Notes: generated by a model from the letters alone, not told the origin. Positions 1 to 64,000 are shown, numbered from the stretch's first letter. The stretch: DNA of 64,000 nucleotides from Alphaproteobacteria bacterium (GCA_963555825.3 CAUVXB020000001.1:192001-256000), one strand, 5' to 3'. Numbers and translations: made by a program.

Positions 1-42
1 AACGTCCCTCGGGCGTTTTGTCGGAAGCTACGGTAGCCTGCC

Positions 43-903
43 ATGATCACGGTCTATTACGGTCATCGCGTCACGCGCAACGGATCGACCGCAACATTCG
101 GGCCCGATCCGGGGAACGTGCTCGCGGCGGCGGCATTCGAGAGTTTCGTCGCGTCGTTGGGTGTCGAGAACGCGCTCTCGATCGATGATCTCGACGGACC
201 AGCGCGGGCGGCGAGCCGCTTTCTCCTCACCTTCGACGACGGCTACGCCGACAACGTGACCGAGTTGCTGCCGATACTCGAGCGCATGGACCTGCCGGCG
301 ATGATTTTCGTCACCACGGGATTTCTCGACGACGACATGCTTCCCTACGGCTCGCGGCTGACCTTGTTTCTCGAAAGCCATAGCGAAGTAGGCTTGCCCG
401 ATGGCAATTCACGGCGGGTTTCGAATGGCGAGGAAAAGGCGGCGCTCTACAGCGAGATCAAGCGGCGGATCAAACCCATGACACATTCGAACCGGGAGCG
501 GTTCCTGGCTTCGCTGGTCGCGCGGGACGGGTCCACCGCAGCGACGACGATCCCTTCGACGCGCGTGATGCTGACGCGCCAGGAGACGCGTGAACTCGAC
601 CGCCACCCCTTGATCCGCATTGGCGCGCATTCGCAGACGCATTCCCAATTGAACGCCATCTCGCGATACGCCGCCTATCGCGACATGGCGACCAGCAAAC
701 GCAGCCTGGAGCGGATACTGGGCAGAGCCGTGCCGGACTTCGCCTATCCCTACGGCGCCCATGGCCGGGCCGTTTGTTGGCTGGCGCGCCTGTGCGGTTT
801 CAAGCGCGCGTTCACGACCGAGTCCCGGGCGATCGAGAACCTCGGCAAGGAATCGGCAATGAAACTGCCGCGGGTCGACCTCGTGAAGGCAGCGCGGAAG
901 TGA
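43..903 (+). CDS. Polysaccharide deacetylase (NodB/CE4 family)
   Basis: LTFDDGY, GAHSQTH and FAYPYG motifs; 286 aa. Confidence 0.9.
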   Translation: MITVYYGHRVTRNGSTATFGPDPGNVLAAAAFESFVASLGVENALSIDDLDGPARAASRFLLTFDDGYADNVTELLPILERMDLPAMIFVTTGFLDDDMLPYGSRLTLFLESHSEVGLPDGNSRRVSNGEEKAALYSEIKRRIKPMTHSNRERFLASLVARDGSTAATTIPSTRVMLTRQETRELDRHPLIRIGAHSQTHSQLNAISRYAAYRDMATSKRSLERILGRAVPDFAYPYGAHGRAVCWLARLCGFKRAFTTESRAIENLGKESAMKLPRVDLVKAARK

Positions 904-951
904 GAGCCGTCTGGAATTGCTCGTGCCTGGAGTTGCCGATTCAATGCCTTA

Positions 952-2126
952 TACCAGTGAGCGCCTGAATTGACTCTCGGGATATTCATTGATGGCGGAT
1001 GATGGCGGATTGTGATTCTATGGTCTCCCACCAGATGTGGGGGATGTCATGGGATCAGCACTCAAGATACGGGATGATTTGACGCCTTTGGAGCTTCGGC
1101 GCTGGGCTCGCGTGGAATCGTACGGTCGAGCGGCGGCGCGGGCCTATGGGATCGCGAATGCTTTGGAGGAGATGCCCCGGGCTGATGCCGCGCGGCTTGC
1201 GGGGATGGATCGCCAAACGCTTCGCGACGCGGTTGTTCGTTACAATGCAAAGGGATTGGAGGGGCTTCACGACCGTCCAAAGGGCTACTCGCCGCGGCGG
1301 CTGACGGCAGACGAGGAAGCGGCGCTGGCGGCGGTCATCATCGCCGGGCCGGAGCCTGAGCGCGACGGGGTTTGCGCCTGGACCCGGGCCGATCTGTGCC
1401 GCTGGCTGGAGGAGCGCTTCGCCAAGACCTACCACCCCTCGAGCATGACCCGGGTTCTACGGCGGATGGGATTTTCCCGCCAGAAGGCGCGCCCGAGCCA
1501 CCCGCGAAGGGACGCCGAAGCGCAGGAGCGCTTCAAAAAAGGGGGCTTCGCGACATCCTGAAGGCGACCGCCGCGGCGCATCCCGACAAGCGCCTACAGC
1601 TGTGGTTTCAGGATGAAGCGCGCGTCGGCAACAAGGGCCGGGTGTGTCACCGGTGGTGGCGCAGGGGCGAGCGTGCCCCCGGGACGCGTCAAATCGGCTA
1701 CCAGTGGGCCTACATCTTCTCCGCCGTGCGCCCGGACACCGGCGACGACGTCACCCTGGTGATGCCGAGCGTCAACGCCAAGGTCATGGACCTGTTTCTC
1801 GCACACTTCGCCGATACCCTGGACCAGGATGCGCACGCCGTCATGATGTGCGACGGCGCCGGTTGGCACGACGAGCGCGCCCTCACCGTCCCCGACAACG
1901 TCACCTTGGCGCTGTTGCCGCCTTACAGTCCCGAACTCAACCCCGTCGAGCGGGTTTGGCTCTACCTACGCGAACGCTTCCTATCGCTCCGCGTCCTCGA
2001 CGACACCGAGGCCATCATCGACGCCTGTTGCCAAGCATGGATCGACCTCATCGCAGAACCGGATCGTATGCGAACCCTCTGCGCCTATCCATGGATCATG
2101 AAGGTGATTTCATAGGCTCACTGGTA
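952..2126 (+). mobile_element. IS630-family element (two-ORF, frameshifted)
   Basis: Terminal IR TACCAGTGAGC (952) / GCTCACTGGTA (2116-2126); slippery A6G5 at 1535-1545. Confidence 0.9.
1049..2115 (+). CDS. IS630 transposase (winged-helix OrfA 1049-1561 plus DDE OrfB to 2115, joined by -1 frameshift)
   Basis: FQDEAR, CDGAGWH and LPPYSPELNPVE motifs; FKKGG at the frameshift site. Confidence 0.88.
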
Positions 2127-2224
2127 TTACAATGCGCTGCAGACAGTCGTTGGCAAAATAGCCGTTAAAAGCACGCGGCACAGAACCGGCGCGCCCTTCG
2201 TTAGCTGAGTCGGGAAACCTGGAG

Positions 2225-2594
2225 CTACGCCTTGCGATAGCCGACAGCACACCAGAACGGTGCCGTATCGGAAAATTCGATACGGTCGAGTCCGGCGGCA
2301 TGCATCATCGTCTCGATCTCTGCGCGCGAGAAACGCCGTTCGAGGCGCGTGCCGAACCGATCGAGCGCGTCGGTGCGCATGGTGTAGAAGCTCTTGTCAC
2401 GATACGTGGAGAGCGGCCAGTCGGCGACGTCGGCGCCGAGCCGCTCGATGATCCTCGCCGCTCTCCCGAGCGGCCAATAAACAAGCGCGGCGATGACCTC
2501 GGCGATCGGCCGTCGGACGACGAAGGGGAGGATCGATATCAGCCGTCTGAGGCCGTTCGAAACATGCCAGATCAGCTTGAACCACGTGGGCCGA
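2225..2594 (-). pseudogene. C-terminal half of the class I SAM methyltransferase interrupted by IS256
   Basis: Minus strand reads RPTWFKLIWHVS...MRTDALDRFGTRLERRFSR...FWCAVGYRKA*; continues the 5778-6256 half across the 9-bp TSD GTGGGCCGA. Confidence 0.85.
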
Positions 2595-2612
2595 GAGCTA
2601 TTGTCAAAAGTT

Positions 2613-4413
2613 GACGGGGCGGTAAAAAGTTGTTGGCCGATGGCGTGCTTGTACAGGTCTTTGCGGTTCGGTGAAGAATATTTGCCTGTCTCCGCGTTGC
2701 TGGTGGATAAAACCTGATATTACCTACCCTTGGCTTCTCCTTGGCTTCGTTTTTTATGGTGCGATTGCCGCGCAGCGTCGGATATTGAGGCCGAGGGCAC
2801 GCAGATTGACCACGTAGCGCATGGCCGGCATGCCGCGAATGCGTAGGTGAGCCAGGTTCATCTGGTACTTTAATCGCGACATGGTCGCTTCTATGCCGGC
2901 CCGCCATCTGTAGACGTTGCGGAAGGCATCGCTTTGTTCATAAAGCCGGCGCTTTTGGTTGGCAGCCCTGGCCGGGGTATATTGAAAGCGGGAAAATTGG
3001 CCGTCACGCTTGGCCGCCTGCACGGGACATCGCAGTATATCGGGACATTTTTGGCAGATGGAGAGGTCGAAACGGGCCTGCAGCTTGGCTTTGGCGAGCG
3101 AGGCTGAAACCGGTTCGACGTTATTGGGACAGCGCAAGACCAAGCCTTCTTCGTTGAGAGTGAAATCCTCCAACGTCAACCGTCCCGAGACGGCGCCTTT
3201 CGGCGGTCGTGCGGGCGCCACGAGATTGATGTTCTGTTCGCGCGTCAGAGCCATGTTGTCACTGGAACCGTAATGTGAATCACCCAGCATCACCGCCGGC
3301 GTCAGCGCGCGCTCGCTCAGATCATCCAGCGCATCGGCTAAGCGATGGCCGTCATGCACCGTCATCTTGTGGACCTCCACGTGGGTGATGAGGTCCGGTG
3401 TCGCGGCAACCGCCTCGTTACTGACATCTTCACAATAGGTTTCGACGATCTGCGCCATGTATCCTTGACCCTTGTGCGCGTTGTAGCTCGCGTCCGGGTC
3501 GGCCGGATTGCCGACGGTATCGCACGGCACATCCTTTGGATCTCGAATCGCGGCGCGCGTTGCGTCACGATCGCCATACTCATCATCAACGATCTCGAAC
3601 TGATCGCGCAGAACCCTCTCCAGGATCGCAAAACTGAAAAGCTTTGCCGCCGCCGTGTCACGGAATTGCAGCACCAGGGCTAGGAGATACTGACCCGCTT
3701 CGCCGAGGCGCCGTTTTGAAACACTCGGCGCCGTATTCGCGAACGCGCCATTACCCTCGCGATCGACATAGCGGCGGATCACCTCCTTGCTGATCTGCTC
3801 GTGCAGACCGGGATGATATCGCTCAAGCTCACGGGCAAACTTCGAGATGCTCTCAACAACGATACCAAGTCGTGTCAGCGCCCGCATTGCCGAACGAAGG
3901 GCCGTCGAATCCATGCGTTGGTGGCTGGTATCGACAGAGAACCCCTGCACCAGCCGATCCGTCAAACACCGGAACAGCAATTCATCGAGACCTTGTTCGA
4001 TAAACAGACGGCGATAGTTGCGCAGGGTTTTCTCACAGAAATAGCTGTCCGCTTCGCTGCGCACGTCCAAGGCATAGTGCCACGCCATATTGAAGGCCAG
4101 GGCCTCGACGGTCTCTGCATCGCTCAGATCGTGCAGCTGCTGCAAAAGCAAGACCCCGATGACAACGTGTAGATCCTTCGATGGTCGGCCCATGCGTTCA
4201 TCAAGGTGACGGCAAAGATCGTCAACCGGAAGTTCGACAAGCAGATGGTTCCGAAAAACCCCGGCCCAGGATTGCTCCATCAGGCGCCGACGTTTGTCCC
4301 CGAAATCGGACCAGCGATCAAACAATTCCCCAGTCCGTCGGTCGCGTAAAGTAAACATGCACAATTATAATCCAGCCGACTCTCATGAGGAATCGACTTT
4401 TTACCGCCCCGTC
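2613..4413 (-). mobile_element. ISNCY (ISDol1-like) / IS1182-like element nested in the IS256 end
   Basis: IR GACGGGGCGGTAAAAAGT / ACTTTTTACCGCCCCGTC; duplication AAAAGTT at 2606-2612 and 4414-4420. Confidence 0.85.
2754..4358 (-). CDS. DDE transposase (DUF772-like N-terminus, DDE_Tnp_1_6-like C-terminus)
   Basis: GRPS, MDST, DPDASY, GDSHYGS and YRWRAGIEATMS motifs; ~534 aa. Confidence 0.88.
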   Translation of the reverse strand: MFTLRDRRTGELFDRWSDFGDKRRRLMEQSWAGVFRNHLLVELPVDDLCRHLDERMGRPSKDLHVVIGVLLLQQLHDLSDAETVEALAFNMAWHYALDVRSEADSYFCEKTLRNYRRLFIEQGLDELLFRCLTDRLVQGFSVDTSHQRMDSTALRSAMRALTRLGIVVESISKFARELERYHPGLHEQISKEVIRRYVDREGNGAFANTAPSVSKRRLGEAGQYLLALVLQFRDTAAAKLFSFAILERVLRDQFEIVDDEYGDRDATRAAIRDPKDVPCDTVGNPADPDASYNAHKGQGYMAQIVETYCEDVSNEAVAATPDLITHVEVHKMTVHDGHRLADALDDLSERALTPAVMLGDSHYGSSDNMALTREQNINLVAPARPPKGAVSGRLTLEDFTLNEEGLVLRCPNNVEPVSASLAKAKLQARFDLSICQKCPDILRCPVQAAKRDGQFSRFQYTPARAANQKRRLYEQSDAFRNVYRWRAGIEATMSRLKYQMNLAHLRIRGMPAMRYVVNLRALGLNIRRCAAIAP

Positions 4414-4433
4414 AAAAGTTGTGTATGGGCTGA

Positions 4434-5678
4434 TCATGCGGCGGCGCGATCCTGGCGTTCTCCATCTACGAATTTGACGCCGCGAATGATCTCGGCGAGA
4501 TGGTTCGATCCATCGAGTTTTCTCCATTTTCTCTGAGCGCACTGGCATAGTTTGAAGACCATGGCCATCGCCGTCTTGCGCGACAGGCAGCCCTTGGTCC
4601 GGTAGGTGCGCAGACGAACCGTGGCGAACGTGCTCTCGATGGGGTTGGTCGTGCGTACATGCTTCCAGTGCTCGGCGGGGAAGTCGTAGAACGTCAGCAG
4701 GACGTCGCGGTCCTTGGCCAGGCAGGCCGCGGCCTTGTCGTACTTCGGCCCGTAGGCTTCCAGGAAGAAGTCGAAGGCGCTCTCGGCATCCTTCCTGGTT
4801 TCGGCCATCCAGATGTCTTGCAGGCGCCCCTTGGCTTTCTTTTGCAGACCCTTGGGCAGCTTGTTCAAGACGTTGCCCGTCTTGTGAACCCAGCAGCGTT
4901 GCTCGCGGGCGCCTGGGTAGACTTGGCGGAGCGCCTTCCAGAAGCCGAGCGCGCCGTCGCCGAGCGCCAGTTGCGGACCCATTTCAAGGCCGCGCCGCTT
5001 GAGATCGAGCAGAACTTCGAGCCAGGACTGCTCACTTTCGCGATAGCCGTCGGCGATGGCGATCAGTTCCTTCTGTCCCTTGTCCGTGGCCCCGACGATC
5101 ACCAGGATGCACTGCTTCTCTTCCTCCATGCGGGCGCTGAAATAGATGCCGTCCACCCAGAAATAGACGTAGCGCTTGGCCGTGAGGTCGCGCCGTTGCC
5201 AGCGCTCCGCCTCAACCCCCCAGACCTCTTTCAGCCGGGTGATCGTGGAGGCCGAAAGCCCCGGCGCGGAGCTCCCCAGGAGCGCCGCCAAGGCTTCCCC
5301 GAAGTCGCCGGTGGAAATGCCCTTCAGATACAGCCATGGCAAAAGGTCTTCCAGGCTCTTGGCGCGGCGCAGATAGCGCGGCAGGATCGCCGACGTGAAG
5401 CGGATGGCGCCGTCCCCCCGGTCCCGCACACGGGGTTGGCGCACGCTCACCGGGCCGATCCCGGTCTGGATGAAGCGTTCCGGCAGATATCCATTGCGGA
5501 CAACCCGGCGGCGGCCGGCGGCGTCAACAAGCGCCGCATGGCTACCCAAAAACACGGAGACCTCGGCCTCAACGGCTTGGGCCAACAACTCGCGAGCTCC
5601 AGCTTGTAGGACTTCCGTCAACGGATCTTTCTGAAAATCAGATGGGTTTTGAAAAGCAACAACGGTATTCTCTTTCAT
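4434..5678 (-). CDS. IS256 (Mutator-type) transposase
   Basis: RNGY, WVDGIYF, GDGALGFW, QRCWVH and RTTNPIES motifs. Confidence 0.95.
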   Translation of the reverse strand: MKENTVVAFQNPSDFQKDPLTEVLQAGARELLAQAVEAEVSVFLGSHAALVDAAGRRRVVRNGYLPERFIQTGIGPVSVRQPRVRDRGDGAIRFTSAILPRYLRRAKSLEDLLPWLYLKGISTGDFGEALAALLGSSAPGLSASTITRLKEVWGVEAERWQRRDLTAKRYVYFWVDGIYFSARMEEEKQCILVIVGATDKGQKELIAIADGYRESEQSWLEVLLDLKRRGLEMGPQLALGDGALGFWKALRQVYPGAREQRCWVHKTGNVLNKLPKGLQKKAKGRLQDIWMAETRKDAESAFDFFLEAYGPKYDKAAACLAKDRDVLLTFYDFPAEHWKHVRTTNPIESTFATVRLRTYRTKGCLSRKTAMAMVFKLCQCAQRKWRKLDGSNHLAEIIRGVKFVDGERQDRAAA

Positions 5679-5777
5679 GGCGTATCCTTCCTTGGCTTAG
5701 CTCAAGTGGTGACATCAACAATCACCAGGATACGCCGCCTTCATTTCAACGCCGTACACAAGATTCGGTTATAGCTC

Positions 5778-6256
5778 GTGGGCCGATCGTCCAAGGCATA
5801 GTAGAGGTAGACCAGAAATGGCGCGCCGGGCTTGAGCTTGCGCGCGCAGGCGGCGAGCCCGGACGCGGTGTCCGGGAGGTGGTGCAGCACGCCGAGAGAA
5901 TAGCCGAAATCGGCGTCTGCCTCGTTCAGCGGCATGTCGTTTATGCTTGCCAGATGGAAGCTGCAGTTGGGTAGCTCATGCAGGTTGTCTCGCGCAACGC
6001 CAAGCGCCTCGCTGCTCGCGTCGACGCAATGCAGATGGCCGACCCTGGGCGCGACGAAACGCGCCCAGCGGCCGGTACCGCAGCCGGCGTCGAAGCCGAC
6101 CGCGCCGTCGGGCAGCGCCGACCACGGGAAGATGCGGAAATAAGCCTCGAAGATGGCGCGCAGTTCAGCTTCGGCGACACCTGACTGGTCGAACGCCGCC
6201 CATTCCTTGCCGAAGCCATCGACGGTCGGTTTGTCGAGGTTGGTCACGACTCGCAC
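5778..6256 (-). pseudogene. N-terminal half of a class I SAM methyltransferase (IS256-disrupted)
   Basis: FDAGCGTGRW and LGVLHH motifs; reading frame runs into the IS256 end at 5777. Confidence 0.88.
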
Positions 6257-6336
6257 CTGGCCGGCGCGTTTTCAAACATGGTGCTGTATGCAAACCCCCC
6301 GTATGGCGGTCGAATTCCCATCTCGCCCTTCGCTGC

Positions 6337-7059
6337 CTAGATACGCTCGAGCACGACGAACAGTCGGAACGCCATCAGCCGGCCGAGCACCGGAGCGAGC
6401 CGGTCCTCGAGGCGCAACATTGGCGCGACGGCGCCGCGTGGGATCAGAGACCAGCGCCGAAAGCCGCCCGACATCGGGTAGGCGAACAAGCTGAGCAGGC
6501 GCGCCGCCTTCATTTCGAGCTCGGGCACTGCGTCGGCGAACGCGCCGGGCTGGCGTAGGAACAGAAGGGTGGGGATCGCCTGATTGGCGTCGAACGGATC
6601 GCTGTCCGGGTCGGGCGCCGCGGCGGCCAGCGGATCGGCGTCCATGAGCACCGGTTCGGGGTGGAACCAAGTGTAGAAGATACGGCTCACCGGCGTGATC
6701 GCCGGCTCGATCATGACCAGCCGGCCGCCGGGCCTGAGGATGCGCACCGCCTCGCCGAAGAAGGCGCGCGGCGCGCTCAGATGGTGCAGCACGTCGAGCA
6801 TGGCGATGTTCGCGAAGCTCGCGCCGGCGAAGGGCAGGGCGTGCGCGTCGGCCACCGTGTCGAGCCAGGGCGCCGGCAGCACATCGGTCGTCACGACGTC
6901 GTCCGCGATGGTTTCGAGGCCGCCGCCCGAGCCGATCTCGAGGCTCGGTCCGGGCACGCAGGCCGCCGCGATGCGCCGGTAGTAGTCCTCGTAAATCTCG
7001 CGCAGGACCGCTTTGTCCCGCCACGCGTCGCGGCGCTCGGCGAGGCGCGTGTCGGTCAT
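6337..7059 (-). CDS. Class I SAM-dependent methyltransferase (Methyltransf_11-like)
   Basis: LEIGSGGG, DAHALPF, DVLHH and LRPGGRL motifs; ATG 7059 overlaps the upstream stop (ATGA). Confidence 0.88.
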   Translation of the reverse strand: MTDTRLAERRDAWRDKAVLREIYEDYYRRIAAACVPGPSLEIGSGGGLETIADDVVTTDVLPAPWLDTVADAHALPFAGASFANIAMLDVLHHLSAPRAFFGEAVRILRPGGRLVMIEPAITPVSRIFYTWFHPEPVLMDADPLAAAAPDPDSDPFDANQAIPTLLFLRQPGAFADAVPELEMKAARLLSLFAYPMSGGFRRWSLIPRGAVAPMLRLEDRLAPVLGRLMAFRLFVVLERI

Positions 7060-8519
7060 ATGGCCTTGAGCTTGCGGTATGCGAAAACGACCATGCGCAG
7101 CAGCAGCCAGCCGTGCGTGAAGCGCGATATCTGGGTCTCGCCGTAGGTCCGCGCACCGTAGCGGATCGGGATGTCGATCAGCTTGAGGTTCAATTTGGCG
7201 GCGCCGAAGATCAGGTCGAAATCGCCAAATGGATCGAAATTGCCGAAATAGGCGCGGTTGGCCGCAATGCGTTCGTAACACGCCTTGGTCAGCACCTTGG
7301 TGCCGCACAGCGTATCGGTGATGCGCTGGTTCAGAAGCCAGCGGAAGATCAGCGAGAACGCCCGGTTGGCGACCCAGTTGAGCGGCGGCATCGCCTCGTC
7401 CTCGAGCGGATAGACCAGGCGCGAGCCGTTGATGAACTCGCCCTTGCCCGAGATCAGTGCGTTGTAGAACTTGGGCAGCGCCTCGGGCGGCACGGTGAGG
7501 TCGGCGTCGAGGATCATGAGCACCTCGCCGCGCGCCGTGGCGAAGCCCTTGCGCACGGCATCGCCCTTGCCCTTGCCGTCCTGGCGGATGACCCGAATGT
7601 CGAATTCGTCCTTGTAGGCCTCCTTGACGCGCAGCGCCTCTTCGTAGGTGCCGTCGACGCTGTGGCCCTCGACGAACAGAATCTCGAGGTCGTCGCAGAA
7701 CCGCGGCATGCGCGTCACCGCGGCTTCGATATTGCCGCGCTCGTTGCGGCAGGGCACGACCACGGTGGTCGAGAGATCGCCGAGTTCGGCGTCGCGCAAG
7801 GGGCGGGCGACCAGGTAGTTGCGCAGGCACAGCCGGCGAATGCCGGGCAGGGTGCCGACGACCCGGTTGATCAGCCGGCCCAGGCCGAGCAGCCGTTTGG
7901 GCACGAGTTGGCGCCAGTCCTGCTTGATGATCTCGAAGTCGGCGAGCGAGACGAGCGACGCGATGTCGTCGGTCCACAACCAGTTCTGCTCTTTCTGGGG
8001 CATCTTGCCGCCCATCGACTCGGCCAGCCGAAGCAGCGGTTCCCAGCTCTTGGCATAATAGGCGATGACCAGCCGCGTGTCGCGATGACACAGATCGTGC
8101 AGACTGGCCAGCGTGGTCTCGCAGTCCTCGAGGCTGCCGATCGTGTCGGACAGCACGATAACGTCGAAGGGCCCGTCCAGGTCGGCCAGCACGGTGGCGT
8201 CTTCGACGTCGCCGACGTGGAATTCGAGGTCGGGATAGTCGGCTTGCGCGATCTCGATCATGCCACGGCTGATGTCGATGCCGACGCCGTGCGACGGCTT
8301 GAGCGCATCGAGCAGTTGTCCGGTGCCGCAACCGAGCTCGAGGACGCGCAGGCCTTCGTCGACCAGGAAACGCATGTAGCGCCGGTCCTCTTCGTAGTAG
8401 TACGCGTTGCGCTCGACCCATCGGTTGCGCTCGGTCGCGAGACGATCGGCGAGGTCGCGGATCGCCTGCTTGCGCGGCGAGAGATCGCCTGACATTTCTG
8501 ACTTGTCGTCGGTCGTCAT
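7056..8519 (-). CDS. Bifunctional SAM methyltransferase / GT2 (DPM-synthase-like) glycosyltransferase
   Basis: LELGCGTG N-terminal domain; VVPCRNE, ILDADL and DTLCGTK in the GT2 domain. Confidence 0.92.
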   Translation of the reverse strand: MTTDDKSEMSGDLSPRKQAIRDLADRLATERNRWVERNAYYYEEDRRYMRFLVDEGLRVLELGCGTGQLLDALKPSHGVGIDISRGMIEIAQADYPDLEFHVGDVEDATVLADLDGPFDVIVLSDTIGSLEDCETTLASLHDLCHRDTRLVIAYYAKSWEPLLRLAESMGGKMPQKEQNWLWTDDIASLVSLADFEIIKQDWRQLVPKRLLGLGRLINRVVGTLPGIRRLCLRNYLVARPLRDAELGDLSTTVVVPCRNERGNIEAAVTRMPRFCDDLEILFVEGHSVDGTYEEALRVKEAYKDEFDIRVIRQDGKGKGDAVRKGFATARGEVLMILDADLTVPPEALPKFYNALISGKGEFINGSRLVYPLEDEAMPPLNWVANRAFSLIFRWLLNQRITDTLCGTKVLTKACYERIAANRAYFGNFDPFGDFDLIFGAAKLNLKLIDIPIRYGARTYGETQISRFTHGWLLLRMVVFAYRKLKAI

Positions 8520-8527
8520 TTAGCGCG

Positions 8528-9472
8528 TTACGCCTTGGGCTCGGGCTGTGCGTCGGTGCCGGCCATCATCCATAGCACGCCCCCCGGCCCCCCGGTCAGC
8601 ATGATGACGAGACCGAACGCGACCGATAGCGCCAGCGCCTCGTGGGCGGCGACGCCGATGAAGCCGAAGGCGGCGACCATCGCACCCTCGCGCACGCCCC
8701 AGCCGGCGAGCGAGATCGGCACCACGGAGGCGAGGATCACGGGCGGCACCAGCACGAGGCAATCGAGAAAGCCGACCGGCACGCCGAGACCGATGGCCAG
8801 CGCCGTCATCATCGTGATCGTGATCAGGTGGATGCCCAGCGACATTCCTATCACGGCGGTGGCCGGGCGCAGCTTGAACAACACATCGCGCACGCCTCCG
8901 GCGAGCTTGGCGATCGCATCCGACAGTCGGAAGCGGGCCGGCAGGGTGAACAGCCGGTCGATGACGACGATCAGCACGAAGCCACCCGCGATGGCGCCGA
9001 GCCCGATCATCACGCCGTTGCGCGCAATCGGATCCGCGACCCGGGCGAATAGCGCCGGAAGTGTCGTGATCGACAGCAGCGCGAGCGCCGCGAGCGCGAT
9101 CAGCCGATCGATCAAGACCGAATTGACGGCGCCGGCCAAGCGAAACCCGGCGCGCCGGACGAGCCAGATGCGCACGGCGTCGCCGCCCACCGTTGAGGGC
9201 AGACATTGGTTGAAGAAGACGCCGATCAGGGTGAACCGCAGCAGCATCAGAATGTGCAACGGCTTGCCGAGTTGGCGACAGACAATGCGCCAGCGGCCCG
9301 ACCCCAACACCGGCTGCGTGAAGGCGAGCACGAGCGTCGCGACGATCCAGCCGGGCGAGGCCTCGGCGAAGGTCTTTCCGACGGCCTCGAGATCGACGTT
9401 GGCGGCGAGCAGCCAAAGGAGGCCAACGGTAACGCCAAAGCGCACCGCAAAGCCGATTATATCATGATGCAT
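8528..9472 (-). CDS. Lysylphosphatidylglycerol-synthase TM / flippase-like membrane protein (UPF0104)
   Basis: Multiple TM helices; FFNQCLPSTVGGD and PISLAGWGVREG motifs. Confidence 0.88.
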   Translation of the reverse strand: MHHDIIGFAVRFGVTVGLLWLLAANVDLEAVGKTFAEASPGWIVATLVLAFTQPVLGSGRWRIVCRQLGKPLHILMLLRFTLIGVFFNQCLPSTVGGDAVRIWLVRRAGFRLAGAVNSVLIDRLIALAALALLSITTLPALFARVADPIARNGVMIGLGAIAGGFVLIVVIDRLFTLPARFRLSDAIAKLAGGVRDVLFKLRPATAVIGMSLGIHLITITMMTALAIGLGVPVGFLDCLVLVPPVILASVVPISLAGWGVREGAMVAAFGFIGVAAHEALALSVAFGLVIMLTGGPGGVLWMMAGTDAQPEPKA

Positions 9473-9680
9473 TAATTCTCCCGCATCGCCATGGCTGCGC
9501 AGAGATGCGCAGGGATGCGATAAAGTAGCGGTTTCTGCATTTATAGAAGGTTTCAGTTGCCATTTCCCGCTTGCGCCTCCCTGTCAGGGACGCGCCATGA
9601 TGCGCCCCGGTTTGAGGGCGGTCGCTTGCATAGTGCTTACGGATCGTCCGGGCGGCAGAACGAGAATAGCCGGAAACGCC

Positions 9681-10868
9681 ATGCCGAGACGCCAGGAACG
9701 GGTTATCACCAAACGCACCGTCGACGCGTTGTCGGTCGAGCATCGCGACGCCGTGTTCTGGGACCGGGACCTCCCCGGCTTCGGCATCAGGGTCTATCCC
9801 TCGGGCCTGAAGAAATACGTCGTCCAGTCGCGCGGCCCCGGCGGGTCGAAGAGGGCGACGCTTGGACGGCACGGGAAACTCACCGCCGACGAGGCGCGGC
9901 GCCGGGCGGCGGAGGCCATCGACCGCATCAAGCGGGGCGAGGATCCGATTCCCCCTCCGCCGGAGCCCGAGCCGACGATGGCCGTTCTCGCCGAGCGCTA
10001 CATGCGCGACTACGTGCCCTCGCACTGCAGGGCGTCGAGCGCGGAGGTCTACCGGCGGGCGCTCGACAACCACATCCTGCCGGCGTTGGGTGAGATGCGT
10101 GTTGGCGCGGTCGGGCGCGAGCAGGTGGCGGAACTGCATTACGCGATGCGCGGCGCGCCCCATGCGGCGAACGGGGTGCTGAAGATCGTGGCCAAGATGC
10201 TGTCGCTGGCCGTCGAATGGGGCCTGCGGGAGCACGGGCCGAACCCGTGCCGGGCGGTGCGCAAGTACCGGACGCACCCGCGCGAGCGGTTCCTGACCGG
10301 CGAGGAGTACCGCCGGCTCGGCCGGGCGATCGACGAGCTGGAGGCGAAGGGGAAGGTGTCGCTCCATGCGGCGGCAGCGATCCGGCTGCTGGTGCTGACC
10401 GGGTGCCGGCGCAACGAGGTGCTGGAGCTCAGGTGGGACGACATCGACCGGACGGTGGGGGAGCTGCGGCTGCGCGACGGCAAGACCGGTGCGCGCATGG
10501 TGCCGCTGACACCCGCCGTGGCCGGTGTGCTGGCGGAAATTCCCCGGGTTCCGGACAACCCGTGGGTGATCGCCGGGCAGAAGCCGGGCGCGCGCATGAC
10601 CAACGTCAACGATCCGTGGCTGGTCGTGCGTGCCCGGGCCGGGCTCGAAGATGTACGTATCCATGACCTGCGGCATTCCTGGGCGAGCCGTGCGCTGGCG
10701 CTCGGCGAGAGCCTGAGCATGATCGGGAAGCTGCTGGGCCACAACAGGATCGAGACCACCGCGCGCTACGCGCATCTCGCGCGCGACACCGAGAAGGCCT
10801 CGGCGGCCAAGATCGGCGGCAGCATCGGCGCCGACATCCTGCCGGCGGACGGCGCGGAGGCGGCGTAA
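9681..10868 (+). CDS. P4-like tyrosine integrase with arm-binding (DUF4102-like) domain, copy A
   Basis: WDRDLPGFG; catalytic LTGCR, KTG, HDLRH, LGH and RYAH. Confidence 0.92.
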   Translation: MPRRQERVITKRTVDALSVEHRDAVFWDRDLPGFGIRVYPSGLKKYVVQSRGPGGSKRATLGRHGKLTADEARRRAAEAIDRIKRGEDPIPPPPEPEPTMAVLAERYMRDYVPSHCRASSAEVYRRALDNHILPALGEMRVGAVGREQVAELHYAMRGAPHAANGVLKIVAKMLSLAVEWGLREHGPNPCRAVRKYRTHPRERFLTGEEYRRLGRAIDELEAKGKVSLHAAAAIRLLVLTGCRRNEVLELRWDDIDRTVGELRLRDGKTGARMVPLTPAVAGVLAEIPRVPDNPWVIAGQKPGARMTNVNDPWLVVRARAGLEDVRIHDLRHSWASRALALGESLSMIGKLLGHNRIETTARYAHLARDTEKASAAKIGGSIGADILPADGAEAA

Positions 10869-12097
10869 TGGCCAAGCTGAACCGGCGTTCGATCTCCCGG
10901 CGCACCGTCGAGGCGCTCAAGGTCGAGAAGGACACGGTGTTCTGGGATCGGGACTTGCCGGGGTTCGGCATCAGGGTCTACGCCTCGGGCACGAAGATGT
11001 ACGTGGTGCAAAGCAGGACGAAAGGAAAGTCGGTGCGGGTGACGGTGGGCCGGCACGGGGTGATCTCCGCCGACGAGGCGCGGCGCCGGGCGGCGCGGAT
11101 CGTCAACCGGATCAAGGCGGGCGAGGACCCGATACCGGAACCGCTGCCGGCCCGGCTCGCGGGCGGGCCGACGGTGGCCGGCTTGGCGGCGCGCTACATG
11201 GAGAAGCATGTCGCGGTGCGCTGCAAGCAGTCCACGGCGGAAGGCATCCGGGGGCTGCTCGGCAAGTACATCTTGCCGGAGTTCGGCAAACTCCCGCTGC
11301 TCGCGGTGGAGCGCGAGCGGGTGGCGGCGTTCCACGTCCGGTTGAACGGGGTTCCCTACGCGGCGAACCGGGCGGTGGCGCTGATGTCGCGCATGTATGC
11401 GATGGCCGCGGACTGGGAGATGGTCCCCGACGGCACCAACCCTTGCCGGTCGGTGCGCAAGTACCCGGCGCGCGGGCGCGAGCGGTTCCTGACCGACACC
11501 GAGTTCCGCCGCCTCGGCGAGGTTCTCGGCGAGGCCCCCACCGAGGGCGGGGTGTCGGTCCATGCCGTGGCGGCGATCCGGCTGCTGATGCTGACCGGCT
11601 GCCGCAAGAGCGAGATCCTGTCCCTGCAATGGACTGACATCGACCTCGAGGCCGGCGAATTGAGGCTCCGCGAAAGCAAGACGGGCCCGCGCGCGGTGCC
11701 GCTGTCGCCGCCGGCGGCGAAGGTGCTGGCGGAACTGCCCCGGGTTCCGGGCAACCCCTGGGTAATCCCCGGCCAGAAGCCGGACACGCACATGACCAAC
11801 CTGGACGACCCGTGGCGGATCGTGCGGGAGCGCGCGGGGGTCGAGAACGTCAGGATTCACGACTGCCGGCATTCCTTCGCGTCGAGGGCGCTGGCGCTGG
11901 GCGAGAGCCTGCCCGTGATCGCCAAGCTGCTCGGGCACAGCCAGATCCGGACCACCGCCCGGTATGCGCATCTGGCGCGGGATTCGGTCAGGGCCGCGGC
12001 GGCGCGGGTCGCCGCCAGCATCTCGGAGGATTTCCTGAAGGTCGGTTCGGCAACAGCGAAGCTGCCAGGGCGACAGGGTACGGACAGTCCAGGGTGA
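10868..12097 (+). CDS. P4-like tyrosine integrase, copy B (paralog coupled via TAATG)
   Basis: Same motifs (LTGCRK, KTG, HDCRH, LGH, RYAH). Confidence 0.92.
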   Translation: MAKLNRRSISRRTVEALKVEKDTVFWDRDLPGFGIRVYASGTKMYVVQSRTKGKSVRVTVGRHGVISADEARRRAARIVNRIKAGEDPIPEPLPARLAGGPTVAGLAARYMEKHVAVRCKQSTAEGIRGLLGKYILPEFGKLPLLAVERERVAAFHVRLNGVPYAANRAVALMSRMYAMAADWEMVPDGTNPCRSVRKYPARGRERFLTDTEFRRLGEVLGEAPTEGGVSVHAVAAIRLLMLTGCRKSEILSLQWTDIDLEAGELRLRESKTGPRAVPLSPPAAKVLAELPRVPGNPWVIPGQKPDTHMTNLDDPWRIVRERAGVENVRIHDCRHSFASRALALGESLPVIAKLLGHSQIRTTARYAHLARDSVRAAAARVAASISEDFLKVGSATAKLPGRQGTDSPG

Positions 12098-12265
12098 CGA
12101 GCTATCGCGGAACTGCCGGAACGGCAAAGCGACGGCAAGCCAGTTCATTGTCGCCGAGAGCACGCCGGGTGACATTGTCAGACGCCGGAATGCCGGGAAA
12201 CATCGACTTTAGCGAATTTGTCCGATGGCCGGTGGCCGAATGGCCGGTTACCGGGAAAGCAAGTC

Positions 12266-12601
12266 GTGAGCGAATACCGGTACTATGAGGTCCAGGCGAT
12301 AGACCGCCCGCTTGGCGAGGCGGACATGGAGGCGCTGCGGATATTGTCGACGCGGGCGCGAATCACGGCCACGAGCTTCACCAATCACTACAAATGGGGC
12401 GACTTCCAGGGCGCCCCGAATCGGCTCATCGGCCGCTCCCGGCTCGACCCCTTCCGGCGCGGCTGCGACCTCGCGGAAGTCGTCGAATTGGGCGAGTCCC
12501 TGATCCTCGACTGTTATTCGGCGCGGAAATTTGACCCCCAAGAATCAAGGAATCTCAACAGGTTGGCGCGCCGATCAGCTTCGACCCTGCGTGCCGAATA
12601 A
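12266..12601 (+). pseudogene. N-terminal remnant of a conserved hypothetical protein (MSEYxYYEF...DRPL family)
   Basis: VSEYRYYEVQAIDRPL...STRARITATSFTNHYKWGDF; similarity appears to end near 12425. Confidence 0.55.
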
Positions 12602-12605
12602 CAGA

Positions 12606-14843
12606 TCAGTGGCCGGAAGAGAGAGCAAGCCTGCTACCTTCATCACCGATATCCGCTTCGCCGAGCCATTCATCCAGTTTCGACCAGCGGCGGCGCCCCG
12701 AAACGTTGCGCACGGCGATGGCCACGGCCTTTTTTTGTCCGACCAGCACGACCAGCCGCTTGCCGCGCGTCACACCGGTGTAGAGCAGGTTCCGCTGGAG
12801 CATCGCGTAGTGCTGCGTCAGGACGGGGATGACGACGGCGGGATACTCCGAGCCCTGGCTCTTGTGAATCGTCGCGGCGTATGCCGGAACCAGGGTGTCG
12901 AGCTCGCCGAAACCATAGGTGAGCACGCGCCCGTCGAAACGCGCGGTCAGCTCGTCTTCATCGGGATCGACATCGTCGACATAGCCGATGTCGCCGTTAT
13001 AGACCTCCTTGTCGTAGTCGTTTTCTATCTGCATCACCTTGTCGCCGGGCGCGAAGGTCCAGCCGAAGCGCTCGACCTTGCGCTCGCCGGCGGGATTGAG
13101 GGCGGCTTGCAACTCGATGTTGAGCGAGCGGGCGCCGACGCCGCCGCGGTTCATCGGGCACAGCACCTGGATGTCGCGCACCGGGTCGAGCCCGAAGCGC
13201 TTCGGGATGCGCGTCTTCACCAACTCGATGATCATGGGGACCGCGGTTTCCGGATCGTCCGCCCGCACGAAGTAGAAGTCGCTGTCGCCCTCGGGCTTGG
13301 AAAGATTGGGAATGGCGCCCCGGTTGATCCCGTGCGCGCTGGTGACGATCCGGCTTCGCGCCGCCTGACGGAATACCTCGGTCAGCCGCACGACGGGGAC
13401 CGCACCGGAGGCAATGATATCGGCCAGCACCTGGCCCGGACCGACCGACGGTAGTTGGTCGATGTCGCCGACGATCAACAGAGCGGCTTCGTCGGGGACC
13501 GCCGTCAGCAACGCCCGCATCAGCATGACATCCACCATCGAGGTCTCGTCGACGACCAGAAGTCCGCAGTCGAGCGGATTGTCGGCGTTGCGTTTGAACC
13601 CTCCGCCCCTGGGATCGACCTCAAGCAGCCGGTGGATCGTCATGGCCTCGAACCCGGTGGCCTCCGTCATCCGTTTGGCTGCGCGGCCGGTCGGCGCGCA
13701 AAGCAGCAGGGTCACGCCCTTGGCGTCCAGGATGCGCAGGATGGCGTTGACGATGGTCGTCTTGCCCACGCCCGGACCGCCGGTGATGACCATGGCCTTG
13801 GAGTTCAGGGCCCGGCGAACCGCATCGGCCTGGCTTTCCGCAAGCGACAGGCCGGTCTTGCCCTCGACCCAGGGCAACGCCTTGCCGGCATCGATGTTCG
13901 GCCAGGGCAGCCTGCCGCCCGCGATCTTCAGAAACCGTTCGCCGATCGCCCGTTCGGCCCGGTACAGGCCACCAAGAAAAATACAGGGGGTTCCGGCAAC
14001 CGTGTCCGCAACGACCGTTCCCTCGGCCAGTTCGAAGTCCAGAGCGGTTTGAACCAACTCCTTCGGGACTTCCAGCAATTCGACGGCGAGCGGCGCAAGC
14101 TCTGCGGCGGGAAGGCCGCAATGGCCGTCGTCCATCGCCTCGGTCAGCGCATGGGAAATCCCCGCGCGAACCCGGATCATGGCCGTCTTTTCGATGCCGA
14201 GTTTCATGGCGATCGCGTCCGCGGTCTTGAACCCGATGCCGCGAATGTCGCGGGCAAGGCGGTACGGGTTCTCGGTCATGACCTGAACGGCATCCACGCC
14301 GTAGGTCTTGTAGATCCGCACCGCGCGCGCCGTGCCGACGCCATGGCTGTGCAGGAACACCATGATCTCCCGGATGACCTTCTGCTCGGCCCAGGCGTCG
14401 GTGATGCGTTTGGCGCGAACCCGGCCGATGCCGGTCACCTCGCGCAGCCGTTCCGGCTCCGCCTCGATGATGTCGAACACCTTCTCACCGAACGCCCTGA
14501 CCATCTTCCCGGCATAGACCGGCCCGATGCCGCGGATCATGCCGGAGCCGAGGTATTTCTCGATGCCCTCGATCGACGAGGGCTCCGAGGTGCGCATGAA
14601 GCGCGCCTTGAACTGCTGACCATGGGTGCGGTCGTTGATCCATTCCCCCGATGCGGTTATCCACTCCCCGGCCGAGACCATGGCGGCGTGGCCGACGACC
14701 GTCACGAGATCGCGATGGCCGCGTGCCTTGATGCGCAGAACGCAAAACCCGTTATCGGCATTGTGGAACGTCACTCGCTCGACGAGGCCAGCCAGAACCT
14801 CCCGGTTCGGCGCTTCCGGTTGCCGCACAGCCGTCCCGCTCAC
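12606..14843 (-). CDS. recD2: ATP-dependent RecD-like (RecD2) SF1B DNA helicase
   Basis: HhH motifs (GIGP, GIGFKTAD), GGPGVGKTT, DETSM, GDIDQL and TIHKSQGSE. Confidence 0.93.
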   Translation of the reverse strand: MSGTAVRQPEAPNREVLAGLVERVTFHNADNGFCVLRIKARGHRDLVTVVGHAAMVSAGEWITASGEWINDRTHGQQFKARFMRTSEPSSIEGIEKYLGSGMIRGIGPVYAGKMVRAFGEKVFDIIEAEPERLREVTGIGRVRAKRITDAWAEQKVIREIMVFLHSHGVGTARAVRIYKTYGVDAVQVMTENPYRLARDIRGIGFKTADAIAMKLGIEKTAMIRVRAGISHALTEAMDDGHCGLPAAELAPLAVELLEVPKELVQTALDFELAEGTVVADTVAGTPCIFLGGLYRAERAIGERFLKIAGGRLPWPNIDAGKALPWVEGKTGLSLAESQADAVRRALNSKAMVITGGPGVGKTTIVNAILRILDAKGVTLLLCAPTGRAAKRMTEATGFEAMTIHRLLEVDPRGGGFKRNADNPLDCGLLVVDETSMVDVMLMRALLTAVPDEAALLIVGDIDQLPSVGPGQVLADIIASGAVPVVRLTEVFRQAARSRIVTSAHGINRGAIPNLSKPEGDSDFYFVRADDPETAVPMIIELVKTRIPKRFGLDPVRDIQVLCPMNRGGVGARSLNIELQAALNPAGERKVERFGWTFAPGDKVMQIENDYDKEVYNGDIGYVDDVDPDEDELTARFDGRVLTYGFGELDTLVPAYAATIHKSQGSEYPAVVIPVLTQHYAMLQRNLLYTGVTRGKRLVVLVGQKKAVAIAVRNVSGRRRWSKLDEWLGEADIGDEGSRLALSSGH

Positions 14844-15217
14844 GACGTGCCGAGCGTATTGGCGGTCAACAACTCCTTGATCGGATCGAATTGCCGCGTC
14901 CGCTCCAAGGCCGCCGCCGGGTTTTCGAAGGGTGCCTCGTCGTCTTCCATGGCGGCCAGGTCGTTTTCGCGGCGCTCACGCTCTATGCGCGCGAGGTGCA
15001 CCACTAGCTCTTGCGCCGTAAACATCTGCCTCACCCGCGAAACGAACCAGGGTAGTTCGCGGGCGAATTCGGGATGTTGGGCGGCGGCCTCGGCGAAGTT
15101 CAGAAGCTTCTCGGCAACCGCATAGTCAAAGGCCGCCTTGAGACCGTACCGCAGCTTGATAGTCTCAGCGGCAACGCACTGTTCCACCCAGATCTGGTGC
15201 AAATTTCCGTTCGTCAT
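14840..15217 (-). CDS. Hypothetical protein coupled to recD2
   Basis: ~125-aa ORF; its stop overlaps the recD2 start (GTGA). Confidence 0.6.
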   Translation of the reverse strand: MTNGNLHQIWVEQCVAAETIKLRYGLKAAFDYAVAEKLLNFAEAAAQHPEFARELPWFVSRVRQMFTAQELVVHLARIERERRENDLAAMEDDEAPFENPAAALERTRQFDPIKELLTANTLGTS

Positions 15218-15517
15218 CCGAGGCCCCCGCATTGTTTCACATTTCTTGCCGCACCTCTCCGGAAGGGCTCACAATTCCGATGCCGCCATCATGAGTCCTG
15301 ACGGCACTTCCCTTAGCTGTCAACGGCGGAGCAAAATTAGTCCACCCGGGCGGAGCAAAACTAGTCCACTTAACGTTATGCGGTACGCGGTGTTGGGGGG
15401 TTGTCCCGGTAGTCCATAGGAGGGACCCGCGCTGCTTCGTGTAGCGCTTGCGTTACGCGGAGCGAAGCAGCGTGGGAGGTTCCTGTGGACCCACCGGGTC
15501 AACCATTGCACCGGCGG

Positions 15518-16288
15518 TTAAGCAGGTATTTTTGGGGATTTCCGCCGTTTTTGGCTTTGGTTGCGACGATAGCTCTCGCCGTTCATTTCCAGGATATGGA
15601 CATGGTGGGTGAGGCGGTCCAGCAAAGCCCCGGTCAGGCGTTCCGAGCCGAATATCTCCGTCCACTCATCGAACGGCAAGTTGGAGGTCACCAGGATCGA
15701 GCCCCGCTCGTAGCGCTGGCTGAAGACTTCGAACAGCAGCTCGGCGCCGGTCTTCGAGAGCGGCACGAAGCCGAGTTCGTCGATGATCAGAAGGTGATAC
15801 TTTGCCAGTTGCTTCTGCAGGCGCAACAGGCGTTTTTCATCCCTGGCCTCCATCAGTTCATGAACCAGGGCAGCGGCCGTGAGGAAGCCGACGGAGAGCC
15901 CCTTTTGGCAGGCCGCCAGACCGAGACCGAGGGCGATATGGGTCTTGCCGGTTCCGCTGTTGCCGAGCGCGATGATATTCTCACGACGCTCGACGTATTC
16001 GCATCGCGCCAACTCCAGAACCAGCATCTTGTTGAGCGATGCGATGGCCTTGAAGTCGAAGCTGTCGAGGCTTTTGACGGCGGGGAACCTGGCCTGTCTG
16101 ATCCGCCGCTCGACCATGCGGCGCTCACGGTCGATCAGTTCCAACTCGGTCAGACGGACAAGATACCGCACATGGTCGGCGCCCTCGGTGGCGCATTGGC
16201 GGGCCAGCTTGTCGTATTCGCGCAGGAACGTCGGCAGTTTCAGGGTCTTGAGGTGATGGGCCAGCAACACTTGCGGCGTATCGGTCAT
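15518..16288 (-). CDS. istB: IS21 helper ATPase IstB
   Basis: GNSGTGKTH, IIDELG and LLDRLTHH motifs. Confidence 0.93.
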   Translation of the reverse strand: MTDTPQVLLAHHLKTLKLPTFLREYDKLARQCATEGADHVRYLVRLTELELIDRERRMVERRIRQARFPAVKSLDSFDFKAIASLNKMLVLELARCEYVERRENIIALGNSGTGKTHIALGLGLAACQKGLSVGFLTAAALVHELMEARDEKRLLRLQKQLAKYHLLIIDELGFVPLSKTGAELLFEVFSQRYERGSILVTSNLPFDEWTEIFGSERLTGALLDRLTHHVHILEMNGESYRRNQSQKRRKSPKIPA

Positions 16289-16890
16289 GACGCGCCTCCA
16301 CCCAACAAGCTCATATAACTGGCGGCGGCCGTGGTCGCCACGTTGGCCCGAGGCAGGTAGGGATAGATATCCAGGTCGAGTTTGGGCGGGCGTCGCTCGA
16401 TACGGCACAGCACAAGGTGTTTGACGGCGTCGTAGCCGATCGCACCCAGGCGCAGGGCGTCCTTCACCGCGCCGTGAAGCACCTCGAGATCGAAGGTCTC
16501 CAGAAGCCGAAGGACCTGGACGTATTCCCGCTTGCCGGCCTTGCCCATGCGCGCCTCCAGGAGACGGCGCAGGGTTGGGAAGGCATCAGGCAGTTCCCAT
16601 CCGGCTAGCGGCGCGGCCTGATCCAGGGCACCGATCTTGTGCTCCAGCAAAGGCAGGTAGTGGATCGGATCGAAGACCATATCTTCCCGGTCGTAGGAAC
16701 GGGGGTGTCGGGCAATGATCCCGGCGCCGCAACCGATAACCACCTCGTGGACATAGCCACGGATCCAGACTTCCTGATGGCCGTAGGCGACGGGCACGGA
16801 ATAGTCATTCGTCCGGTAGCGCACCAGGGACAGCGAGTTGACCCGCGTGCCCTGCTTGTCGCACGCGTCGAACGGTGCCGGCAGTGGCCT
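16285..16890 (-). pseudogene. istA: IstA transposase C-terminal fragment
   Basis: LVRYRTNDYSVP motif; closely similar to the intact IstA at 55203-56702. Confidence 0.88.
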
Positions 16891-16894
16891 CTTC

Positions 16895-17089
16895 TGATCT
16901 TGCCCGGTTTCAGTGGACGGTTCAGAAAGATCCGGTTGACCGCTTCTCGAAGTCATCCGGACTGATGTTGCCAAGGTAACCATGGCGCCGTTTTCGGTTA
17001 TAGAACACCTCGATGTAGTCGAACAGATCGGCACGCGCCTCGTCTCGCGTACGATAGCGCACACGGTTCACTCGCTCTCGCTTGAGTAA
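16895..17089 (-). mobile_element. IS3-family right-end fragment
   Basis: TGATCTTGCCCGG end; minus strand reads LKRERV...FDYIEVFYNRKRRHGYLGNISP. Confidence 0.8.
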
Positions 17090-18464
17090 GAGCTATTGTC
17101 AAAAGTTGTGTATGGGCTGATCATGCGGCGGCGCGATCCTGGCGTTCTCCATCTACGAATTTGACGCCGCGAATGATCTCGGCGAGATGGTTCGATCCAT
17201 CGAGTTTTCTCCATTTTCTCTGAGCGCACTGGCATAGTTTGAAGACCATGGCCATCGCCGTCTTGCGCGACAGGCAGCCCTTGGTCCGGTAGGTGCGCAG
17301 ACGAACCGTGGCGAACGTGCTCTCGATGGGGTTGGTCGTGCGTACATGCTTCCAGTGCTCGGCGGGGAAGTCGTAGAACGTCAGCAGGACGTCGCGGTCC
17401 TTGGCCAGGCAGGCCGCGGCCTTGTCGTACTTCGGCCCGTAGGCTTCCAGGAAGAAGTCGAAGGCGCTCTCGGCATCCTTCCTGGTTTCGGCCATCCAGA
17501 TGTCTTGCAGGCGCCCCTTGGCTTTCTTTTGCAGACCCTTGGGCAGCTTGTTCAAGACGTTGCCCGTCTTGTGAACCCAGCAGCGTTGCTCGCGGGCGCC
17601 TGGGTAGACTTGGCGGAGCGCCTTCCAGAAGCCGAGCGCGCCGTCGCCGAGCGCCAGTTGCGGACCCATTTCAAGGCCGCGCCGCTTGAGATCGAGCAGA
17701 ACTTCGAGCCAGGACTGCTCACTTTCGCGATAGCCGTCGGCGATGGCGATCAGTTCCTTCTGTCCCTTGTCCGTGGCCCCGACGATCACCAGGATGCACT
17801 GCTTCTCTTCCTCCATGCGGGCGCTGAAATAGATGCCGTCCACCCAGAAATAGACGTAGCGCTTGGCCGTGAGGTCGCGCCGTTGCCAGCGCTCCGCCTC
17901 AACCCCCCAGACCTCTTTCAGCCGGGTGATCGTGGAGGCCGAAAGCCCCGGCGCGGAGCTCCCCAGGAGCGCCGCCAAGGCTTCCCCGAAGTCGCCGGTG
18001 GAAATGCCCTTCAGATACAGCCATGGCAAAAGGTCTTCCAGGCTCTTGGCGCGGCGCAGATAGCGCGGCAGGATCGCCGACGTGAAGCGGATGGCGCCGT
18101 CCCCCCGGTCCCGCACACGGGGTTGGCGCACGCTCACCGGGCCGATCCCGGTCTGGATGAAGCGTTCCGGCAGATATCCATTGCGGACAACCCGGCGGCG
18201 GCCGGCGGCGTCAACAAGCGCCGCATGGCTACCCAAAAACACGGAGACCTCGGCCTCAACGGCTTGGGCCAACAACTCGCGAGCTCCAGCTTGTAGGACT
18301 TCCGTCAACGGATCTTTCTGAAAATCAGATGGGTTTTGAAAAGCAACAACGGTATTCTCTTTCATGGCGTATCCTTCCTTGGCTTAGCTCAAGTGGTGAC
18401 ATCAACAATCACCAGGATACGCCGCCTTCATTTCAACGCCGTACACAAGATTCGGTTATAGCTC
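17090..18464 (-). mobile_element. IS256-family element, copy 2 (intact, flanks do not form a TSD)
   Basis: Identical to copy 1 without the nested element. Confidence 0.95.
17121..18365 (-). CDS. IS256 transposase
   Basis: Identical protein to 4434-5678. Confidence 0.95.
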   Translation of the reverse strand: MKENTVVAFQNPSDFQKDPLTEVLQAGARELLAQAVEAEVSVFLGSHAALVDAAGRRRVVRNGYLPERFIQTGIGPVSVRQPRVRDRGDGAIRFTSAILPRYLRRAKSLEDLLPWLYLKGISTGDFGEALAALLGSSAPGLSASTITRLKEVWGVEAERWQRRDLTAKRYVYFWVDGIYFSARMEEEKQCILVIVGATDKGQKELIAIADGYRESEQSWLEVLLDLKRRGLEMGPQLALGDGALGFWKALRQVYPGAREQRCWVHKTGNVLNKLPKGLQKKAKGRLQDIWMAETRKDAESAFDFFLEAYGPKYDKAAACLAKDRDVLLTFYDFPAEHWKHVRTTNPIESTFATVRLRTYRTKGCLSRKTAMAMVFKLCQCAQRKWRKLDGSNHLAEIIRGVKFVDGERQDRAAA

Positions 18465-18750
18465 GGCGGCGTATCCTGGCGATGATCGTACCGCCAATTT
18501 TACGAAGGCCGGATACGCCATGAGAGAGAGGATACAGTTGTGTGGATCCGCCAACCGCGGACATATTCAGAGGATCCGCTGACGGAGATTATACGCATGG
18601 GCGCGCGGCGCCTTCTGGCACAAGCGGTTGAGATGGAAGTCGCGGCGTTTGTCGAGGGGCAAGCCGACCGGACGGATGAGAGGTGTCGCCGTCGGATCGC
18701 AGGTCACGGGTATTTGCCAGAGCGCGAGATTCAGACCGGCATTGACCAGG
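18465..18750 (+). pseudogene. 5' remnant of a diverged IS256 relative
   Basis: DPLTEIIRMGARRLLAQAVE...HGYLPEREIQTGI; same leader hairpin as the intact IS256. Confidence 0.8.
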
Positions 18751-18943
18751 TTGTCGTTCTTCCTCGGTCTGCGACATCTCGAGCCTGACGGATTCCGGAG
18801 AGCGACACTAGCTCGAAAGTTCAACTTCGAGCGGGACATTCCCAACCCACTTGCCGCGCCCATCGGGATTGCATACTCTTTATTGGAACTGTGGTCGGTC
18901 GTGCGACGACGGAACTCGAGTGAATATCTATCCGAGGAGTTAC

Positions 18944-19519
18944 ATGAAAGTCTGCTGGCGATCGACGATCATGATGGTGTCGCTGTTGCCCCTTGCATGC
19001 AGCGGCGCGGTTACCACGCAGTTCGTCCAATACGACGATTCGGGCGTTCCTGAGCTGTTCAGATACGGGGCCGTGGATCGTGATTTTCGCACCGTGATCC
19101 ACGGAAATCCGAGCGCCGGGACCACGGAAGCTTTCGAGACGGCCGTAATTGATGCAATGCAGGGTCACACATGGGGGCGAAGGACGAACTTCACCACCAC
19201 ACCCTCGGCAAACGCGCGCGACGGATACCGGGTGGTAATGGTCTTCAGCGGAGAGCATCACATTGGCGGCCGTGTCGCGTGCCAAAATCCTGACTCTGGC
19301 ACCCTCGCTCTCGTAACCAGCCAAGTGCACTTGCAAGCAGCATTCTGTTTTGAGGAACGCGTGCTGTCGCAGGTGCAGGTAACCTTTGTATCCTTTAGTT
19401 CACTTCAAGATCCGGTGCTGGGTGAAGCTGTTTCGCAAGCGGTACTTCATCTCTTCCCGTTGCGCGATCCAAGCCGCCAAGCGGACCCCAGCGACCATGA
19501 TATCGTCGTTCCCCCCTGA
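18944..19519 (+). CDS. Putative lipoprotein, function unknown
   Basis: GAGGAG RBS; signal peptide with lipobox-like LPLAC; 191 aa. Confidence 0.65.
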   Translation: MKVCWRSTIMMVSLLPLACSGAVTTQFVQYDDSGVPELFRYGAVDRDFRTVIHGNPSAGTTEAFETAVIDAMQGHTWGRRTNFTTTPSANARDGYRVVMVFSGEHHIGGRVACQNPDSGTLALVTSQVHLQAAFCFEERVLSQVQVTFVSFSSLQDPVLGEAVSQAVLHLFPLRDPSRQADPSDHDIVVPP

Positions 19520-19624
19520 CATTAATCCGCTTAGGTGACATTCTGGAAGCGTGGCTCTTAGGGAGCGATGTCCCCTGCTGTTGGATTTGACGAGGTGGGT
19601 AGTAGGGCCGTCCAGGCGATATTG

Positions 19625-19652
19625 CCCCCCCCCCCCCCCCCCCCCCCCCCCC
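19625..19652. repeat. Poly-C tract (28 nt)
   Basis: Directly visible homopolymer. Confidence 0.95.
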
Positions 19653-19685
19653 GGGCAAACCCCGTGGTGATCACGGACTCAGCGG

Positions 19686-20843
19686 CTAGATCGATCAAAT
19701 TGATATGATTATGTCTCTATTTGTTTTTAGGAGGCGCGATTGATGGCGAGAGTGGCGGTGACGATCTCTTTGAGCGATGACGAGCGCGCCGAATTGGAGG
19801 CGCTGTCTCGTCGTCGCAAGACGTCGCAGGGGCTTGCGCGGCGGGCTCGGATCGTCTTGGCGGCGGCGGAAGGGTTGGAGAACAAGGAGATCGCCGTTCG
19901 TTCGAGGCGAGCGCGGACACCGTGGGCAAGTGGCGTCGCCGCTATGCGGCGGAGGGCCTCGACGGTTGTACGACGAACCCCGCCCCGGCGCGCCGCGTCA
20001 AATCGGCGATGACGCCATCGCGGAAGCGGTCCGGCTGACGCTGGAAGAGACGCCGCCGGACGCGACCCATTGGAGCCTTCGCTCGATGGCGCGGGCGAGC
20101 GGCCACGCGCCCTCGACCATTCATCGCATCTGGCGGGCCTTCGGCTTGCAGCCGCATCGCTCGGAGACCTTCAAGCTGTCGAGCGATCCCTTCTTCGTGG
20201 AGAAGGTCCGCGACATCGTCGGTCTGTATTTGGCGCCGCCGGATCGTGCCCTGGTTCTCTGTGTCGACGAAAAGAGCCAGATCCAGGCCCTGGACCGTTC
20301 CCAGCCCCTCTTGCCGATGCGCCCCGGGCAGGCGGAGCGGCGCAGCCACGACTACAAGCGCCACGGCACGACCTCTCTCTTCGCGGCCCTCGACATCGCC
20401 ACGGGAGAGATCATCGGCAAATGTTTCCCGCGCCATCGGGCCCGAGAGTTCCGCAAATTCCTCGACCTCGTCGAGGCGAACGTCCCTTGATCTCGACATC
20501 CACATCGTCATGGACAACTACGGGACCCACAAGACCAAGGCGATCCGCGACTGGTTCGCCAAACGGCCGCGCTGGCAGGCCCATTTCACACCCACCAGCG
20601 CCTCCTGGCTGAACCAGGTCGAGCGCTGGTTCGGGCTGCTGACCGACAAGCAGATCAGGCGCGGCGTCCATCGCTCCACCAAGGAGTTGGAGCGCACCAT
20701 CCTCGACTACATCGACACGACAAACCAGAACCCCAAACCCTTCACGTCTTGCGAATGGACCAAATCCGCCGATGACATCCTCGGCGCCATCCAGCGCTTC
20801 TGCCTCCGAACAATCGAAACGGACTCACTTCGGCGGACACTAG
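19686..20843 (+). pseudogene. Indel-degenerate copy of the IS630 element arrayed at 43252-47973
   Basis: Near-identical sequence with several small indels; ends in GGACACTAG. Confidence 0.9.
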
Positions 20844-21052
20844 AGCATTTCAAGTTTGATTGAATCCATACACTGAGTTTCGGAAGTAGTTTGCGCATTC
20901 TTCTGGCATGAAGAGCTCGATGATGTCGGCGATGGCGGCCCAGAGGTCATCGACGGTTCGCGCTGAGACCTTTCGAAGCAGAGCCTTGAGCTTGGCGAAG
21001 GTTTGCTCGATCGGATTGAGATCGGGCGAGTAGGGTGGCAGGTAGAGCAAAT
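20843..21052 (-). pseudogene. 3' fragment of another IS630 transposase
   Basis: YLPPYSPDLNPIEQTFAKLK...ECANYF; abuts the previous element at CTAG. Confidence 0.85.
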
Positions 21053-21054
21053 AG

Positions 21055-21999
21055 GAGATGTCCCGGTCGATGTTGAAAAGTTGAGGTAGGTGTCGCTCTC
21101 CTGGAGCCGTTAGGCTCCGGGTGCTGCAAACCCAAGAGGGAGAACGACACCATGGGAAAGAATATCCGTAGTTCCAGTAGCCCGAAAGCCCTTGCCACCT
21201 CGTTTCCTATGCCGCCGCTGGCAGACGCGATGGACGCAGTCCGTCTCAGCGTGGATCGGTTCTGTCTCCTGGCCGGGGTCGAGGCCTTGGCCGAGATGAT
21301 GGAGGAGGACGCCACGACCGTGTGCGGGGCCCGACATCGTCGCCATGGGAACCGTCGGGGTTATCGCTGGGGCCATACGCAGAGCGAGATCGGCTACCAC
21401 GGCGGCCGCGTGAAAGTGCAGCGGCCACGGGTTCGCGACCATGCTGGCAAGGAGGTGGGTTTGGAGAGCTGGCAGGTGCTGCGCGACGGCAACCTGTTGC
21501 TCGAGTGGGCGCTCAACCTGATGGTCCTGAACGTGTCGACCCGCAAGTACCACCGCGCGGTCCGTCTGCCCGAGGGCGACCTGGCGAAAGCGCGTGGCGA
21601 CGGCACCTCGAAGTCGGCCGTTTCCCGGCGCTTTGTGGCGCTGTCGCGCAAGAAGATGAAGGCCTGGCTCGCCTCGGACCTCTCGGAACTCGACCTGCTG
21701 GTCATCCAGATCGACGGTCTGCATGTCGGCGACCATGTCTTGGCGGCGGCGATCGGCGTCGATGGCAACGGCGACAAGCATGTCCTGGCCGTGGTCGAGG
21801 GGGCGACGGAGAACACTGTCGTCGTCCAGGCCTTGCTCGACAATCTCCTCGCCAGGGGGCTCGATCCGACGCTGCCCCGGCTGTTCATCGTCGATGGCGC
21901 GAAGGCGCTCAGCAAAGCGATCCGCAACACCTTCGGTGTGGCCGCCGCCATCCAGCGCTGCCAGGTCCACAAGGGCCGTAACATCATCGAGCGCCTGCC
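21055..21999 (+). mobile_element. IS256-family element (second type), 3'-truncated; transposase from 21152
   Basis: IQIDG, EGATEN, FIVDGAKAL and QRCQVHK motifs; cut at 22000. Confidence 0.85.
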
Positions 22000-23337
22000 T
22001 GTGGCTCCCATAAATCCTATCTGCCGCAGAAATCCTAGTATTCCCGGCTTGTGCCGGATAGCGTCTCCGACATGTGCACGACCATTCGAATTGTCCTTGC
22101 CATGGTCCGTGAGGCTTTCCTCAGCCGCGCGGCGTTGCATCTTGAGAACCTTGCCCTGCGACAGCAGCTTGCCGCCTTAGATCGGAAAGGAGCCAGGCCA
22201 TCGCTTCGGATGGCCGATCGCCTTTTCTGGGTCGTCCTGTCTCGGCTGTGGTCGGGTTGGAGGGAGATCCTGGTGATCGTCAAGCCGGAGACGGTTATCG
22301 GCTGGCATCGAAAGGGCTTCCGACGTTTCTGGACCCGGAAGTCGCGACGGGGGAAGCCGGGACGACCGCCCGTGTCGAGCGAATTCCGAGGGCTTATCCG
22401 CCGGATGTCTCGGGAGAATCCGTTGTGGGGCGCTCCCCGAATCCACGGTGAGCTCAGGATGCTCGGCTTCGAGGTCTCCGAGGCGGCCGTGTCCAAGTAC
22501 ATGCCGCGCCATCCAAAGCCACCTTCGCAGACATGGCGGACGTTCCTCGAGAACCACGTCGGGTGCCTAGCGTCGACCGACTTCTTCGTCGTACCCACCG
22601 CGACGTTCAGTCTTCTATTCGTGCTCGTTGTGCTGCGGCACGAGCGTCGGCGGATTGTTCACATCGGCACCACGGCACACCCGACTGCGGCGTGGGTCGC
22701 GCAACAGATCCGGGAGGCCTTTCCGTGGGAGACAGCACCACGGTATATGATCCGAGATCGGGATCGTGTGTACGGTATTGCCTTTCGTTCGCGGATAAAG
22801 GCGATGGGCATCGAAGAGGTCGTGACGGCGCCGCGATCGCCGTGGCAGTCGCCGTACGTTGAGCGCGTGATCGGGTCCATCAGGCGAGAGTGTCTGGATC
22901 ACGTGATCGTTCTAAACGAACGGCATCTGCGGGCGATACTCTTGTCGTACATCGACTACTACCAGCGATCCCGCACGCACCTGGCGCTAGGCAAGGATAC
23001 CCCTGAACGGCGATCGGTTCAGCCGGCTGGCGCCGGGAAGATCGTGGCGTTTCCACAGGTCGGCGGGCTGCATCATCGGTACCAGCGGTTGGCGGCCTGA
23101 CTGGCACCGGCTATCGTATAATCGGCTTGCGGCGATGATTCTGACGCCGTCGGGGTCGCCGTAACCTCAGCAATCCGTCTTACTATGGCAAGGCCCCCCA
23201 AGCCGGTTGCCGATCGATGTGGGCGTCGTTTCCGAAGATGACTATGCCCGCCTCACAGCGAAGATGGTGCCATCACCAGTGCCGGCGGACCGGTCGGCGT
23301 TCTTGATGCACCCCGGATGAGATAAATGGGAGGCACA
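22000..23337 (+). mobile_element. IS with integrase-core (rve) transposase (IS3/IS481-like)
   Basis: IR TGTGGCTCCCAT / ATGGGAGGCACA; flanks come from two different broken elements. Confidence 0.8.
22072..23100 (+). CDS. Integrase-core domain transposase
   Basis: LENLALRQQL, WGAPRIHGEL, DFFVVPT, IRDRD and ERVIGSIRRECLD motifs. Confidence 0.88.
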   Translation: MCTTIRIVLAMVREAFLSRAALHLENLALRQQLAALDRKGARPSLRMADRLFWVVLSRLWSGWREILVIVKPETVIGWHRKGFRRFWTRKSRRGKPGRPPVSSEFRGLIRRMSRENPLWGAPRIHGELRMLGFEVSEAAVSKYMPRHPKPPSQTWRTFLENHVGCLASTDFFVVPTATFSLLFVLVVLRHERRRIVHIGTTAHPTAAWVAQQIREAFPWETAPRYMIRDRDRVYGIAFRSRIKAMGIEEVVTAPRSPWQSPYVERVIGSIRRECLDHVIVLNERHLRAILLSYIDYYQRSRTHLALGKDTPERRSVQPAGAGKIVAFPQVGGLHHRYQRLAA

Positions 23338-23338
23338 G

Positions 23339-23675
23339 CTGGTCGCCATGGCCAATAAGACAGCCCGTGTCGCCTGGGCACTGCTCAGGTACGAGCGTAT
23401 CTACCGACCGACGCCGGCATAGCCAGCTGGCAAACCGGGATCAAATTGCGAGGGTAACGACGATTTGATGGCGAAACAGGGTTCCACCCGAGATCGGCCA
23501 AACCCGAGGCATTGTCCGAGCATCAAGCTCGTTAGTCTGACTGGGCGTCGATCTTTCGGATTCCATCAGGGCCAGCGGTCAGCGTACCGCAGAGAAAAGG
23601 CCGGATACATGACTGCAAGCTCTACCGCCGATTCAAATCAGTTTTCCCCTTGCAACACCGGGGGCGTCCATACAT
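23339..23675 (+). mobile_element. IS110-family (IS1111-type) 3' remnant with downstream non-coding end
   Basis: VAMANKTARVAWALL...* (stop 23420-23422); ~250-nt non-coding region ending GGGGGCGTCCATACAT. Confidence 0.75.
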
Positions 23676-23801
23676 GACAATGCCAATCAGCGAGATATTG
23701 TCCCCATCATCGAAGAGAGTCATCAAGCGGTCGACATCTTTGGAGCAGTAAGCCTCTGAGTATTCCTCAAGCGTGGCTAGAACAGCCTCTTCATCCGTCA
23801 T
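23676..23801 (-). pseudogene. 5' fragment of an NTF2/SnoaL-like protein
   Basis: MTDEEAVLATLEEYSEAYCSKDVDRLMTLFDD; truncated by the IS1111 end. Confidence 0.5.
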
Positions 23802-23830
23802 TTGTAAATCCCCCGGCCTCCGATGTGGCC

Positions 23831-23978
23831 TAAGGGCCGCAAGGACCGCTATGCCATGCTGTCCGAGCATCTCCTCCATCTGCTGCGGACCTACTGGAAA
23901 GCGTCACGGCCGCAGGGCTGGCTGTTTCCGGGTCAGAACCCGGTCAATCCGCTGACCACCTGTCAGTTGAGACGCGCC
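23831..23978 (+). pseudogene. Tyrosine recombinase internal fragment
   Basis: KGRKDRYAMLS...YWKASRPQGWLFPG. Confidence 0.65.
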
Positions 23979-24011
23979 TTGAATGAGTCGTTATAACCGT
24001 TCTCCCATGGG

Positions 24012-25301
24012 CTACACGATTCGCGCATAGCGTTCGCGCTCCCAGTCACTGACGGCTCTCTGCCAGGCGCGCAGCTCCCACGCCCGGGAGATTTCGTAGT
24101 ACTTGCTGAAGTCTTCACCGAGCGCGGCTCGAAGCACCTCGTCGGTGCGGAAAGCGTTGAGCGCGCTTTCCAGCGAGTTCGGGAGAGCGAGAAGATCGGC
24201 CCGGTCAGACACGTCGCCTTCGAGTGGGGGGGGAGGCGCCGACTCGTGGTGGATACCGTCGCAGGCCGAGGCGACGAGCACCGCCAGCGCGAGATAGGGG
24301 TTGGCGTCGGCGCCGGGCCGGCGGCACTCGATGCGCGAGTGCTCGTGGCGGGCGGAGTGAATGGCACGGATCGACGCGGAGCGATTCTCGTAACCCCAGC
24401 TCACGTTGACCGGAGCGAAGTATCCGGGCACCAGGCGTTTGTACGAGTTGACCGTCGGATTCAGCAGCAGCGACGCCGCTGGCAGGTGGTCGAGCACACC
24501 CGCGATCGCCGCGGCTGCCACGGGTGTAGCATCATCGGCAGGCGCCGCCGGGGCGAACGCGTTTGTCCCATCGCGCCACAACGAAAGATGCACGTGGCCG
24601 CTCGAGCCCTCCTCCAACGGCATGGTCTTCGCCAGGAAGCTGGCGCGCAGCCCCAGCGCAGCCGCCACGTCCTTGACCGCGAACTTGACGAACGCGGCGT
24701 CGTCGGCGGCTCGCAACCCGGAACGGGCTTCGATGTTCAGCTCCAGCAGCCCCGGGCCTGCCTCGGTGTGGACGGCCTCGAGCTCGACGCCCAGACCCTC
24801 GAGCGCGGGCACCAGGCTGGAGAGCAGGGCATCGAAGCGACCGATCTCATTCAGGTGGTAGCTGAGCCCGCTCGACAGGGGCTCCGCGTCGCGATCCCAG
24901 AGACGGACCTCGTACTCAAACGCGGCCAGCACCTCGTAGCCGAGACCCACCATGGCGGCGAGCGAATCGCGCAACACCTCGCGCGAGGCGAGGTCGCAGG
25001 GACTGCCATCGCGCCAGCTCGGCGTAGCGAGGCAGATTCGCCACCCCGGCCGCCAGCTCAGCTCGCGCAGGGTCTCTGTTTCGGGCACGATCAAGAGGTC
25101 GGGCGCGCCGGCGCGAATCCCATGGTGCTCGTAGTCGGCAATGGGTTCATCCACGGGGTCGAGGCCGAGCCAGAGGTCAGTCATCACGGTCCCGTTGTCG
25201 ACCGCCGACTGGAAGGCCAGCGGCCGGAGCGCCTTCCCCCGAATCGAACCGTGCACGTCGGGCATCCCGAGCAGCACGAACTCTTCGTCCGGGGCCGTCA
25301 T
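24012..25301 (-). CDS. Glutamine synthetase-like protein (putative gamma-glutamyl-amine ligase)
   Basis: FEYE, EAGPGLLE, SSGHVHLSL, NSYKRL and ECRRPGADANPY motifs. Confidence 0.9.
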   Translation of the reverse strand: MTAPDEEFVLLGMPDVHGSIRGKALRPLAFQSAVDNGTVMTDLWLGLDPVDEPIADYEHHGIRAGAPDLLIVPETETLRELSWRPGWRICLATPSWRDGSPCDLASREVLRDSLAAMVGLGYEVLAAFEYEVRLWDRDAEPLSSGLSYHLNEIGRFDALLSSLVPALEGLGVELEAVHTEAGPGLLELNIEARSGLRAADDAAFVKFAVKDVAAALGLRASFLAKTMPLEEGSSGHVHLSLWRDGTNAFAPAAPADDATPVAAAAIAGVLDHLPAASLLLNPTVNSYKRLVPGYFAPVNVSWGYENRSASIRAIHSARHEHSRIECRRPGADANPYLALAVLVASACDGIHHESAPPPPLEGDVSDRADLLALPNSLESALNAFRTDEVLRAALGEDFSKYYEISRAWELRAWQRAVSDWERERYARIV

Positions 25302-26671
25302 TGCTCTCCTCGAGCGGCAGCACCCGGACCGGTGAGTGCCGCCTTCACGTTGCGCTCGACCTCGGCCACCGTCTCGGCGAAGCGTTCGATCATCTCCGCG
25401 AGCTCCTCGTCGGTGCTCGTGTAGGCAGGGGCCAGCAGCGTCTGGTCCCCGGCGAAGCCGTCGCTGGTCGGGTGGGTGGACGTGATCAGCAACCCTCGCT
25501 TGAGCGCCTTGGCATCGACGAGACTGGCCGTGTCGAGCGCATCCGGGAGAAAGGATTGCCCGTCCCGCGGGTCGACGTACTCGACGCCGAGCAGGAATCC
25601 ATGGCCGCGCACCTCGCCGACAATCTCGCACCCGGCAAGCGCGGTCTCAAGCTCCTCTCGCAGCGACGGTCCACGTGCGCTGACGTGGCCCACCAGTTGG
25701 TGGTCGACCATGTAGTCGAGAACGGCGAGGCCGACCGAGCACGGAAGCGGCGCACCGTCCCAGGTGTGCCCCAGATCGAAGGATTTCGAGCCGCTGGCGA
25801 GAGCCTCGTACACATGCTCGCGGCACAGCGTTGCCGCCAGCGGGGCATAACCGGCACCAAGGCTCTTTCCCGTGGTGACGATGTCAGGCTCGATGGCTAA
25901 GCCGTGCCCGGCGAACCACCGTCCGGTTCGGCCCATGCCGGTGACGACCTCATCGAAACAGATCAGGAACCCGTGACGCTCGCGGCGCTCGGCCAGCCCC
26001 TCCCAGAACCGTGCCGGAGGCGAGTACGCGGGCAACGCCGCCGCACTGATCGGCTCACAGAAAAACGCCGAGACCGTCTCGGGCCCGGCCTCCTCTAGCG
26101 CACGATCGAGCGCCTCGAGGGCGGCTTCACCGGTTGGATCGAACCGCTTCGTGCTCGGCGGTATGTGCAGATGCTCGCTCAGATACGGAACGAACGGTCC
26201 CTGGAGCCCAGGACGTCCCGTCAACGCCAACGCCGCCATCGTGGCTCCGTGATACGCCTGCGCCGGCGAAATCACCCGCCACCGCTGCGGTTCCCCTCGG
26301 TCGACGTGATACACCCGCGCCAGCCGAAGCGCCGTCTCGTTCGCCTCGGCACCACCGCTCCCAAACCGCACGCGCGCCATCTCCGGTGCCGCCACGTCAA
26401 GCAGCCGTTCGGCGAGACGCTCCTGGGGCTCGTTCGTGAAAAAATGGTTATACATATAGGTGATCTCACCGGCGCGCTCCCAGGCGGCGTCGGCGATCTC
26501 ACCGAGGCCATGGCCGATGCTGGCGGCCATGGCACCGCCCGAGCAGGCGTCGAGGATCTCGCGGCCTTCGGTGGTGTAGAGCCACACGCCCTCGCCGCGG
26601 TCTATGTTCGGATAGGGCCAGTCGAGGAGGCGCGGAAAGACGCTCGTGGCGCCGGCCTCGATCCCGATCAC
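25298..26671 (-). CDS. Class III PLP aminotransferase
   Basis: GAEANE, AYHG, FDEVVTGMGRTG and GKSLGAG motifs; GTGA/ATGA coupling to neighbours. Confidence 0.93.
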   Translation of the reverse strand: MIGIEAGATSVFPRLLDWPYPNIDRGEGVWLYTTEGREILDACSGGAMAASIGHGLGEIADAAWERAGEITYMYNHFFTNEPQERLAERLLDVAAPEMARVRFGSGGAEANETALRLARVYHVDRGEPQRWRVISPAQAYHGATMAALALTGRPGLQGPFVPYLSEHLHIPPSTKRFDPTGEAALEALDRALEEAGPETVSAFFCEPISAAALPAYSPPARFWEGLAERRERHGFLICFDEVVTGMGRTGRWFAGHGLAIEPDIVTTGKSLGAGYAPLAATLCREHVYEALASGSKSFDLGHTWDGAPLPCSVGLAVLDYMVDHQLVGHVSARGPSLREELETALAGCEIVGEVRGHGFLLGVEYVDPRDGQSFLPDALDTASLVDAKALKRGLLITSTHPTSDGFAGDQTLLAPAYTSTDEELAEMIERFAETVAEVERNVKAALTGPGAAARGEQ

Positions 26672-28477
26672 GATGCCGTCTTCCTGGCCTTCACACGACC
26701 GACGCACGCATCGGGTACGCGACGCGGGAGCCCGGCTATATCCTCGGCGAATCGTTCGAACAATTGCAACGCGATTTGTCGTGACGCGTCGGCCATGCGA
26801 TTGGTCTCCTCGAGCAACTCGTCGGGATCGACGCCTACCTCGGCGAGCTCATGGGGATAGGTCTTCACCCAGACGTCCATGATTTCCGGTGTGACCTCCG
26901 GGTGAAACTGCACCCCGAGGCTGCGACCGATGATGAATACCTGCGGACCTGCATCGCTGTCGGCCACCAGCTTCGCGTCTCGCGGGAGGGTGAAGGTGTC
27001 GAAATGCCACTGAAACCAGGGCCCTTCCGGCACCAGTTCCACGTTGCTGCTTCGCACCGGAAGCCACCCTACCTCCGACAGCTCGCCGCGATAGCACTCC
27101 CCGCCGAGGATCCGTGCCAGCAACTGGCCGCCGAAACAAAGACCGAGTATCGGAACCTCGGCCTCGGTCGCGTCGAGGAACAAGCGCTTCTCCCGCTCGA
27201 TCCACGGGAGCCAATCATCGAAGGCCGCGTACTGGGAGCCGAGAGACGCGAGGAGGTCGTAGTCCCGGGGGTCGACGTTCCGGTCGTCCAGGTCGATACG
27301 GAACACGTCCACAGCCGCGCCCAGATCAGCGAGCCACTCACTGAGCACACCCGGCGGCGTGGCGTCTTCGTGCTGTACGATCAGCGCCCGCACGTTGCCG
27401 TCAGTTTCGCTCACGGCGCATCTCCTTCCGCGACGGCAGGCGAACGGTATCCTTGCCGGGACAGCTCGCGCTCAACCTGCTCGGCCACTTCTGCCACCGA
27501 GGCGGCAAAGCGACGAACCATCTCCGCGAGGTCCGCTTCGGTGGTCACGAATGGCGGGGCGAAGAGGCTTTGATCTCCCGCATACCCGTCGCCAGTGGGC
27601 TGTGTGGAGAGGACGAGCAGCCCGTTCCTGGCAGCGGCTTGATCGATTCGACCGGCCACCCCCAGCTCGCGCGGGAGAAACGACCACCCGTCGCGGGGGT
27701 CGACGTAGTCGACGCCGAGCAGAAAACCGTGGCCACGTACCTCACCCATGAGATCGATCCCGGCGAGCGCGGCCTCGAGCTCCTCTCGAAGCGGGGGTCC
27801 ACGCGCCGCAACGTGCTCCACGAGCCCTTCGGAGCGCAAGGCGTCGATCACGGCAACACCAACCGCACAGGACAACGGAGCCCCGTCCCAGGTGTGACCC
27901 AGCGGAAACGCACGAGACCCATCGGCGACCGCGCAGTAGACGTGCTCGCGGCAGATCGCTGCACCGATCGCGGCGTACCCGGCACCCAGACCCTTCGCCG
28001 TGGCAATGATGTCGGGGAGCATGGGCAAACCCTCGGCCGCGAACCATCGTCCGGTTCGGCCCATGCCGGTGACGACCTCATCGAAACAGATCAGGAACCC
28101 GTGACGCTCGCGGCGCTCGGCCAGCCCCTCCCAGAACCGTGCCGGAGGCGAGTACGCGGGCAACGCCGCCGCACTGATCGGCTCACAGAAAAACGCCGAG
28201 ACCGTCTCGGGCCCGGCCTCCTCTAGCGCACGATCGAGCGCCTCGAGGGCGGCTTCACCGGTTGGATCGAACCGCTTCGTGCTCGGCGGTATGTGCAGAT
28301 GCTCGCTCAGATACGGAACGAACGGTCCCTGGAGCCCAGGACGTCCCGTCAACGCCAACGCCGCCATCGTGGCTCCGTGATACGCCTGCGCCGGCGAAAT
28401 CACCCGCCACCGCTGCGGTTCCCCTCGGTCGACGTGATACACCCGCGCCAGCCGAAGCGCCGTCTCGTTCGCCTCGG
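25920..28477. repeat. 430-bp identical direct repeat (25920-26349 and 28048-28477) inside the two aminotransferases
   Basis: Identical by visual comparison; flanking sequence diverges. Confidence 0.9.
26668..27414 (-). CDS. Type 1 glutamine amidotransferase (putative gamma-glutamyl hydrolase)
   Basis: GLCFGGQ nucleophile elbow; QWHFD and QFHPE motifs. Confidence 0.92.
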   Translation of the reverse strand: MSETDGNVRALIVQHEDATPPGVLSEWLADLGAAVDVFRIDLDDRNVDPRDYDLLASLGSQYAAFDDWLPWIEREKRLFLDATEAEVPILGLCFGGQLLARILGGECYRGELSEVGWLPVRSSNVELVPEGPWFQWHFDTFTLPRDAKLVADSDAGPQVFIIGRSLGVQFHPEVTPEIMDVWVKTYPHELAEVGVDPDELLEETNRMADASRQIALQLFERFAEDIAGLPRRVPDACVGRVKARKTAS

Positions 28478-28805
28478 ATCCGCTGGTGACGAACCGGACG
28501 CGGGTGAAGCCCCCGGGCGCGACGTCGACGAGCTCGCGGGCGAGGCGTTCCTGCCACGGGTTCGTGAGCCGCTCGTTGTGGACGTAGGCGAGCCGCTTCG
28601 CCTGGTTGCGTGCCACCTCGATCAGATCGCGGCGCCCGTGCCCGAGCGTTGCCGCCATTGAGCCACCGCTCATTGCGTCCAGATAGCGCCGCCCCGCCGA
28701 ATCCTCGACCCAGACACCCTCGCCCCGGACAACGACGGGATATGGCCGGTCTAGTACCAGGGGGAGAACCGACGTAGACGCGCTGTCAACGCTCGATGTC
28801 GTCAT
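27411..28805 (-). CDS. Class III PLP aminotransferase (paralog)
   Basis: SGSEANE, FDEVVTG and AKGLGAG motifs. Confidence 0.93.
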   Translation of the reverse strand: MTTSSVDSASTSVLPLVLDRPYPVVVRGEGVWVEDSAGRRYLDAMSGGSMAATLGHGRRDLIEVARNQAKRLAYVHNERLTNPWQERLARELVDVAPGGFTRVRFVTSGSEANETALRLARVYHVDRGEPQRWRVISPAQAYHGATMAALALTGRPGLQGPFVPYLSEHLHIPPSTKRFDPTGEAALEALDRALEEAGPETVSAFFCEPISAAALPAYSPPARFWEGLAERRERHGFLICFDEVVTGMGRTGRWFAAEGLPMLPDIIATAKGLGAGYAAIGAAICREHVYCAVADGSRAFPLGHTWDGAPLSCAVGVAVIDALRSEGLVEHVAARGPPLREELEAALAGIDLMGEVRGHGFLLGVDYVDPRDGWSFLPRELGVAGRIDQAAARNGLLVLSTQPTGDGYAGDQSLFAPPFVTTEADLAEMVRRFAASVAEVAEQVERELSRQGYRSPAVAEGDAP

Positions 28806-29072
28806 TTTAATTGGCGCCTTGGAAATAACGGCGTGATGCGATGTGGGAGGTGGTCAGCATCGTGCCGACGAGAACCCGTTCGCGGGTTCACCATAAGCCA
28901 CTTCCCGTGGCGATAGTCAACGTTCCTGGCCCAGGCGCCCAGTCCTCCCGTAAGCGTTCGTTCAGGCCGTGGAATGGGTCCCGTCAAGCGCATCTCCCAC
29001 GTTGAGGCGAGGCCCCACAAGGTGCTGTCTTTCTGCTGGTAACGCGATTTGCCATGCGCTATCGTCGTGCGC

Positions 29073-32000
29073 ATGGTGGTTCTGGACGAGGATTTTGGCA
29101 CCAACCTGACGCTGGTCGAGGGTAATGGCGGGGTCCGGTTGTCCCCCGTGTCGGTGCCGGAGCACGCGCCGCGCGACTGGCGGTCACAGTGTGAGCGGGA
29201 ACGGGCGCGGGCGGACGCGGCCGAAGCGCGCGCGGAAGAGCTGCGCTGGGCGGAAGTGGCCGCCCGCAGCGATGGCGGTTCGTGGAAGTCTCGGTTCAAG
29301 GCCTGCCGGCGCAGGCTGAGTGAGGCCGTCGAAGAGACGAAGGAAGCCCGCCGCACGGCAAGGGACGTGCCGTCCTTGCAGGCGGAAGTGGCGCGCCTGG
29401 AGACGCTCCTTTCTGAAGCCGGCATCGCGTCGGCCTTCGATACGGCCGGGGCGCTGCGCAAGGAGAACGCCCGGCTGCGCAAGGCCCTGGCGGCATCGAA
29501 GGCCCGAGAGGGCGCGACCGGGCCGTGGCCCGCTCCGCCCCGGCGGCGCACCGTCCTGGAGCCTTCCCCGGACCAGAAGGAGACCGTCAGGTCGCTTCGC
29601 ACGGAACTCCGCCGGCTCGACAAGGAGGTGGTCCGGCGGGACAAGGAGAACGCCCGGCTGAACACGCGCCTCGACCAGGAGAAGGAGAGGACGGAGCGCA
29701 TCAGGGAGACCGCGAAGAAGCTGTCCAGCGAGTCCCTTCGGCTCCACCGGGAGGTGAGGATACTGGGCGACGCCGAGGCCCGCGCCCGGTCGCTGTCCGA
29801 CGAGGTTTTCTGGCTGCGCCATGCCCTGGAGGTGTCCAAAGCCGGTAAGGAGAAGTTGAAGGCCCGGCTCGCCAAGCTTCGGGCGGCCGGGGCGACCCTG
29901 TCGAAGCTGCCGTCCGACGAGGCCGCTCAACTGCGCGCGGCGTTAAGGCGATCACGGCGTCAGAAGACGACGATCAACGCGCTGCGCAAGGGCAACGCCC
30001 GTCTGCGCAGGACCATGCGGGAGTTGGAGACCCGGAAAGCGGCGCTGGCGGTTCAGCCTGCCAAGCTTCGCGCGATCAGGAAGGCACTCGAGTCCGAGCT
30101 TGCCGGGCTTCGGGCGGTCAGGAAGACGTTGTCGAAGTCGCTGTCCGTTGCAGACGCCGATCTCCGCAGGGCTCTGCGAAGGTCGCGGCGCCAGAAGGCT
30201 ACGATCAAGTCGCTGTCCCGGGAGAACGCCCGCCTGCGCAAGGGCGCGAAGACGTCGCGGAACCGGATCGAGACACTGGAAGTCCAGCTTGAGAGGCTTC
30301 GTGCGACCGGGGCGGTGCTGTCGAGGGCGCTCTACGGCCGCAAGAGCGAGCAGCAGGACAAGCCGGGCTCGGAACACAAGCGCGGCCAGCAGCGCGGCGC
30401 GCCCGGCCACGGCCGCACCCAGCGGCCCGGGCTCGATGAGCGCACCGAAGAGCACAACCCGCCGCCGGATGCGTGCGTCTGCGGCCGGTGCGGGCAGCCC
30501 TATGCGCCGAACGGCGCCGAGGAATCCACCCTCGTCGAGATCGAGGTCAAGGCCTACAAGCGCGTGATCCGCCGTCCGCGCTGGCGCCGGACCTGCGAGT
30601 GCGCGTCGTCGCCCATGGAAGTGTCGGCGCCCCCGGTGCCGCGGCTGTTCCCCAGGACGCTCTACGGGACCAGCTTCTGGGCACGCTTCCTGTTCGAGCA
30701 CTGTGCCTGCTTCCGCCCCGTGCACCGCGTTGCCGCGTGGATGTCCGCCCAAGGGCTGACGGTCTCGCCGGGGACGCTGGCCGACAGCCTGAAGCGGTTC
30801 GTGCCGCTGCTCGAGCCGCTGGCCGAGGCGATCCTTGCGCACCAGAACAAGGCGGCGCTGCGCCATGCCGACGAGACCAGCTGGCGCGTCCAGGAACTTC
30901 GCGGGGAAGACCGCTCGAGCCGCGCCTGGCTGTGGGTCTCGGTCAGCAATGACGCGGTCTCTTTCCATATCGACCCCTCGCGCAGCGCCGAGGCGGCGCA
31001 GAAGCTGTTCGGCGACGCTCTCCTCGACACGGTCATCGTCTGCGATCGCTATAGCGCCTACAAGCGACTCGCTCGCCTTCGCGAGGGCAAGGTGACCCTT
31101 GCATTCTGTTGGTCCCATATGCGCCGCGATTTTGTCGAGTGCGCGGCCGGCCAGGTGAGACTGACGGACTGGTGCCAGGGATGGATCGAGCGGATCGCGT
31201 CGATCTACCGCCTGAACGAGGCGAGGTTGGCTCATTACGACCCCGTGATCAAGCGCCAGACGCCGGCGTTCGACGCGGCGCAGGGCGCGTTGAAGGCGGC
31301 GCTCGACGGCCTGTTCGCGGAGGCCGCCCGGGAGTTGGTCGGCCTGCCGGACCAGGCGCGCCAGGGCAGGGCGCTGCGCTCGCTGCTGAACCATCGCGAA
31401 GGGCTGAGCGTGTTCGTCGACCGCCCGCAGGTGCCTCTGGATAACAATCGCGCCGAAAGATTGTTACGAGGTCCGGCCATAGCAGCCCGTTGATTAAGTG
31501 GCTTTTTCCGGCTCTCACTCCCAGATGAGGAATGCGGCGGCGAAAACCGTCTGGCCGCTTTGCGAGACCCCCAGTGCGACCAGCATGGCCCCGGTGGGCG
31601 TGAGCAGCACGAAAATACCGCCATATCCGCCCGCCACGGCCTCCCGCGGGGTGCCGGCGCCGATGAGCTGGCGCATCAGCAACGATAGGTTGTGGCCGGC
31701 GACGTGGAGCAGGTATCGCTTGTGCACGTTCTCGCGGCCCCGAAGCCAGGTCCGGCGCATGCCGCCGCGATCGAGGTTGTGGGCGAAGGAGCGCTCGACG
31801 ATCTCGGCGCGCAGCTTGAAGGCTTGCTTGGCCACCCCCGATAACAGCCGGGTCCGGTTGTTGGTGACCGCGCGCCGCGCCGCCTCGTCGCCGCGCCAGC
31901 GCGCGAAGCCCTTCTGCTTGGGCTCGGCGATCCGGGTCTTCCACGGGCCGTTGTCCAAGGCCTTCAAGACCGCCCGTGAGTGATAGCCTTTGTCGGTCAC

Positions 32001-33176
32001 ACATTCGGCCGGGTCCTCTGCCGTCGGCGCCGCGTCAACGCTCGCAAGGTTCTCCTTGGCCGTCTCCAACGTTTTGGGAAGCGTCGTCGTGTCGCCCTCG
32101 TCGGCCGGGTGCAGCTCGGCGGCCACCACCGCGCCGGTGTCCAGATCCACCGCGTGCTCGGGCTTGTAGGCCAGATGCGTCGTGCCGTCCTTCATCTTGG
32201 CGATCTTGGCCTCGGGGTCGCTCTTCGAACCCAGTCCTCGTTGGAAAGCTTCTTGCCCTTGCGCTTGCGGTCCAGACGCGCCAGGTCCTCGGCCGTGGGC
32301 GTCTCGATGCCGCTCTCCCGGGCCAGGTGCTCCAGCATCTCCCGGTAGCCTTCACCCGTGTCGCGCCGCACGATGTTGCGCAGCGCCGCGTTGGCCTCCA
32401 TGGTCGAGGCATCCACCCCGATGCGCTCGCCCTTCACCAGACCCGCCTCGCCGATCAAGGCCAGAACCCAGTCGAAGACCGCCGCGTGGACTTCATGGGG
32501 CAGGCGCGCGCGGGTCTTCGACAGCCAGGAATGGTCCGGCACCCGCTCACGGCTCCCCAGTCGCAGGAACTCCCGCAGCGACAGGGAATCCGAGCAACGC
32601 CACTCCAGACCGCGCTCTGAGTCGATGCCCTCGAAGTAGCCCACCAGGTGCATGCGGAAATAGCGCCCGGGCGGCACCGAGGGCGCGCCCATCCTGGCCG
32701 CGTAATAGGGCCGGCAGCTCGCCTCGGCAAAGGCGTCGAAGCCGCCCTCGATCAGCACCGACTGCAGGCGGTCGTAAAACACATGACCCGGCGAGCGCGG
32801 CATCTCCGCCCAGCCCACCATCAAGTCCCCCTGACGATCCTTCTGCTGTCCCATCGCCATCGGCGAATCCTCCGGTCAAATCAGAACATCAAAGAATCAG
32901 ACCAGGCCGCTTGCGTCCAGTGCCGACTTCGTCAACGGGCTGATAGGGCGACGGCTGTCGTTCGGTTCCGACAGCGAGGACGGCGCCAGGTTCACGGCGA
33001 TCATGTACTCGGTGGTGGGCACGCTCTCGATGAATGGCATCGACATCCTGAGCTGGCTGGACACGTGGCTCGCAGCGTGCGCGGAGAACGATCGCAAACC
33101 ACCGGACGACCTGTCGCCGTGGCTGCCATGGTCGATGAGCGAGGAGCGCAGGCGCGAACTCATGGCGCCGGCGTGA
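29073..33176 (+). pseudogene. IS66 TnpC-type transposase with ~400-aa coiled-coil extension, split by IS1182 (29073-31482 plus 32947-33176)
   Basis: YGRKSE, CxCxxC zinc finger, HADET, CDRYSAY, CWSHMRR and DNNRAERLLR|GRRLSFGS motifs. Confidence 0.88.
31483..32942 (-). mobile_element. IS1182-family element with frameshifted transposase (32860-32192 and 32195-31515)
   Basis: IR CAGCCCGTTGA / TCAACGGGCTG; 4-bp TSD ATAG; PDHSWLS, GVDASTM and TDKGYH motifs. Confidence 0.88.
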
Positions 33177-34054
33177 CCGGCGCGATCGAGTGCCGTTATT
33201 ACGGCCGCGACTTCACCGCCGGGGAAATGGCGCTGCTGCGCGCGCTGATCGCCGGGCCGCCGCCGTTGAACCGCCATATGCTGTCGAAGGAGTTCTGCCG
33301 GCGCATCGGCTGGTTCAAGCCCGACGGCGGCCTCAAGGACATGATGGCCAGGGTCGCCATGCTGGCCATGCACAGGGACGGCCTGATCGCCCTGCCGGCG
33401 CCGCAGGGACGGCAGAACCGGCCCGGGCCGATCGTCTTCGGGCCGGACACCGAAGCGCCGCTGTTCCCGGCCCCGACGACCCTCGACAAGGTCCGTCCGC
33501 TCGACCTGCGCCCCGTCGTGCGCGGCACCCGGGAGAGCAAGCTCTGGAACGAGTTCGTCGCCCGCTACCACTATCTCGGATACAAGACCCTGGTCGGCGC
33601 CCAGATGCGCTACGCCGTCCACGACCGCGACGGCTGGCCGCTCGCCATGCTCGGCTTCTCCACCGCCGCGTGGAAGCTCGCCCCGCGCGACAACTTCATC
33701 GGATGGACACGGCAGAAGCGCGAGAAGAACCTTCCCTTCGTGGTCGACAACCCGAGATTCCTGATCCTGCCCTGGATCAATATCCCCAACCTGGGTTCGC
33801 ACATCCTGGCCATCATCCGCCGGCGCCTGCCCGATGACTGGACCGAGCGCTACAACACCACGCCCGTGCTCATCGAGACCTTCGTCGAGACCCCGCGCTA
33901 CACCGGCGCCGTTTACAGGGCCTCCGGCTGGACCCGCGTCGGGACCACCCAGGGGCGCGGGCGCTACGACCGGGACAGGCAGTCCGACAAGCCTAAAAAG
34001 GATGTCTGGCTCCGGCCCCTGCGACGGGATTGGAAACGCACCCTCAATCGCTAA
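33173..34054 (+). CDS. DUF4338 (Druantia DruA-like) domain protein, IS66 passenger
   Basis: HYLGYKTLVGAQMRY, RDNFIGW, RFLILPW, ETFVE and GAVYRASGW motifs; GTG start overlaps the transposase stop (GTGA). Confidence 0.85.
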   Translation: MTGAIECRYYGRDFTAGEMALLRALIAGPPPLNRHMLSKEFCRRIGWFKPDGGLKDMMARVAMLAMHRDGLIALPAPQGRQNRPGPIVFGPDTEAPLFPAPTTLDKVRPLDLRPVVRGTRESKLWNEFVARYHYLGYKTLVGAQMRYAVHDRDGWPLAMLGFSTAAWKLAPRDNFIGWTRQKREKNLPFVVDNPRFLILPWINIPNLGSHILAIIRRRLPDDWTERYNTTPVLIETFVETPRYTGAVYRASGWTRVGTTQGRGRYDRDRQSDKPKKDVWLRPLRRDWKRTLNR

Positions 34055-34149
34055 AATCGGCCGGGGCGAATGGAAACGCCCGCGCTGATTCCACGGCCTG
34101 AACGAACGCTTACGTCCTCCCCCGCTTGATTGCCTGGTTTGGCCTCCTC

Positions 34150-34990
34150 GCCACACTCATCATCAACGATCTCGAACTGATCGCGCAGAACCCTCTCCAG
34201 GATCGCAAAACTGGAAAGCTTTGCCGCCGCCGTGTCACGGAATTGCAGCACCAGGGCTAGGAGATACTGACCCGCTTCGCCGAGGCGCCGTTTTGAAACA
34301 CTCGGCGCCGTATTCGCGAACGCGCCATTACCCTCGCGATCGACATAGCGGCGGATCACCTCCTTGCTGATCTGCTCGTGCAGACCGGGATGATATCGCT
34401 CAAGCTCACGGGCAAACTTCGAGATGCTCTCAACAACGATACCAAGTCGTGTCAGCGCCCGCATTGCCGAACGAAGGGCCGTCGAATCCATGCGTTGGTG
34501 GCTGGTATCGACAGAGAACCCCTGCACCAGCCGATCCGTCAAACACCGGAACAGCAATTCATCGAGACCTTGTTCGATAAACAGACGGCGATAGTTGCGC
34601 AGGGTTTTCTCACAGAAATAGCTGTCCGCTTCGCTGCGCACGTCCAAGGCATAGTGCCACGCCATATTGAAGGCCAGGGCCTCGACGGTCTCTGCATCGC
34701 TCAGATCGTGCAGCTGCTGCAAAAGCAAGACCCCGATGACAACGTGTAGATCCTTCGATGGTCGGCCCATGCGTTCATCAAGGTGACGGCAAAGATCGTC
34801 AACCGGAAGTTCGACAAGCAGATGGTTCCGAAAAACCCCGGCCCAGGATTGCTCCATCAGGCGCCGACGTTTGTCCCCGAAATCGGACCAGCGATCAAAC
34901 AATTCCCCAGTCCGTCGGTCGCGTAAAGTAAACATGCACAATTATAATCCAGCCGACTCTCATGAGGAATCGACTTTTTACCGCCCCGTC
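34150..34990 (-). pseudogene. Truncated second copy of the ISNCY element (5' half)
   Basis: Near-identical to 3573-4413; same junction with the IS256 end. Confidence 0.9.
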
Positions 34991-36354
34991 AAAAGTTGTG
35001 TATGGGCTGATCATGCGGCGGCGCGATCCTGGCGTTCTCCATCTACGAATTTGACGCCGCGAATGATCTCGGCGAGATGGTTCGATCCATCGAGTTTTCT
35101 CCATTTTCTCTGAGCGCACTGGCATAGTTTGAAGACCATGGCCATCGCCGTCTTGCGCGACAGGCAGCCCTTGGTCCGGTAGGTGCGCAGACGAACCGTG
35201 GCGAACGTGCTCTCGATGGGGTTGGTCGTGCGTACATGCTTCCAGTGCTCGGCGGGGAAGTCGTAGAACGTCAGCAGGACGTCGCGGTCCTTGGCCAGGC
35301 AGGCCGCGGCCTTGTCGTACTTCGGCCCGTAGGCTTCCAGGAAGAAGTCGAAGGCGCTCTCGGCATCCTTCCTGGTTTCGGCCATCCAGATGTCTTGCAG
35401 GCGCCCCTTGGCTTTCTTTTGCAGACCCTTGGGCAGCTTGTTCAAGACGTTGCCCGTCTTGTGAACCCAGCAGCGTTGCTCGCGGGCGCCTGGGTAGACT
35501 TGGCGGAGCGCCTTCCAGAAGCCGAGCGCGCCGTCGCCGAGCGCCAGTTGCGGACCCATTTCAAGGCCGCGCCGCTTGAGATCGAGCAGAACTTCGAGCC
35601 AGGACTGCTCACTTTCGCGATAGCCGTCGGCGATGGCGATCAGTTCCTTCTGTCCCTTGTCCGTGGCCCCGACGATCACCAGGATGCACTGCTTCTCTTC
35701 CTCCATGCGGGCGCTGAAATAGATGCCGTCCACCCAGAAATAGACGTAGCGCTTGGCCGTGAGGTCGCGCCGTTGCCAGCGCTCCGCCTCAACCCCCCAG
35801 ACCTCTTTCAGCCGGGTGATCGTGGAGGCCGAAAGCCCCGGCGCGGAGCTCCCCAGGAGCGCCGCCAAGGCTTCCCCGAAGTCGCCGGTGGAAATGCCCT
35901 TCAGATACAGCCATGGCAAAAGGTCTTCCAGGCTCTTGGCGCGGCGCAGATAGCGCGGCAGGATCGCCGACGTGAAGCGGATGGCGCCGTCCCCCCGGTC
36001 CCGCACACGGGGTTGGCGCACGCTCACCGGGCCGATCCCGGTCTGGATGAAGCGTTCCGGCAGATATCCATTGCGGACAACCCGGCGGCGGCCGGCGGCG
36101 TCAACAAGCGCCGCATGGCTACCCAAAAACACGGAGACCTCGGCCTCAACGGCTTGGGCCAACAACTCGCGAGCTCCAGCTTGTAGGACTTCCGTCAACG
36201 GATCTTTCTGAAAATCAGATGGGTTTTGAAAAGCAACAACGGTATTCTCTTTCATGGCGTATCCTTCCTTGGCTTAGCTCAAGTGGTGACATCAACAATC
36301 ACCAGGATACGCCGCCTTCATTTCAACGCCGTACACAAGATTCGGTTATAGCTC
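34988..36354 (-). mobile_element. IS256-family element, copy 3 (transposase 35011-36255)
   Basis: Identical transposase; outer right IR displaced by the ISNCY insertion. Confidence 0.93.
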
Positions 36355-36650
36355 GGAAAAGTGGAGGCGCCCTACACCGTTTGCATTGCTTCTGCCTCGA
36401 ATTTGACGGGGCTTGTGAAGTCCAGCGTCGAGTGCCGACGGACTGGATTATAGAACCCATCGATGTATCCGGCTATGGCAGTTTCAGCTTGGCTTCTTGA
36501 CATGAACACAGTCCTCCAGATCAGTTCTGACTTGATGGTTTTGAAGAAGGTCTCGACGACGGCGTTATCATAGCAATTTCCCTTACCGCTCATTGAGGCG
36601 AGGAAACCGAGTTCACCGAGGCGCGCCTGGTATGCGTCTGAGCAGTACTG

Positions 36651-38122
36651 GGCGGATTCAACCGGTCGTCGCAACACATTCAGTTTGACTGGCCTGCAAG
36701 CACTGGTCCAGAGCTTCGGCGGGAGTTCTCCATCCGAGGGTCTTGCGGGGCCGTGTATTGAGCGCGTCAGCAACAACTGCGAGTACGTCCGGACTGTGTA
36801 CGCTCAGATCGGTTCCTTTCGGGAAGTACTGTCGAAGCAGTCCATTGGTGTTCTCGTTCGTTCCGCGTTGCCAAGGGCTGTGCGGTTCGCAGAAGTAGAC
36901 GGGAAGGCCGGTTGCGATCCGAAGATCCGCATGCCTGGCCATCTCTGCTCCCTGGTCCCAGGTCAGCGAGCGGCGAAGCTGCGCTGGCAATGTCGTGATC
37001 GTCCGGGCGATGGCATCGCGAACCGCTTCAGCCCCATGACCGGCAAGCGCAGGCCCGTTCTTCACGCGCGGGACGGTGCCGTGGCCTTCCATTCGGGGAA
37101 GATGCAGCAGCATTGTGAACCGCGTGGTGCGTTCCACCAGAGTGCCGATCGCCGATCTGCCCAAGCCGATGATCAGGTCACCTTCCCAGTGTCCGGGTAC
37201 GGCCCGATCAGCTGCTTCCGCCGATCGTTCACTGATCATGATCTCAGGCGTGACGAAGGATTTGCCCCGCCGGCGGCTACGTGCCCGAGGCACGCGCAGT
37301 GCCCTTCCCGTGCGAAGGCAGGCGGTCAGCTCACGACGGAGTGCGCCGCGGCCCTGTACGTAGAGCGCCTGATAGATCGCCTCATGACTGATCCGCATCG
37401 CTTGATCCTCGGGCCCGTCCCCAGGATAGTCGATCCGAAGACGGTGCGCGATCTGCTCAGGACTCCAGGCCCTGGCCCATCGCCTGTGCTGCCGCGGCCC
37501 ATGCCGACGACCGTTCCAGACGACGCGTGGCCCCTCGATCACCGTTCCATCCGGTGCCGAGATCCGACCCGCAAGCCGATCCTGCACATAGCGCCGCAGC
37601 GCCTCATTCGTTGCCAGCTTAGCTGGCTTCGGCCTTTTGGCGGATCGATCAGCATGCCACTGCGCCGTCGTTGCTCGGTAGTCCAGGCCACCGCTTCGGG
37701 TCGCCGCGTTGCGCCGCACCTCGCGGGAGATCGTCGACGGTGCTCGCTCCAGCCGGCAAGCAATATGACGTATGCCTCTTCCCTGGGCGCGCAGAAGAGC
37801 AATCTCCTCACGTTCCTCGAAAGACAGGTAACGTCCTGACAGCGGCTTGGCCGATTGCGATAAATGTGATGGTGGCATGCCGCCCGACCTCCGGAACCAC
37901 CTCGAGCCTACCGGAGGGGATACACCGGCATCTCGGGCCGCGTCCTCGCTCGAACGCCCCGTCGCAATCGCTGCCCAGAACCGAACAAGCTCCTCACGCC
38001 GTGCCGAGTCCGGTCGACCTGGCGAATGCAACTTGCTCCGTCCAGACCGATCCGACCGCCGTCTGCGTACCGTCATAGTAACCTCCTATGCCAGAGTGTT
38101 GCGACGACCGATTGAACTCGCC
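36651..38122 (-). mobile_element. IS30-family element; transposase 36658-38076
   Basis: ~27-bp imperfect IR GGCGrrTTCAAyCGGTCGTCGCAACAC; 3-bp TSD CTG; GHWEGD, WDQGAE and ENTNGLLRQYFPKG motifs. Confidence 0.93.
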
Positions 38123-38134
38123 CTGGCTTCCCCT

Positions 38135-39495
38135 GACGCTCTCATGTTTGTCAAGCACTCGATGGGGCGGTGAGTACGCGGTAGATCTCGCGGGCCACGT
38201 AACGCTTCAGGCCGCGCATGATCTCGCGTTTGGACAGCCCCTCCAGGGTCCTGCGAGCGACATAGGCTCGGGTCCGCTCGTCGGTTCGCATTCGGCACAC
38301 GACGACCATGTGCAGGGCGGAGTTGGCTTGGCGGTTGCCTCCGCGGTTGAGACGGTGGCGTTGCGTCTTCCCACTCGATGCGGGGATCGGGCAGACGCCG
38401 CACATCATGGCGAAGCTCGCCTCGGAGCGGAGCCGATCCGGGTTATCCCCAACGGCGACCATTACTGCGCCTGCGTTCTCGGTGCCCACGCCTTCGAGCT
38501 CAAGCAGACTGGGGGCGAGCTCCTCGACCAAGGGGACGATGAACCGGTCGAGTTCAGCGATCTCGTCGTTGATGTCGAGGATTCTGCGGGCGAGGGACTT
38601 CAGGGAGAGCTTGGTCGCGACCACCGGGTCTCGATAGCCGACCGTGTCCGGCCTCCAGGCCGCACAGGTACGCAGGCGCTGCATGCGGGTGAGGTTGCGG
38701 ACCTGGTCACGCACTTCCTCCGGTGCGGCAACGATGGTGTTGTGGAGTTGCTGCAGGGCCGCGCGGCGGCACTTGATTGCCGTCTTTCGCGTTGTTCGCA
38801 GCACCCGCAGGGCTTCCACGGTGCCGGAACGGTCTTTGGCCACCTGGACCCGGCGTCTTGTGCGCGCCGCCTCGGCCGCGGAGATCGCATCCAGGGCGTC
38901 GTCCTTGCCCTTGGCTCTTCGGCTGGCTGGGTCCGGCCCGGTCACCTCGAGCACGGGGATACCCGAGAGTGCCAGGTGCCGGGTGATGCCGGCTCCGTAG
39001 GTACCGGTGGATTCCACTCCTACACGAAGCAGCTCGCCATGAGAGCGGAACCAGCGAAGCATCGCCCGGTAGCCGGCTCGGGTGGTGGAGAACGATTCGG
39101 TACCAAGCACCGTTCCGTCGTGGCTCACGACGGCGGCGGTGTGCAGGTCCTGGTGGGTGTCGACGCCACCGATGATCTGGATGTTGTCGGCTGTTGCAGT
39201 CGCCATGTCCGCCCCCTGGTCTATGATGGGTGGAGGGGTTGGCTCCGAACTCAGCCGATGTCGGACACGACAGTGACGGGGCGCCCAAGGCCGGGCTCTC
39301 ATCAGGTCACGATGTCGGTCGAGGTCGGAACCTCAACCGGTTGCCCCCGGGTGGCCGACATGTCCGGGGAATGACATCTCGGTCGATCTGAGTGTGGGTC
39401 AAGCCACCCAAGGGCGGCCGGCCCTATCAGTCTAGATGCGTCTATCGCTGTGCGGGTCAGGTCACTCCGAGGGAACCGGCCCGCAGATACTCACT
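38135..39495 (-). mobile_element. IS110-family element; DEDD recombinase 38151-39206; 287-nt upstream non-coding end
   Basis: GVDTH, ESTGTYG, KDDALDA and SSGK motifs; no IR; AG core repeated at both junctions. Confidence 0.9.
39207..39493 (-). ncRNA. Predicted IS110 bridge RNA region
   Basis: Non-coding left end of IS110 with short matches to the donor junction and the target; inferred from family knowledge. Confidence 0.6.
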
Positions 39496-40434
39496 ATCGC
39501 TATGGTGGATCACACCGGCGCCAGGTTGGCGCAGCCCGATAGCACGGTTAAGCGCCCTGAGCGGCAGGTCGCTGGTCATGCGAGCGCCCACGGCCCAGCC
39601 GATGACGCGCCGGGAGTAGAGGTCGAGCATGACGGCCAGGTACCGCCAGCCCTGTGCCGTCCAGATATAGCTGATGTCGGCAGCCCATTTCTCGTTGGGT
39701 GCCTCGGCGGAGAAGTTCTGGTCGAGAAGGTTCGATGCGACGGCCTTGTTGTGCTGGCTGTCCGTCGTCTTTTTGAACTTCTGTTTCCGTTTTGGAGACA
39801 ACCCATTTCCCCGCATCAGCCGAGCCACCCTATGGCGTCCAACCTCGATCCCATTCTCGGCAAGCTCGTGATGGACCCGCTCTGCACCGTAGCTCTCGCG
39901 GCTGCGCCGAAAGGCTGCCCGGACATGGGCGAGTAGAACCATGTCATCGAGCTGTCGCTGGCTTGGGCCGCGATTGCGCCAAGCGTAGAAGCCTGAGACG
40001 CTGACCTGCAGCAGTCTGCACAGGCGGAATATCGGCATCGCCAACCCGGCCCTCTCCGCGTCGATGAACCGGAACCTCATCGACTTTCCCTGGCGAAGAA
40101 GGCCAGCGCTTTTTTTAGCAGATCACGTTCCTGACGGGCCAGATCACGCTCTCGGCGTAGGCGGGTAATCTCCTTCGCTGCATCCTCATGCGGACCGGAA
40201 AGCAAATCCTCCTCACGCAATTCTGTGACCCAGCGGCCGAGCGCGCTGACGCTGATCCCAAGATCTCCTGCTATCTGCCGCTGCCTGCGCCCGCTCGTCT
40301 GTAAAAGACGGACGGCTTCTTCCTTGAAGGCCCGATCAAACCGCCGGCCCTTGTTCCCATTCTGCTTCGACATTTGCACCTCCTGCGATCAAAATCCTAT
40401 CGCAGGACGTCTCCACTTTCGTCAGCAGGGTCCA

Positions 40435-41000
40435 CAGCGAGGAGTGCAGGTGACAGCTGTTGCCGGCGAACTCGTAGTCCCACTTGGCCATGAAGGTGAC
40501 GCTCTTGCCCTGCTGAAATGCGATCTCCTTTACCGCATTCTTGTAAATGACGTGGCGATCCGCCATCTCGAGCGCCTCCGCGTAGCGTAGATTGATCTCT
40601 TCCTGGCCGGGCCCGAATTCGCCCTTGGAGAACTCAACCGGGACCCCCGCCTCGTCCAGAGCGTTGCGGATCGCCCGGATGAGCTCCTCCTCCTTGCTGG
40701 TCTGGAAGATGTGGTAGTCCTCGATGTACCAGCCCGCGGTCCTGGCGCCGCGGTAGCGCTTCTCCCGCAATGCCTCGAACGACTCGTCGAAGACGTAGAA
40801 CTCGAGCTCGGAGCCCATGTTGGCGACATAGCCCTGTGCGCGGGCCCGCTCGATCTGGCGCTTGAGGATGGTTCGGGGCGCATGGGGCACCTCCTCGCCG
40901 TGATGATCCACGCAATCGCCGAGCACCAGCGCTGTGGCGGGCAGCCACGGGATGCGGCGAAGAGTTGAGAAATCCGACTTCACCACGAAGTTCCCGTAGC
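40435..41000 (-). pseudogene. Internal fragment of a glutamine synthetase-like gene
   Basis: GSELEFY, SKGEFGPGQEEIN and GNSCHLHSSLW motifs; bounded by IS3 sequence on both sides. Confidence 0.85.
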
Positions 41001-41129
41001 CGGATACATCGATGGGTTCTATAATCCAGTCCGTCGGCACTCGACGCTGGACTTCACAAGCCCCGTCAAATTCGAGGCAGAAGCAATGCAAACGGTGTAG
41101 GGCGCCTCCACTTTTCCTGGATGGGTCCA
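41000..41129 (+). mobile_element. Inverted right-end fragment of the same IS3 element
   Basis: Reverse complement of 36355-36473 plus the complete end ...GGATGGGTCCA. Confidence 0.85.
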
Positions 41130-41199
41130 GACTGCATCGCGCAAGGTGTCGATATCTAGATTGGCTTTCATCGGCGGTTGCTCCGGGTGGGGTGGCCGC

Positions 41200-41540
41200 G
41201 CACAGCGTGGTGCGCGATGTTGTCTCGTGCTCTGCTGCTCCGGGGTCACGTAGGCCGCCGTGATGATGCCGTCGGCCAGATAGGCCGCGCCGGTCACGTA
41301 GGAGGACTCGTCCGAGGCGAGGAACAGCGCCACGGCTGCTACCTCCGACATCCGGCCGAGTCGTCCGAGCGGCATGTGGATGCGGCGGCGTTCGAAGCTC
41401 TGCGGCGAGTCGAACAGCCTATCGACCATTCCCGTGTCGACCGGGCCGGGACACAGCGCGTTGGCGCGGATGATTTGACGTGCGTACTGGATCGCGATCT
41501 CCCGGGTCATGGCCACCACCCCGCCCTTGGACGCGCAGTC
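41200..41540 (-). pseudogene. C-terminal half of an SDR oxidoreductase
   Basis: CASKGGV, ANALCPGPVDT, PLGRLG and FLASDESSYVTG motifs; no Rossmann N-terminus. Confidence 0.8.
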
Positions 41541-41743
41541 GCACGACGGGCTGCAACATGTCCGGTGCCCCGAGAGGCAGGCGGTCTCATCTCGACGCCC
41601 GCGCACGATGGCGCACTCTTACCCCAACTGCTAAGATATCCGCGAACCGAAAGCGGCAGGGCAGGGACTCGGATCCGCGTTCCTACCCCGCCGTGTAACA
41701 ACAACCGTGTGAACAACGCTCGACAAACTCAAGGGAGTGCACC

Positions 41744-43075
41744 ATGGCACCAATCGATCAGGCTTCGGCGCTACTCAAGGAGCTCAAGGGGAAAAAGATT
41801 CGCTACGTGCGCTTCGAGCTACCGGATATCCACGGCACGAGCCGCACCAAGGTGATTCCGATCGACAGTGTCGAGGGATATGCGCGGAACGGCCTGAACT
41901 TCTACGGCGGAACCATCGCGCTCGACTCCGCCTCCAACGTGGTGGGCGGCACGGGCATGGCCGAGGAGGTGAGTTACCGAGATCTGCAACTTGTGCCAGA
42001 TCCGAACACGGTGAGGATCGTGCCCTGGCTCGAGGACACCGCGAAGGTGATCTGTGACGCCCGCTGGGGGCCGGGCGAGCCCATCGAGGCCGCTCCCCGC
42101 TACGTGCTGAAAAGGCTCCTGAACGAGGCCGAAACGATGGGCTACGTGGTGCTCATGGGTCACGAGTTCGAGTTCTACCTGCTCGATCGCGAGACCCACG
42201 AGCCGCTCTTCGGCGGGGTGCACATCTTCAACAGCGTGCGCAACCAGTATGTGCCCTTCCTCGACAGCCTTCTCGATCAACTCCAGAGGATCGGCGTCGA
42301 CGTCATCACTCACAACTGCGAGTACTCACCCTCGCAGTTCGAAATCAACTTCGGTCCCAGCTGGGGCATCGAGGGCGCGGACAAGGCGTTCACCTTCAAA
42401 AATAGCATCAAGGAGCTCGCCCACCGCGCAGGCTATCTAGCGACTTTCATGTCCAAGCCCGCGAGCGACATGGCTGGCAGCGGATGCCACGTGCACATAA
42501 GCCTCGCAAAAAAGCGCGGCCGCAGGAATGCGTTCAACGATCCCAAGGCCCGCGACGGGATGCCCAACGTGATGCGCGCCTTCACCTGCGGCATCCTCGA
42601 TCACGCCGATGCCTTGATGCCGCTGATCGGCCCGACGCCAAATTGCTACCGGCGCCTGAAGCCCCACACCTTCGCCCCCTCCAACATAAGCTGGGGCGTC
42701 GAGGACCGCACGGCGCTGGTGCGCATCCTGCATCCGGGCACCAAGGCGGCGCACATCGAGATGCGTGCGGGCTCGGGGCTGAGCAACCCTTACCTGAGCG
42801 CCGCCGGCGTGCTCGCCGCGGGACTCCTGGGCGTGAAGGCCAAGGGCCGGTTGCCGCGACCGAGCAAGGGGCCAAGCGAGGAGAATCCCGATCTACCTAA
42901 GCTGCCGCCCAACCTCGGCGTCGCGCTCGACGGGCTCGAGGCGGACAAGGACATGCGGCGCATGCTCGGCGAGGACCTCGTGAAGGTATTCACGACCGTA
43001 AAGCGCTTCGAGCTCGCGCGCTTCAACGACCACGTCACTGACTGGGAGCGCAACGAGTACCTGGAGGTGTACTAG
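41744..43075 (+). CDS. Glutamine synthetase-like protein (PuuA-like gamma-glutamyl-amine ligase)
   Basis: GHEFEFY, EYSPSQFE, GSGCHVH, NCYRRL and EMR...NPYL motifs. Confidence 0.92.
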   Translation: MAPIDQASALLKELKGKKIRYVRFELPDIHGTSRTKVIPIDSVEGYARNGLNFYGGTIALDSASNVVGGTGMAEEVSYRDLQLVPDPNTVRIVPWLEDTAKVICDARWGPGEPIEAAPRYVLKRLLNEAETMGYVVLMGHEFEFYLLDRETHEPLFGGVHIFNSVRNQYVPFLDSLLDQLQRIGVDVITHNCEYSPSQFEINFGPSWGIEGADKAFTFKNSIKELAHRAGYLATFMSKPASDMAGSGCHVHISLAKKRGRRNAFNDPKARDGMPNVMRAFTCGILDHADALMPLIGPTPNCYRRLKPHTFAPSNISWGVEDRTALVRILHPGTKAAHIEMRAGSGLSNPYLSAAGVLAAGLLGVKAKGRLPRPSKGPSEENPDLPKLPPNLGVALDGLEADKDMRRMLGEDLVKVFTTVKRFELARFNDHVTDWERNEYLEVY

Positions 43076-43311
43076 CGCCCGGATATTTCACTAGACCGGG
43101 CTCACGCGAGCTCGCGAATACGCCCGGGCGAGCCGACGCTACCGGCGACGATCAGATAGCCGATAGCGCCTCGTGAGCGGCTTCCATGAGCAACACCGGG
43201 TCGACTTTGGTGGTGCGATAGGTGTGAGGGAAAGCGATTGGATCAACGCTAGTGTCCTGATCGATAAATTGATATGATTATGTCTCTATTTGTTTTTAGG
43301 AGGCGCGATTG

Positions 43312-44433
43312 ATGGCGAGAGTGGCGGTGACGATCTCTTTGAGCGATGACGAGCGCGCCGAATTGGAGGCGCTGTCTCGTCGTCGCAAGACGTCGCAGGG
43401 GCTTGCGCGGCGGGCTCGGATCGTCTTGGCGGCGGCGGAAGGGTTGGAGAACAAGGAGATCGCCGTTCGTCTCGAGGCGAGCGCGGACACCGTGGGCAAG
43501 TGGCGTCGCCGCTATGCGGCGGAGGGCCTCGACGGTCTGTACGACGAACCCCGCCCCGGCGCGCCGCGTCAAATCGGCGATGACGCCATCGCGGAAGCGG
43601 TCCGGCTGACGCTGGAAGAGACGCCGCCGGACGCGACCCATTGGAGCCTTCGCTCGATGGCGCGGGCGAGCGGCCACGCGCCCTCGACCATTCATCGCAT
43701 CTGGCGGGCCTTCGGCTTGCAGCCGCATCGCTCGGAGACCTTCAAGCTGTCGAGCGATCCCTTCTTCGTGGAGAAGGTCCGCGACATCGTCGGTCTGTAT
43801 TTGGCGCCGCCGGATCGTGCCCTGGTTCTCTGTGTCGACGAAAAGAGCCAGATCCAGGCCCTGGACCGTTCCCAGCCCCTCTTGCCGATGCGCCCCGGGC
43901 AGGCGGAGCGGCGCAGCCACGACTACAAGCGCCACGGCACGACCTCTCTCTTCGCGGCCCTCGACATCGCCACGGGAGAGATCATCGGCAAATGTTTCCC
44001 GCGCCATCGGGCCCGAGAGTTCCGCAAATTCCTCGACCTCGTCGAGGCGAACGTCCCTGCTGATCTCGACATCCACATCGTCATGGACAACTACGGGACC
44101 CACAAGACCAAGGCGATCCGCGACTGGTTCGCCAAACGGCCGCGCTGGCAGGCCCATTTCACACCCACCAGCGCCTCCTGGCTGAACCAGGTCGAGCGCT
44201 GGTTCGGGCTGCTGACCGACAAGCAGATCAGGCGCGGCGTCCATCGCTCCACCAAGGAGTTGGAGCGCACCATCCTCGACTACATCGACACGACAAACCA
44301 GAACCCCAAACCCTTCAAATGGACCAAATCCGCCGATGACATCCTCGGCGCCATCCAGCGCTTCTGCCTCCGAACAATCGAAATCGCTGAACAGCAGGCG
44401 AAAATCATGCGAACTTCGGAATCGGGACACTAG
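43312..44433 (+). CDS. IS630 transposase, array copy 1
   Basis: [17 protein letters not shown] and SWLNQVE motifs; AGGAGG RBS. Confidence 0.93.
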
Positions 44434-44492
44434 TGTCCTGATCGATAAATTGATATGATTATGTCTCTATTTGTTTTTAGGAGGCGCGATTG

Positions 44493-45614
44493 ATGGCGAG
44501 AGTGGCGGTGACGATCTCTTTGAGCGATGACGAGCGCGCCGAATTGGAGGCGCTGTCTCGTCGTCGCAAGACGTCGCAGGGGCTTGCGCGGCGGGCTCGG
44601 ATCGTCTTGGCGGCGGCGGAAGGGTTGGAGAACAAGGAGATCGCCGTTCGTCTCGAGGCGAGCGCGGACACCGTGGGCAAGTGGCGTCGCCGCTATGCGG
44701 CGGAGGGCCTCGACGGTCTGTACGACGAACCCCGCCCCGGCGCGCCGCGTCAAATCGGCGATGACGCCATCGCGGAAGCGGTCCGGCTGACGCTGGAAGA
44801 GACGCCGCCGGACGCGACCCATTGGAGCCTTCGCTCGATGGCGCGGGCGAGCGGCCACGCGCCCTCGACCATTCATCGCATCTGGCGGGCCTTCGGCTTG
44901 CAGCCGCATCGCTCGGAGACCTTCAAGCTGTCGAGCGATCCCTTCTTCGTGGAGAAGGTCCGCGACATCGTCGGTCTGTATTTGGCGCCGCCGGATCGTG
45001 CCCTGGTTCTCTGTGTCGACGAAAAGAGCCAGATCCAGGCCCTGGACCGTTCCCAGCCCCTCTTGCCGATGCGCCCCGGGCAGGCGGAGCGGCGCAGCCA
45101 CGACTACAAGCGCCACGGCACGACCTCTCTCTTCGCGGCCCTCGACATCGCCACGGGAGAGATCATCGGCAAATGTTTCCCGCGCCATCGGGCCCGAGAG
45201 TTCCGCAAATTCCTCGACCTCGTCGAGGCGAACGTCCCTGCTGATCTCGACATCCACATCGTCATGGACAACTACGGGACCCACAAGACCAAGGCGATCC
45301 GCGACTGGTTCGCCAAACGGCCGCGCTGGCAGGCCCATTTCACACCCACCAGCGCCTCCTGGCTGAACCAGGTCGAGCGCTGGTTCGGGCTGCTGACCGA
45401 CAAGCAGATCAGGCGCGGCGTCCATCGCTCCACCAAGGAGTTGGAGCGCACCATCCTCGACTACATCGACACGACAAACCAGAACCCCAAACCCTTCAAA
45501 TGGACCAAATCCGCCGATGACATCCTCGGCGCCATCCAGCGCTTCTGCCTCCGAACAATCGAAATCGCTGAACAGCAGGCGAAAATCATGCGAACTTCGG
45601 AATCGGGACACTAG
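44493..45614 (+). CDS. IS630 transposase, array copy 2
   Basis: Identical to copy 1. Confidence 0.9.
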
Positions 45615-45673
45615 TGTCCTGATCGATAAATTGATATGATTATGTCTCTATTTGTTTTTAGGAGGCGCGATTG

Positions 45674-46795
45674 ATGGCGAGAGTGGCGGTGACGATCTCT
45701 TTGAGCGATGACGAGCGCGCCGAATTGGAGGCGCTGTCTCGTCGTCGCAAGACGTCGCAGGGGCTTGCGCGGCGGGCTCGGATCGTCTTGGCGGCGGCGG
45801 AAGGGTTGGAGAACAAGGAGATCGCCGTTCGTCTCGAGGCGAGCGCGGACACCGTGGGCAAGTGGCGTCGCCGCTATGCGGCGGAGGGCCTCGACGGTCT
45901 GTACGACGAACCCCGCCCCGGCGCGCCGCGTCAAATCGGCGATGACGCCATCGCGGAAGCGGTCCGGCTGACGCTGGAAGAGACGCCGCCGGACGCGACC
46001 CATTGGAGCCTTCGCTCGATGGCGCGGGCGAGCGGCCACGCGCCCTCGACCATTCATCGCATCTGGCGGGCCTTCGGCTTGCAGCCGCATCGCTCGGAGA
46101 CCTTCAAGCTGTCGAGCGATCCCTTCTTCGTGGAGAAGGTCCGCGACATCGTCGGTCTGTATTTGGCGCCGCCGGATCGTGCCCTGGTTCTCTGTGTCGA
46201 CGAAAAGAGCCAGATCCAGGCCCTGGACCGTTCCCAGCCCCTCTTGCCGATGCGCCCCGGGCAGGCGGAGCGGCGCAGCCACGACTACAAGCGCCACGGC
46301 ACGACCTCTCTCTTCGCGGCCCTCGACATCGCCACGGGAGAGATCATCGGCAAATGTTTCCCGCGCCATCGGGCCCGAGAGTTCCGCAAATTCCTCGACC
46401 TCGTCGAGGCGAACGTCCCTGCTGATCTCGACATCCACATCGTCATGGACAACTACGGGACCCACAAGACCAAGGCGATCCGCGACTGGTTCGCCAAACG
46501 GCCGCGCTGGCAGGCCCATTTCACACCCACCAGCGCCTCCTGGCTGAACCAGGTCGAGCGCTGGTTCGGGCTGCTGACCGACAAGCAGATCAGGCGCGGC
46601 GTCCATCGCTCCACCAAGGAGTTGGAGCGCACCATCCTCGACTACATCGACACGACAAACCAGAACCCCAAACCCTTCAAATGGACCAAATCCGCCGATG
46701 ACATCCTCGGCGCCATCCAGCGCTTCTGCCTCCGAACAATCGAAATCGCTGAACAGCAGGCGAAAATCATGCGAACTTCGGAATCGGGACACTAG
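45674..46795 (+). CDS. IS630 transposase, array copy 3
   Basis: Identical to copy 1. Confidence 0.9.
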
Positions 46796-46854
46796 TGTCC
46801 TGATCGATAAATTGATATGATTATGTCTCTATTTGTTTTTAGGAGGCGCGATTG

Positions 46855-47976
46855 ATGGCGAGAGTGGCGGTGACGATCTCTTTGAGCGATGACGAGCGCG
46901 CCGAATTGGAGGCGCTGTCTCGTCGTCGCAAGACGTCGCAGGGGCTTGCGCGGCGGGCTCGGATCGTCTTGGCGGCGGCGGAAGGGTTGGAGAACAAGGA
47001 GATCGCCGTTCGTCTCGAGGCGAGCGCGGACACCGTGGGCAAGTGGCGTCGCCGCTATGCGGCGGAGGGCCTCGACGGTCTGTACGACGAACCCCGCCCC
47101 GGCGCGCCGCGTCAAATCGGCGATGACGCCATCGCGGAAGCGGTCCGGCTGACGCTGGAAGAGACGCCGCCGGACGCGACCCATTGGAGCCTTCGCTCGA
47201 TGGCGCGGGCGAGCGGCCACGCGCCCTCGACCATTCATCGCATCTGGCGGGCCTTCGGCTTGCAGCCGCATCGCTCGGAGACCTTCAAGCTGTCGAGCGA
47301 TCCCTTCTTCGTGGAGAAGGTCCGCGACATCGTCGGTCTGTATTTGGCGCCGCCGGATCGTGCCCTGGTTCTCTGTGTCGACGAAAAGAGCCAGATCCAG
47401 GCCCTGGACCGTTCCCAGCCCCTCTTGCCGATGCGCCCCGGGCAGGCGGAGCGGCGCAGCCACGACTACAAGCGCCACGGCACGACCTCTCTCTTCGCGG
47501 CCCTCGACATCGCCACGGGAGAGATCATCGGCAAATGTTTCCCGCGCCATCGGGCCCGAGAGTTCCGCAAATTCCTCGACCTCGTCGAGGCGAACGTCCC
47601 TGCTGATCTCGACATCCACATCGTCATGGACAACTACGGGACCCACAAGACCAAGGCGATCCGCGACTGGTTCGCCAAACGGCCGCGCTGGCAGGCCCAT
47701 TTCACACCCACCAGCGCCTCCTGGCTGAACCAGGTCGAGCGCTGGTTCGGGCTGCTGACCGACAAGCAGATCAGGCGCGGCGTCCATCGCTCCACCAAGG
47801 AGTTGGAGCGCACCATCCTCGACTACATCGACACGACAAACCAGAACCCCAAACCCTTCAAATGGACCAAATCCGCCGATGACATCCTCGGCGCCATCCA
47901 GCGCTTCTGCCTCCGAACAATCGAAATCGCTGAACAGCAGGCGAAAATCATGCGAACTTCGGAATCGGGACACTAG
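46855..47976 (+). CDS. IS630 transposase, array copy 4
   Basis: Identical to copy 1. Confidence 0.9.
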
Positions 47977-49025
47977 AGCCGATTCAATTTATTCCGGTTC
48001 ATAACCTGCTGCGGTGAAGTAGTTTCGACAGTCGATGTGTGTGAAGTCGTCGATGGCTTTTGCGATGACCTGCCAGAGGTCGTGGATGGTTCGGACGGCG
48101 GCCTTTCTGAGGGTTGCCTTGAGCTTGGAGAAAGCCATTTCGATGGGATTGAGGTCGGGCGAATAAGGCGGCAGATAGAGCAGGGTTGCGCCGGCCTGTT
48201 CGATGGTGGCACGAACGCCGGTGACCTTGTGGGCGGGCAGGTTATCCATGACGACGATGTCGCCCGGCGCCAACTCGGGCACCAGCACGTGGGTCACATA
48301 GGCGCGGAAGGCGTCCCCGTCCATCGGCCCATCGAGCAGCATGGGCGCGCTCAGGCCGCCCAAGCGCAGGCCGGCGGTGAAGGTCGTGGTCTTCCAATGG
48401 CCATGGGGGACGGCGGCCCGGCAGCGCTCTCCGCGCTTGGCCCGGCCCCGCAAGCGGGCCATTTTGGTCGAGGCGCCGGTCTCATCGATGAAGATGAGTT
48501 TTTCGGGATCAAGATCGGGTTGAGCGTCGAACCAAGCCTGGCGGCGAGCGGCGACGTCAGGCCGCTCTTGCTCGGCGGCGTGCGCGGTTTTTTTTGAAGC
48601 TGATCCCGCGCCGATCAAAGAAATACCAGATCGTCGCCGGACAAGCCGACACGGCCTGTTTCTCCGCTAGGCGCTCGGCGATCTCCGCCAGGCTGATGTC
48701 CGGCCGCTCCCTCACCAGCGCCAGAATGAAGGCCGCATGGGCATCCAGCTTCGAGCCGCCCGGCTGACCTTGCTTGCGTGCCGAAACCTCGCCCGTCTCG
48801 CGATAGCGCCGATACCAAGTCACCGCCGTCGAAACCCCGATCCCAAATCGAGCCGCCGCCTGGCGTGTCGAAAGCCCACCTGAAATCGCCTCAATCACCC
48901 GAATCCGAAGATCTGTACTGTAGCTCCGTGACATCGAACCCTCCTCTTTGAACCAGAGAGGACCGAATCACAGATCAAGCCTCAGGGGAATCCTTAAAAT
49001 GATTCCGCGTTCATTGAAACCGCTC
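47976..49025 (-). mobile_element. Different IS630 element (OrfA 48557-48934; OrfB to 47989; A8 frameshift site 48588-48595)
   Basis: IR GAGCCGATTCAAT / ATTGAAACCGCTC between CTAG sites; FIDETG, MDNL and LPPYSPDLNPIE motifs. Confidence 0.9.
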
Positions 49026-49042
49026 TAGGTCTATGCTACCCT
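49014..49042 (+). promoter_or_regulatory. Putative hybrid sigma70 promoter TTGAAA-N17-(TGc)TACCCT for the ABC operon
   Basis: -35 lies in the IS end and -10 in host DNA; motif match only. Confidence 0.5.
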
Positions 49043-49111
49043 GCCGCGGTTTGCGGGCCGGTCACTCGGCGCGCCGATCTTCAGTCAAAAATAAAGGGAG
49101 TGATCACCATC

Positions 49112-50257
49112 ATGAACAAGCTTAGTCGTCGCCGTTTCTTCAAGGTCTCCGGGGGTGCAGCCGCCGTGGTCGCAGCGCCGGCTCTCATTTCGAGGCGGGC
49201 CCTCGCGGCTCGCGAGAAAGAGCTCAACATCCTTTGCTGGGAGGGCTACAACTCCGACGAAGTGCTCGATCCGTTCCGCAAGATGTCCGGCGCCAAGGTG
49301 CGAGCCGAGAGCGGCACCTCGGATCCCGACATGATCAACAAGCTGCGTGCCGGCGAGATCAACGTGTGGGACGTGATCAACGTCAACCAACCATGGGCGC
49401 GCGAACACATGTATCCGGAAAAGCTGATCAAGCCGATCCCGAGGGATACGTTCGAGCCTTACATGGAAAACATGATGGAGGCGTTCCATCCGCCCTACAA
49501 GTGGGCGTTGTCCCTCGACGGCAAAGATCTCCTCGGCATGACGCAGCGCTTCGGCCCGTTCAACTTTGTAGTGAACACCGAGAAGATTTCCCGCGCTACC
49601 GCCGAGGACGAGGGCTTCGATCTCTTCAACGAGGCGAGCAACGCGGGCAAATACGGCATCCTCACTTACGACAACTGGAACATCTTCCACATGTGCCTCG
49701 GCGCGGGCGTCAACCCGTTCCAGAAGCACACCCAGGCCGACATCGATGCCTTCGAGAAGACCGCGCGCAAGTGGTTCAAGGGCGCCAAGCTGCTGACCGA
49801 CGACCTGGTGCAGATGAATCTGGCCCTCATCAACGGCGAGATCGATCTCTACTGCACCGGCGGCACCTACACCGCTTCGTCGGCGCGCCTGGATGGCGCG
49901 ACCAACGTGCGCGGCATCACGCCGAAGCGCGGTCCCATGGGCGGCAAGGGTGGTATCGTCTGGGTGGAGATCACCTCGGTGGTCAATAACCCGCAAGTCT
50001 CGCCGCTCGCCGAGGAGTTTTTGCACTATGTGCAGCGTCCGGACGTGTGCCACAGTGTGGCCTTCTCCGAGGGCACCTACAATCCCATCACCCAGATGGC
50101 GCAGCCGGAAGTGTTCAACCAGTTCACCAAGCAGGAGCTCGACGCCATCCAATGGGATACCCTCGAGGAGGATCTGTCGAACTGCTCGGACTACGACATC
50201 AATCCGGATTACGACGCCATGGATACGCTCTACAACGCGGCCAAGCGGGAGGCCTGA
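49112..50257 (+). CDS. PotD/PotF-family ABC substrate-binding protein with Tat signal
   Basis: SRRRFFK Tat motif; LNILCWEGY. Confidence 0.88.
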   Translation: MNKLSRRRFFKVSGGAAAVVAAPALISRRALAAREKELNILCWEGYNSDEVLDPFRKMSGAKVRAESGTSDPDMINKLRAGEINVWDVINVNQPWAREHMYPEKLIKPIPRDTFEPYMENMMEAFHPPYKWALSLDGKDLLGMTQRFGPFNFVVNTEKISRATAEDEGFDLFNEASNAGKYGILTYDNWNIFHMCLGAGVNPFQKHTQADIDAFEKTARKWFKGAKLLTDDLVQMNLALINGEIDLYCTGGTYTASSARLDGATNVRGITPKRGPMGGKGGIVWVEITSVVNNPQVSPLAEEFLHYVQRPDVCHSVAFSEGTYNPITQMAQPEVFNQFTKQELDAIQWDTLEEDLSNCSDYDINPDYDAMDTLYNAAKREA

Positions 50258-50306
50258 GGCTTCGCGTTCCAGGGACCAATCCGGGAGCCCGGGAGGGATG
50301 CCGGAC

Positions 50307-51371
50307 ATGAGCGACGGCGTCATCCTGCGGCTCGCGGACCTGTCCAAGCACTTCGGCGCGCTCAAGGCCGTCGACTCCGTCAGCCTCGACATCAATGACG
50401 GTGAGCTGTTCACCGTCGTGGGCCCGTCGGGCAGCGGCAAGACCACGCTGCTGCGCATGCTCGCGGGCATGGAGCGGCCCACGCGGGGCGACATCCTGCT
50501 GCGCGGGGAGCGGATCAACGACATACCCACCAACCACCGCCCCACCTGCATGGTGTTCCAGTCGCTCGCGTTGTTTCCGCATCGCACGGTGGGCCAGAAC
50601 ATCGAGTTTTCGCTCAAAGTCAAGGGCGTTTCATCCGCCAATCGCCGCGAGCGCGCCGAGCAGCTAATGGCGCAGCTGCACTTGCCGCTCGACTTCTACG
50701 CCAAGCGCGTCACTGAGTGCTCCGGCGGTGAGCGCCAACGCGTGGCGCTTGCCCGCGCGCTCGCCTACGACCCGGAGATACTGTTCTTCGATGAGCCGCT
50801 GTCGGCCATCGACTATCGATTGCGCAAGACGCTCGAGAAGGAGCTCAAGGACATTCACCGGGAGACCGCCAAGACCTTCGTCTACGTCACCCACTCGCTC
50901 GAGGAGGCGATGGTGATGAGCGATCGCATCGGGATCATGCGCGCGGGCCGTCTCGTGCAGGTCGGGACCCCGGACGAGATCTACAACCGACCGATCAACA
51001 AGTTCGTCTCCGAGTTCATGGGAGAGGTGAACGTGCTCGAGGTGACTCACTCCGTGGGCAATAGGCTCGCCTGCCCGAGCCTCGACGCCGAGTTCAGCGC
51101 GCCGGCGATGCCGAACGGCTTCACCTCGGGGCACCTCGTCATCCGGCCCGAATCGGTACGCTTCCTCTCGGATCCGAGCGAGGCCGAGAACGCCGTGCAA
51201 GGCACCGTCTACAACATGTACGCGCTCGGCTCGCGCATTCAGTATCAAGTACAGGTGGGCACTCACGTCTTCACGGTGGAGAAGCTGAGAGAGCAGCGTT
51301 ACGAGGGCAATCTGGACGACGTCGTGACCGTCGGCTGGGATGCGGCCGACAGCATCCTGGTGAGCGACTGA
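50307..51371 (+). CDS. PotA-like ABC ATPase
   Basis: GPSGSGKTT, SGGERQRVALARAL and DEPLS motifs; TOBE-like C-terminus. Confidence 0.93.
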   Translation: MSDGVILRLADLSKHFGALKAVDSVSLDINDGELFTVVGPSGSGKTTLLRMLAGMERPTRGDILLRGERINDIPTNHRPTCMVFQSLALFPHRTVGQNIEFSLKVKGVSSANRRERAEQLMAQLHLPLDFYAKRVTECSGGERQRVALARALAYDPEILFFDEPLSAIDYRLRKTLEKELKDIHRETAKTFVYVTHSLEEAMVMSDRIGIMRAGRLVQVGTPDEIYNRPINKFVSEFMGEVNVLEVTHSVGNRLACPSLDAEFSAPAMPNGFTSGHLVIRPESVRFLSDPSEAENAVQGTVYNMYALGSRIQYQVQVGTHVFTVEKLREQRYEGNLDDVVTVGWDAADSILVSD

Positions 51372-51376
51372 TAGCG

Positions 51377-52285
51377 ATGCCGCGCGAGCAGCTCGCGGCC
51401 GACGGGCTCGAGGTGAGCCGGGGCAGTTGGCGACTTCCCGCCTGGCTCAAGCAGCCGGGGCTTCTCTGCTCGCTGCCGCTGCTGACGCTGCTGCTGCTCG
51501 GATTCCTGGCGCCGCTGACGGTGGTCGTCGGCTACAGCTTCATGCCGCCCAAGACCTTCGGCTTCGCGCATCTGCCGACCCTCGAGAACTTTCACAACAT
51601 CATGAACGAAAGCTACTACCGCTCGTTCCTGTGGTCATTCGGCCTCGCCCTCACCACCGTGGTCATCCTACTCCTCGTCTGCTATCCGCTCGCCTACGGC
51701 ATGGCGAAGCTGTTCGGACGCTGGTCGAACCTGCTCACGCTGCTGCTGGTGATTCCGCTATTCGTCTCGGAGAACATCCGTCTTTACGGCTGGTTGCTGT
51801 TCTTGATAAAGGGGGGCGTTGTGCTCGGCGCGCTCCAGAGCTGGTTCGGCGTCTCGCCCGACAGCGTGATTTACACGGTGCCTGTCATCGTGCTCGGGCT
51901 GGTCTATGTGTACGTGCCCTTCACGCTGTTTCCCATGGTGCTCGGCATCTCGATGGTGCCGCGCGAAGTGACGGACGCGGCCGCCGATCTAGGTGCCAGC
52001 CGCTGGCAGGTGTTTCTCGAGGTGGAGCTCCCTCTCGCCATGCCCGGCTACCTCATCGGCGCCATGCTCACCTTCGTGCTCGCGCTCGGCTCGCTTGCGG
52101 AGTCGAAGATCCTCGGCGGCCAGACGGTGATCATGATTGCCGACGACATCGAGACCGCCTTCACCTTCAGTCAGAACTGGCCACTCGGCTCGGCGCTATC
52201 GGTGCTGCTGATCGCGCTCGTCGGAGCGATGCTGCTGTACTTGCTCAAGCGCCTCGACCTCGACGCCATCCTCGGGCGGCGGTGA
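51377..52285 (+). CDS. PotB-like ABC permease
   Basis: TM helices; DAAADLGASRWQ EAA loop; NWPLGSA. Confidence 0.92.
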   Translation: MPREQLAADGLEVSRGSWRLPAWLKQPGLLCSLPLLTLLLLGFLAPLTVVVGYSFMPPKTFGFAHLPTLENFHNIMNESYYRSFLWSFGLALTTVVILLLVCYPLAYGMAKLFGRWSNLLTLLLVIPLFVSENIRLYGWLLFLIKGGVVLGALQSWFGVSPDSVIYTVPVIVLGLVYVYVPFTLFPMVLGISMVPREVTDAAADLGASRWQVFLEVELPLAMPGYLIGAMLTFVLALGSLAESKILGGQTVIMIADDIETAFTFSQNWPLGSALSVLLIALVGAMLLYLLKRLDLDAILGRR

Positions 52286-52290
52286 CCGGC

Positions 52291-53106
52291 ATGGAGGAAC
52301 GGAGCAAGCGCATCGCGCGCAACCTGATCGCCCTTTGGGCGGCCTGCATGCTGGTGTTCATGTACCTGCCGATTGCCTGCGTCACCCTCGCCTCGCTCTC
52401 CAAGAATCGGTACTTCCGCTTCCCCATCGCCAACTACGACACCGTGTGGTACAGCAAGGCCTTCACCTCGCTTACGGTGCGCGGCTTGTTCGAGACCTCA
52501 CTGTCCATTGCGGTGCTGGTGACCGCCATCTCGGTGGTGCTCGCCTTCTTCGGCGCGCTCGCCTTCGCGCGCTTCGAGTGGCGGGGGCGCAAGCACTACC
52601 AGCGCGTCGTGCTGTTGCCCATCTTCTTTCCGCAGGCGGTGCTCGGCCTCGCGTTGCTGGTGTGGCTTAGCACGCTTGGGATCATCCCCGATTGGCGCAC
52701 CGCGGTGTTCGCGCACCTCATCTGGGTGGTGCCCATCGCCACCCTGGTGATGGCCATTCAAGCCTACAGCCTTGACCCGGCCCTCGAGGAGGCAGCCTTC
52801 GACCTCGGGGCTAGCCGCTTTCAGGTGCTCAAGGAGATAACCATCCCCATGCTCTGGCCGGGGATCTTCTCGGGGGCGTTGTTCTCCTTTTTGCTCTCTT
52901 GGAGCAACTTTCCGCTGTCGATGTTCACGACCGGTGCGGATCAGACGATTCCCGAGTGGTTGTATGCAAAAATGGTGGCGGGCTACACGCCGCTGGTGCC
53001 CACGCTGGGGGCGCTCACCACCCTTGGCGCGGCCGTGATGCTGCTGGGAGGTTACGCGGTCATCATGCTCACGCGACGGGCCCGGTCGCGGTCGGCAAAC
53101 GAATAG
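52291..53106 (+). CDS. PotC-like ABC permease
   Basis: FMYLPI; EEAAFDLGAS EAA loop. Confidence 0.92.
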   Translation: MEERSKRIARNLIALWAACMLVFMYLPIACVTLASLSKNRYFRFPIANYDTVWYSKAFTSLTVRGLFETSLSIAVLVTAISVVLAFFGALAFARFEWRGRKHYQRVVLLPIFFPQAVLGLALLVWLSTLGIIPDWRTAVFAHLIWVVPIATLVMAIQAYSLDPALEEAAFDLGASRFQVLKEITIPMLWPGIFSGALFSFLLSWSNFPLSMFTTGADQTIPEWLYAKMVAGYTPLVPTLGALTTLGAAVMLLGGYAVIMLTRRARSRSANE

Positions 53107-53117
53107 CGAGCTGACGG

Positions 53118-53801
53118 ATGTCGGGAGAACAGGAGTCGACCACGCTCACCCGCGATCTTCCCTTCGAGCCGGGGCGCTCCGGGCTCCTCGTGGTGGACAT
53201 GCAGAACCTTTGCGCGGCGCGCGGGCGCGGCGAAGACGCGGACGGCAAGGCGCCGCCCGACGACGACTACTATTCGCTTCTCGAGCGGACCGTGGTCCCC
53301 AACTGCAAGCTCCTGATAGAGGCGTTTCGCGCCCGCGGCCTCGAAGTCGTCTATACGGTTATCGAGAGCCTGACCCTCGACGGACGCGATCGGAGCCTCG
53401 ATCACAAGCTCTCCGGCTACCACGTTCCGAAGGGCTCGGAGGACGCGCGGGTGGTAGAGCCGCTTGCGCCCGCCGGTGACGAGATCGTGCTACCGAAAAC
53501 CGCCTCGGGTGTCTTCAACGCCACCAACATCGAGTACGTACTGCGCAACATCGGCATCGATCGGATCGCCATCTGCGGCGTCTACACCAATCAGTGCGTG
53601 GAGTCCGCCGTTCGCGACGCGGCGGATCGGGGCTTTTTAGTCACACTGGTCGAGGACGCCTGCGCGGCCATCAACCAGGACGCCCACAATGCTGCTTTGA
53701 AGACACTCGCGGGCTACGCCCGAGTACTCACGACCGCCGAGCTGCTCTCGGAACTCGACGCGGTCAAGACTGCGCATTACCAATCCCCCATGGGTGTGTA
53801 A
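53118..53801 (+). CDS. Isochorismatase-family cysteine hydrolase (amidase)
   Basis: VVDMQN, PKTASGVF and TNQCVES motifs. Confidence 0.92.
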   Translation: MSGEQESTTLTRDLPFEPGRSGLLVVDMQNLCAARGRGEDADGKAPPDDDYYSLLERTVVPNCKLLIEAFRARGLEVVYTVIESLTLDGRDRSLDHKLSGYHVPKGSEDARVVEPLAPAGDEIVLPKTASGVFNATNIEYVLRNIGIDRIAICGVYTNQCVESAVRDAADRGFLVTLVEDACAAINQDAHNAALKTLAGYARVLTTAELLSELDAVKTAHYQSPMGV

Positions 53802-54185
53802 TCCGCTGCTCTACCGATTTTTGACGACTCGGAATCGTCTGGTAGGTTCAACAGCGTGACTCGCGCGCGAGGACCATCCATCGAATTCGAGACTAGGCCA
53901 GCCTTCATGAGTAAACGCAAGAGGAGCAAGACGGTGAGACGGCGTCGTGTCCGCTTGTCCGATCGCCGCGAGTGGGTCGGCGGAAGTCGGACCATGCCCG
54001 CGTGGTCAAAAGACTCATGCAGCTTCATGATAGTAGCACTTGAGCAGCCCACCGAGCCGTTCCCGGCAGACAACTTCTCCAGCGTCTGATCGCACGATTG
54101 ATGTTGATCAATCTGCCGGGGCCCTCACAGCACTCGCATGTCTGCTCGCCCGTCAGGCGGCGCGCGAGTTCCTTGCACCTCCTCT

Positions 54186-54250
54186 ACCCGCCTACGCCGA
54201 GAGCGTGATCTGGCCCGTCAGGAACGTGATCTGCTAAAAAAAGCGCTGGC
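54186..54250 (+). mobile_element. Short IS3 OrfA fragment
   Basis: Matches the reverse complement of ~40102-40167 (TRLRRERDLARQERDLLKKALA). Confidence 0.8.
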
Positions 54251-54441
54251 TGTCAATGGCGGAGCAAAAAGGGACCACCGAGGCGGTGTAAGAAGGGACC
54301 ACTTGGCGGCTGCGGGCTTGTCCCCGTAGTCCACGGGAGGGCCCCGCGCGCGACGCGGCGTGCCCTCAACAGGCTGACGCGGCGGCGCGCGCGGGAGGGA
54401 CCTGTGGGCCCACGGGGTCAAGCGTGGGTTGGGTGGTCGGT

Positions 54442-55206
54442 TCAGTTCGCCGTCGGGGTTTGACGCCTGCGGCTCTGGTTGAGCCTGTAGCTGTCACCGT
54501 TCATCTCGAGGATGTTGACGTGGTGGGTGAGGCGGTCGAGGAGAGCGCCGGTGAGGCGCTCGGAGCCGAACACCTCGGTCCATTCGTCGAAGGGCAGATT
54601 GGTGGTGACCAGGGTCGAGCCCCGCTCGTAGCGTTGGCTGAACACCTCGAACAACAGCTCGGCGCCGGTCTTCGACAGCGGCACGAAGCCGAGTTCGTCG
54701 ACGATCAGAAGCTTGTAGGTGGCGAGCTTCTTCTGGAACCTCAGCAGCTGCTTGTCATCGCGGGCCTCGATGAGTTCGTGGACCAGCGCGGCGGCGGTGA
54801 TGAAGCCGACCGAGAGGCCCTTCTGGCAGGCCGCCAGGCCGAGACCGAGGGCGATGTGGGTCTTGCCGGTCCCACTGTTGCCGAGCGCGATGAGGTTCTC
54901 GCGGCGCTCGATGTACTCGCAGCGGGCCAGCTCCAGGACCAGCGCCTTGTTGAGCGAGGGGATGACCTTGAAGTCGAAGCTGTCGAGGCTCTTGACCACG
55001 GGGAAGCGCGCCGCCTTGATGCGCCGCTCGACCATGCGGCGCTCGCGGTCGATCAGCTCGAGCTCGGCGAGTCTCAACAGGTAGCGGACGTGATCGACGC
55101 CTTCCGAGGCGCACTGCCGGGCGATCTTGTCGTACTCGCGCAGGAAGGTCGGCAGCTTCAGCGTCTTGAGGTGGTGGGCGAGCAGCACTTGCGGTGTGTC
55201 GGTCAT
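54442..55206 (-). CDS. istB: IS21 helper ATPase IstB
   Basis: GNSGTGKTH and IVDELG motifs. Confidence 0.94.
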   Translation of the reverse strand: MTDTPQVLLAHHLKTLKLPTFLREYDKIARQCASEGVDHVRYLLRLAELELIDRERRMVERRIKAARFPVVKSLDSFDFKVIPSLNKALVLELARCEYIERRENLIALGNSGTGKTHIALGLGLAACQKGLSVGFITAAALVHELIEARDDKQLLRFQKKLATYKLLIVDELGFVPLSKTGAELLFEVFSQRYERGSTLVTTNLPFDEWTEVFGSERLTGALLDRLTHHVNILEMNGDSYRLNQSRRRQTPTAN

Positions 55207-56702
55207 GCGCCGAGCCCCGACAGCAGGCTCATGTACGACTTGGCGGACGTCATCGCGACCCGGGCGCGCGGCAGATACGGATAGACGTCGAGGTTGAGCC
55301 TGGGCGGCCGCCGCTCGATGCGGCACAGTACCAGGTGCTTCACCGCATCAAAGCCGATTGCGCCGAGCCGCAGGGCGTCGCCGACCGCACCCTCGACCTC
55401 CTCGAGCCGGAAGGTCTCCAGTAGACGGAGCACCTGGACGTACTCGCGCTTGCCTGCCTTGCCCATACGAGCTTCGAGGAGCCGCCGCAGAGTGATGAAG
55501 GCCTCGGGCAGGTCCCAGCCCGCCAATGGCGCGGCCTGGTCGAGGGCGCCGATCTTCTGCTCGATCAAGGGCAGGTAATGCAGCGGGTCGAAGATCAGGT
55601 CCTCGCTGTCGTAGGACCGGCGGTGCCGGGCGATCACCTCGGCCCCGCAGCTGATCACCACCTCATCGACGTAGCCCCGGATGAGCACCTCACGGTGGCC
55701 GTAGGCCACGGGCACGGAATAGTCGTTGCTGCGGTAACGCACCAGCGACAGCGAACTCGCCCGTCCAGGGCGCTTATCGCAGGCATCATAGGGAGCAGGC
55801 GGCAATGGCAAGAGAACTTGACGATCCCGCTCGAGACGCTCGCCGATGGTCTCCTTGTGGCCCCGCAGCCGCGCCGCCTGGCGCCGGCGGCACTGTTCGG
55901 CGAGAGCATCGTTGAGGGCCGCGAAGCTCTCGGCACGCGGGACGGGGACCAGGAAGTTCCGCCGGATGAAGCCGACCAGTCCCTCGACCTTGCCCTTGTC
56001 GTTGCCCTTGCCCGGCCGGCCGAACCTGTCCTCGAACAGATAGTGGGACTGAAGCTCCGTGAAGACGCGCGTTCGCTGCCGCTTCCCATCGCCCAGGATC
56101 CGGGCAACCGCCAGCTTGGTGTTGTCGTACAGGATGGATCGGGGGACGCCGCCGAAGAAGGCAAACGCCGCGTTGTGGCCATCGCAGAATGCTTCGGTCG
56201 TCTCCGCCGGATAGGCCGCAACAAAGCAACCATCACTGTGGGGAAGGTCGAAGGCAAGGAAGTGGATCTTCCGTAACGCGCCGCCGATCACCGCCATCGC
56301 TTCGCCGAAGTCCGCCTGGGCGTGACCGGGGGAATGGGAGAGTGGCACGAACACCTCACGCGACCGAAGCCCCTGCTCACGAACGTAGTCCTTCACGATG
56401 GTGTAGCCGCCCGTGAAACCGTACTCGTCCCGGAGGCGGTCGAAGATGCGCTTCGCAGTGTGCCGTTGCTTGCGGTGGCTGGTCCGATCGTCTTCCAAGA
56501 TCCGATCGATGATTCCCGTGAACGGACCCAGCTTTGGCCGCCTCGGCGGCGCGCTTCGGCGATACCCTGGCGGCACCGAGAACGACAGCATCTTACGGAC
56601 CGTCTTGCGGTCTACACCAAACACCCGCGAGGCCTCGCGGGTGCTCATCCCCTCGACATGACACGCCCGCCGAACCCGTGCGTACAACTCCACCCGATAC
56701 AT
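55203..56702 (-). CDS. istA: IS21 transposase IstA
   Basis: QADFGE, LYDNTK and KGKVEG motifs. Confidence 0.94.
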   Translation of the reverse strand: MYRVELYARVRRACHVEGMSTREASRVFGVDRKTVRKMLSFSVPPGYRRSAPPRRPKLGPFTGIIDRILEDDRTSHRKQRHTAKRIFDRLRDEYGFTGGYTIVKDYVREQGLRSREVFVPLSHSPGHAQADFGEAMAVIGGALRKIHFLAFDLPHSDGCFVAAYPAETTEAFCDGHNAAFAFFGGVPRSILYDNTKLAVARILGDGKRQRTRVFTELQSHYLFEDRFGRPGKGNDKGKVEGLVGFIRRNFLVPVPRAESFAALNDALAEQCRRRQAARLRGHKETIGERLERDRQVLLPLPPAPYDACDKRPGRASSLSLVRYRSNDYSVPVAYGHREVLIRGYVDEVVISCGAEVIARHRRSYDSEDLIFDPLHYLPLIEQKIGALDQAAPLAGWDLPEAFITLRRLLEARMGKAGKREYVQVLRLLETFRLEEVEGAVGDALRLGAIGFDAVKHLVLCRIERRPPRLNLDVYPYLPRARVAMTSAKSYMSLLSGLGA

Positions 56703-56820
56703 CCCCCCCGCCTTCCAGTCAGAGCAACCCTGACAGAAGGCTATACGCGGTCCCATTTTGGTCCGCCGCAGCCGGATCGACCGGCCGCTTCAGTGGGGGA
56801 TTATTGCTCTGCCGTTCTCA

Positions 56821-57271
56821 CTTCGACGGCTATTTCTCCTGGGGCGTGTTCGAGCACTTCGAGGAGGGGCTCGGGCGCTGCGTCGGCGAGGCGTACCGCC
56901 TGCTCAGGCCGGGCGGCCTGCTGTTCGTGACGGTGCCGTTCGACAACCTGCGGCTCGGCCTGCGCGCGGCCTGCGATTGGCGGCGCACGGGGCCGCCGGC
57001 CGGGACGCCGCGGCGCTTCTACCAGTGGCGGCTGACGCGCGCCGAGCTGCGCGAGGAACTCACCGGCGGCGGCTTCGAGGTGCTCGATCTGCGGCCGATC
57101 CACAAGCGCCAGGGCATCCTGCGCAGCCTGCATCACGAGTTCGGCCTCGACTATCGCTGGTTCGTCACGCGAGGCCTCAGCGTCGTGCTGCAGCCCTTTC
57201 TGCCCAGCGGGCTGGTCGCCCACATGCTGATGGCCGTGGCGCGCAAACCCGAGCGGCCCGGGGCCGACTGA
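56821..57271 (+). pseudogene. 3' part of a SAM methyltransferase, truncated by IS21
   Basis: FDGYFSWGVFEHF...LLRPGGLLFVTVP; motif I absent. Confidence 0.8.
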
Positions 57272-57277
57272 GGAGCG

Positions 57278-58252
57278 ATGACCAAGCGGGCGTTGATTTT
57301 CGGTATCTCGGGTCAGGACGGCGCGTATTTGAGCCGCCTCCTGCTGGACAAGGGTTACGAGGTGTTCGGCACGTCGCGCGACGCCGAGCTCGCGTCATTC
57401 GCGGGGCTGACGCTGCTCGGGGTGCGCGAGCGCGTGACGGTCATGTCCGCCGCGCCCAAGGAGTTCCGCAGCGTGCTCCAGACGGTCGAGCGCGTCGCGC
57501 CGAGCGAGGTTTACAACTTAGGCGGGCAAAGTTCGGTCGGCCTGTCGTTCGAGCAACCGATCGCGACCCATGAGAGCATCACCACCAGCACGCTCAACAT
57601 CCTCGAGGCGGTGCGCGAGCTGGACCCCTCGATTCGCATCTACAGCGCGGCGAGCGGCGAGAGCTTCGGCGATACCGAAGGCGCCAACGAGGACACGCCG
57701 TTCAGGCCGTGCAGCCCCTATGCGGTGGCCAAGGCGGCGGCGTTCTGGCAGGTCGCCAACTACCGCGACGCATACGGACTGTTTGCATGCTCGGGCATCC
57801 TGTTCAACCACGAATCGCCCTTGCGGCCACAGCGTTTCGTCACCCGCAAGGTCGTCGCCGCGGCGGCACGCATCGCGGCGGGCAGCGAAGAGCGCCTCTT
57901 GCTCGGCGACCTCTCGATCTGCCGCGACTGGGGCTGGGCGCCCGAATACGTCGACGCCATGTGGCGCATGCTGCAACCGAACGTGCCCGACGATTACGTC
58001 ATCGCGACCGGCGCGGCATGCTCGCTCGAGGTCTTCGTCGCTGCCGCCTACGCCTACTTCGAGCTCGACTGGCGCGACCACGTCGACGTCGACGAGCGGC
58101 TGTTCCGCCCGGCCGAGATCGCCCGCGGCTTCGGCGACGCGGGCAAGGCGCGCGACGTGCTCGGCTGGCAGGCGGCGACGCGCATGCCCGAGGTGGTTCA
58201 CCGCATGGCCGAGGCCGAGGCCTCGGGGGCGGCATTGGGGGTGGCGCGATGA
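57278..58252 (+). CDS. gmd: GDP-mannose 4,6-dehydratase
   Basis: GISGQDG, SPYAVAK, LFNHESP, FVTRK and RDWG motifs. Confidence 0.92.
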   Translation: MTKRALIFGISGQDGAYLSRLLLDKGYEVFGTSRDAELASFAGLTLLGVRERVTVMSAAPKEFRSVLQTVERVAPSEVYNLGGQSSVGLSFEQPIATHESITTSTLNILEAVRELDPSIRIYSAASGESFGDTEGANEDTPFRPCSPYAVAKAAAFWQVANYRDAYGLFACSGILFNHESPLRPQRFVTRKVVAAAARIAAGSEERLLLGDLSICRDWGWAPEYVDAMWRMLQPNVPDDYVIATGAACSLEVFVAAAYAYFELDWRDHVDVDERLFRPAEIARGFGDAGKARDVLGWQAATRMPEVVHRMAEAEASGAALGVAR

Positions 58253-59361
58253 ACGGGCTCAAGCCGCTCGCCCGCGCGGCGCGCTCGCACGTCATGTGTC
58301 TGCCCTGGCGCGTGCTCTCGGCGGTTGGCGCGGTGGGCCCGGCCACGCCGCCCGTCGCCTTCGTCATCGAACGCGCCGACTGGGTGATTCGCCGGGTCGG
58401 CGAGTACGTCTGCGCCGAGGTCGAGCGCCTGGCACCGGGCACTGCCGCGGTGTCGGTCAATCCCGAGCGTCTCCAGGGGCGCGTCGTGCATTTCGGTTCG
58501 CAGTACATGTGGCTTGCCTGGGGCGGCGCCATGGGCCGCTCGAACCGCTATGTCACCTCGTTCTTCCACGGCAAGCCCGAGGACGGCCCCGACGTCGCGC
58601 GGCACATCGAGGCGATGCTCGCGAGCGTGCCGCGGCTCGACCGCATTGTCACTGCGGCGAGCCTCGTCGAACGTCGGCTGCTGGACTGGGGCGTGCCGCG
58701 CGACAAGGTCGTGCGTATCCCGATTGGCGTCGACACGACGCTGTTCACGCCGCCCGACGCCGCACGCAAGGCGGCGGCGCGCGCGGCCTTCGGCGTCGGC
58801 GAGGACCGCGTCGTCGTCGGCTCGTTCCAGAAGGACGGTGTTGGCTGGGGCGAGGGGTTCGAGCCCAAGTTGATCAAGGGTCCCGACGTGCTGCTCGCGG
58901 TGATCGACCAGTTGCGCCGCGAGCTGCCGCTGTTCGTGCTGGTGACCGGACCGGCGCGCGGCTACGTCAAGCGCGGGCTCGAACGCATGGGCGTGCCCTA
59001 TGCCCATACTTATGTCAACAGCCTCGCCGAACTGGTGCCCTGCTACCACGCGCTCGACATCTATCTTATGACCTCGCGTGAGGAGGGCGGGCCGATGGGG
59101 CTGATGGAGAGCATGGCGTGCGGCGTGCCGGTCGTCTCGACTGCGGTTGGCATGGCGCCCGATCTGATCGTACCCGGCGAGACCGGCGGGCTGGTCGAGC
59201 CCGAGGACGTCGATGGGCTGTGCGCGGCGACGCTGAAGTTGCTCGATGCCGAGGACGGCGGCGCGGCGCAGTGCGGTGCGGCGCGCGAAGCGGTCATGGC
59301 CTGTGACTGGCGCGTCGTCTGTCGCGACCACCTGGAAAAAGTTTACGCGCCGCTGCTGTGA
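58249..59361 (+). CDS. GT4 glycosyltransferase
   Basis: SREEGGPMGLMESMACGVP motif. Confidence 0.9.
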   Translation: MNGLKPLARAARSHVMCLPWRVLSAVGAVGPATPPVAFVIERADWVIRRVGEYVCAEVERLAPGTAAVSVNPERLQGRVVHFGSQYMWLAWGGAMGRSNRYVTSFFHGKPEDGPDVARHIEAMLASVPRLDRIVTAASLVERRLLDWGVPRDKVVRIPIGVDTTLFTPPDAARKAAARAAFGVGEDRVVVGSFQKDGVGWGEGFEPKLIKGPDVLLAVIDQLRRELPLFVLVTGPARGYVKRGLERMGVPYAHTYVNSLAELVPCYHALDIYLMTSREEGGPMGLMESMACGVPVVSTAVGMAPDLIVPGETGGLVEPEDVDGLCAATLKLLDAEDGGAAQCGAAREAVMACDWRVVCRDHLEKVYAPLL

Positions 59362-60461
59362 GCGCTATCTTCGAAGACCCGCCGGCGAAGCGGCTGTTGC
59401 GCGCTGGTTACCGCCTGCGACTCGGCCTCTATGTCGCTGCGACGCCGATCGGCGGCGGACCCGAGCCGCGCGTCTTCTATGGCGGCGCACGTGCCGGCGA
59501 CCGCGGCGGGCCGCTGGTCAAGGTCAAGCGTCTGCGGGCATACTTTCCGGAGCGCCGCTGGGGCTTCAACCTCGTCTATACGCTGAGCAACGCACCCTAT
59601 CTGCCGCGGTATGCGCTCGAGCGAATCAAGACACGTGGCGTGCCGATCGTGAGCAACCAGAACGGCGTCTTCTACCCGGCCTGGTATGCCGGAGACTGGC
59701 GCGGGAAGAACGCTGAGATGGCGCATGCCTTCCACCTCGCCGACCACGTCTTCTGGCAGAGCGAGTTCTGCCGGCGCGCGACCGATCGGTTCCTCGGACC
59801 GCGCCAGGGCGCGGGGGAAGTACTCTACAATGCTGTCGACACCGGTCGGTTTCGCCCCGCCGACGCGGCCCCAGGCGCGCGGCAATTCACGTTCCTGGTC
59901 TCGGGCAAGATCGATGGTCACCTGTTCTATCGCATCGAGGCCAGCCGGCGCGGGCTGGCGCTCGCCCGCGCCGGTGGCCTCGACGCGAGGCTCATGCTTG
60001 CCGGTGTGATCTCGGACGAGGAGCAGGCTCGGTGGCGAAGCCTCGTCGACAAACTCGATCTCGTCAACGCGGCCTTCTACGTCGGACCCTACACACAGGA
60101 GACCGCGCCGCTCGTCTACCAATCGGCTGACGCCTTCCTGATGCTCAAGCACAACGATCCATGCCCCAACACTGTGCTTGAGGCGATGGCCTGCGGCCTG
60201 CCCGTTCTCTATTCGGCGTCGGGCGGTTTGCCCGAACTGGTCGGCGACGACGCAGGCGTCGGCCTGGCCTGCGACGAAGACTGGGAGCGGCCGCACTGGC
60301 CCGAGCCCGAGGCCGTCGCCGGCGGCATGGCGTCGATCGTTGCGGCGCACGGCAGCCAGAGTGCGGCAGCCCGACGGAGCGCCGTCGAGCGCTTCGACAT
60401 CGCGCCCTGGATCGAGCGGCATCGCCTTGTTTCCGCCGACCTCATCGGGACGCGTCGATGA
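59358..60461 (+). CDS. GT4 glycosyltransferase
   Basis: DPCPNTVLEAMACGLP motif. Confidence 0.9.
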   Translation: MSAIFEDPPAKRLLRAGYRLRLGLYVAATPIGGGPEPRVFYGGARAGDRGGPLVKVKRLRAYFPERRWGFNLVYTLSNAPYLPRYALERIKTRGVPIVSNQNGVFYPAWYAGDWRGKNAEMAHAFHLADHVFWQSEFCRRATDRFLGPRQGAGEVLYNAVDTGRFRPADAAPGARQFTFLVSGKIDGHLFYRIEASRRGLALARAGGLDARLMLAGVISDEEQARWRSLVDKLDLVNAAFYVGPYTQETAPLVYQSADAFLMLKHNDPCPNTVLEAMACGLPVLYSASGGLPELVGDDAGVGLACDEDWERPHWPEPEAVAGGMASIVAAHGSQSAAARRSAVERFDIAPWIERHRLVSADLIGTRR

Positions 60462-61177
60462 AGCGCATCGCCAAGCGAATGACATTGGCGTTGGCCGTGG
60501 CGCTGTCATGGTTGTACCGCTTGATCCCGGTCGGCGCACTCAAGCGGCTGTTCCGCGTACAGGACGACGTCCAGCTCATAATCAACGAGCGCGCCCTGGC
60601 GTTCGGCGGCGGCGAGCATCCTAAACATCGGCTGATGCGCTACCACGACTTCTTCGTCACGCGCATCCCGCCCGGCGCGCGGGTACTCGACATCGGCTGC
60701 GGTTACGGCGCCGTCGCGCGCAGCGTGGCGCGCGGCGTCGAGGGTGCCGAGGTGACCGGCATCGACAACAACCCCGAGCGCATCCGCGAGGCGCGTGCGG
60801 CCGACAACCCGGCAAACCTCGCCTTCGTCGAGGGTGACGCGCTCGTCGATCTGCCGGTGGGCGACTGGCACACGATCGTGCTGTCAAACGTCCTCGAGCA
60901 CATCGATCTGCGCGTCGAATTCCTCAGGCGGCTCCGCGACGTGCTCGCGCCCGCGCAGATCCTCGTCCGCGTCCCGCTGTTCGAACGCGACTGGCAGATT
61001 CCCATGCGCCGCGAGCTCGGCGTCGGCTATTTCTCCGACCCGACGCATTTCATCGAGCATACGCTCGACGAGTTCGACGCCGAGATGGCGGCGGCGAACC
61101 TCGTCGTCGTCGAACGCGTCACCATGTGGGGCGAGATCTGGGCCGCCTGCCGGCCGCGCGTGCACGCCGAGCGATGA
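60458..61177 (+). CDS. Class I SAM methyltransferase
   Basis: VLDIGCGYG and NVLEH motifs. Confidence 0.9.
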   Translation: MKRIAKRMTLALAVALSWLYRLIPVGALKRLFRVQDDVQLIINERALAFGGGEHPKHRLMRYHDFFVTRIPPGARVLDIGCGYGAVARSVARGVEGAEVTGIDNNPERIREARAADNPANLAFVEGDALVDLPVGDWHTIVLSNVLEHIDLRVEFLRRLRDVLAPAQILVRVPLFERDWQIPMRRELGVGYFSDPTHFIEHTLDEFDAEMAAANLVVVERVTMWGEIWAACRPRVHAER

Positions 61178-62034
61178 GTGATCGGCGGGTCAGCGTCATC
61201 CTGCCCTGTTACAACGCCCATCGCGATCTCGGCAGGGCGCTCGATAGCGTGCGCGCTCAGACCGTGGCGGCCGACGAGATCATCGTCGTCGACGACGGGT
61301 CGACCGACCCCGCATGCGTCGCCTATCTCGACGCGCTGCCCGGCGACGTACGGGTGGTGCGCCAGGCCAACAAGGGCCTGCCCGGCGCGCGCAACGCCGG
61401 GTTTCGTGAGGCGACGGGTGATTGCGTCGTGCCGCTCGATTGCGACGACGTCCTCGATCCGCGCTTCGTCGAGAAGCTGCTCGCGGCGCTGACCGCCAGC
61501 GAGGACGCGGGTTACGCCTTCTGCCACATGACGCTGCGCGGCGAGAAATCGGGCACGCTTTGCTCGAACTTCAACCTCTTCGAGCAGTTGTTCCTGGATC
61601 ACGTGCCCTATTGCATCCTGATCGAAAAGCGGGTGTGGCAAGAGATCGGCGGCTATGATGAATCGATGCGCGATGGCAAGGAAGACTGGGAATTCAACCT
61701 CAGCCTGGCGACCCATGGTTATTACGGCGTGCTAGTCGACGAACCGCTGTTCCACTACAACGTGAGTGGCCAGGGCATGCTGCAGAGCACCAGCAACCGC
61801 TCACATGCCCAGCTGGCGAAATACATCCGCACCAAGCACGCAGGGCTCTTTGGGCTCAACTCGGTGCTGCGCATTTGGCAGCGCTGGAAGACGCAAGCCT
61901 TCACCTACCCGAAATCGGTCTCCATCGTTCTTTTCCTGATGTACAAAATTTTGCCGGACTGGCTGGTCAATCGCCTGTTCCGCGCCCTGTTGTCCTATTC
62001 GCAGTCGAACCGTCCACGGCGAGCCCCACCGTGA
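61174..62034 (+). CDS. GT2 glycosyltransferase
   Basis: ILPCYN, VDDGSTD, GARNAG, LDCDD and EDW motifs. Confidence 0.92.
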   Translation: MSDRRVSVILPCYNAHRDLGRALDSVRAQTVAADEIIVVDDGSTDPACVAYLDALPGDVRVVRQANKGLPGARNAGFREATGDCVVPLDCDDVLDPRFVEKLLAALTASEDAGYAFCHMTLRGEKSGTLCSNFNLFEQLFLDHVPYCILIEKRVWQEIGGYDESMRDGKEDWEFNLSLATHGYYGVLVDEPLFHYNVSGQGMLQSTSNRSHAQLAKYIRTKHAGLFGLNSVLRIWQRWKTQAFTYPKSVSIVLFLMYKILPDWLVNRLFRALLSYSQSNRPRRAPP

Positions 62035-62468
62035 CGCTGGGCGATATCGGCTAGGGCGCCCCCAGGCGCATCCCCGGTGTTCCCATCGGACGGCAGTTGT
62101 TGCCGGCTGCCATACCGAACCTCAATCATTGGCAACAGCAATCTCCATCATTTAGGGCGGTTTCGTGCTGCCTTTTTGCGGCCAGCCGTAGCCTGGTCTT
62201 CAAACGCGTTCGCGAGCAACCGCCGCACGGCACAGGAGCGATCAGCTGAATGTTCTCGTCATCCGCCGCCCAAAACCGAGCTCGAGGTAGCCTGATGTTG
62301 ACGGTTGTGCGATGGCCGCGGCTGATCCTACCTTGACATCGATTGCAGTTTCAGGCGATGGCCTGTGGTCGGGGTCGTGTCGCTTTTTGATTTGGTGCAG
62401 CGCTCACGCGGCGATGCCGACGGTCGAGAGAATGCAGCGAAAGTTCGAGTCTCAACGAGGTGCTGACG

Positions 62469-63467
62469 ATGCCCGCTGACGGAACGATTTTAGTCACGGG
62501 CGGCGCGGGATACGTTGGCAGTCACGTTGTTTTGGCCCTGATCGACGCGGACTATCGTGTGGTCGTGCTCGATGATCTTTCGACGGGGTTCCGTGACGCC
62601 GTCGCCGCCGATGCAACTTTCGTCGAGGGGGACGCCGGCGATTTGACGCTTACCGATGTGCTAATCGGCGAGCACGGAATCGATGCGGTCATTCATCTGG
62701 CCGCGTCTTCCCTTGTGGAAGAATCGATGGTGCGGCCGCTCGATTACTATCTCAACAATGTCGTCAAGACGCGCGAGCTCATCGCCTCCTGCCTTGCGCA
62801 TGGTATCCGCCATTTCGTGTTTTCGTCGAGCGCGGCGGTTTACGGCGCGCCGGCCGAACAGCCGATCTCCGAGGACGCGCCAAAAGTGCCCGTCAACCCC
62901 TATGGTCGCTCGAAGCTGATATGCGAGTGGATGCTTCGAGACGTCGATGCAACGTCGGCTTTGCGCTACGTGGCGATACGTTACTTCAACGTCGCCGGCG
63001 CCGACCCCTCGGGGCGTACCGGCGAAAGCACGACGCACGCCACCCACCTCATCAAGGTGGCGAGCCAAGCCGTCGTCGGCATTCGGGACCACATCGAAAT
63101 CTACGGCGAGGATTACCCGACGCCGGATGGCACCTGTTTGCGCGACTACATCCACGCGAGCGACGTCGCAGATGCCCATGTCGCCGCGCTGACCCACCTG
63201 CGCCGCGGCGGCGAGAGCCTAACCCTCAATTGCGGCTACCAGCGCGGCTATTCGGTACGCGAGGTATTGGCCGCCGTCGAATACGTCGCCGGCCATAGCC
63301 TCGATATTCGGGGCGGCCCGCGTCGCCCAGGCGATCCGCCCGAACTGATCGCGGCGACCGCGCGGATCGCCGAGACGCTGGGCTGGTGCCCGCGTCACGA
63401 CGATCTCGACGTCATCGTGCGGAGCGCGATCGGTTGGGAGAAGAAGCTGGCCACGAAAGTAGGATAA
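62469..63467 (+). CDS. galE: UDP-glucose 4-epimerase
   Basis: VTGGAGYVGSH, YGRSK, RYFNVAGA and TPDGTCLRDYIH motifs. Confidence 0.95.
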   Translation: MPADGTILVTGGAGYVGSHVVLALIDADYRVVVLDDLSTGFRDAVAADATFVEGDAGDLTLTDVLIGEHGIDAVIHLAASSLVEESMVRPLDYYLNNVVKTRELIASCLAHGIRHFVFSSSAAVYGAPAEQPISEDAPKVPVNPYGRSKLICEWMLRDVDATSALRYVAIRYFNVAGADPSGRTGESTTHATHLIKVASQAVVGIRDHIEIYGEDYPTPDGTCLRDYIHASDVADAHVAALTHLRRGGESLTLNCGYQRGYSVREVLAAVEYVAGHSLDIRGGPRRPGDPPELIAATARIAETLGWCPRHDDLDVIVRSAIGWEKKLATKVG

Positions 63468-63680
63468 GCCACCGTCCAGCCCGTTGTATTATCGAGCACG
63501 GAATGCGGCCAGCCGGAAGTCTGATGCGGCGTCGCGTGCTGTGCCTTAGCGGCCACTGTTTTCAATGGACGTCGCATCGGGTCACGGTGCGGGCAGCATC
63601 GCATCACTTGACCGAAGTTCTGCCGCCAGCATCGCGCGCTATAATCTGCCGTTGATGTCGGCCTTTGGATTGGCGATGGC

Positions 63681-64000
63681 CTATGTCGTCGACATTCTTG
63701 CGCGACGGTCGATGTCGACGGGCTCGTGACCGCGCCATTGAGCCTGCCGTTGCTTCGGGGCGCCCCCGGCGAACCAGTCGTCGAGCGCCGATGCGGTCTC
63801 TTCGGGGCAGATGAGGCCGAGTTTGCTCCGGCGCCACAGGATGTCCTCGGCCGAGCGCGCCCATTCAGTGTCGGCGAGATAGCTGACCTCGCGCTCGAAG
63901 AGGCCGCCGCCAAAATCGCGGCCGAGGCCGTCGGCCCCGTCCGCGCCGTCGAGCAGTGTGGTCGTCCGCGTGCCATAGGCATTGACGTAACGCGCCGCGA
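63681..64000 (-). CDS. glpD: Glycerol-3-phosphate dehydrogenase, C-terminal part (runs off the window)
   Basis: Manual translation AYGTR...LGRDFGGGLFEREVSYL..EWARSAEDILWRRSKLGL; not in the ORF track. Confidence 0.85.
   Translation of the reverse strand, partial: AARYVNAYGTRTTTLLDGADGADGLGRDFGGGLFEREVSYLADTEWARSAEDILWRRSKLGLICPEETASALDDWFAGGAPKQRQAQWRGHEPVDIDRRARMSTT

Follow-up and report, generated by a model that had tools for sequence, protein, structure and literature searches.

The 64,000-nucleotide stretch of DNA analyzed here (the window) carries at positions 28950-34113 an IS66-family element that belongs to a real multi-copy insertion sequence. It moves as a whole two-gene unit and has spread to at least nine sites in its own genome and to many other genomes. 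The two genes encode a long coiled-coil transposase (TnpC) and a 293-aa partner protein. The reading we favor, with a probability of roughly 0.55, is that the window holds a copy of an active two-gene IS66-family insertion sequence whose partner protein is integral to transposition and has a Mom-like active site. A search of the literature, ISfinder aside, found no paper describing the two-gene element or a role for the partner in transposition.

Direct reading located the perfect 26-bp, GTAAGCG-tipped terminal inverted repeat GTAAGCGTTCGTTCAGGCCGTGGAAT at the left end (28950-28975, plus strand) and the right end (34088-34113, minus strand), and complementarity between the arms at 28949-28975 and 34088-34114 is 100%. 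The 8-bp target duplication GTCCTCCC (unstranded) was read at 28942-28949 and 34114-34121. The tnpC 5' part follows the left repeat after only ~100-120 nt and occupies 29073-31482 on the plus strand, with an ATG at 29073 and an in-frame TTG also at 29049. It encodes an internally repeated coiled coil of ~430 aa, together with a Cys cluster and the greater part of the DDE_Tnp_IS66 domain. An IS5/IS1182-type insertion sequence of 1460 bp (31483-32942, minus strand) is nested in the gene; its transposase is spread over two frames, and it is 1 base short compared with its 1461-bp sisters. The 4-bp duplication from this nested insertion sequence, ATAG (unstranded), lies at 31479-31482 and 32943-32946. 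The tnpC 3' part (32947-33176, plus strand) supplies the final 76 codons, which contain NF033517 positions 343-386, and the TGA at 33174-33176. The partner gene (33173-34054, plus strand) starts with a GTG at 33173 that overlaps this stop as GTGA. Removal of the nested insertion sequence and one ATAG leaves 5164 - 1464 = 3700 bp, the length of the uninterrupted genomic copies, and the uninterrupted TnpC frame from the ATG at 29073 is 879 aa. The region has a G+C content of 65% and many long overlapping ORFs on both strands. An earlier note made from the same DNA had described perfect repeats and a duplication around a 3700-bp unit of exactly two coupled genes, and these readings agree with it in each respect. 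The note also proposed that the element could be self-mobile. The two-gene unit does move as a whole, but the window copy is dead: the nested insertion sequence interrupts its transposase gene and leaves this copy unable to move on its own.

Profile searches identified TnpC as an IS66-type DDE transposase. The pieces at 29049/29073-31482 and 32946-33173 match Pfam DDE_Tnp_IS66 (PF03050; 9e-54, 183 bits, cut-off 23.1) and NCBIfam IS66 (NF033517; 2e-66, 224.5 bits, cut-off 180; 2e-7 for the tail piece). IS66-family elements have inverted repeats of ~20-30 bp that start with GTAA and an 8-bp target duplication, and the ends of the window element conform to both features. Canonical members (IS66, IS679 and ISRm14) are arranged as tnpA-tnpB-tnpC with tnpA and tnpB upstream of tnpC. 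The window element resembles them in a transposase that passes both the Pfam and the NCBIfam cut-off, a conserved Cys cluster before the catalytic domain, and its ends. Unlike them, and as the earlier note had stated, it lacks tnpA and tnpB; the three PF05717 (TnpB_IS66) matches in the genome (C1:2397976, C2:662772 and C2:650870) sit in other elements and none lies inside a copy of this one. It also differs in the length of TnpC (~879 aa with ~430 aa of repeated coiled coil, compared with 544 codons for the open frame of a canonical TnpC from this genome) and in the gene for a predicted GNAT-fold protein 3' of tnpC. A small tree grouped the TnpCs with a partner downstream (SH-aLRT 91) apart from the TnpB-linked ones and placed TnpCs with a partner upstream far off within the family. 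ISBst12-type IS66 elements consist of a transposase only. The window element likewise has an IS66-type transposase without tnpA or tnpB, but differs from that type, as described, in a second gene that is always present, translationally coupled and strongly conserved. Other single-gene IS66 elements are present in the same genome, so TnpC in general needs no such partner.

The genome contains nine copies of the element bounded by inverted repeats, and seven have their own, differing 8-bp duplications; this recurrence is not chance. Eight copies are uninterrupted, each 3700 or 3701 bp long with at most 16 differences from one reference copy over 3700 nt. TnpC is open in eight of the nine copies, as is the partner gene. 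The frameshifted copy at C2:2488608-2492308 retains its target duplication; because its frameshift may postdate the insertion, this is little evidence against the favored reading. GTAA-tipped repeat pairs surround just the two genes (2.9-3.7 kb) at 32 of 65 related loci with full flanks, and 22 of these 32 elements have identical 8-bp flanks. The earlier claim of recent joint movement holds in that the genes move as a unit, but recency is better shown by the eight sister copies than by the ends on which the claim was based. Contigs from four metatranscriptomic libraries cover both genes, and in two of these 31478 runs directly into 32943, as in the uninterrupted form; this evidence is weak because such libraries can contain DNA.

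The partner gene is closely tied to tnpC. The C terminus of TnpC is encoded directly upstream on the same strand in 87 of 89 partner-gene copies (76 loci in other genomes), and the junction is ATGA or GTGA in at least 85 of the 89. The transposase-DUF4338 pair that the earlier note described at one site recurs at these loci as well as in the nine copies of its own genome. Translational coupling of this type suggests that the partner would be co-produced with the transposase. The median dN/dS of the partner gene is 0.25 (298 pairs), which indicates purifying selection, and at 22 of 23 loci the identity of the partner exceeds that over the last 500 aa of TnpC. Fourteen columns do not vary among sequences that share only 36-81% identity with the window's protein. 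The partner matches Pfam PF14236 (DruA/DUF4338), and its family is large, with 8337 cluster representatives at E<=1e-3.

Relatives of the partner accompany other transposases. Fifteen long proteins among the best 150 of the 8337 cluster representatives were scanned; seven join the domain with DDE_Tnp_IS66 and five have it in front of Tn5/IS4-type domains. Of 400 other genomes in the phylum, 23 contain PF14236 (28 loci), and a same-strand transposase is adjacent or fused at 15 of the 28 loci (IS66, 3; UPF0236, 2; Tn5-like, 3; DDE_Tnp_1_assoc, 6; other DDE_Tnp_1, 1). Distant relatives thus adjoin or are fused to IS66, Tn5-like, UPF0236 and ISAs1-type transposases, and public records name relatives either 'DUF4338 domain-containing protein' or 'ISAs1 family transposase'. 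TnpB of IS200/IS605 is a non-transposase gene integral to a transposon, and toxin-antitoxin pairs were reportedly described in a study of the Tn3 family as integral to transposition modules. The partner resembles both in being a conserved second gene, distinct from ordinary cargo, within a minimal mobile element. It differs from them in fold, presumably in chemistry, and in that the same module spans several DDE transposase families, in-frame fusions included.

The predicted structure of the partner (pLDDT 92.4, pTM 0.80) has a small N-terminal domain (aa 1-68), a linker and a Mom-like GNAT domain (aa 104-293). Foldseek returned 243 matches in the PDB at E<=1e-3; every one of the 32 listed rows is a GNAT-type acyltransferase. 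Mom (8bv8_B) ranked 13th, outranked by SpeG-type acetyltransferases, and had the highest TMq (0.42) among the matches listed. VIA-align against 48,161 chains placed Mom 8bv8_B first (Z 14.1, rmsd 3.8, 167 residues aligned; next Z 12.5), a margin of 1.6 Z over ordinary GNATs, with 213 chains at Z>=8. The model therefore predicts a GNAT fold that is closest to Mom's. Aravind and colleagues state that the DUF4338 core is a GNAT domain (PMC10853773, in excerpt). A language-model feature search with the PF14236 clusters left out had three Mom-bearing clusters on top (0.87-0.89), a result we treat as a lead only. The N-terminal domain matched winged-helix DNA binders at Z 4.3-5.3, under the tool's own noise guide, and had 0 Foldseek matches at E<=1e-3, so DNA binding by the modeled domain is a guess.

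The sequence link between the partner and Mom is weak. The window's own partner had no match to Pfam Mom (PF25680) at E<=1 and falls below its gathering score. Weak matches at E<=1 were found for 14 of 35 family members (best E 0.0023) and to no other acetyltransferase family, one relative matched at 8.8e-6, and the L094 protein reached 25.9 bits (cut-off 27.1). Against Mu Mom alone, hhalign gave a probability of 2.3%; against the Mom family it gave 9.4% (E 0.0035), in a profile-profile alignment that is colinear over 151 columns. This low-probability alignment pairs Mom H58/Y59, S124 and Y159 with partner H133/Y134, S209 and Y248, D149 with E239, and R151 with R242, a pairing that is one column off in the alignment to Mu Mom alone; most of these partner residues are invariant or nearly so. 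Mom R111 lies opposite a gap and has no aligned partner residue. The GxxYxAxGW motif, which the earlier note likened to Mom-type GNATs, is G245-W253 in the GNAT domain, and it does align with G-V-V-Y159-Q-A-S-N-F of Mom. The GNAT acetyl-CoA pyrophosphate-binding motif is Q/R-x-x-G-x-G/A; by eye, the partner loop at this position reads P-N-L-G-S-H (205-210), like R-N-S-E-S of Mom.

Phage Mu Mom modifies adenine N6 in double-stranded DNA using glycyl-tRNA. Its activity needs R111, S124 and R151, as well as H58, Y59, D149, Y159 and an HTH-like insertion (residues ~175-209), according to an excerpt of PMC13219725. Much of this insertion is opposite gaps in the Mom-family alignment, and the partner model has no counterpart, being without a helix between strands 254-258 and 276-282. 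The partner is like Mom in its predicted GNAT fold, with Mom (PDB 8bv8) its best structural match, in the motifs H-Y, N-x-x-S and G-x-x-Y-x-A-x-x-[WF], and, in the low-probability alignment, in the nearly invariant S209 and Y248 opposite Mom's essential S124 and Y159. It is unlike Mom in scoring under the Pfam cut-off with an hhalign probability of just 9%, in having an extra N-terminal domain in place of the HTH-like insertion, and in being encoded in insertion sequences rather than phages, with no com-like regulator seen. The Mom/GNAT likeness proposed in the earlier note is supported by the predicted fold and the aligned motif.

Working from sequence, we infer that the partner is an integral transposition partner rather than defense cargo. 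TnpC and the partner would be made together through ATGA/GTGA stop-start coupling. The N-terminal domain would probably bring the partner to DNA, perhaps to the ends of the element, and the predicted Mom-like active site would probably acylate or aminoacylate DNA within or close to the transposition complex. The transposase is a less likely target of this transfer. Such a modification would mark, protect or time the transposition reaction.

A Mom-like enzyme might instead modify the genome or the element DNA globally against nucleases and have no role in the transposition reaction, with carriage on transposons explained by its own spread. Mom is the best structural match of the partner and the only other Pfam family matched by its relatives, and adjacency and fusion to transposases are also expected of selfish cargo riding along. 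The known role of Mom is to guard DNA from restriction (PMC13219725, in excerpt), and the domain is also found in large defense-type proteins with SspF/DndF-like parts (PMC10853773, in excerpt). We nevertheless regard anti-restriction or host-modifying cargo as unlikely. Ordinary cargo is rarely stop-start coupled to a transposase, as the junctions are here, and is not usually fused into the transposase polypeptide, which is seen in two unrelated families. The greater conservation of the partner than of the transposase and the location of all 11 PF14236 places of the genome within insertion sequence copies also argue against cargo.

Rather improbable is a partner that limits transposase activity or stabilizes the element without DNA modification, either as a regulator or inhibitor of transposition or as an addiction-type GNAT toxin fused to a DNA-binding antitoxin-like domain. 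Charged tRNA is handled by both Mom-type and toxin-type GNATs, as stated in an excerpt of PMC13219725. The modeled two-domain build, a small and possibly DNA-binding N terminus plus a GNAT domain, is consistent with this role, as are co-translation with the transposase and the reported place of toxin-antitoxin pairs in Tn3-family transposition modules. No tRNA-acetylating toxin was found among the 50 best structural rows, however, eleven places in one genome would be many toxin copies, and we know of no fusion of tRNA-acetylating GNAT toxins to transposases.

A Druantia-type DruA passenger giving phage resistance, which the earlier note had raised from the DUF4338 domain, is very improbable. 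The profile search of 33173-34054 did return Pfam PF14236 'DruA' (5e-40, 137.8 bits, cut-off 27), matched over only positions 44-225 of 297. On PADLOC DruA1 the match was weak and far from full length (27.1 bits, E 5e-7, positions 121-218, 98 of 407), whereas genuine DruA-type proteins of the phylum sample matched the PADLOC models end to end, with scores of 267.7 bits (40-383 of 407) and 967 bits, and are 401-1177 aa long compared with 293 aa. Druantia was reportedly defined by Doron et al. in 2018 with an operon of DruA plus DruB-DruE, and the two inverted repeats leave no room for these genes. All 13 PF14236 matches in the genome (11 places) are inside insertion sequence copies between tnpC and the right repeat, and relatives lie next to, or are fused with, transposases of four other kinds. 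Identity of the partner with Druantia DruA is rejected on the scores, its confinement to insertion sequences and its link to a transposase. A decaying or spurious frame without function, as might be suspected in G+C-rich DNA with long overlapping ORFs on both strands, has next to no probability and is computationally refuted by the dN/dS, the family size, the confident model and the 14 invariant columns.

The element at 28950-34113 of the window is bounded by 26-bp inverted repeats (28950-28975 and 34088-34113; GTAAGCGTTCGTTCAGGCCGTGGAAT) that were read directly, and a repeat search gave arms of 28949-28975 and 34088-34114 that are 100% complementary. The duplication GTCCTCCC is identical on both sides of the element (28942-28949 and 34114-34121). 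A nested 1460-bp IS5/IS1182-type element with ATAG on each side (31483-32942) splits tnpC, and subtraction of 1464 bp leaves a unit of 3700 bp. The tnpC pieces match Pfam DDE_Tnp_IS66 at 9e-54 and score 224.5 bits on NCBIfam IS66 (cut-off 180), and the 76-aa tail of tnpC corresponds to the final positions of the NCBIfam IS66 model. The partner ORF (33173-34054, 293 aa) and the tnpC stop overlap in GTGA, the ORF starting at the GTG. Its product matches Pfam PF14236 'DruA' at 5e-40, aligned to positions 44-225 of the 297 in the profile, and matches no NCBIfam model. Direct reading and profile searches bear out every checkable detail of the earlier note, namely the repeats, the flanking duplication, the nested IS, the 3700-bp unit with two genes and the overlap of GTG and stop, together with its assignment of the partner to DUF4338. 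The N-terminal 430 aa of TnpC (window 29430-30270) are a coiled coil of about five diverged repeats, with units like A-L-R-K-E-N-A-R-L-R-K-A-L at a spacing of 156-231 nt. This region appears to expand and contract, since the lengths of related elements vary by as much as 0.8 kb.

When one genome per species was scanned, 431 stretches proved to encode a close relative of the partner, and 76 loci were retained. They are distributed over Alpha- and Gammaproteobacteria and a single Thermodesulfobacteriota assembly, with 79-99% identity. The C-terminus of TnpC lies directly upstream on the same strand of 87 of the 89 partner-gene copies at these loci; of the two exceptions, one is truncated at a contig end and the other, locus L078, has no TnpC match. 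The junction is ATGA or GTGA in at least 85 of the 89. Inverted-repeat pairs in the related loci were called by a tip-anchored scan. GTAA-tipped pairs surround the two genes only (2.9-3.7 kb) at 32 of the 65 loci with full flanks, and 22 of these 32 elements have identical 8-bp flanks that differ from element to element. No pair was found under the criteria used at the remaining 33 full-flank loci, many of which are interrupted. The pairing that the earlier note described from the window thus recurs inside inverted-repeat-bounded elements at different sites. Identity to the window's version was higher for the partner than for the last 500 aa of TnpC at 22 of 23 loci. Alignment of 29 duplication-flanked sites gave no target consensus (≤0.3 bits in every column), and relatives occur in only 2 records of the plasmid collection.

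The element family is live in the window's own genome (two contigs, 6.04 Mb, 65% G+C). Nine inverted-repeat-bounded copies are present, the window's and eight of 3700 or 3701 bp, along with four element end fragments, and seven of the nine copies have their own 8-bp duplications, all different. The 3700-bp copies differ at 0-16 positions from one copy taken as the reference. The 889-codon tnpC frame is open in all eight uninterrupted copies, and the partner frame is intact in eight of the nine, the copy at C2:2488608-2492308 having one extra base. PF14236 gives 13 matches in this genome at 11 places, every one within element copies or fragments. The three canonical IS66 elements with TnpB_IS66 in this genome all lie outside the element copies. 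Contigs of four metatranscriptomic libraries cover both genes, and those of two libraries span the uninterrupted tnpC form; these contigs, which carry no strand, ends or level, give weak support for expression of the element.

Fresh copies were also found inserted at the very ends of resident copies, at C1:1317492-1317650 and C2:3234380-3234760 of the window's genome (G000) and at the related loci L011, L081 and L082. In one case a full copy follows a 122-bp right-end remnant, from which it is separated by 1 bp and the duplication GTTCGCGG; in another, 7 bp lie between the right end of a full copy and a 348-bp left-end fragment. In 5 of 41 inverted-repeat-bounded copies an end has a strict tip motif no more than 40 nt beyond it, versus 0.002 expected per copy. 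These end-adjacent insertions may hint that IS66 transposition is directed to ends or passes through tandem or circle-junction intermediates.

AlphaFold2, given 35 aligned sequences that are 36-81% identical to the window's protein, produced a confident model of the partner (pLDDT 92.4, pTM 0.80). In it a small beta-beta-alpha-alpha-alpha domain (residues 1-68) is joined by a linker to an alpha/beta domain (104-293). Foldseek returned 243 PDB matches at E ≤ 1e-3, and the 32 listed are all GNAT-type acyltransferases, with SpeG-type enzymes at the top; Mom, the DNA-modifying protein of phage Mu (8bv8_B), ranks 13th and has the highest TMq. In VIA-align, run on 48,161 representative chains, Mom came first (Z 14.1, rmsd 3.8, 167/202 residues), followed by ordinary GNATs from Z 12.5. 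A PDB sequence search with the partner family profile returned just two chance-level rows (E 0.68 and 0.96). Aravind and colleagues assign DUF4338 to the GNAT domains (PMC10853773).

Sequence comparisons are weaker evidence that favors Mom over GNATs generally. Pfam Mom was matched at E ≤ 1 by 14 of 35 family members (best 0.0023), with no match to another acetyltransferase family; the window's own partner had no Pfam Mom match at this threshold, and the relative at locus L094 scored 25.9 bits (cut-off 27.1). Alignment by hhalign to 26 Mom sequences was colinear over 151 columns, but its probability was just 9.4% (E 0.0035), and the probability for Mu Mom alone was 2.3%. A language-model feature search with PF14236 clusters excluded placed three Mom-bearing clusters at the top (0.87-0.89), a result to be taken only as a lead. 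Residues H58/Y59, R111, S124, D149, R151 and Y159 are reported as important for Mom (PMC13219725). The low-probability alignments pair Mom H58/Y59 with partner H133/Y134, S124 with S209, D149 with E239, R151 with R242 and Y159 with Y248, and leave R111 unpaired; most of the paired partner residues are invariant or nearly so within the family. The GxxYxAxGW motif (partner G245-W253) aligns to G-V-V-Y-Q-A-S-N-F of Mom. The resemblance to Mom-type GNATs that had been proposed from this motif agrees with both the alignment and the predicted GNAT fold, for which Mom ranks first in VIA-align.

Mom has an essential HTH-like insertion, whereas the partner lacks it and carries, instead, an N-terminal domain of its own. 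When this domain was folded by itself, the pLDDT was 78.1. VIA-align matched it mostly to winged-helix DNA binders at Z 4.3-5.3, under the tool's noise guide, and Foldseek found nothing at E ≤ 1e-3. DNA binding by the N-terminal domain is a guess because the Z scores reach only this range and Foldseek gave no significant match.

The partner family is very large: 8337 cluster representatives fall within E ≤ 1e-3 and 1007 of them within E ≤ 1e-30, and more than 5396 relatives were counted among 90% clusters. Fifteen long proteins from the best 150 of the 8337 representatives were scanned. The domain is combined with DDE_Tnp_IS66 in seven (P0189, P0197, P0213, P0164, P0122, P0194 and P0052) and precedes Tn5/IS4-type domains (Tnp_DNA_bind, DDE_Tnp_1, Dimer_Tnp_Tn5) in five. 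PF14236 was present at E ≤ 1e-10 in 23 of 400 further genomes sampled evenly across the phylum, at 28 loci. A transposase is adjacent or fused on the same strand at 15 of these loci; five encode defense-type long or full-length DruA proteins, two have a transposase on the opposite strand, and six, mostly at contig ends, lack an informative neighbor. The 15 transposase loci consist of six fusions to DDE_Tnp_1_assoc, three IS66 loci with the partner upstream of tnpC, three Tn5-like, two UPF0236 and one other DDE_Tnp_1. RefSeq plasmid records label these proteins 'DUF4338 domain-containing protein' and the fused forms 'ISAs1 family transposase'. A quick-method tree of 25 TnpC sequences, some on long branches, places the 15 TnpCs with a downstream partner in one group (SH-aLRT 91) apart from TnpB-linked TnpCs. 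The three TnpCs with an upstream partner are placed next to single-gene TnpCs in a remote region of the family, which suggests more than one origin, or rearrangement, of the pairing.

On a Thiodictyon plasmid (locus L118, NZ_CP020372.1 278572-287441), an IS91 element with an integrase gene separates the DUF4338 and IS4-family transposase genes, and the block sits between two pieces of a DUF2235 gene. This locus looks like a DUF4338-IS4 element itself struck by another IS.

The partner is viewed, with a probability of roughly 55%, as an integral participant in transposition. It would be co-translated with TnpC and act alongside it, most probably as a Mom-like transferase whose substrate is DNA in or close to the transposition complex. 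Prediction of a complex between the last 500 aa of TnpC and the partner gave a score of 0.01 (mark, 0.32), which counts neither way. It is a doubtful further proposal that several DDE transposase families recruit the partner as a DNA-directed Mom-type acyl/aminoacyl transferase that marks the element ends or the target in a step that transposition requires or is timed by, a base modification within the transposition cycle. If true, Druantia type I DruA proteins would be the defense-side relatives of a transposon enzyme, which would suggest that Druantia type I marks or senses DNA by the same chemistry. Carriage of the partner as anti-restriction cargo is an unlikely alternative, and a role as a regulator or toxin-like module is less probable still.

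A Druantia-type defense function, raised earlier from the DruA domain, is very improbable. The PADLOC DruA1 model scored the window's protein at 27.1 bits over 98 of 407 positions and transposase-linked relatives at 18-25 bits, versus 267.7 bits for L088 (401 aa) and 967 bits for L104 (702 aa), genuine DruA-type proteins of the phylum sample; larger DruA-type forms have SspF/DndF-like parts. The interval from tnpC to the right inverted repeat is too small for any Druantia partner gene. By these sequence criteria the protein is classed as not a Druantia gene, and the Pfam name 'DruA' is misleading for this branch because of the low PADLOC score and the lack of room. The full-length DruA-type gene of L088 (G319:C1:2600364-2604227) directly adjoins a TniQ-family gene, an arrangement that suggests a Druantia-like system on a Tn7-like transposon. 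A spurious ORF is all but excluded; the partner gene is under purifying selection, with a median dN of 0.106, dS of 0.443 and dN/dS of 0.25 among 25 non-redundant elements (298 of 300 pairs; two with low or undefined dS were left out).

The mechanism of IS66-family transposition is poorly understood. The element represents a large, still-moving IS66 branch in which the usual accessory genes are swapped for a conserved enzyme-like partner that is also found beside or fused with at least four further types of DDE transposase. A role of the partner in transposition would make it a new class of co-factor for the process, possibly one that modifies DNA chemically. Thousands of 'DruA' or 'DUF4338' proteins are probably transposon parts and may be miscounted as Druantia defense genes. 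The enzyme-like partner of this IS66-family branch appears to be undescribed: a literature search, with ISfinder and subscription journals outside its scope, found DUF4338 in four papers and no paper tying DUF4338 or DruA to IS66 or transposases, and the YprA preprint (10.1101/2025.09.15.676423) has no mention of 'transpos' or 'IS66'. The element is easy to test, since intact copies are available whose ends and target duplications are known.

The nested IS matches Pfam DUF772 and DDE_Tnp_1 and is sub-threshold for NCBIfam IS1182/IS5 because its gene sits in two frames, which may be due to the window's copy being one base shorter. Nine further full-length copies are present in the genome, eight of 1461 bp (99.6-99.8% identity) and one of 1482 bp (98.2%), along with 13 partial matches of about 90% to a related element. 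A repeat of about 845 bp (window 34148 to about 34992) starts some 26 bp beyond the right end of the IS66-family element and has an IS1182-like N-terminal ORF (Pfam DUF772) and about 45 near-identical genome copies; it could reflect the multiplication of a truncated, non-autonomous IS derivative. Just past this repeat, a 414-aa ORF (35011-36255, minus strand) looks like a transposase. Together with the elements that precede it, this ORF forms a cluster of insertion sequences that adjoins a class-III aminotransferase gene at 27411-28805.
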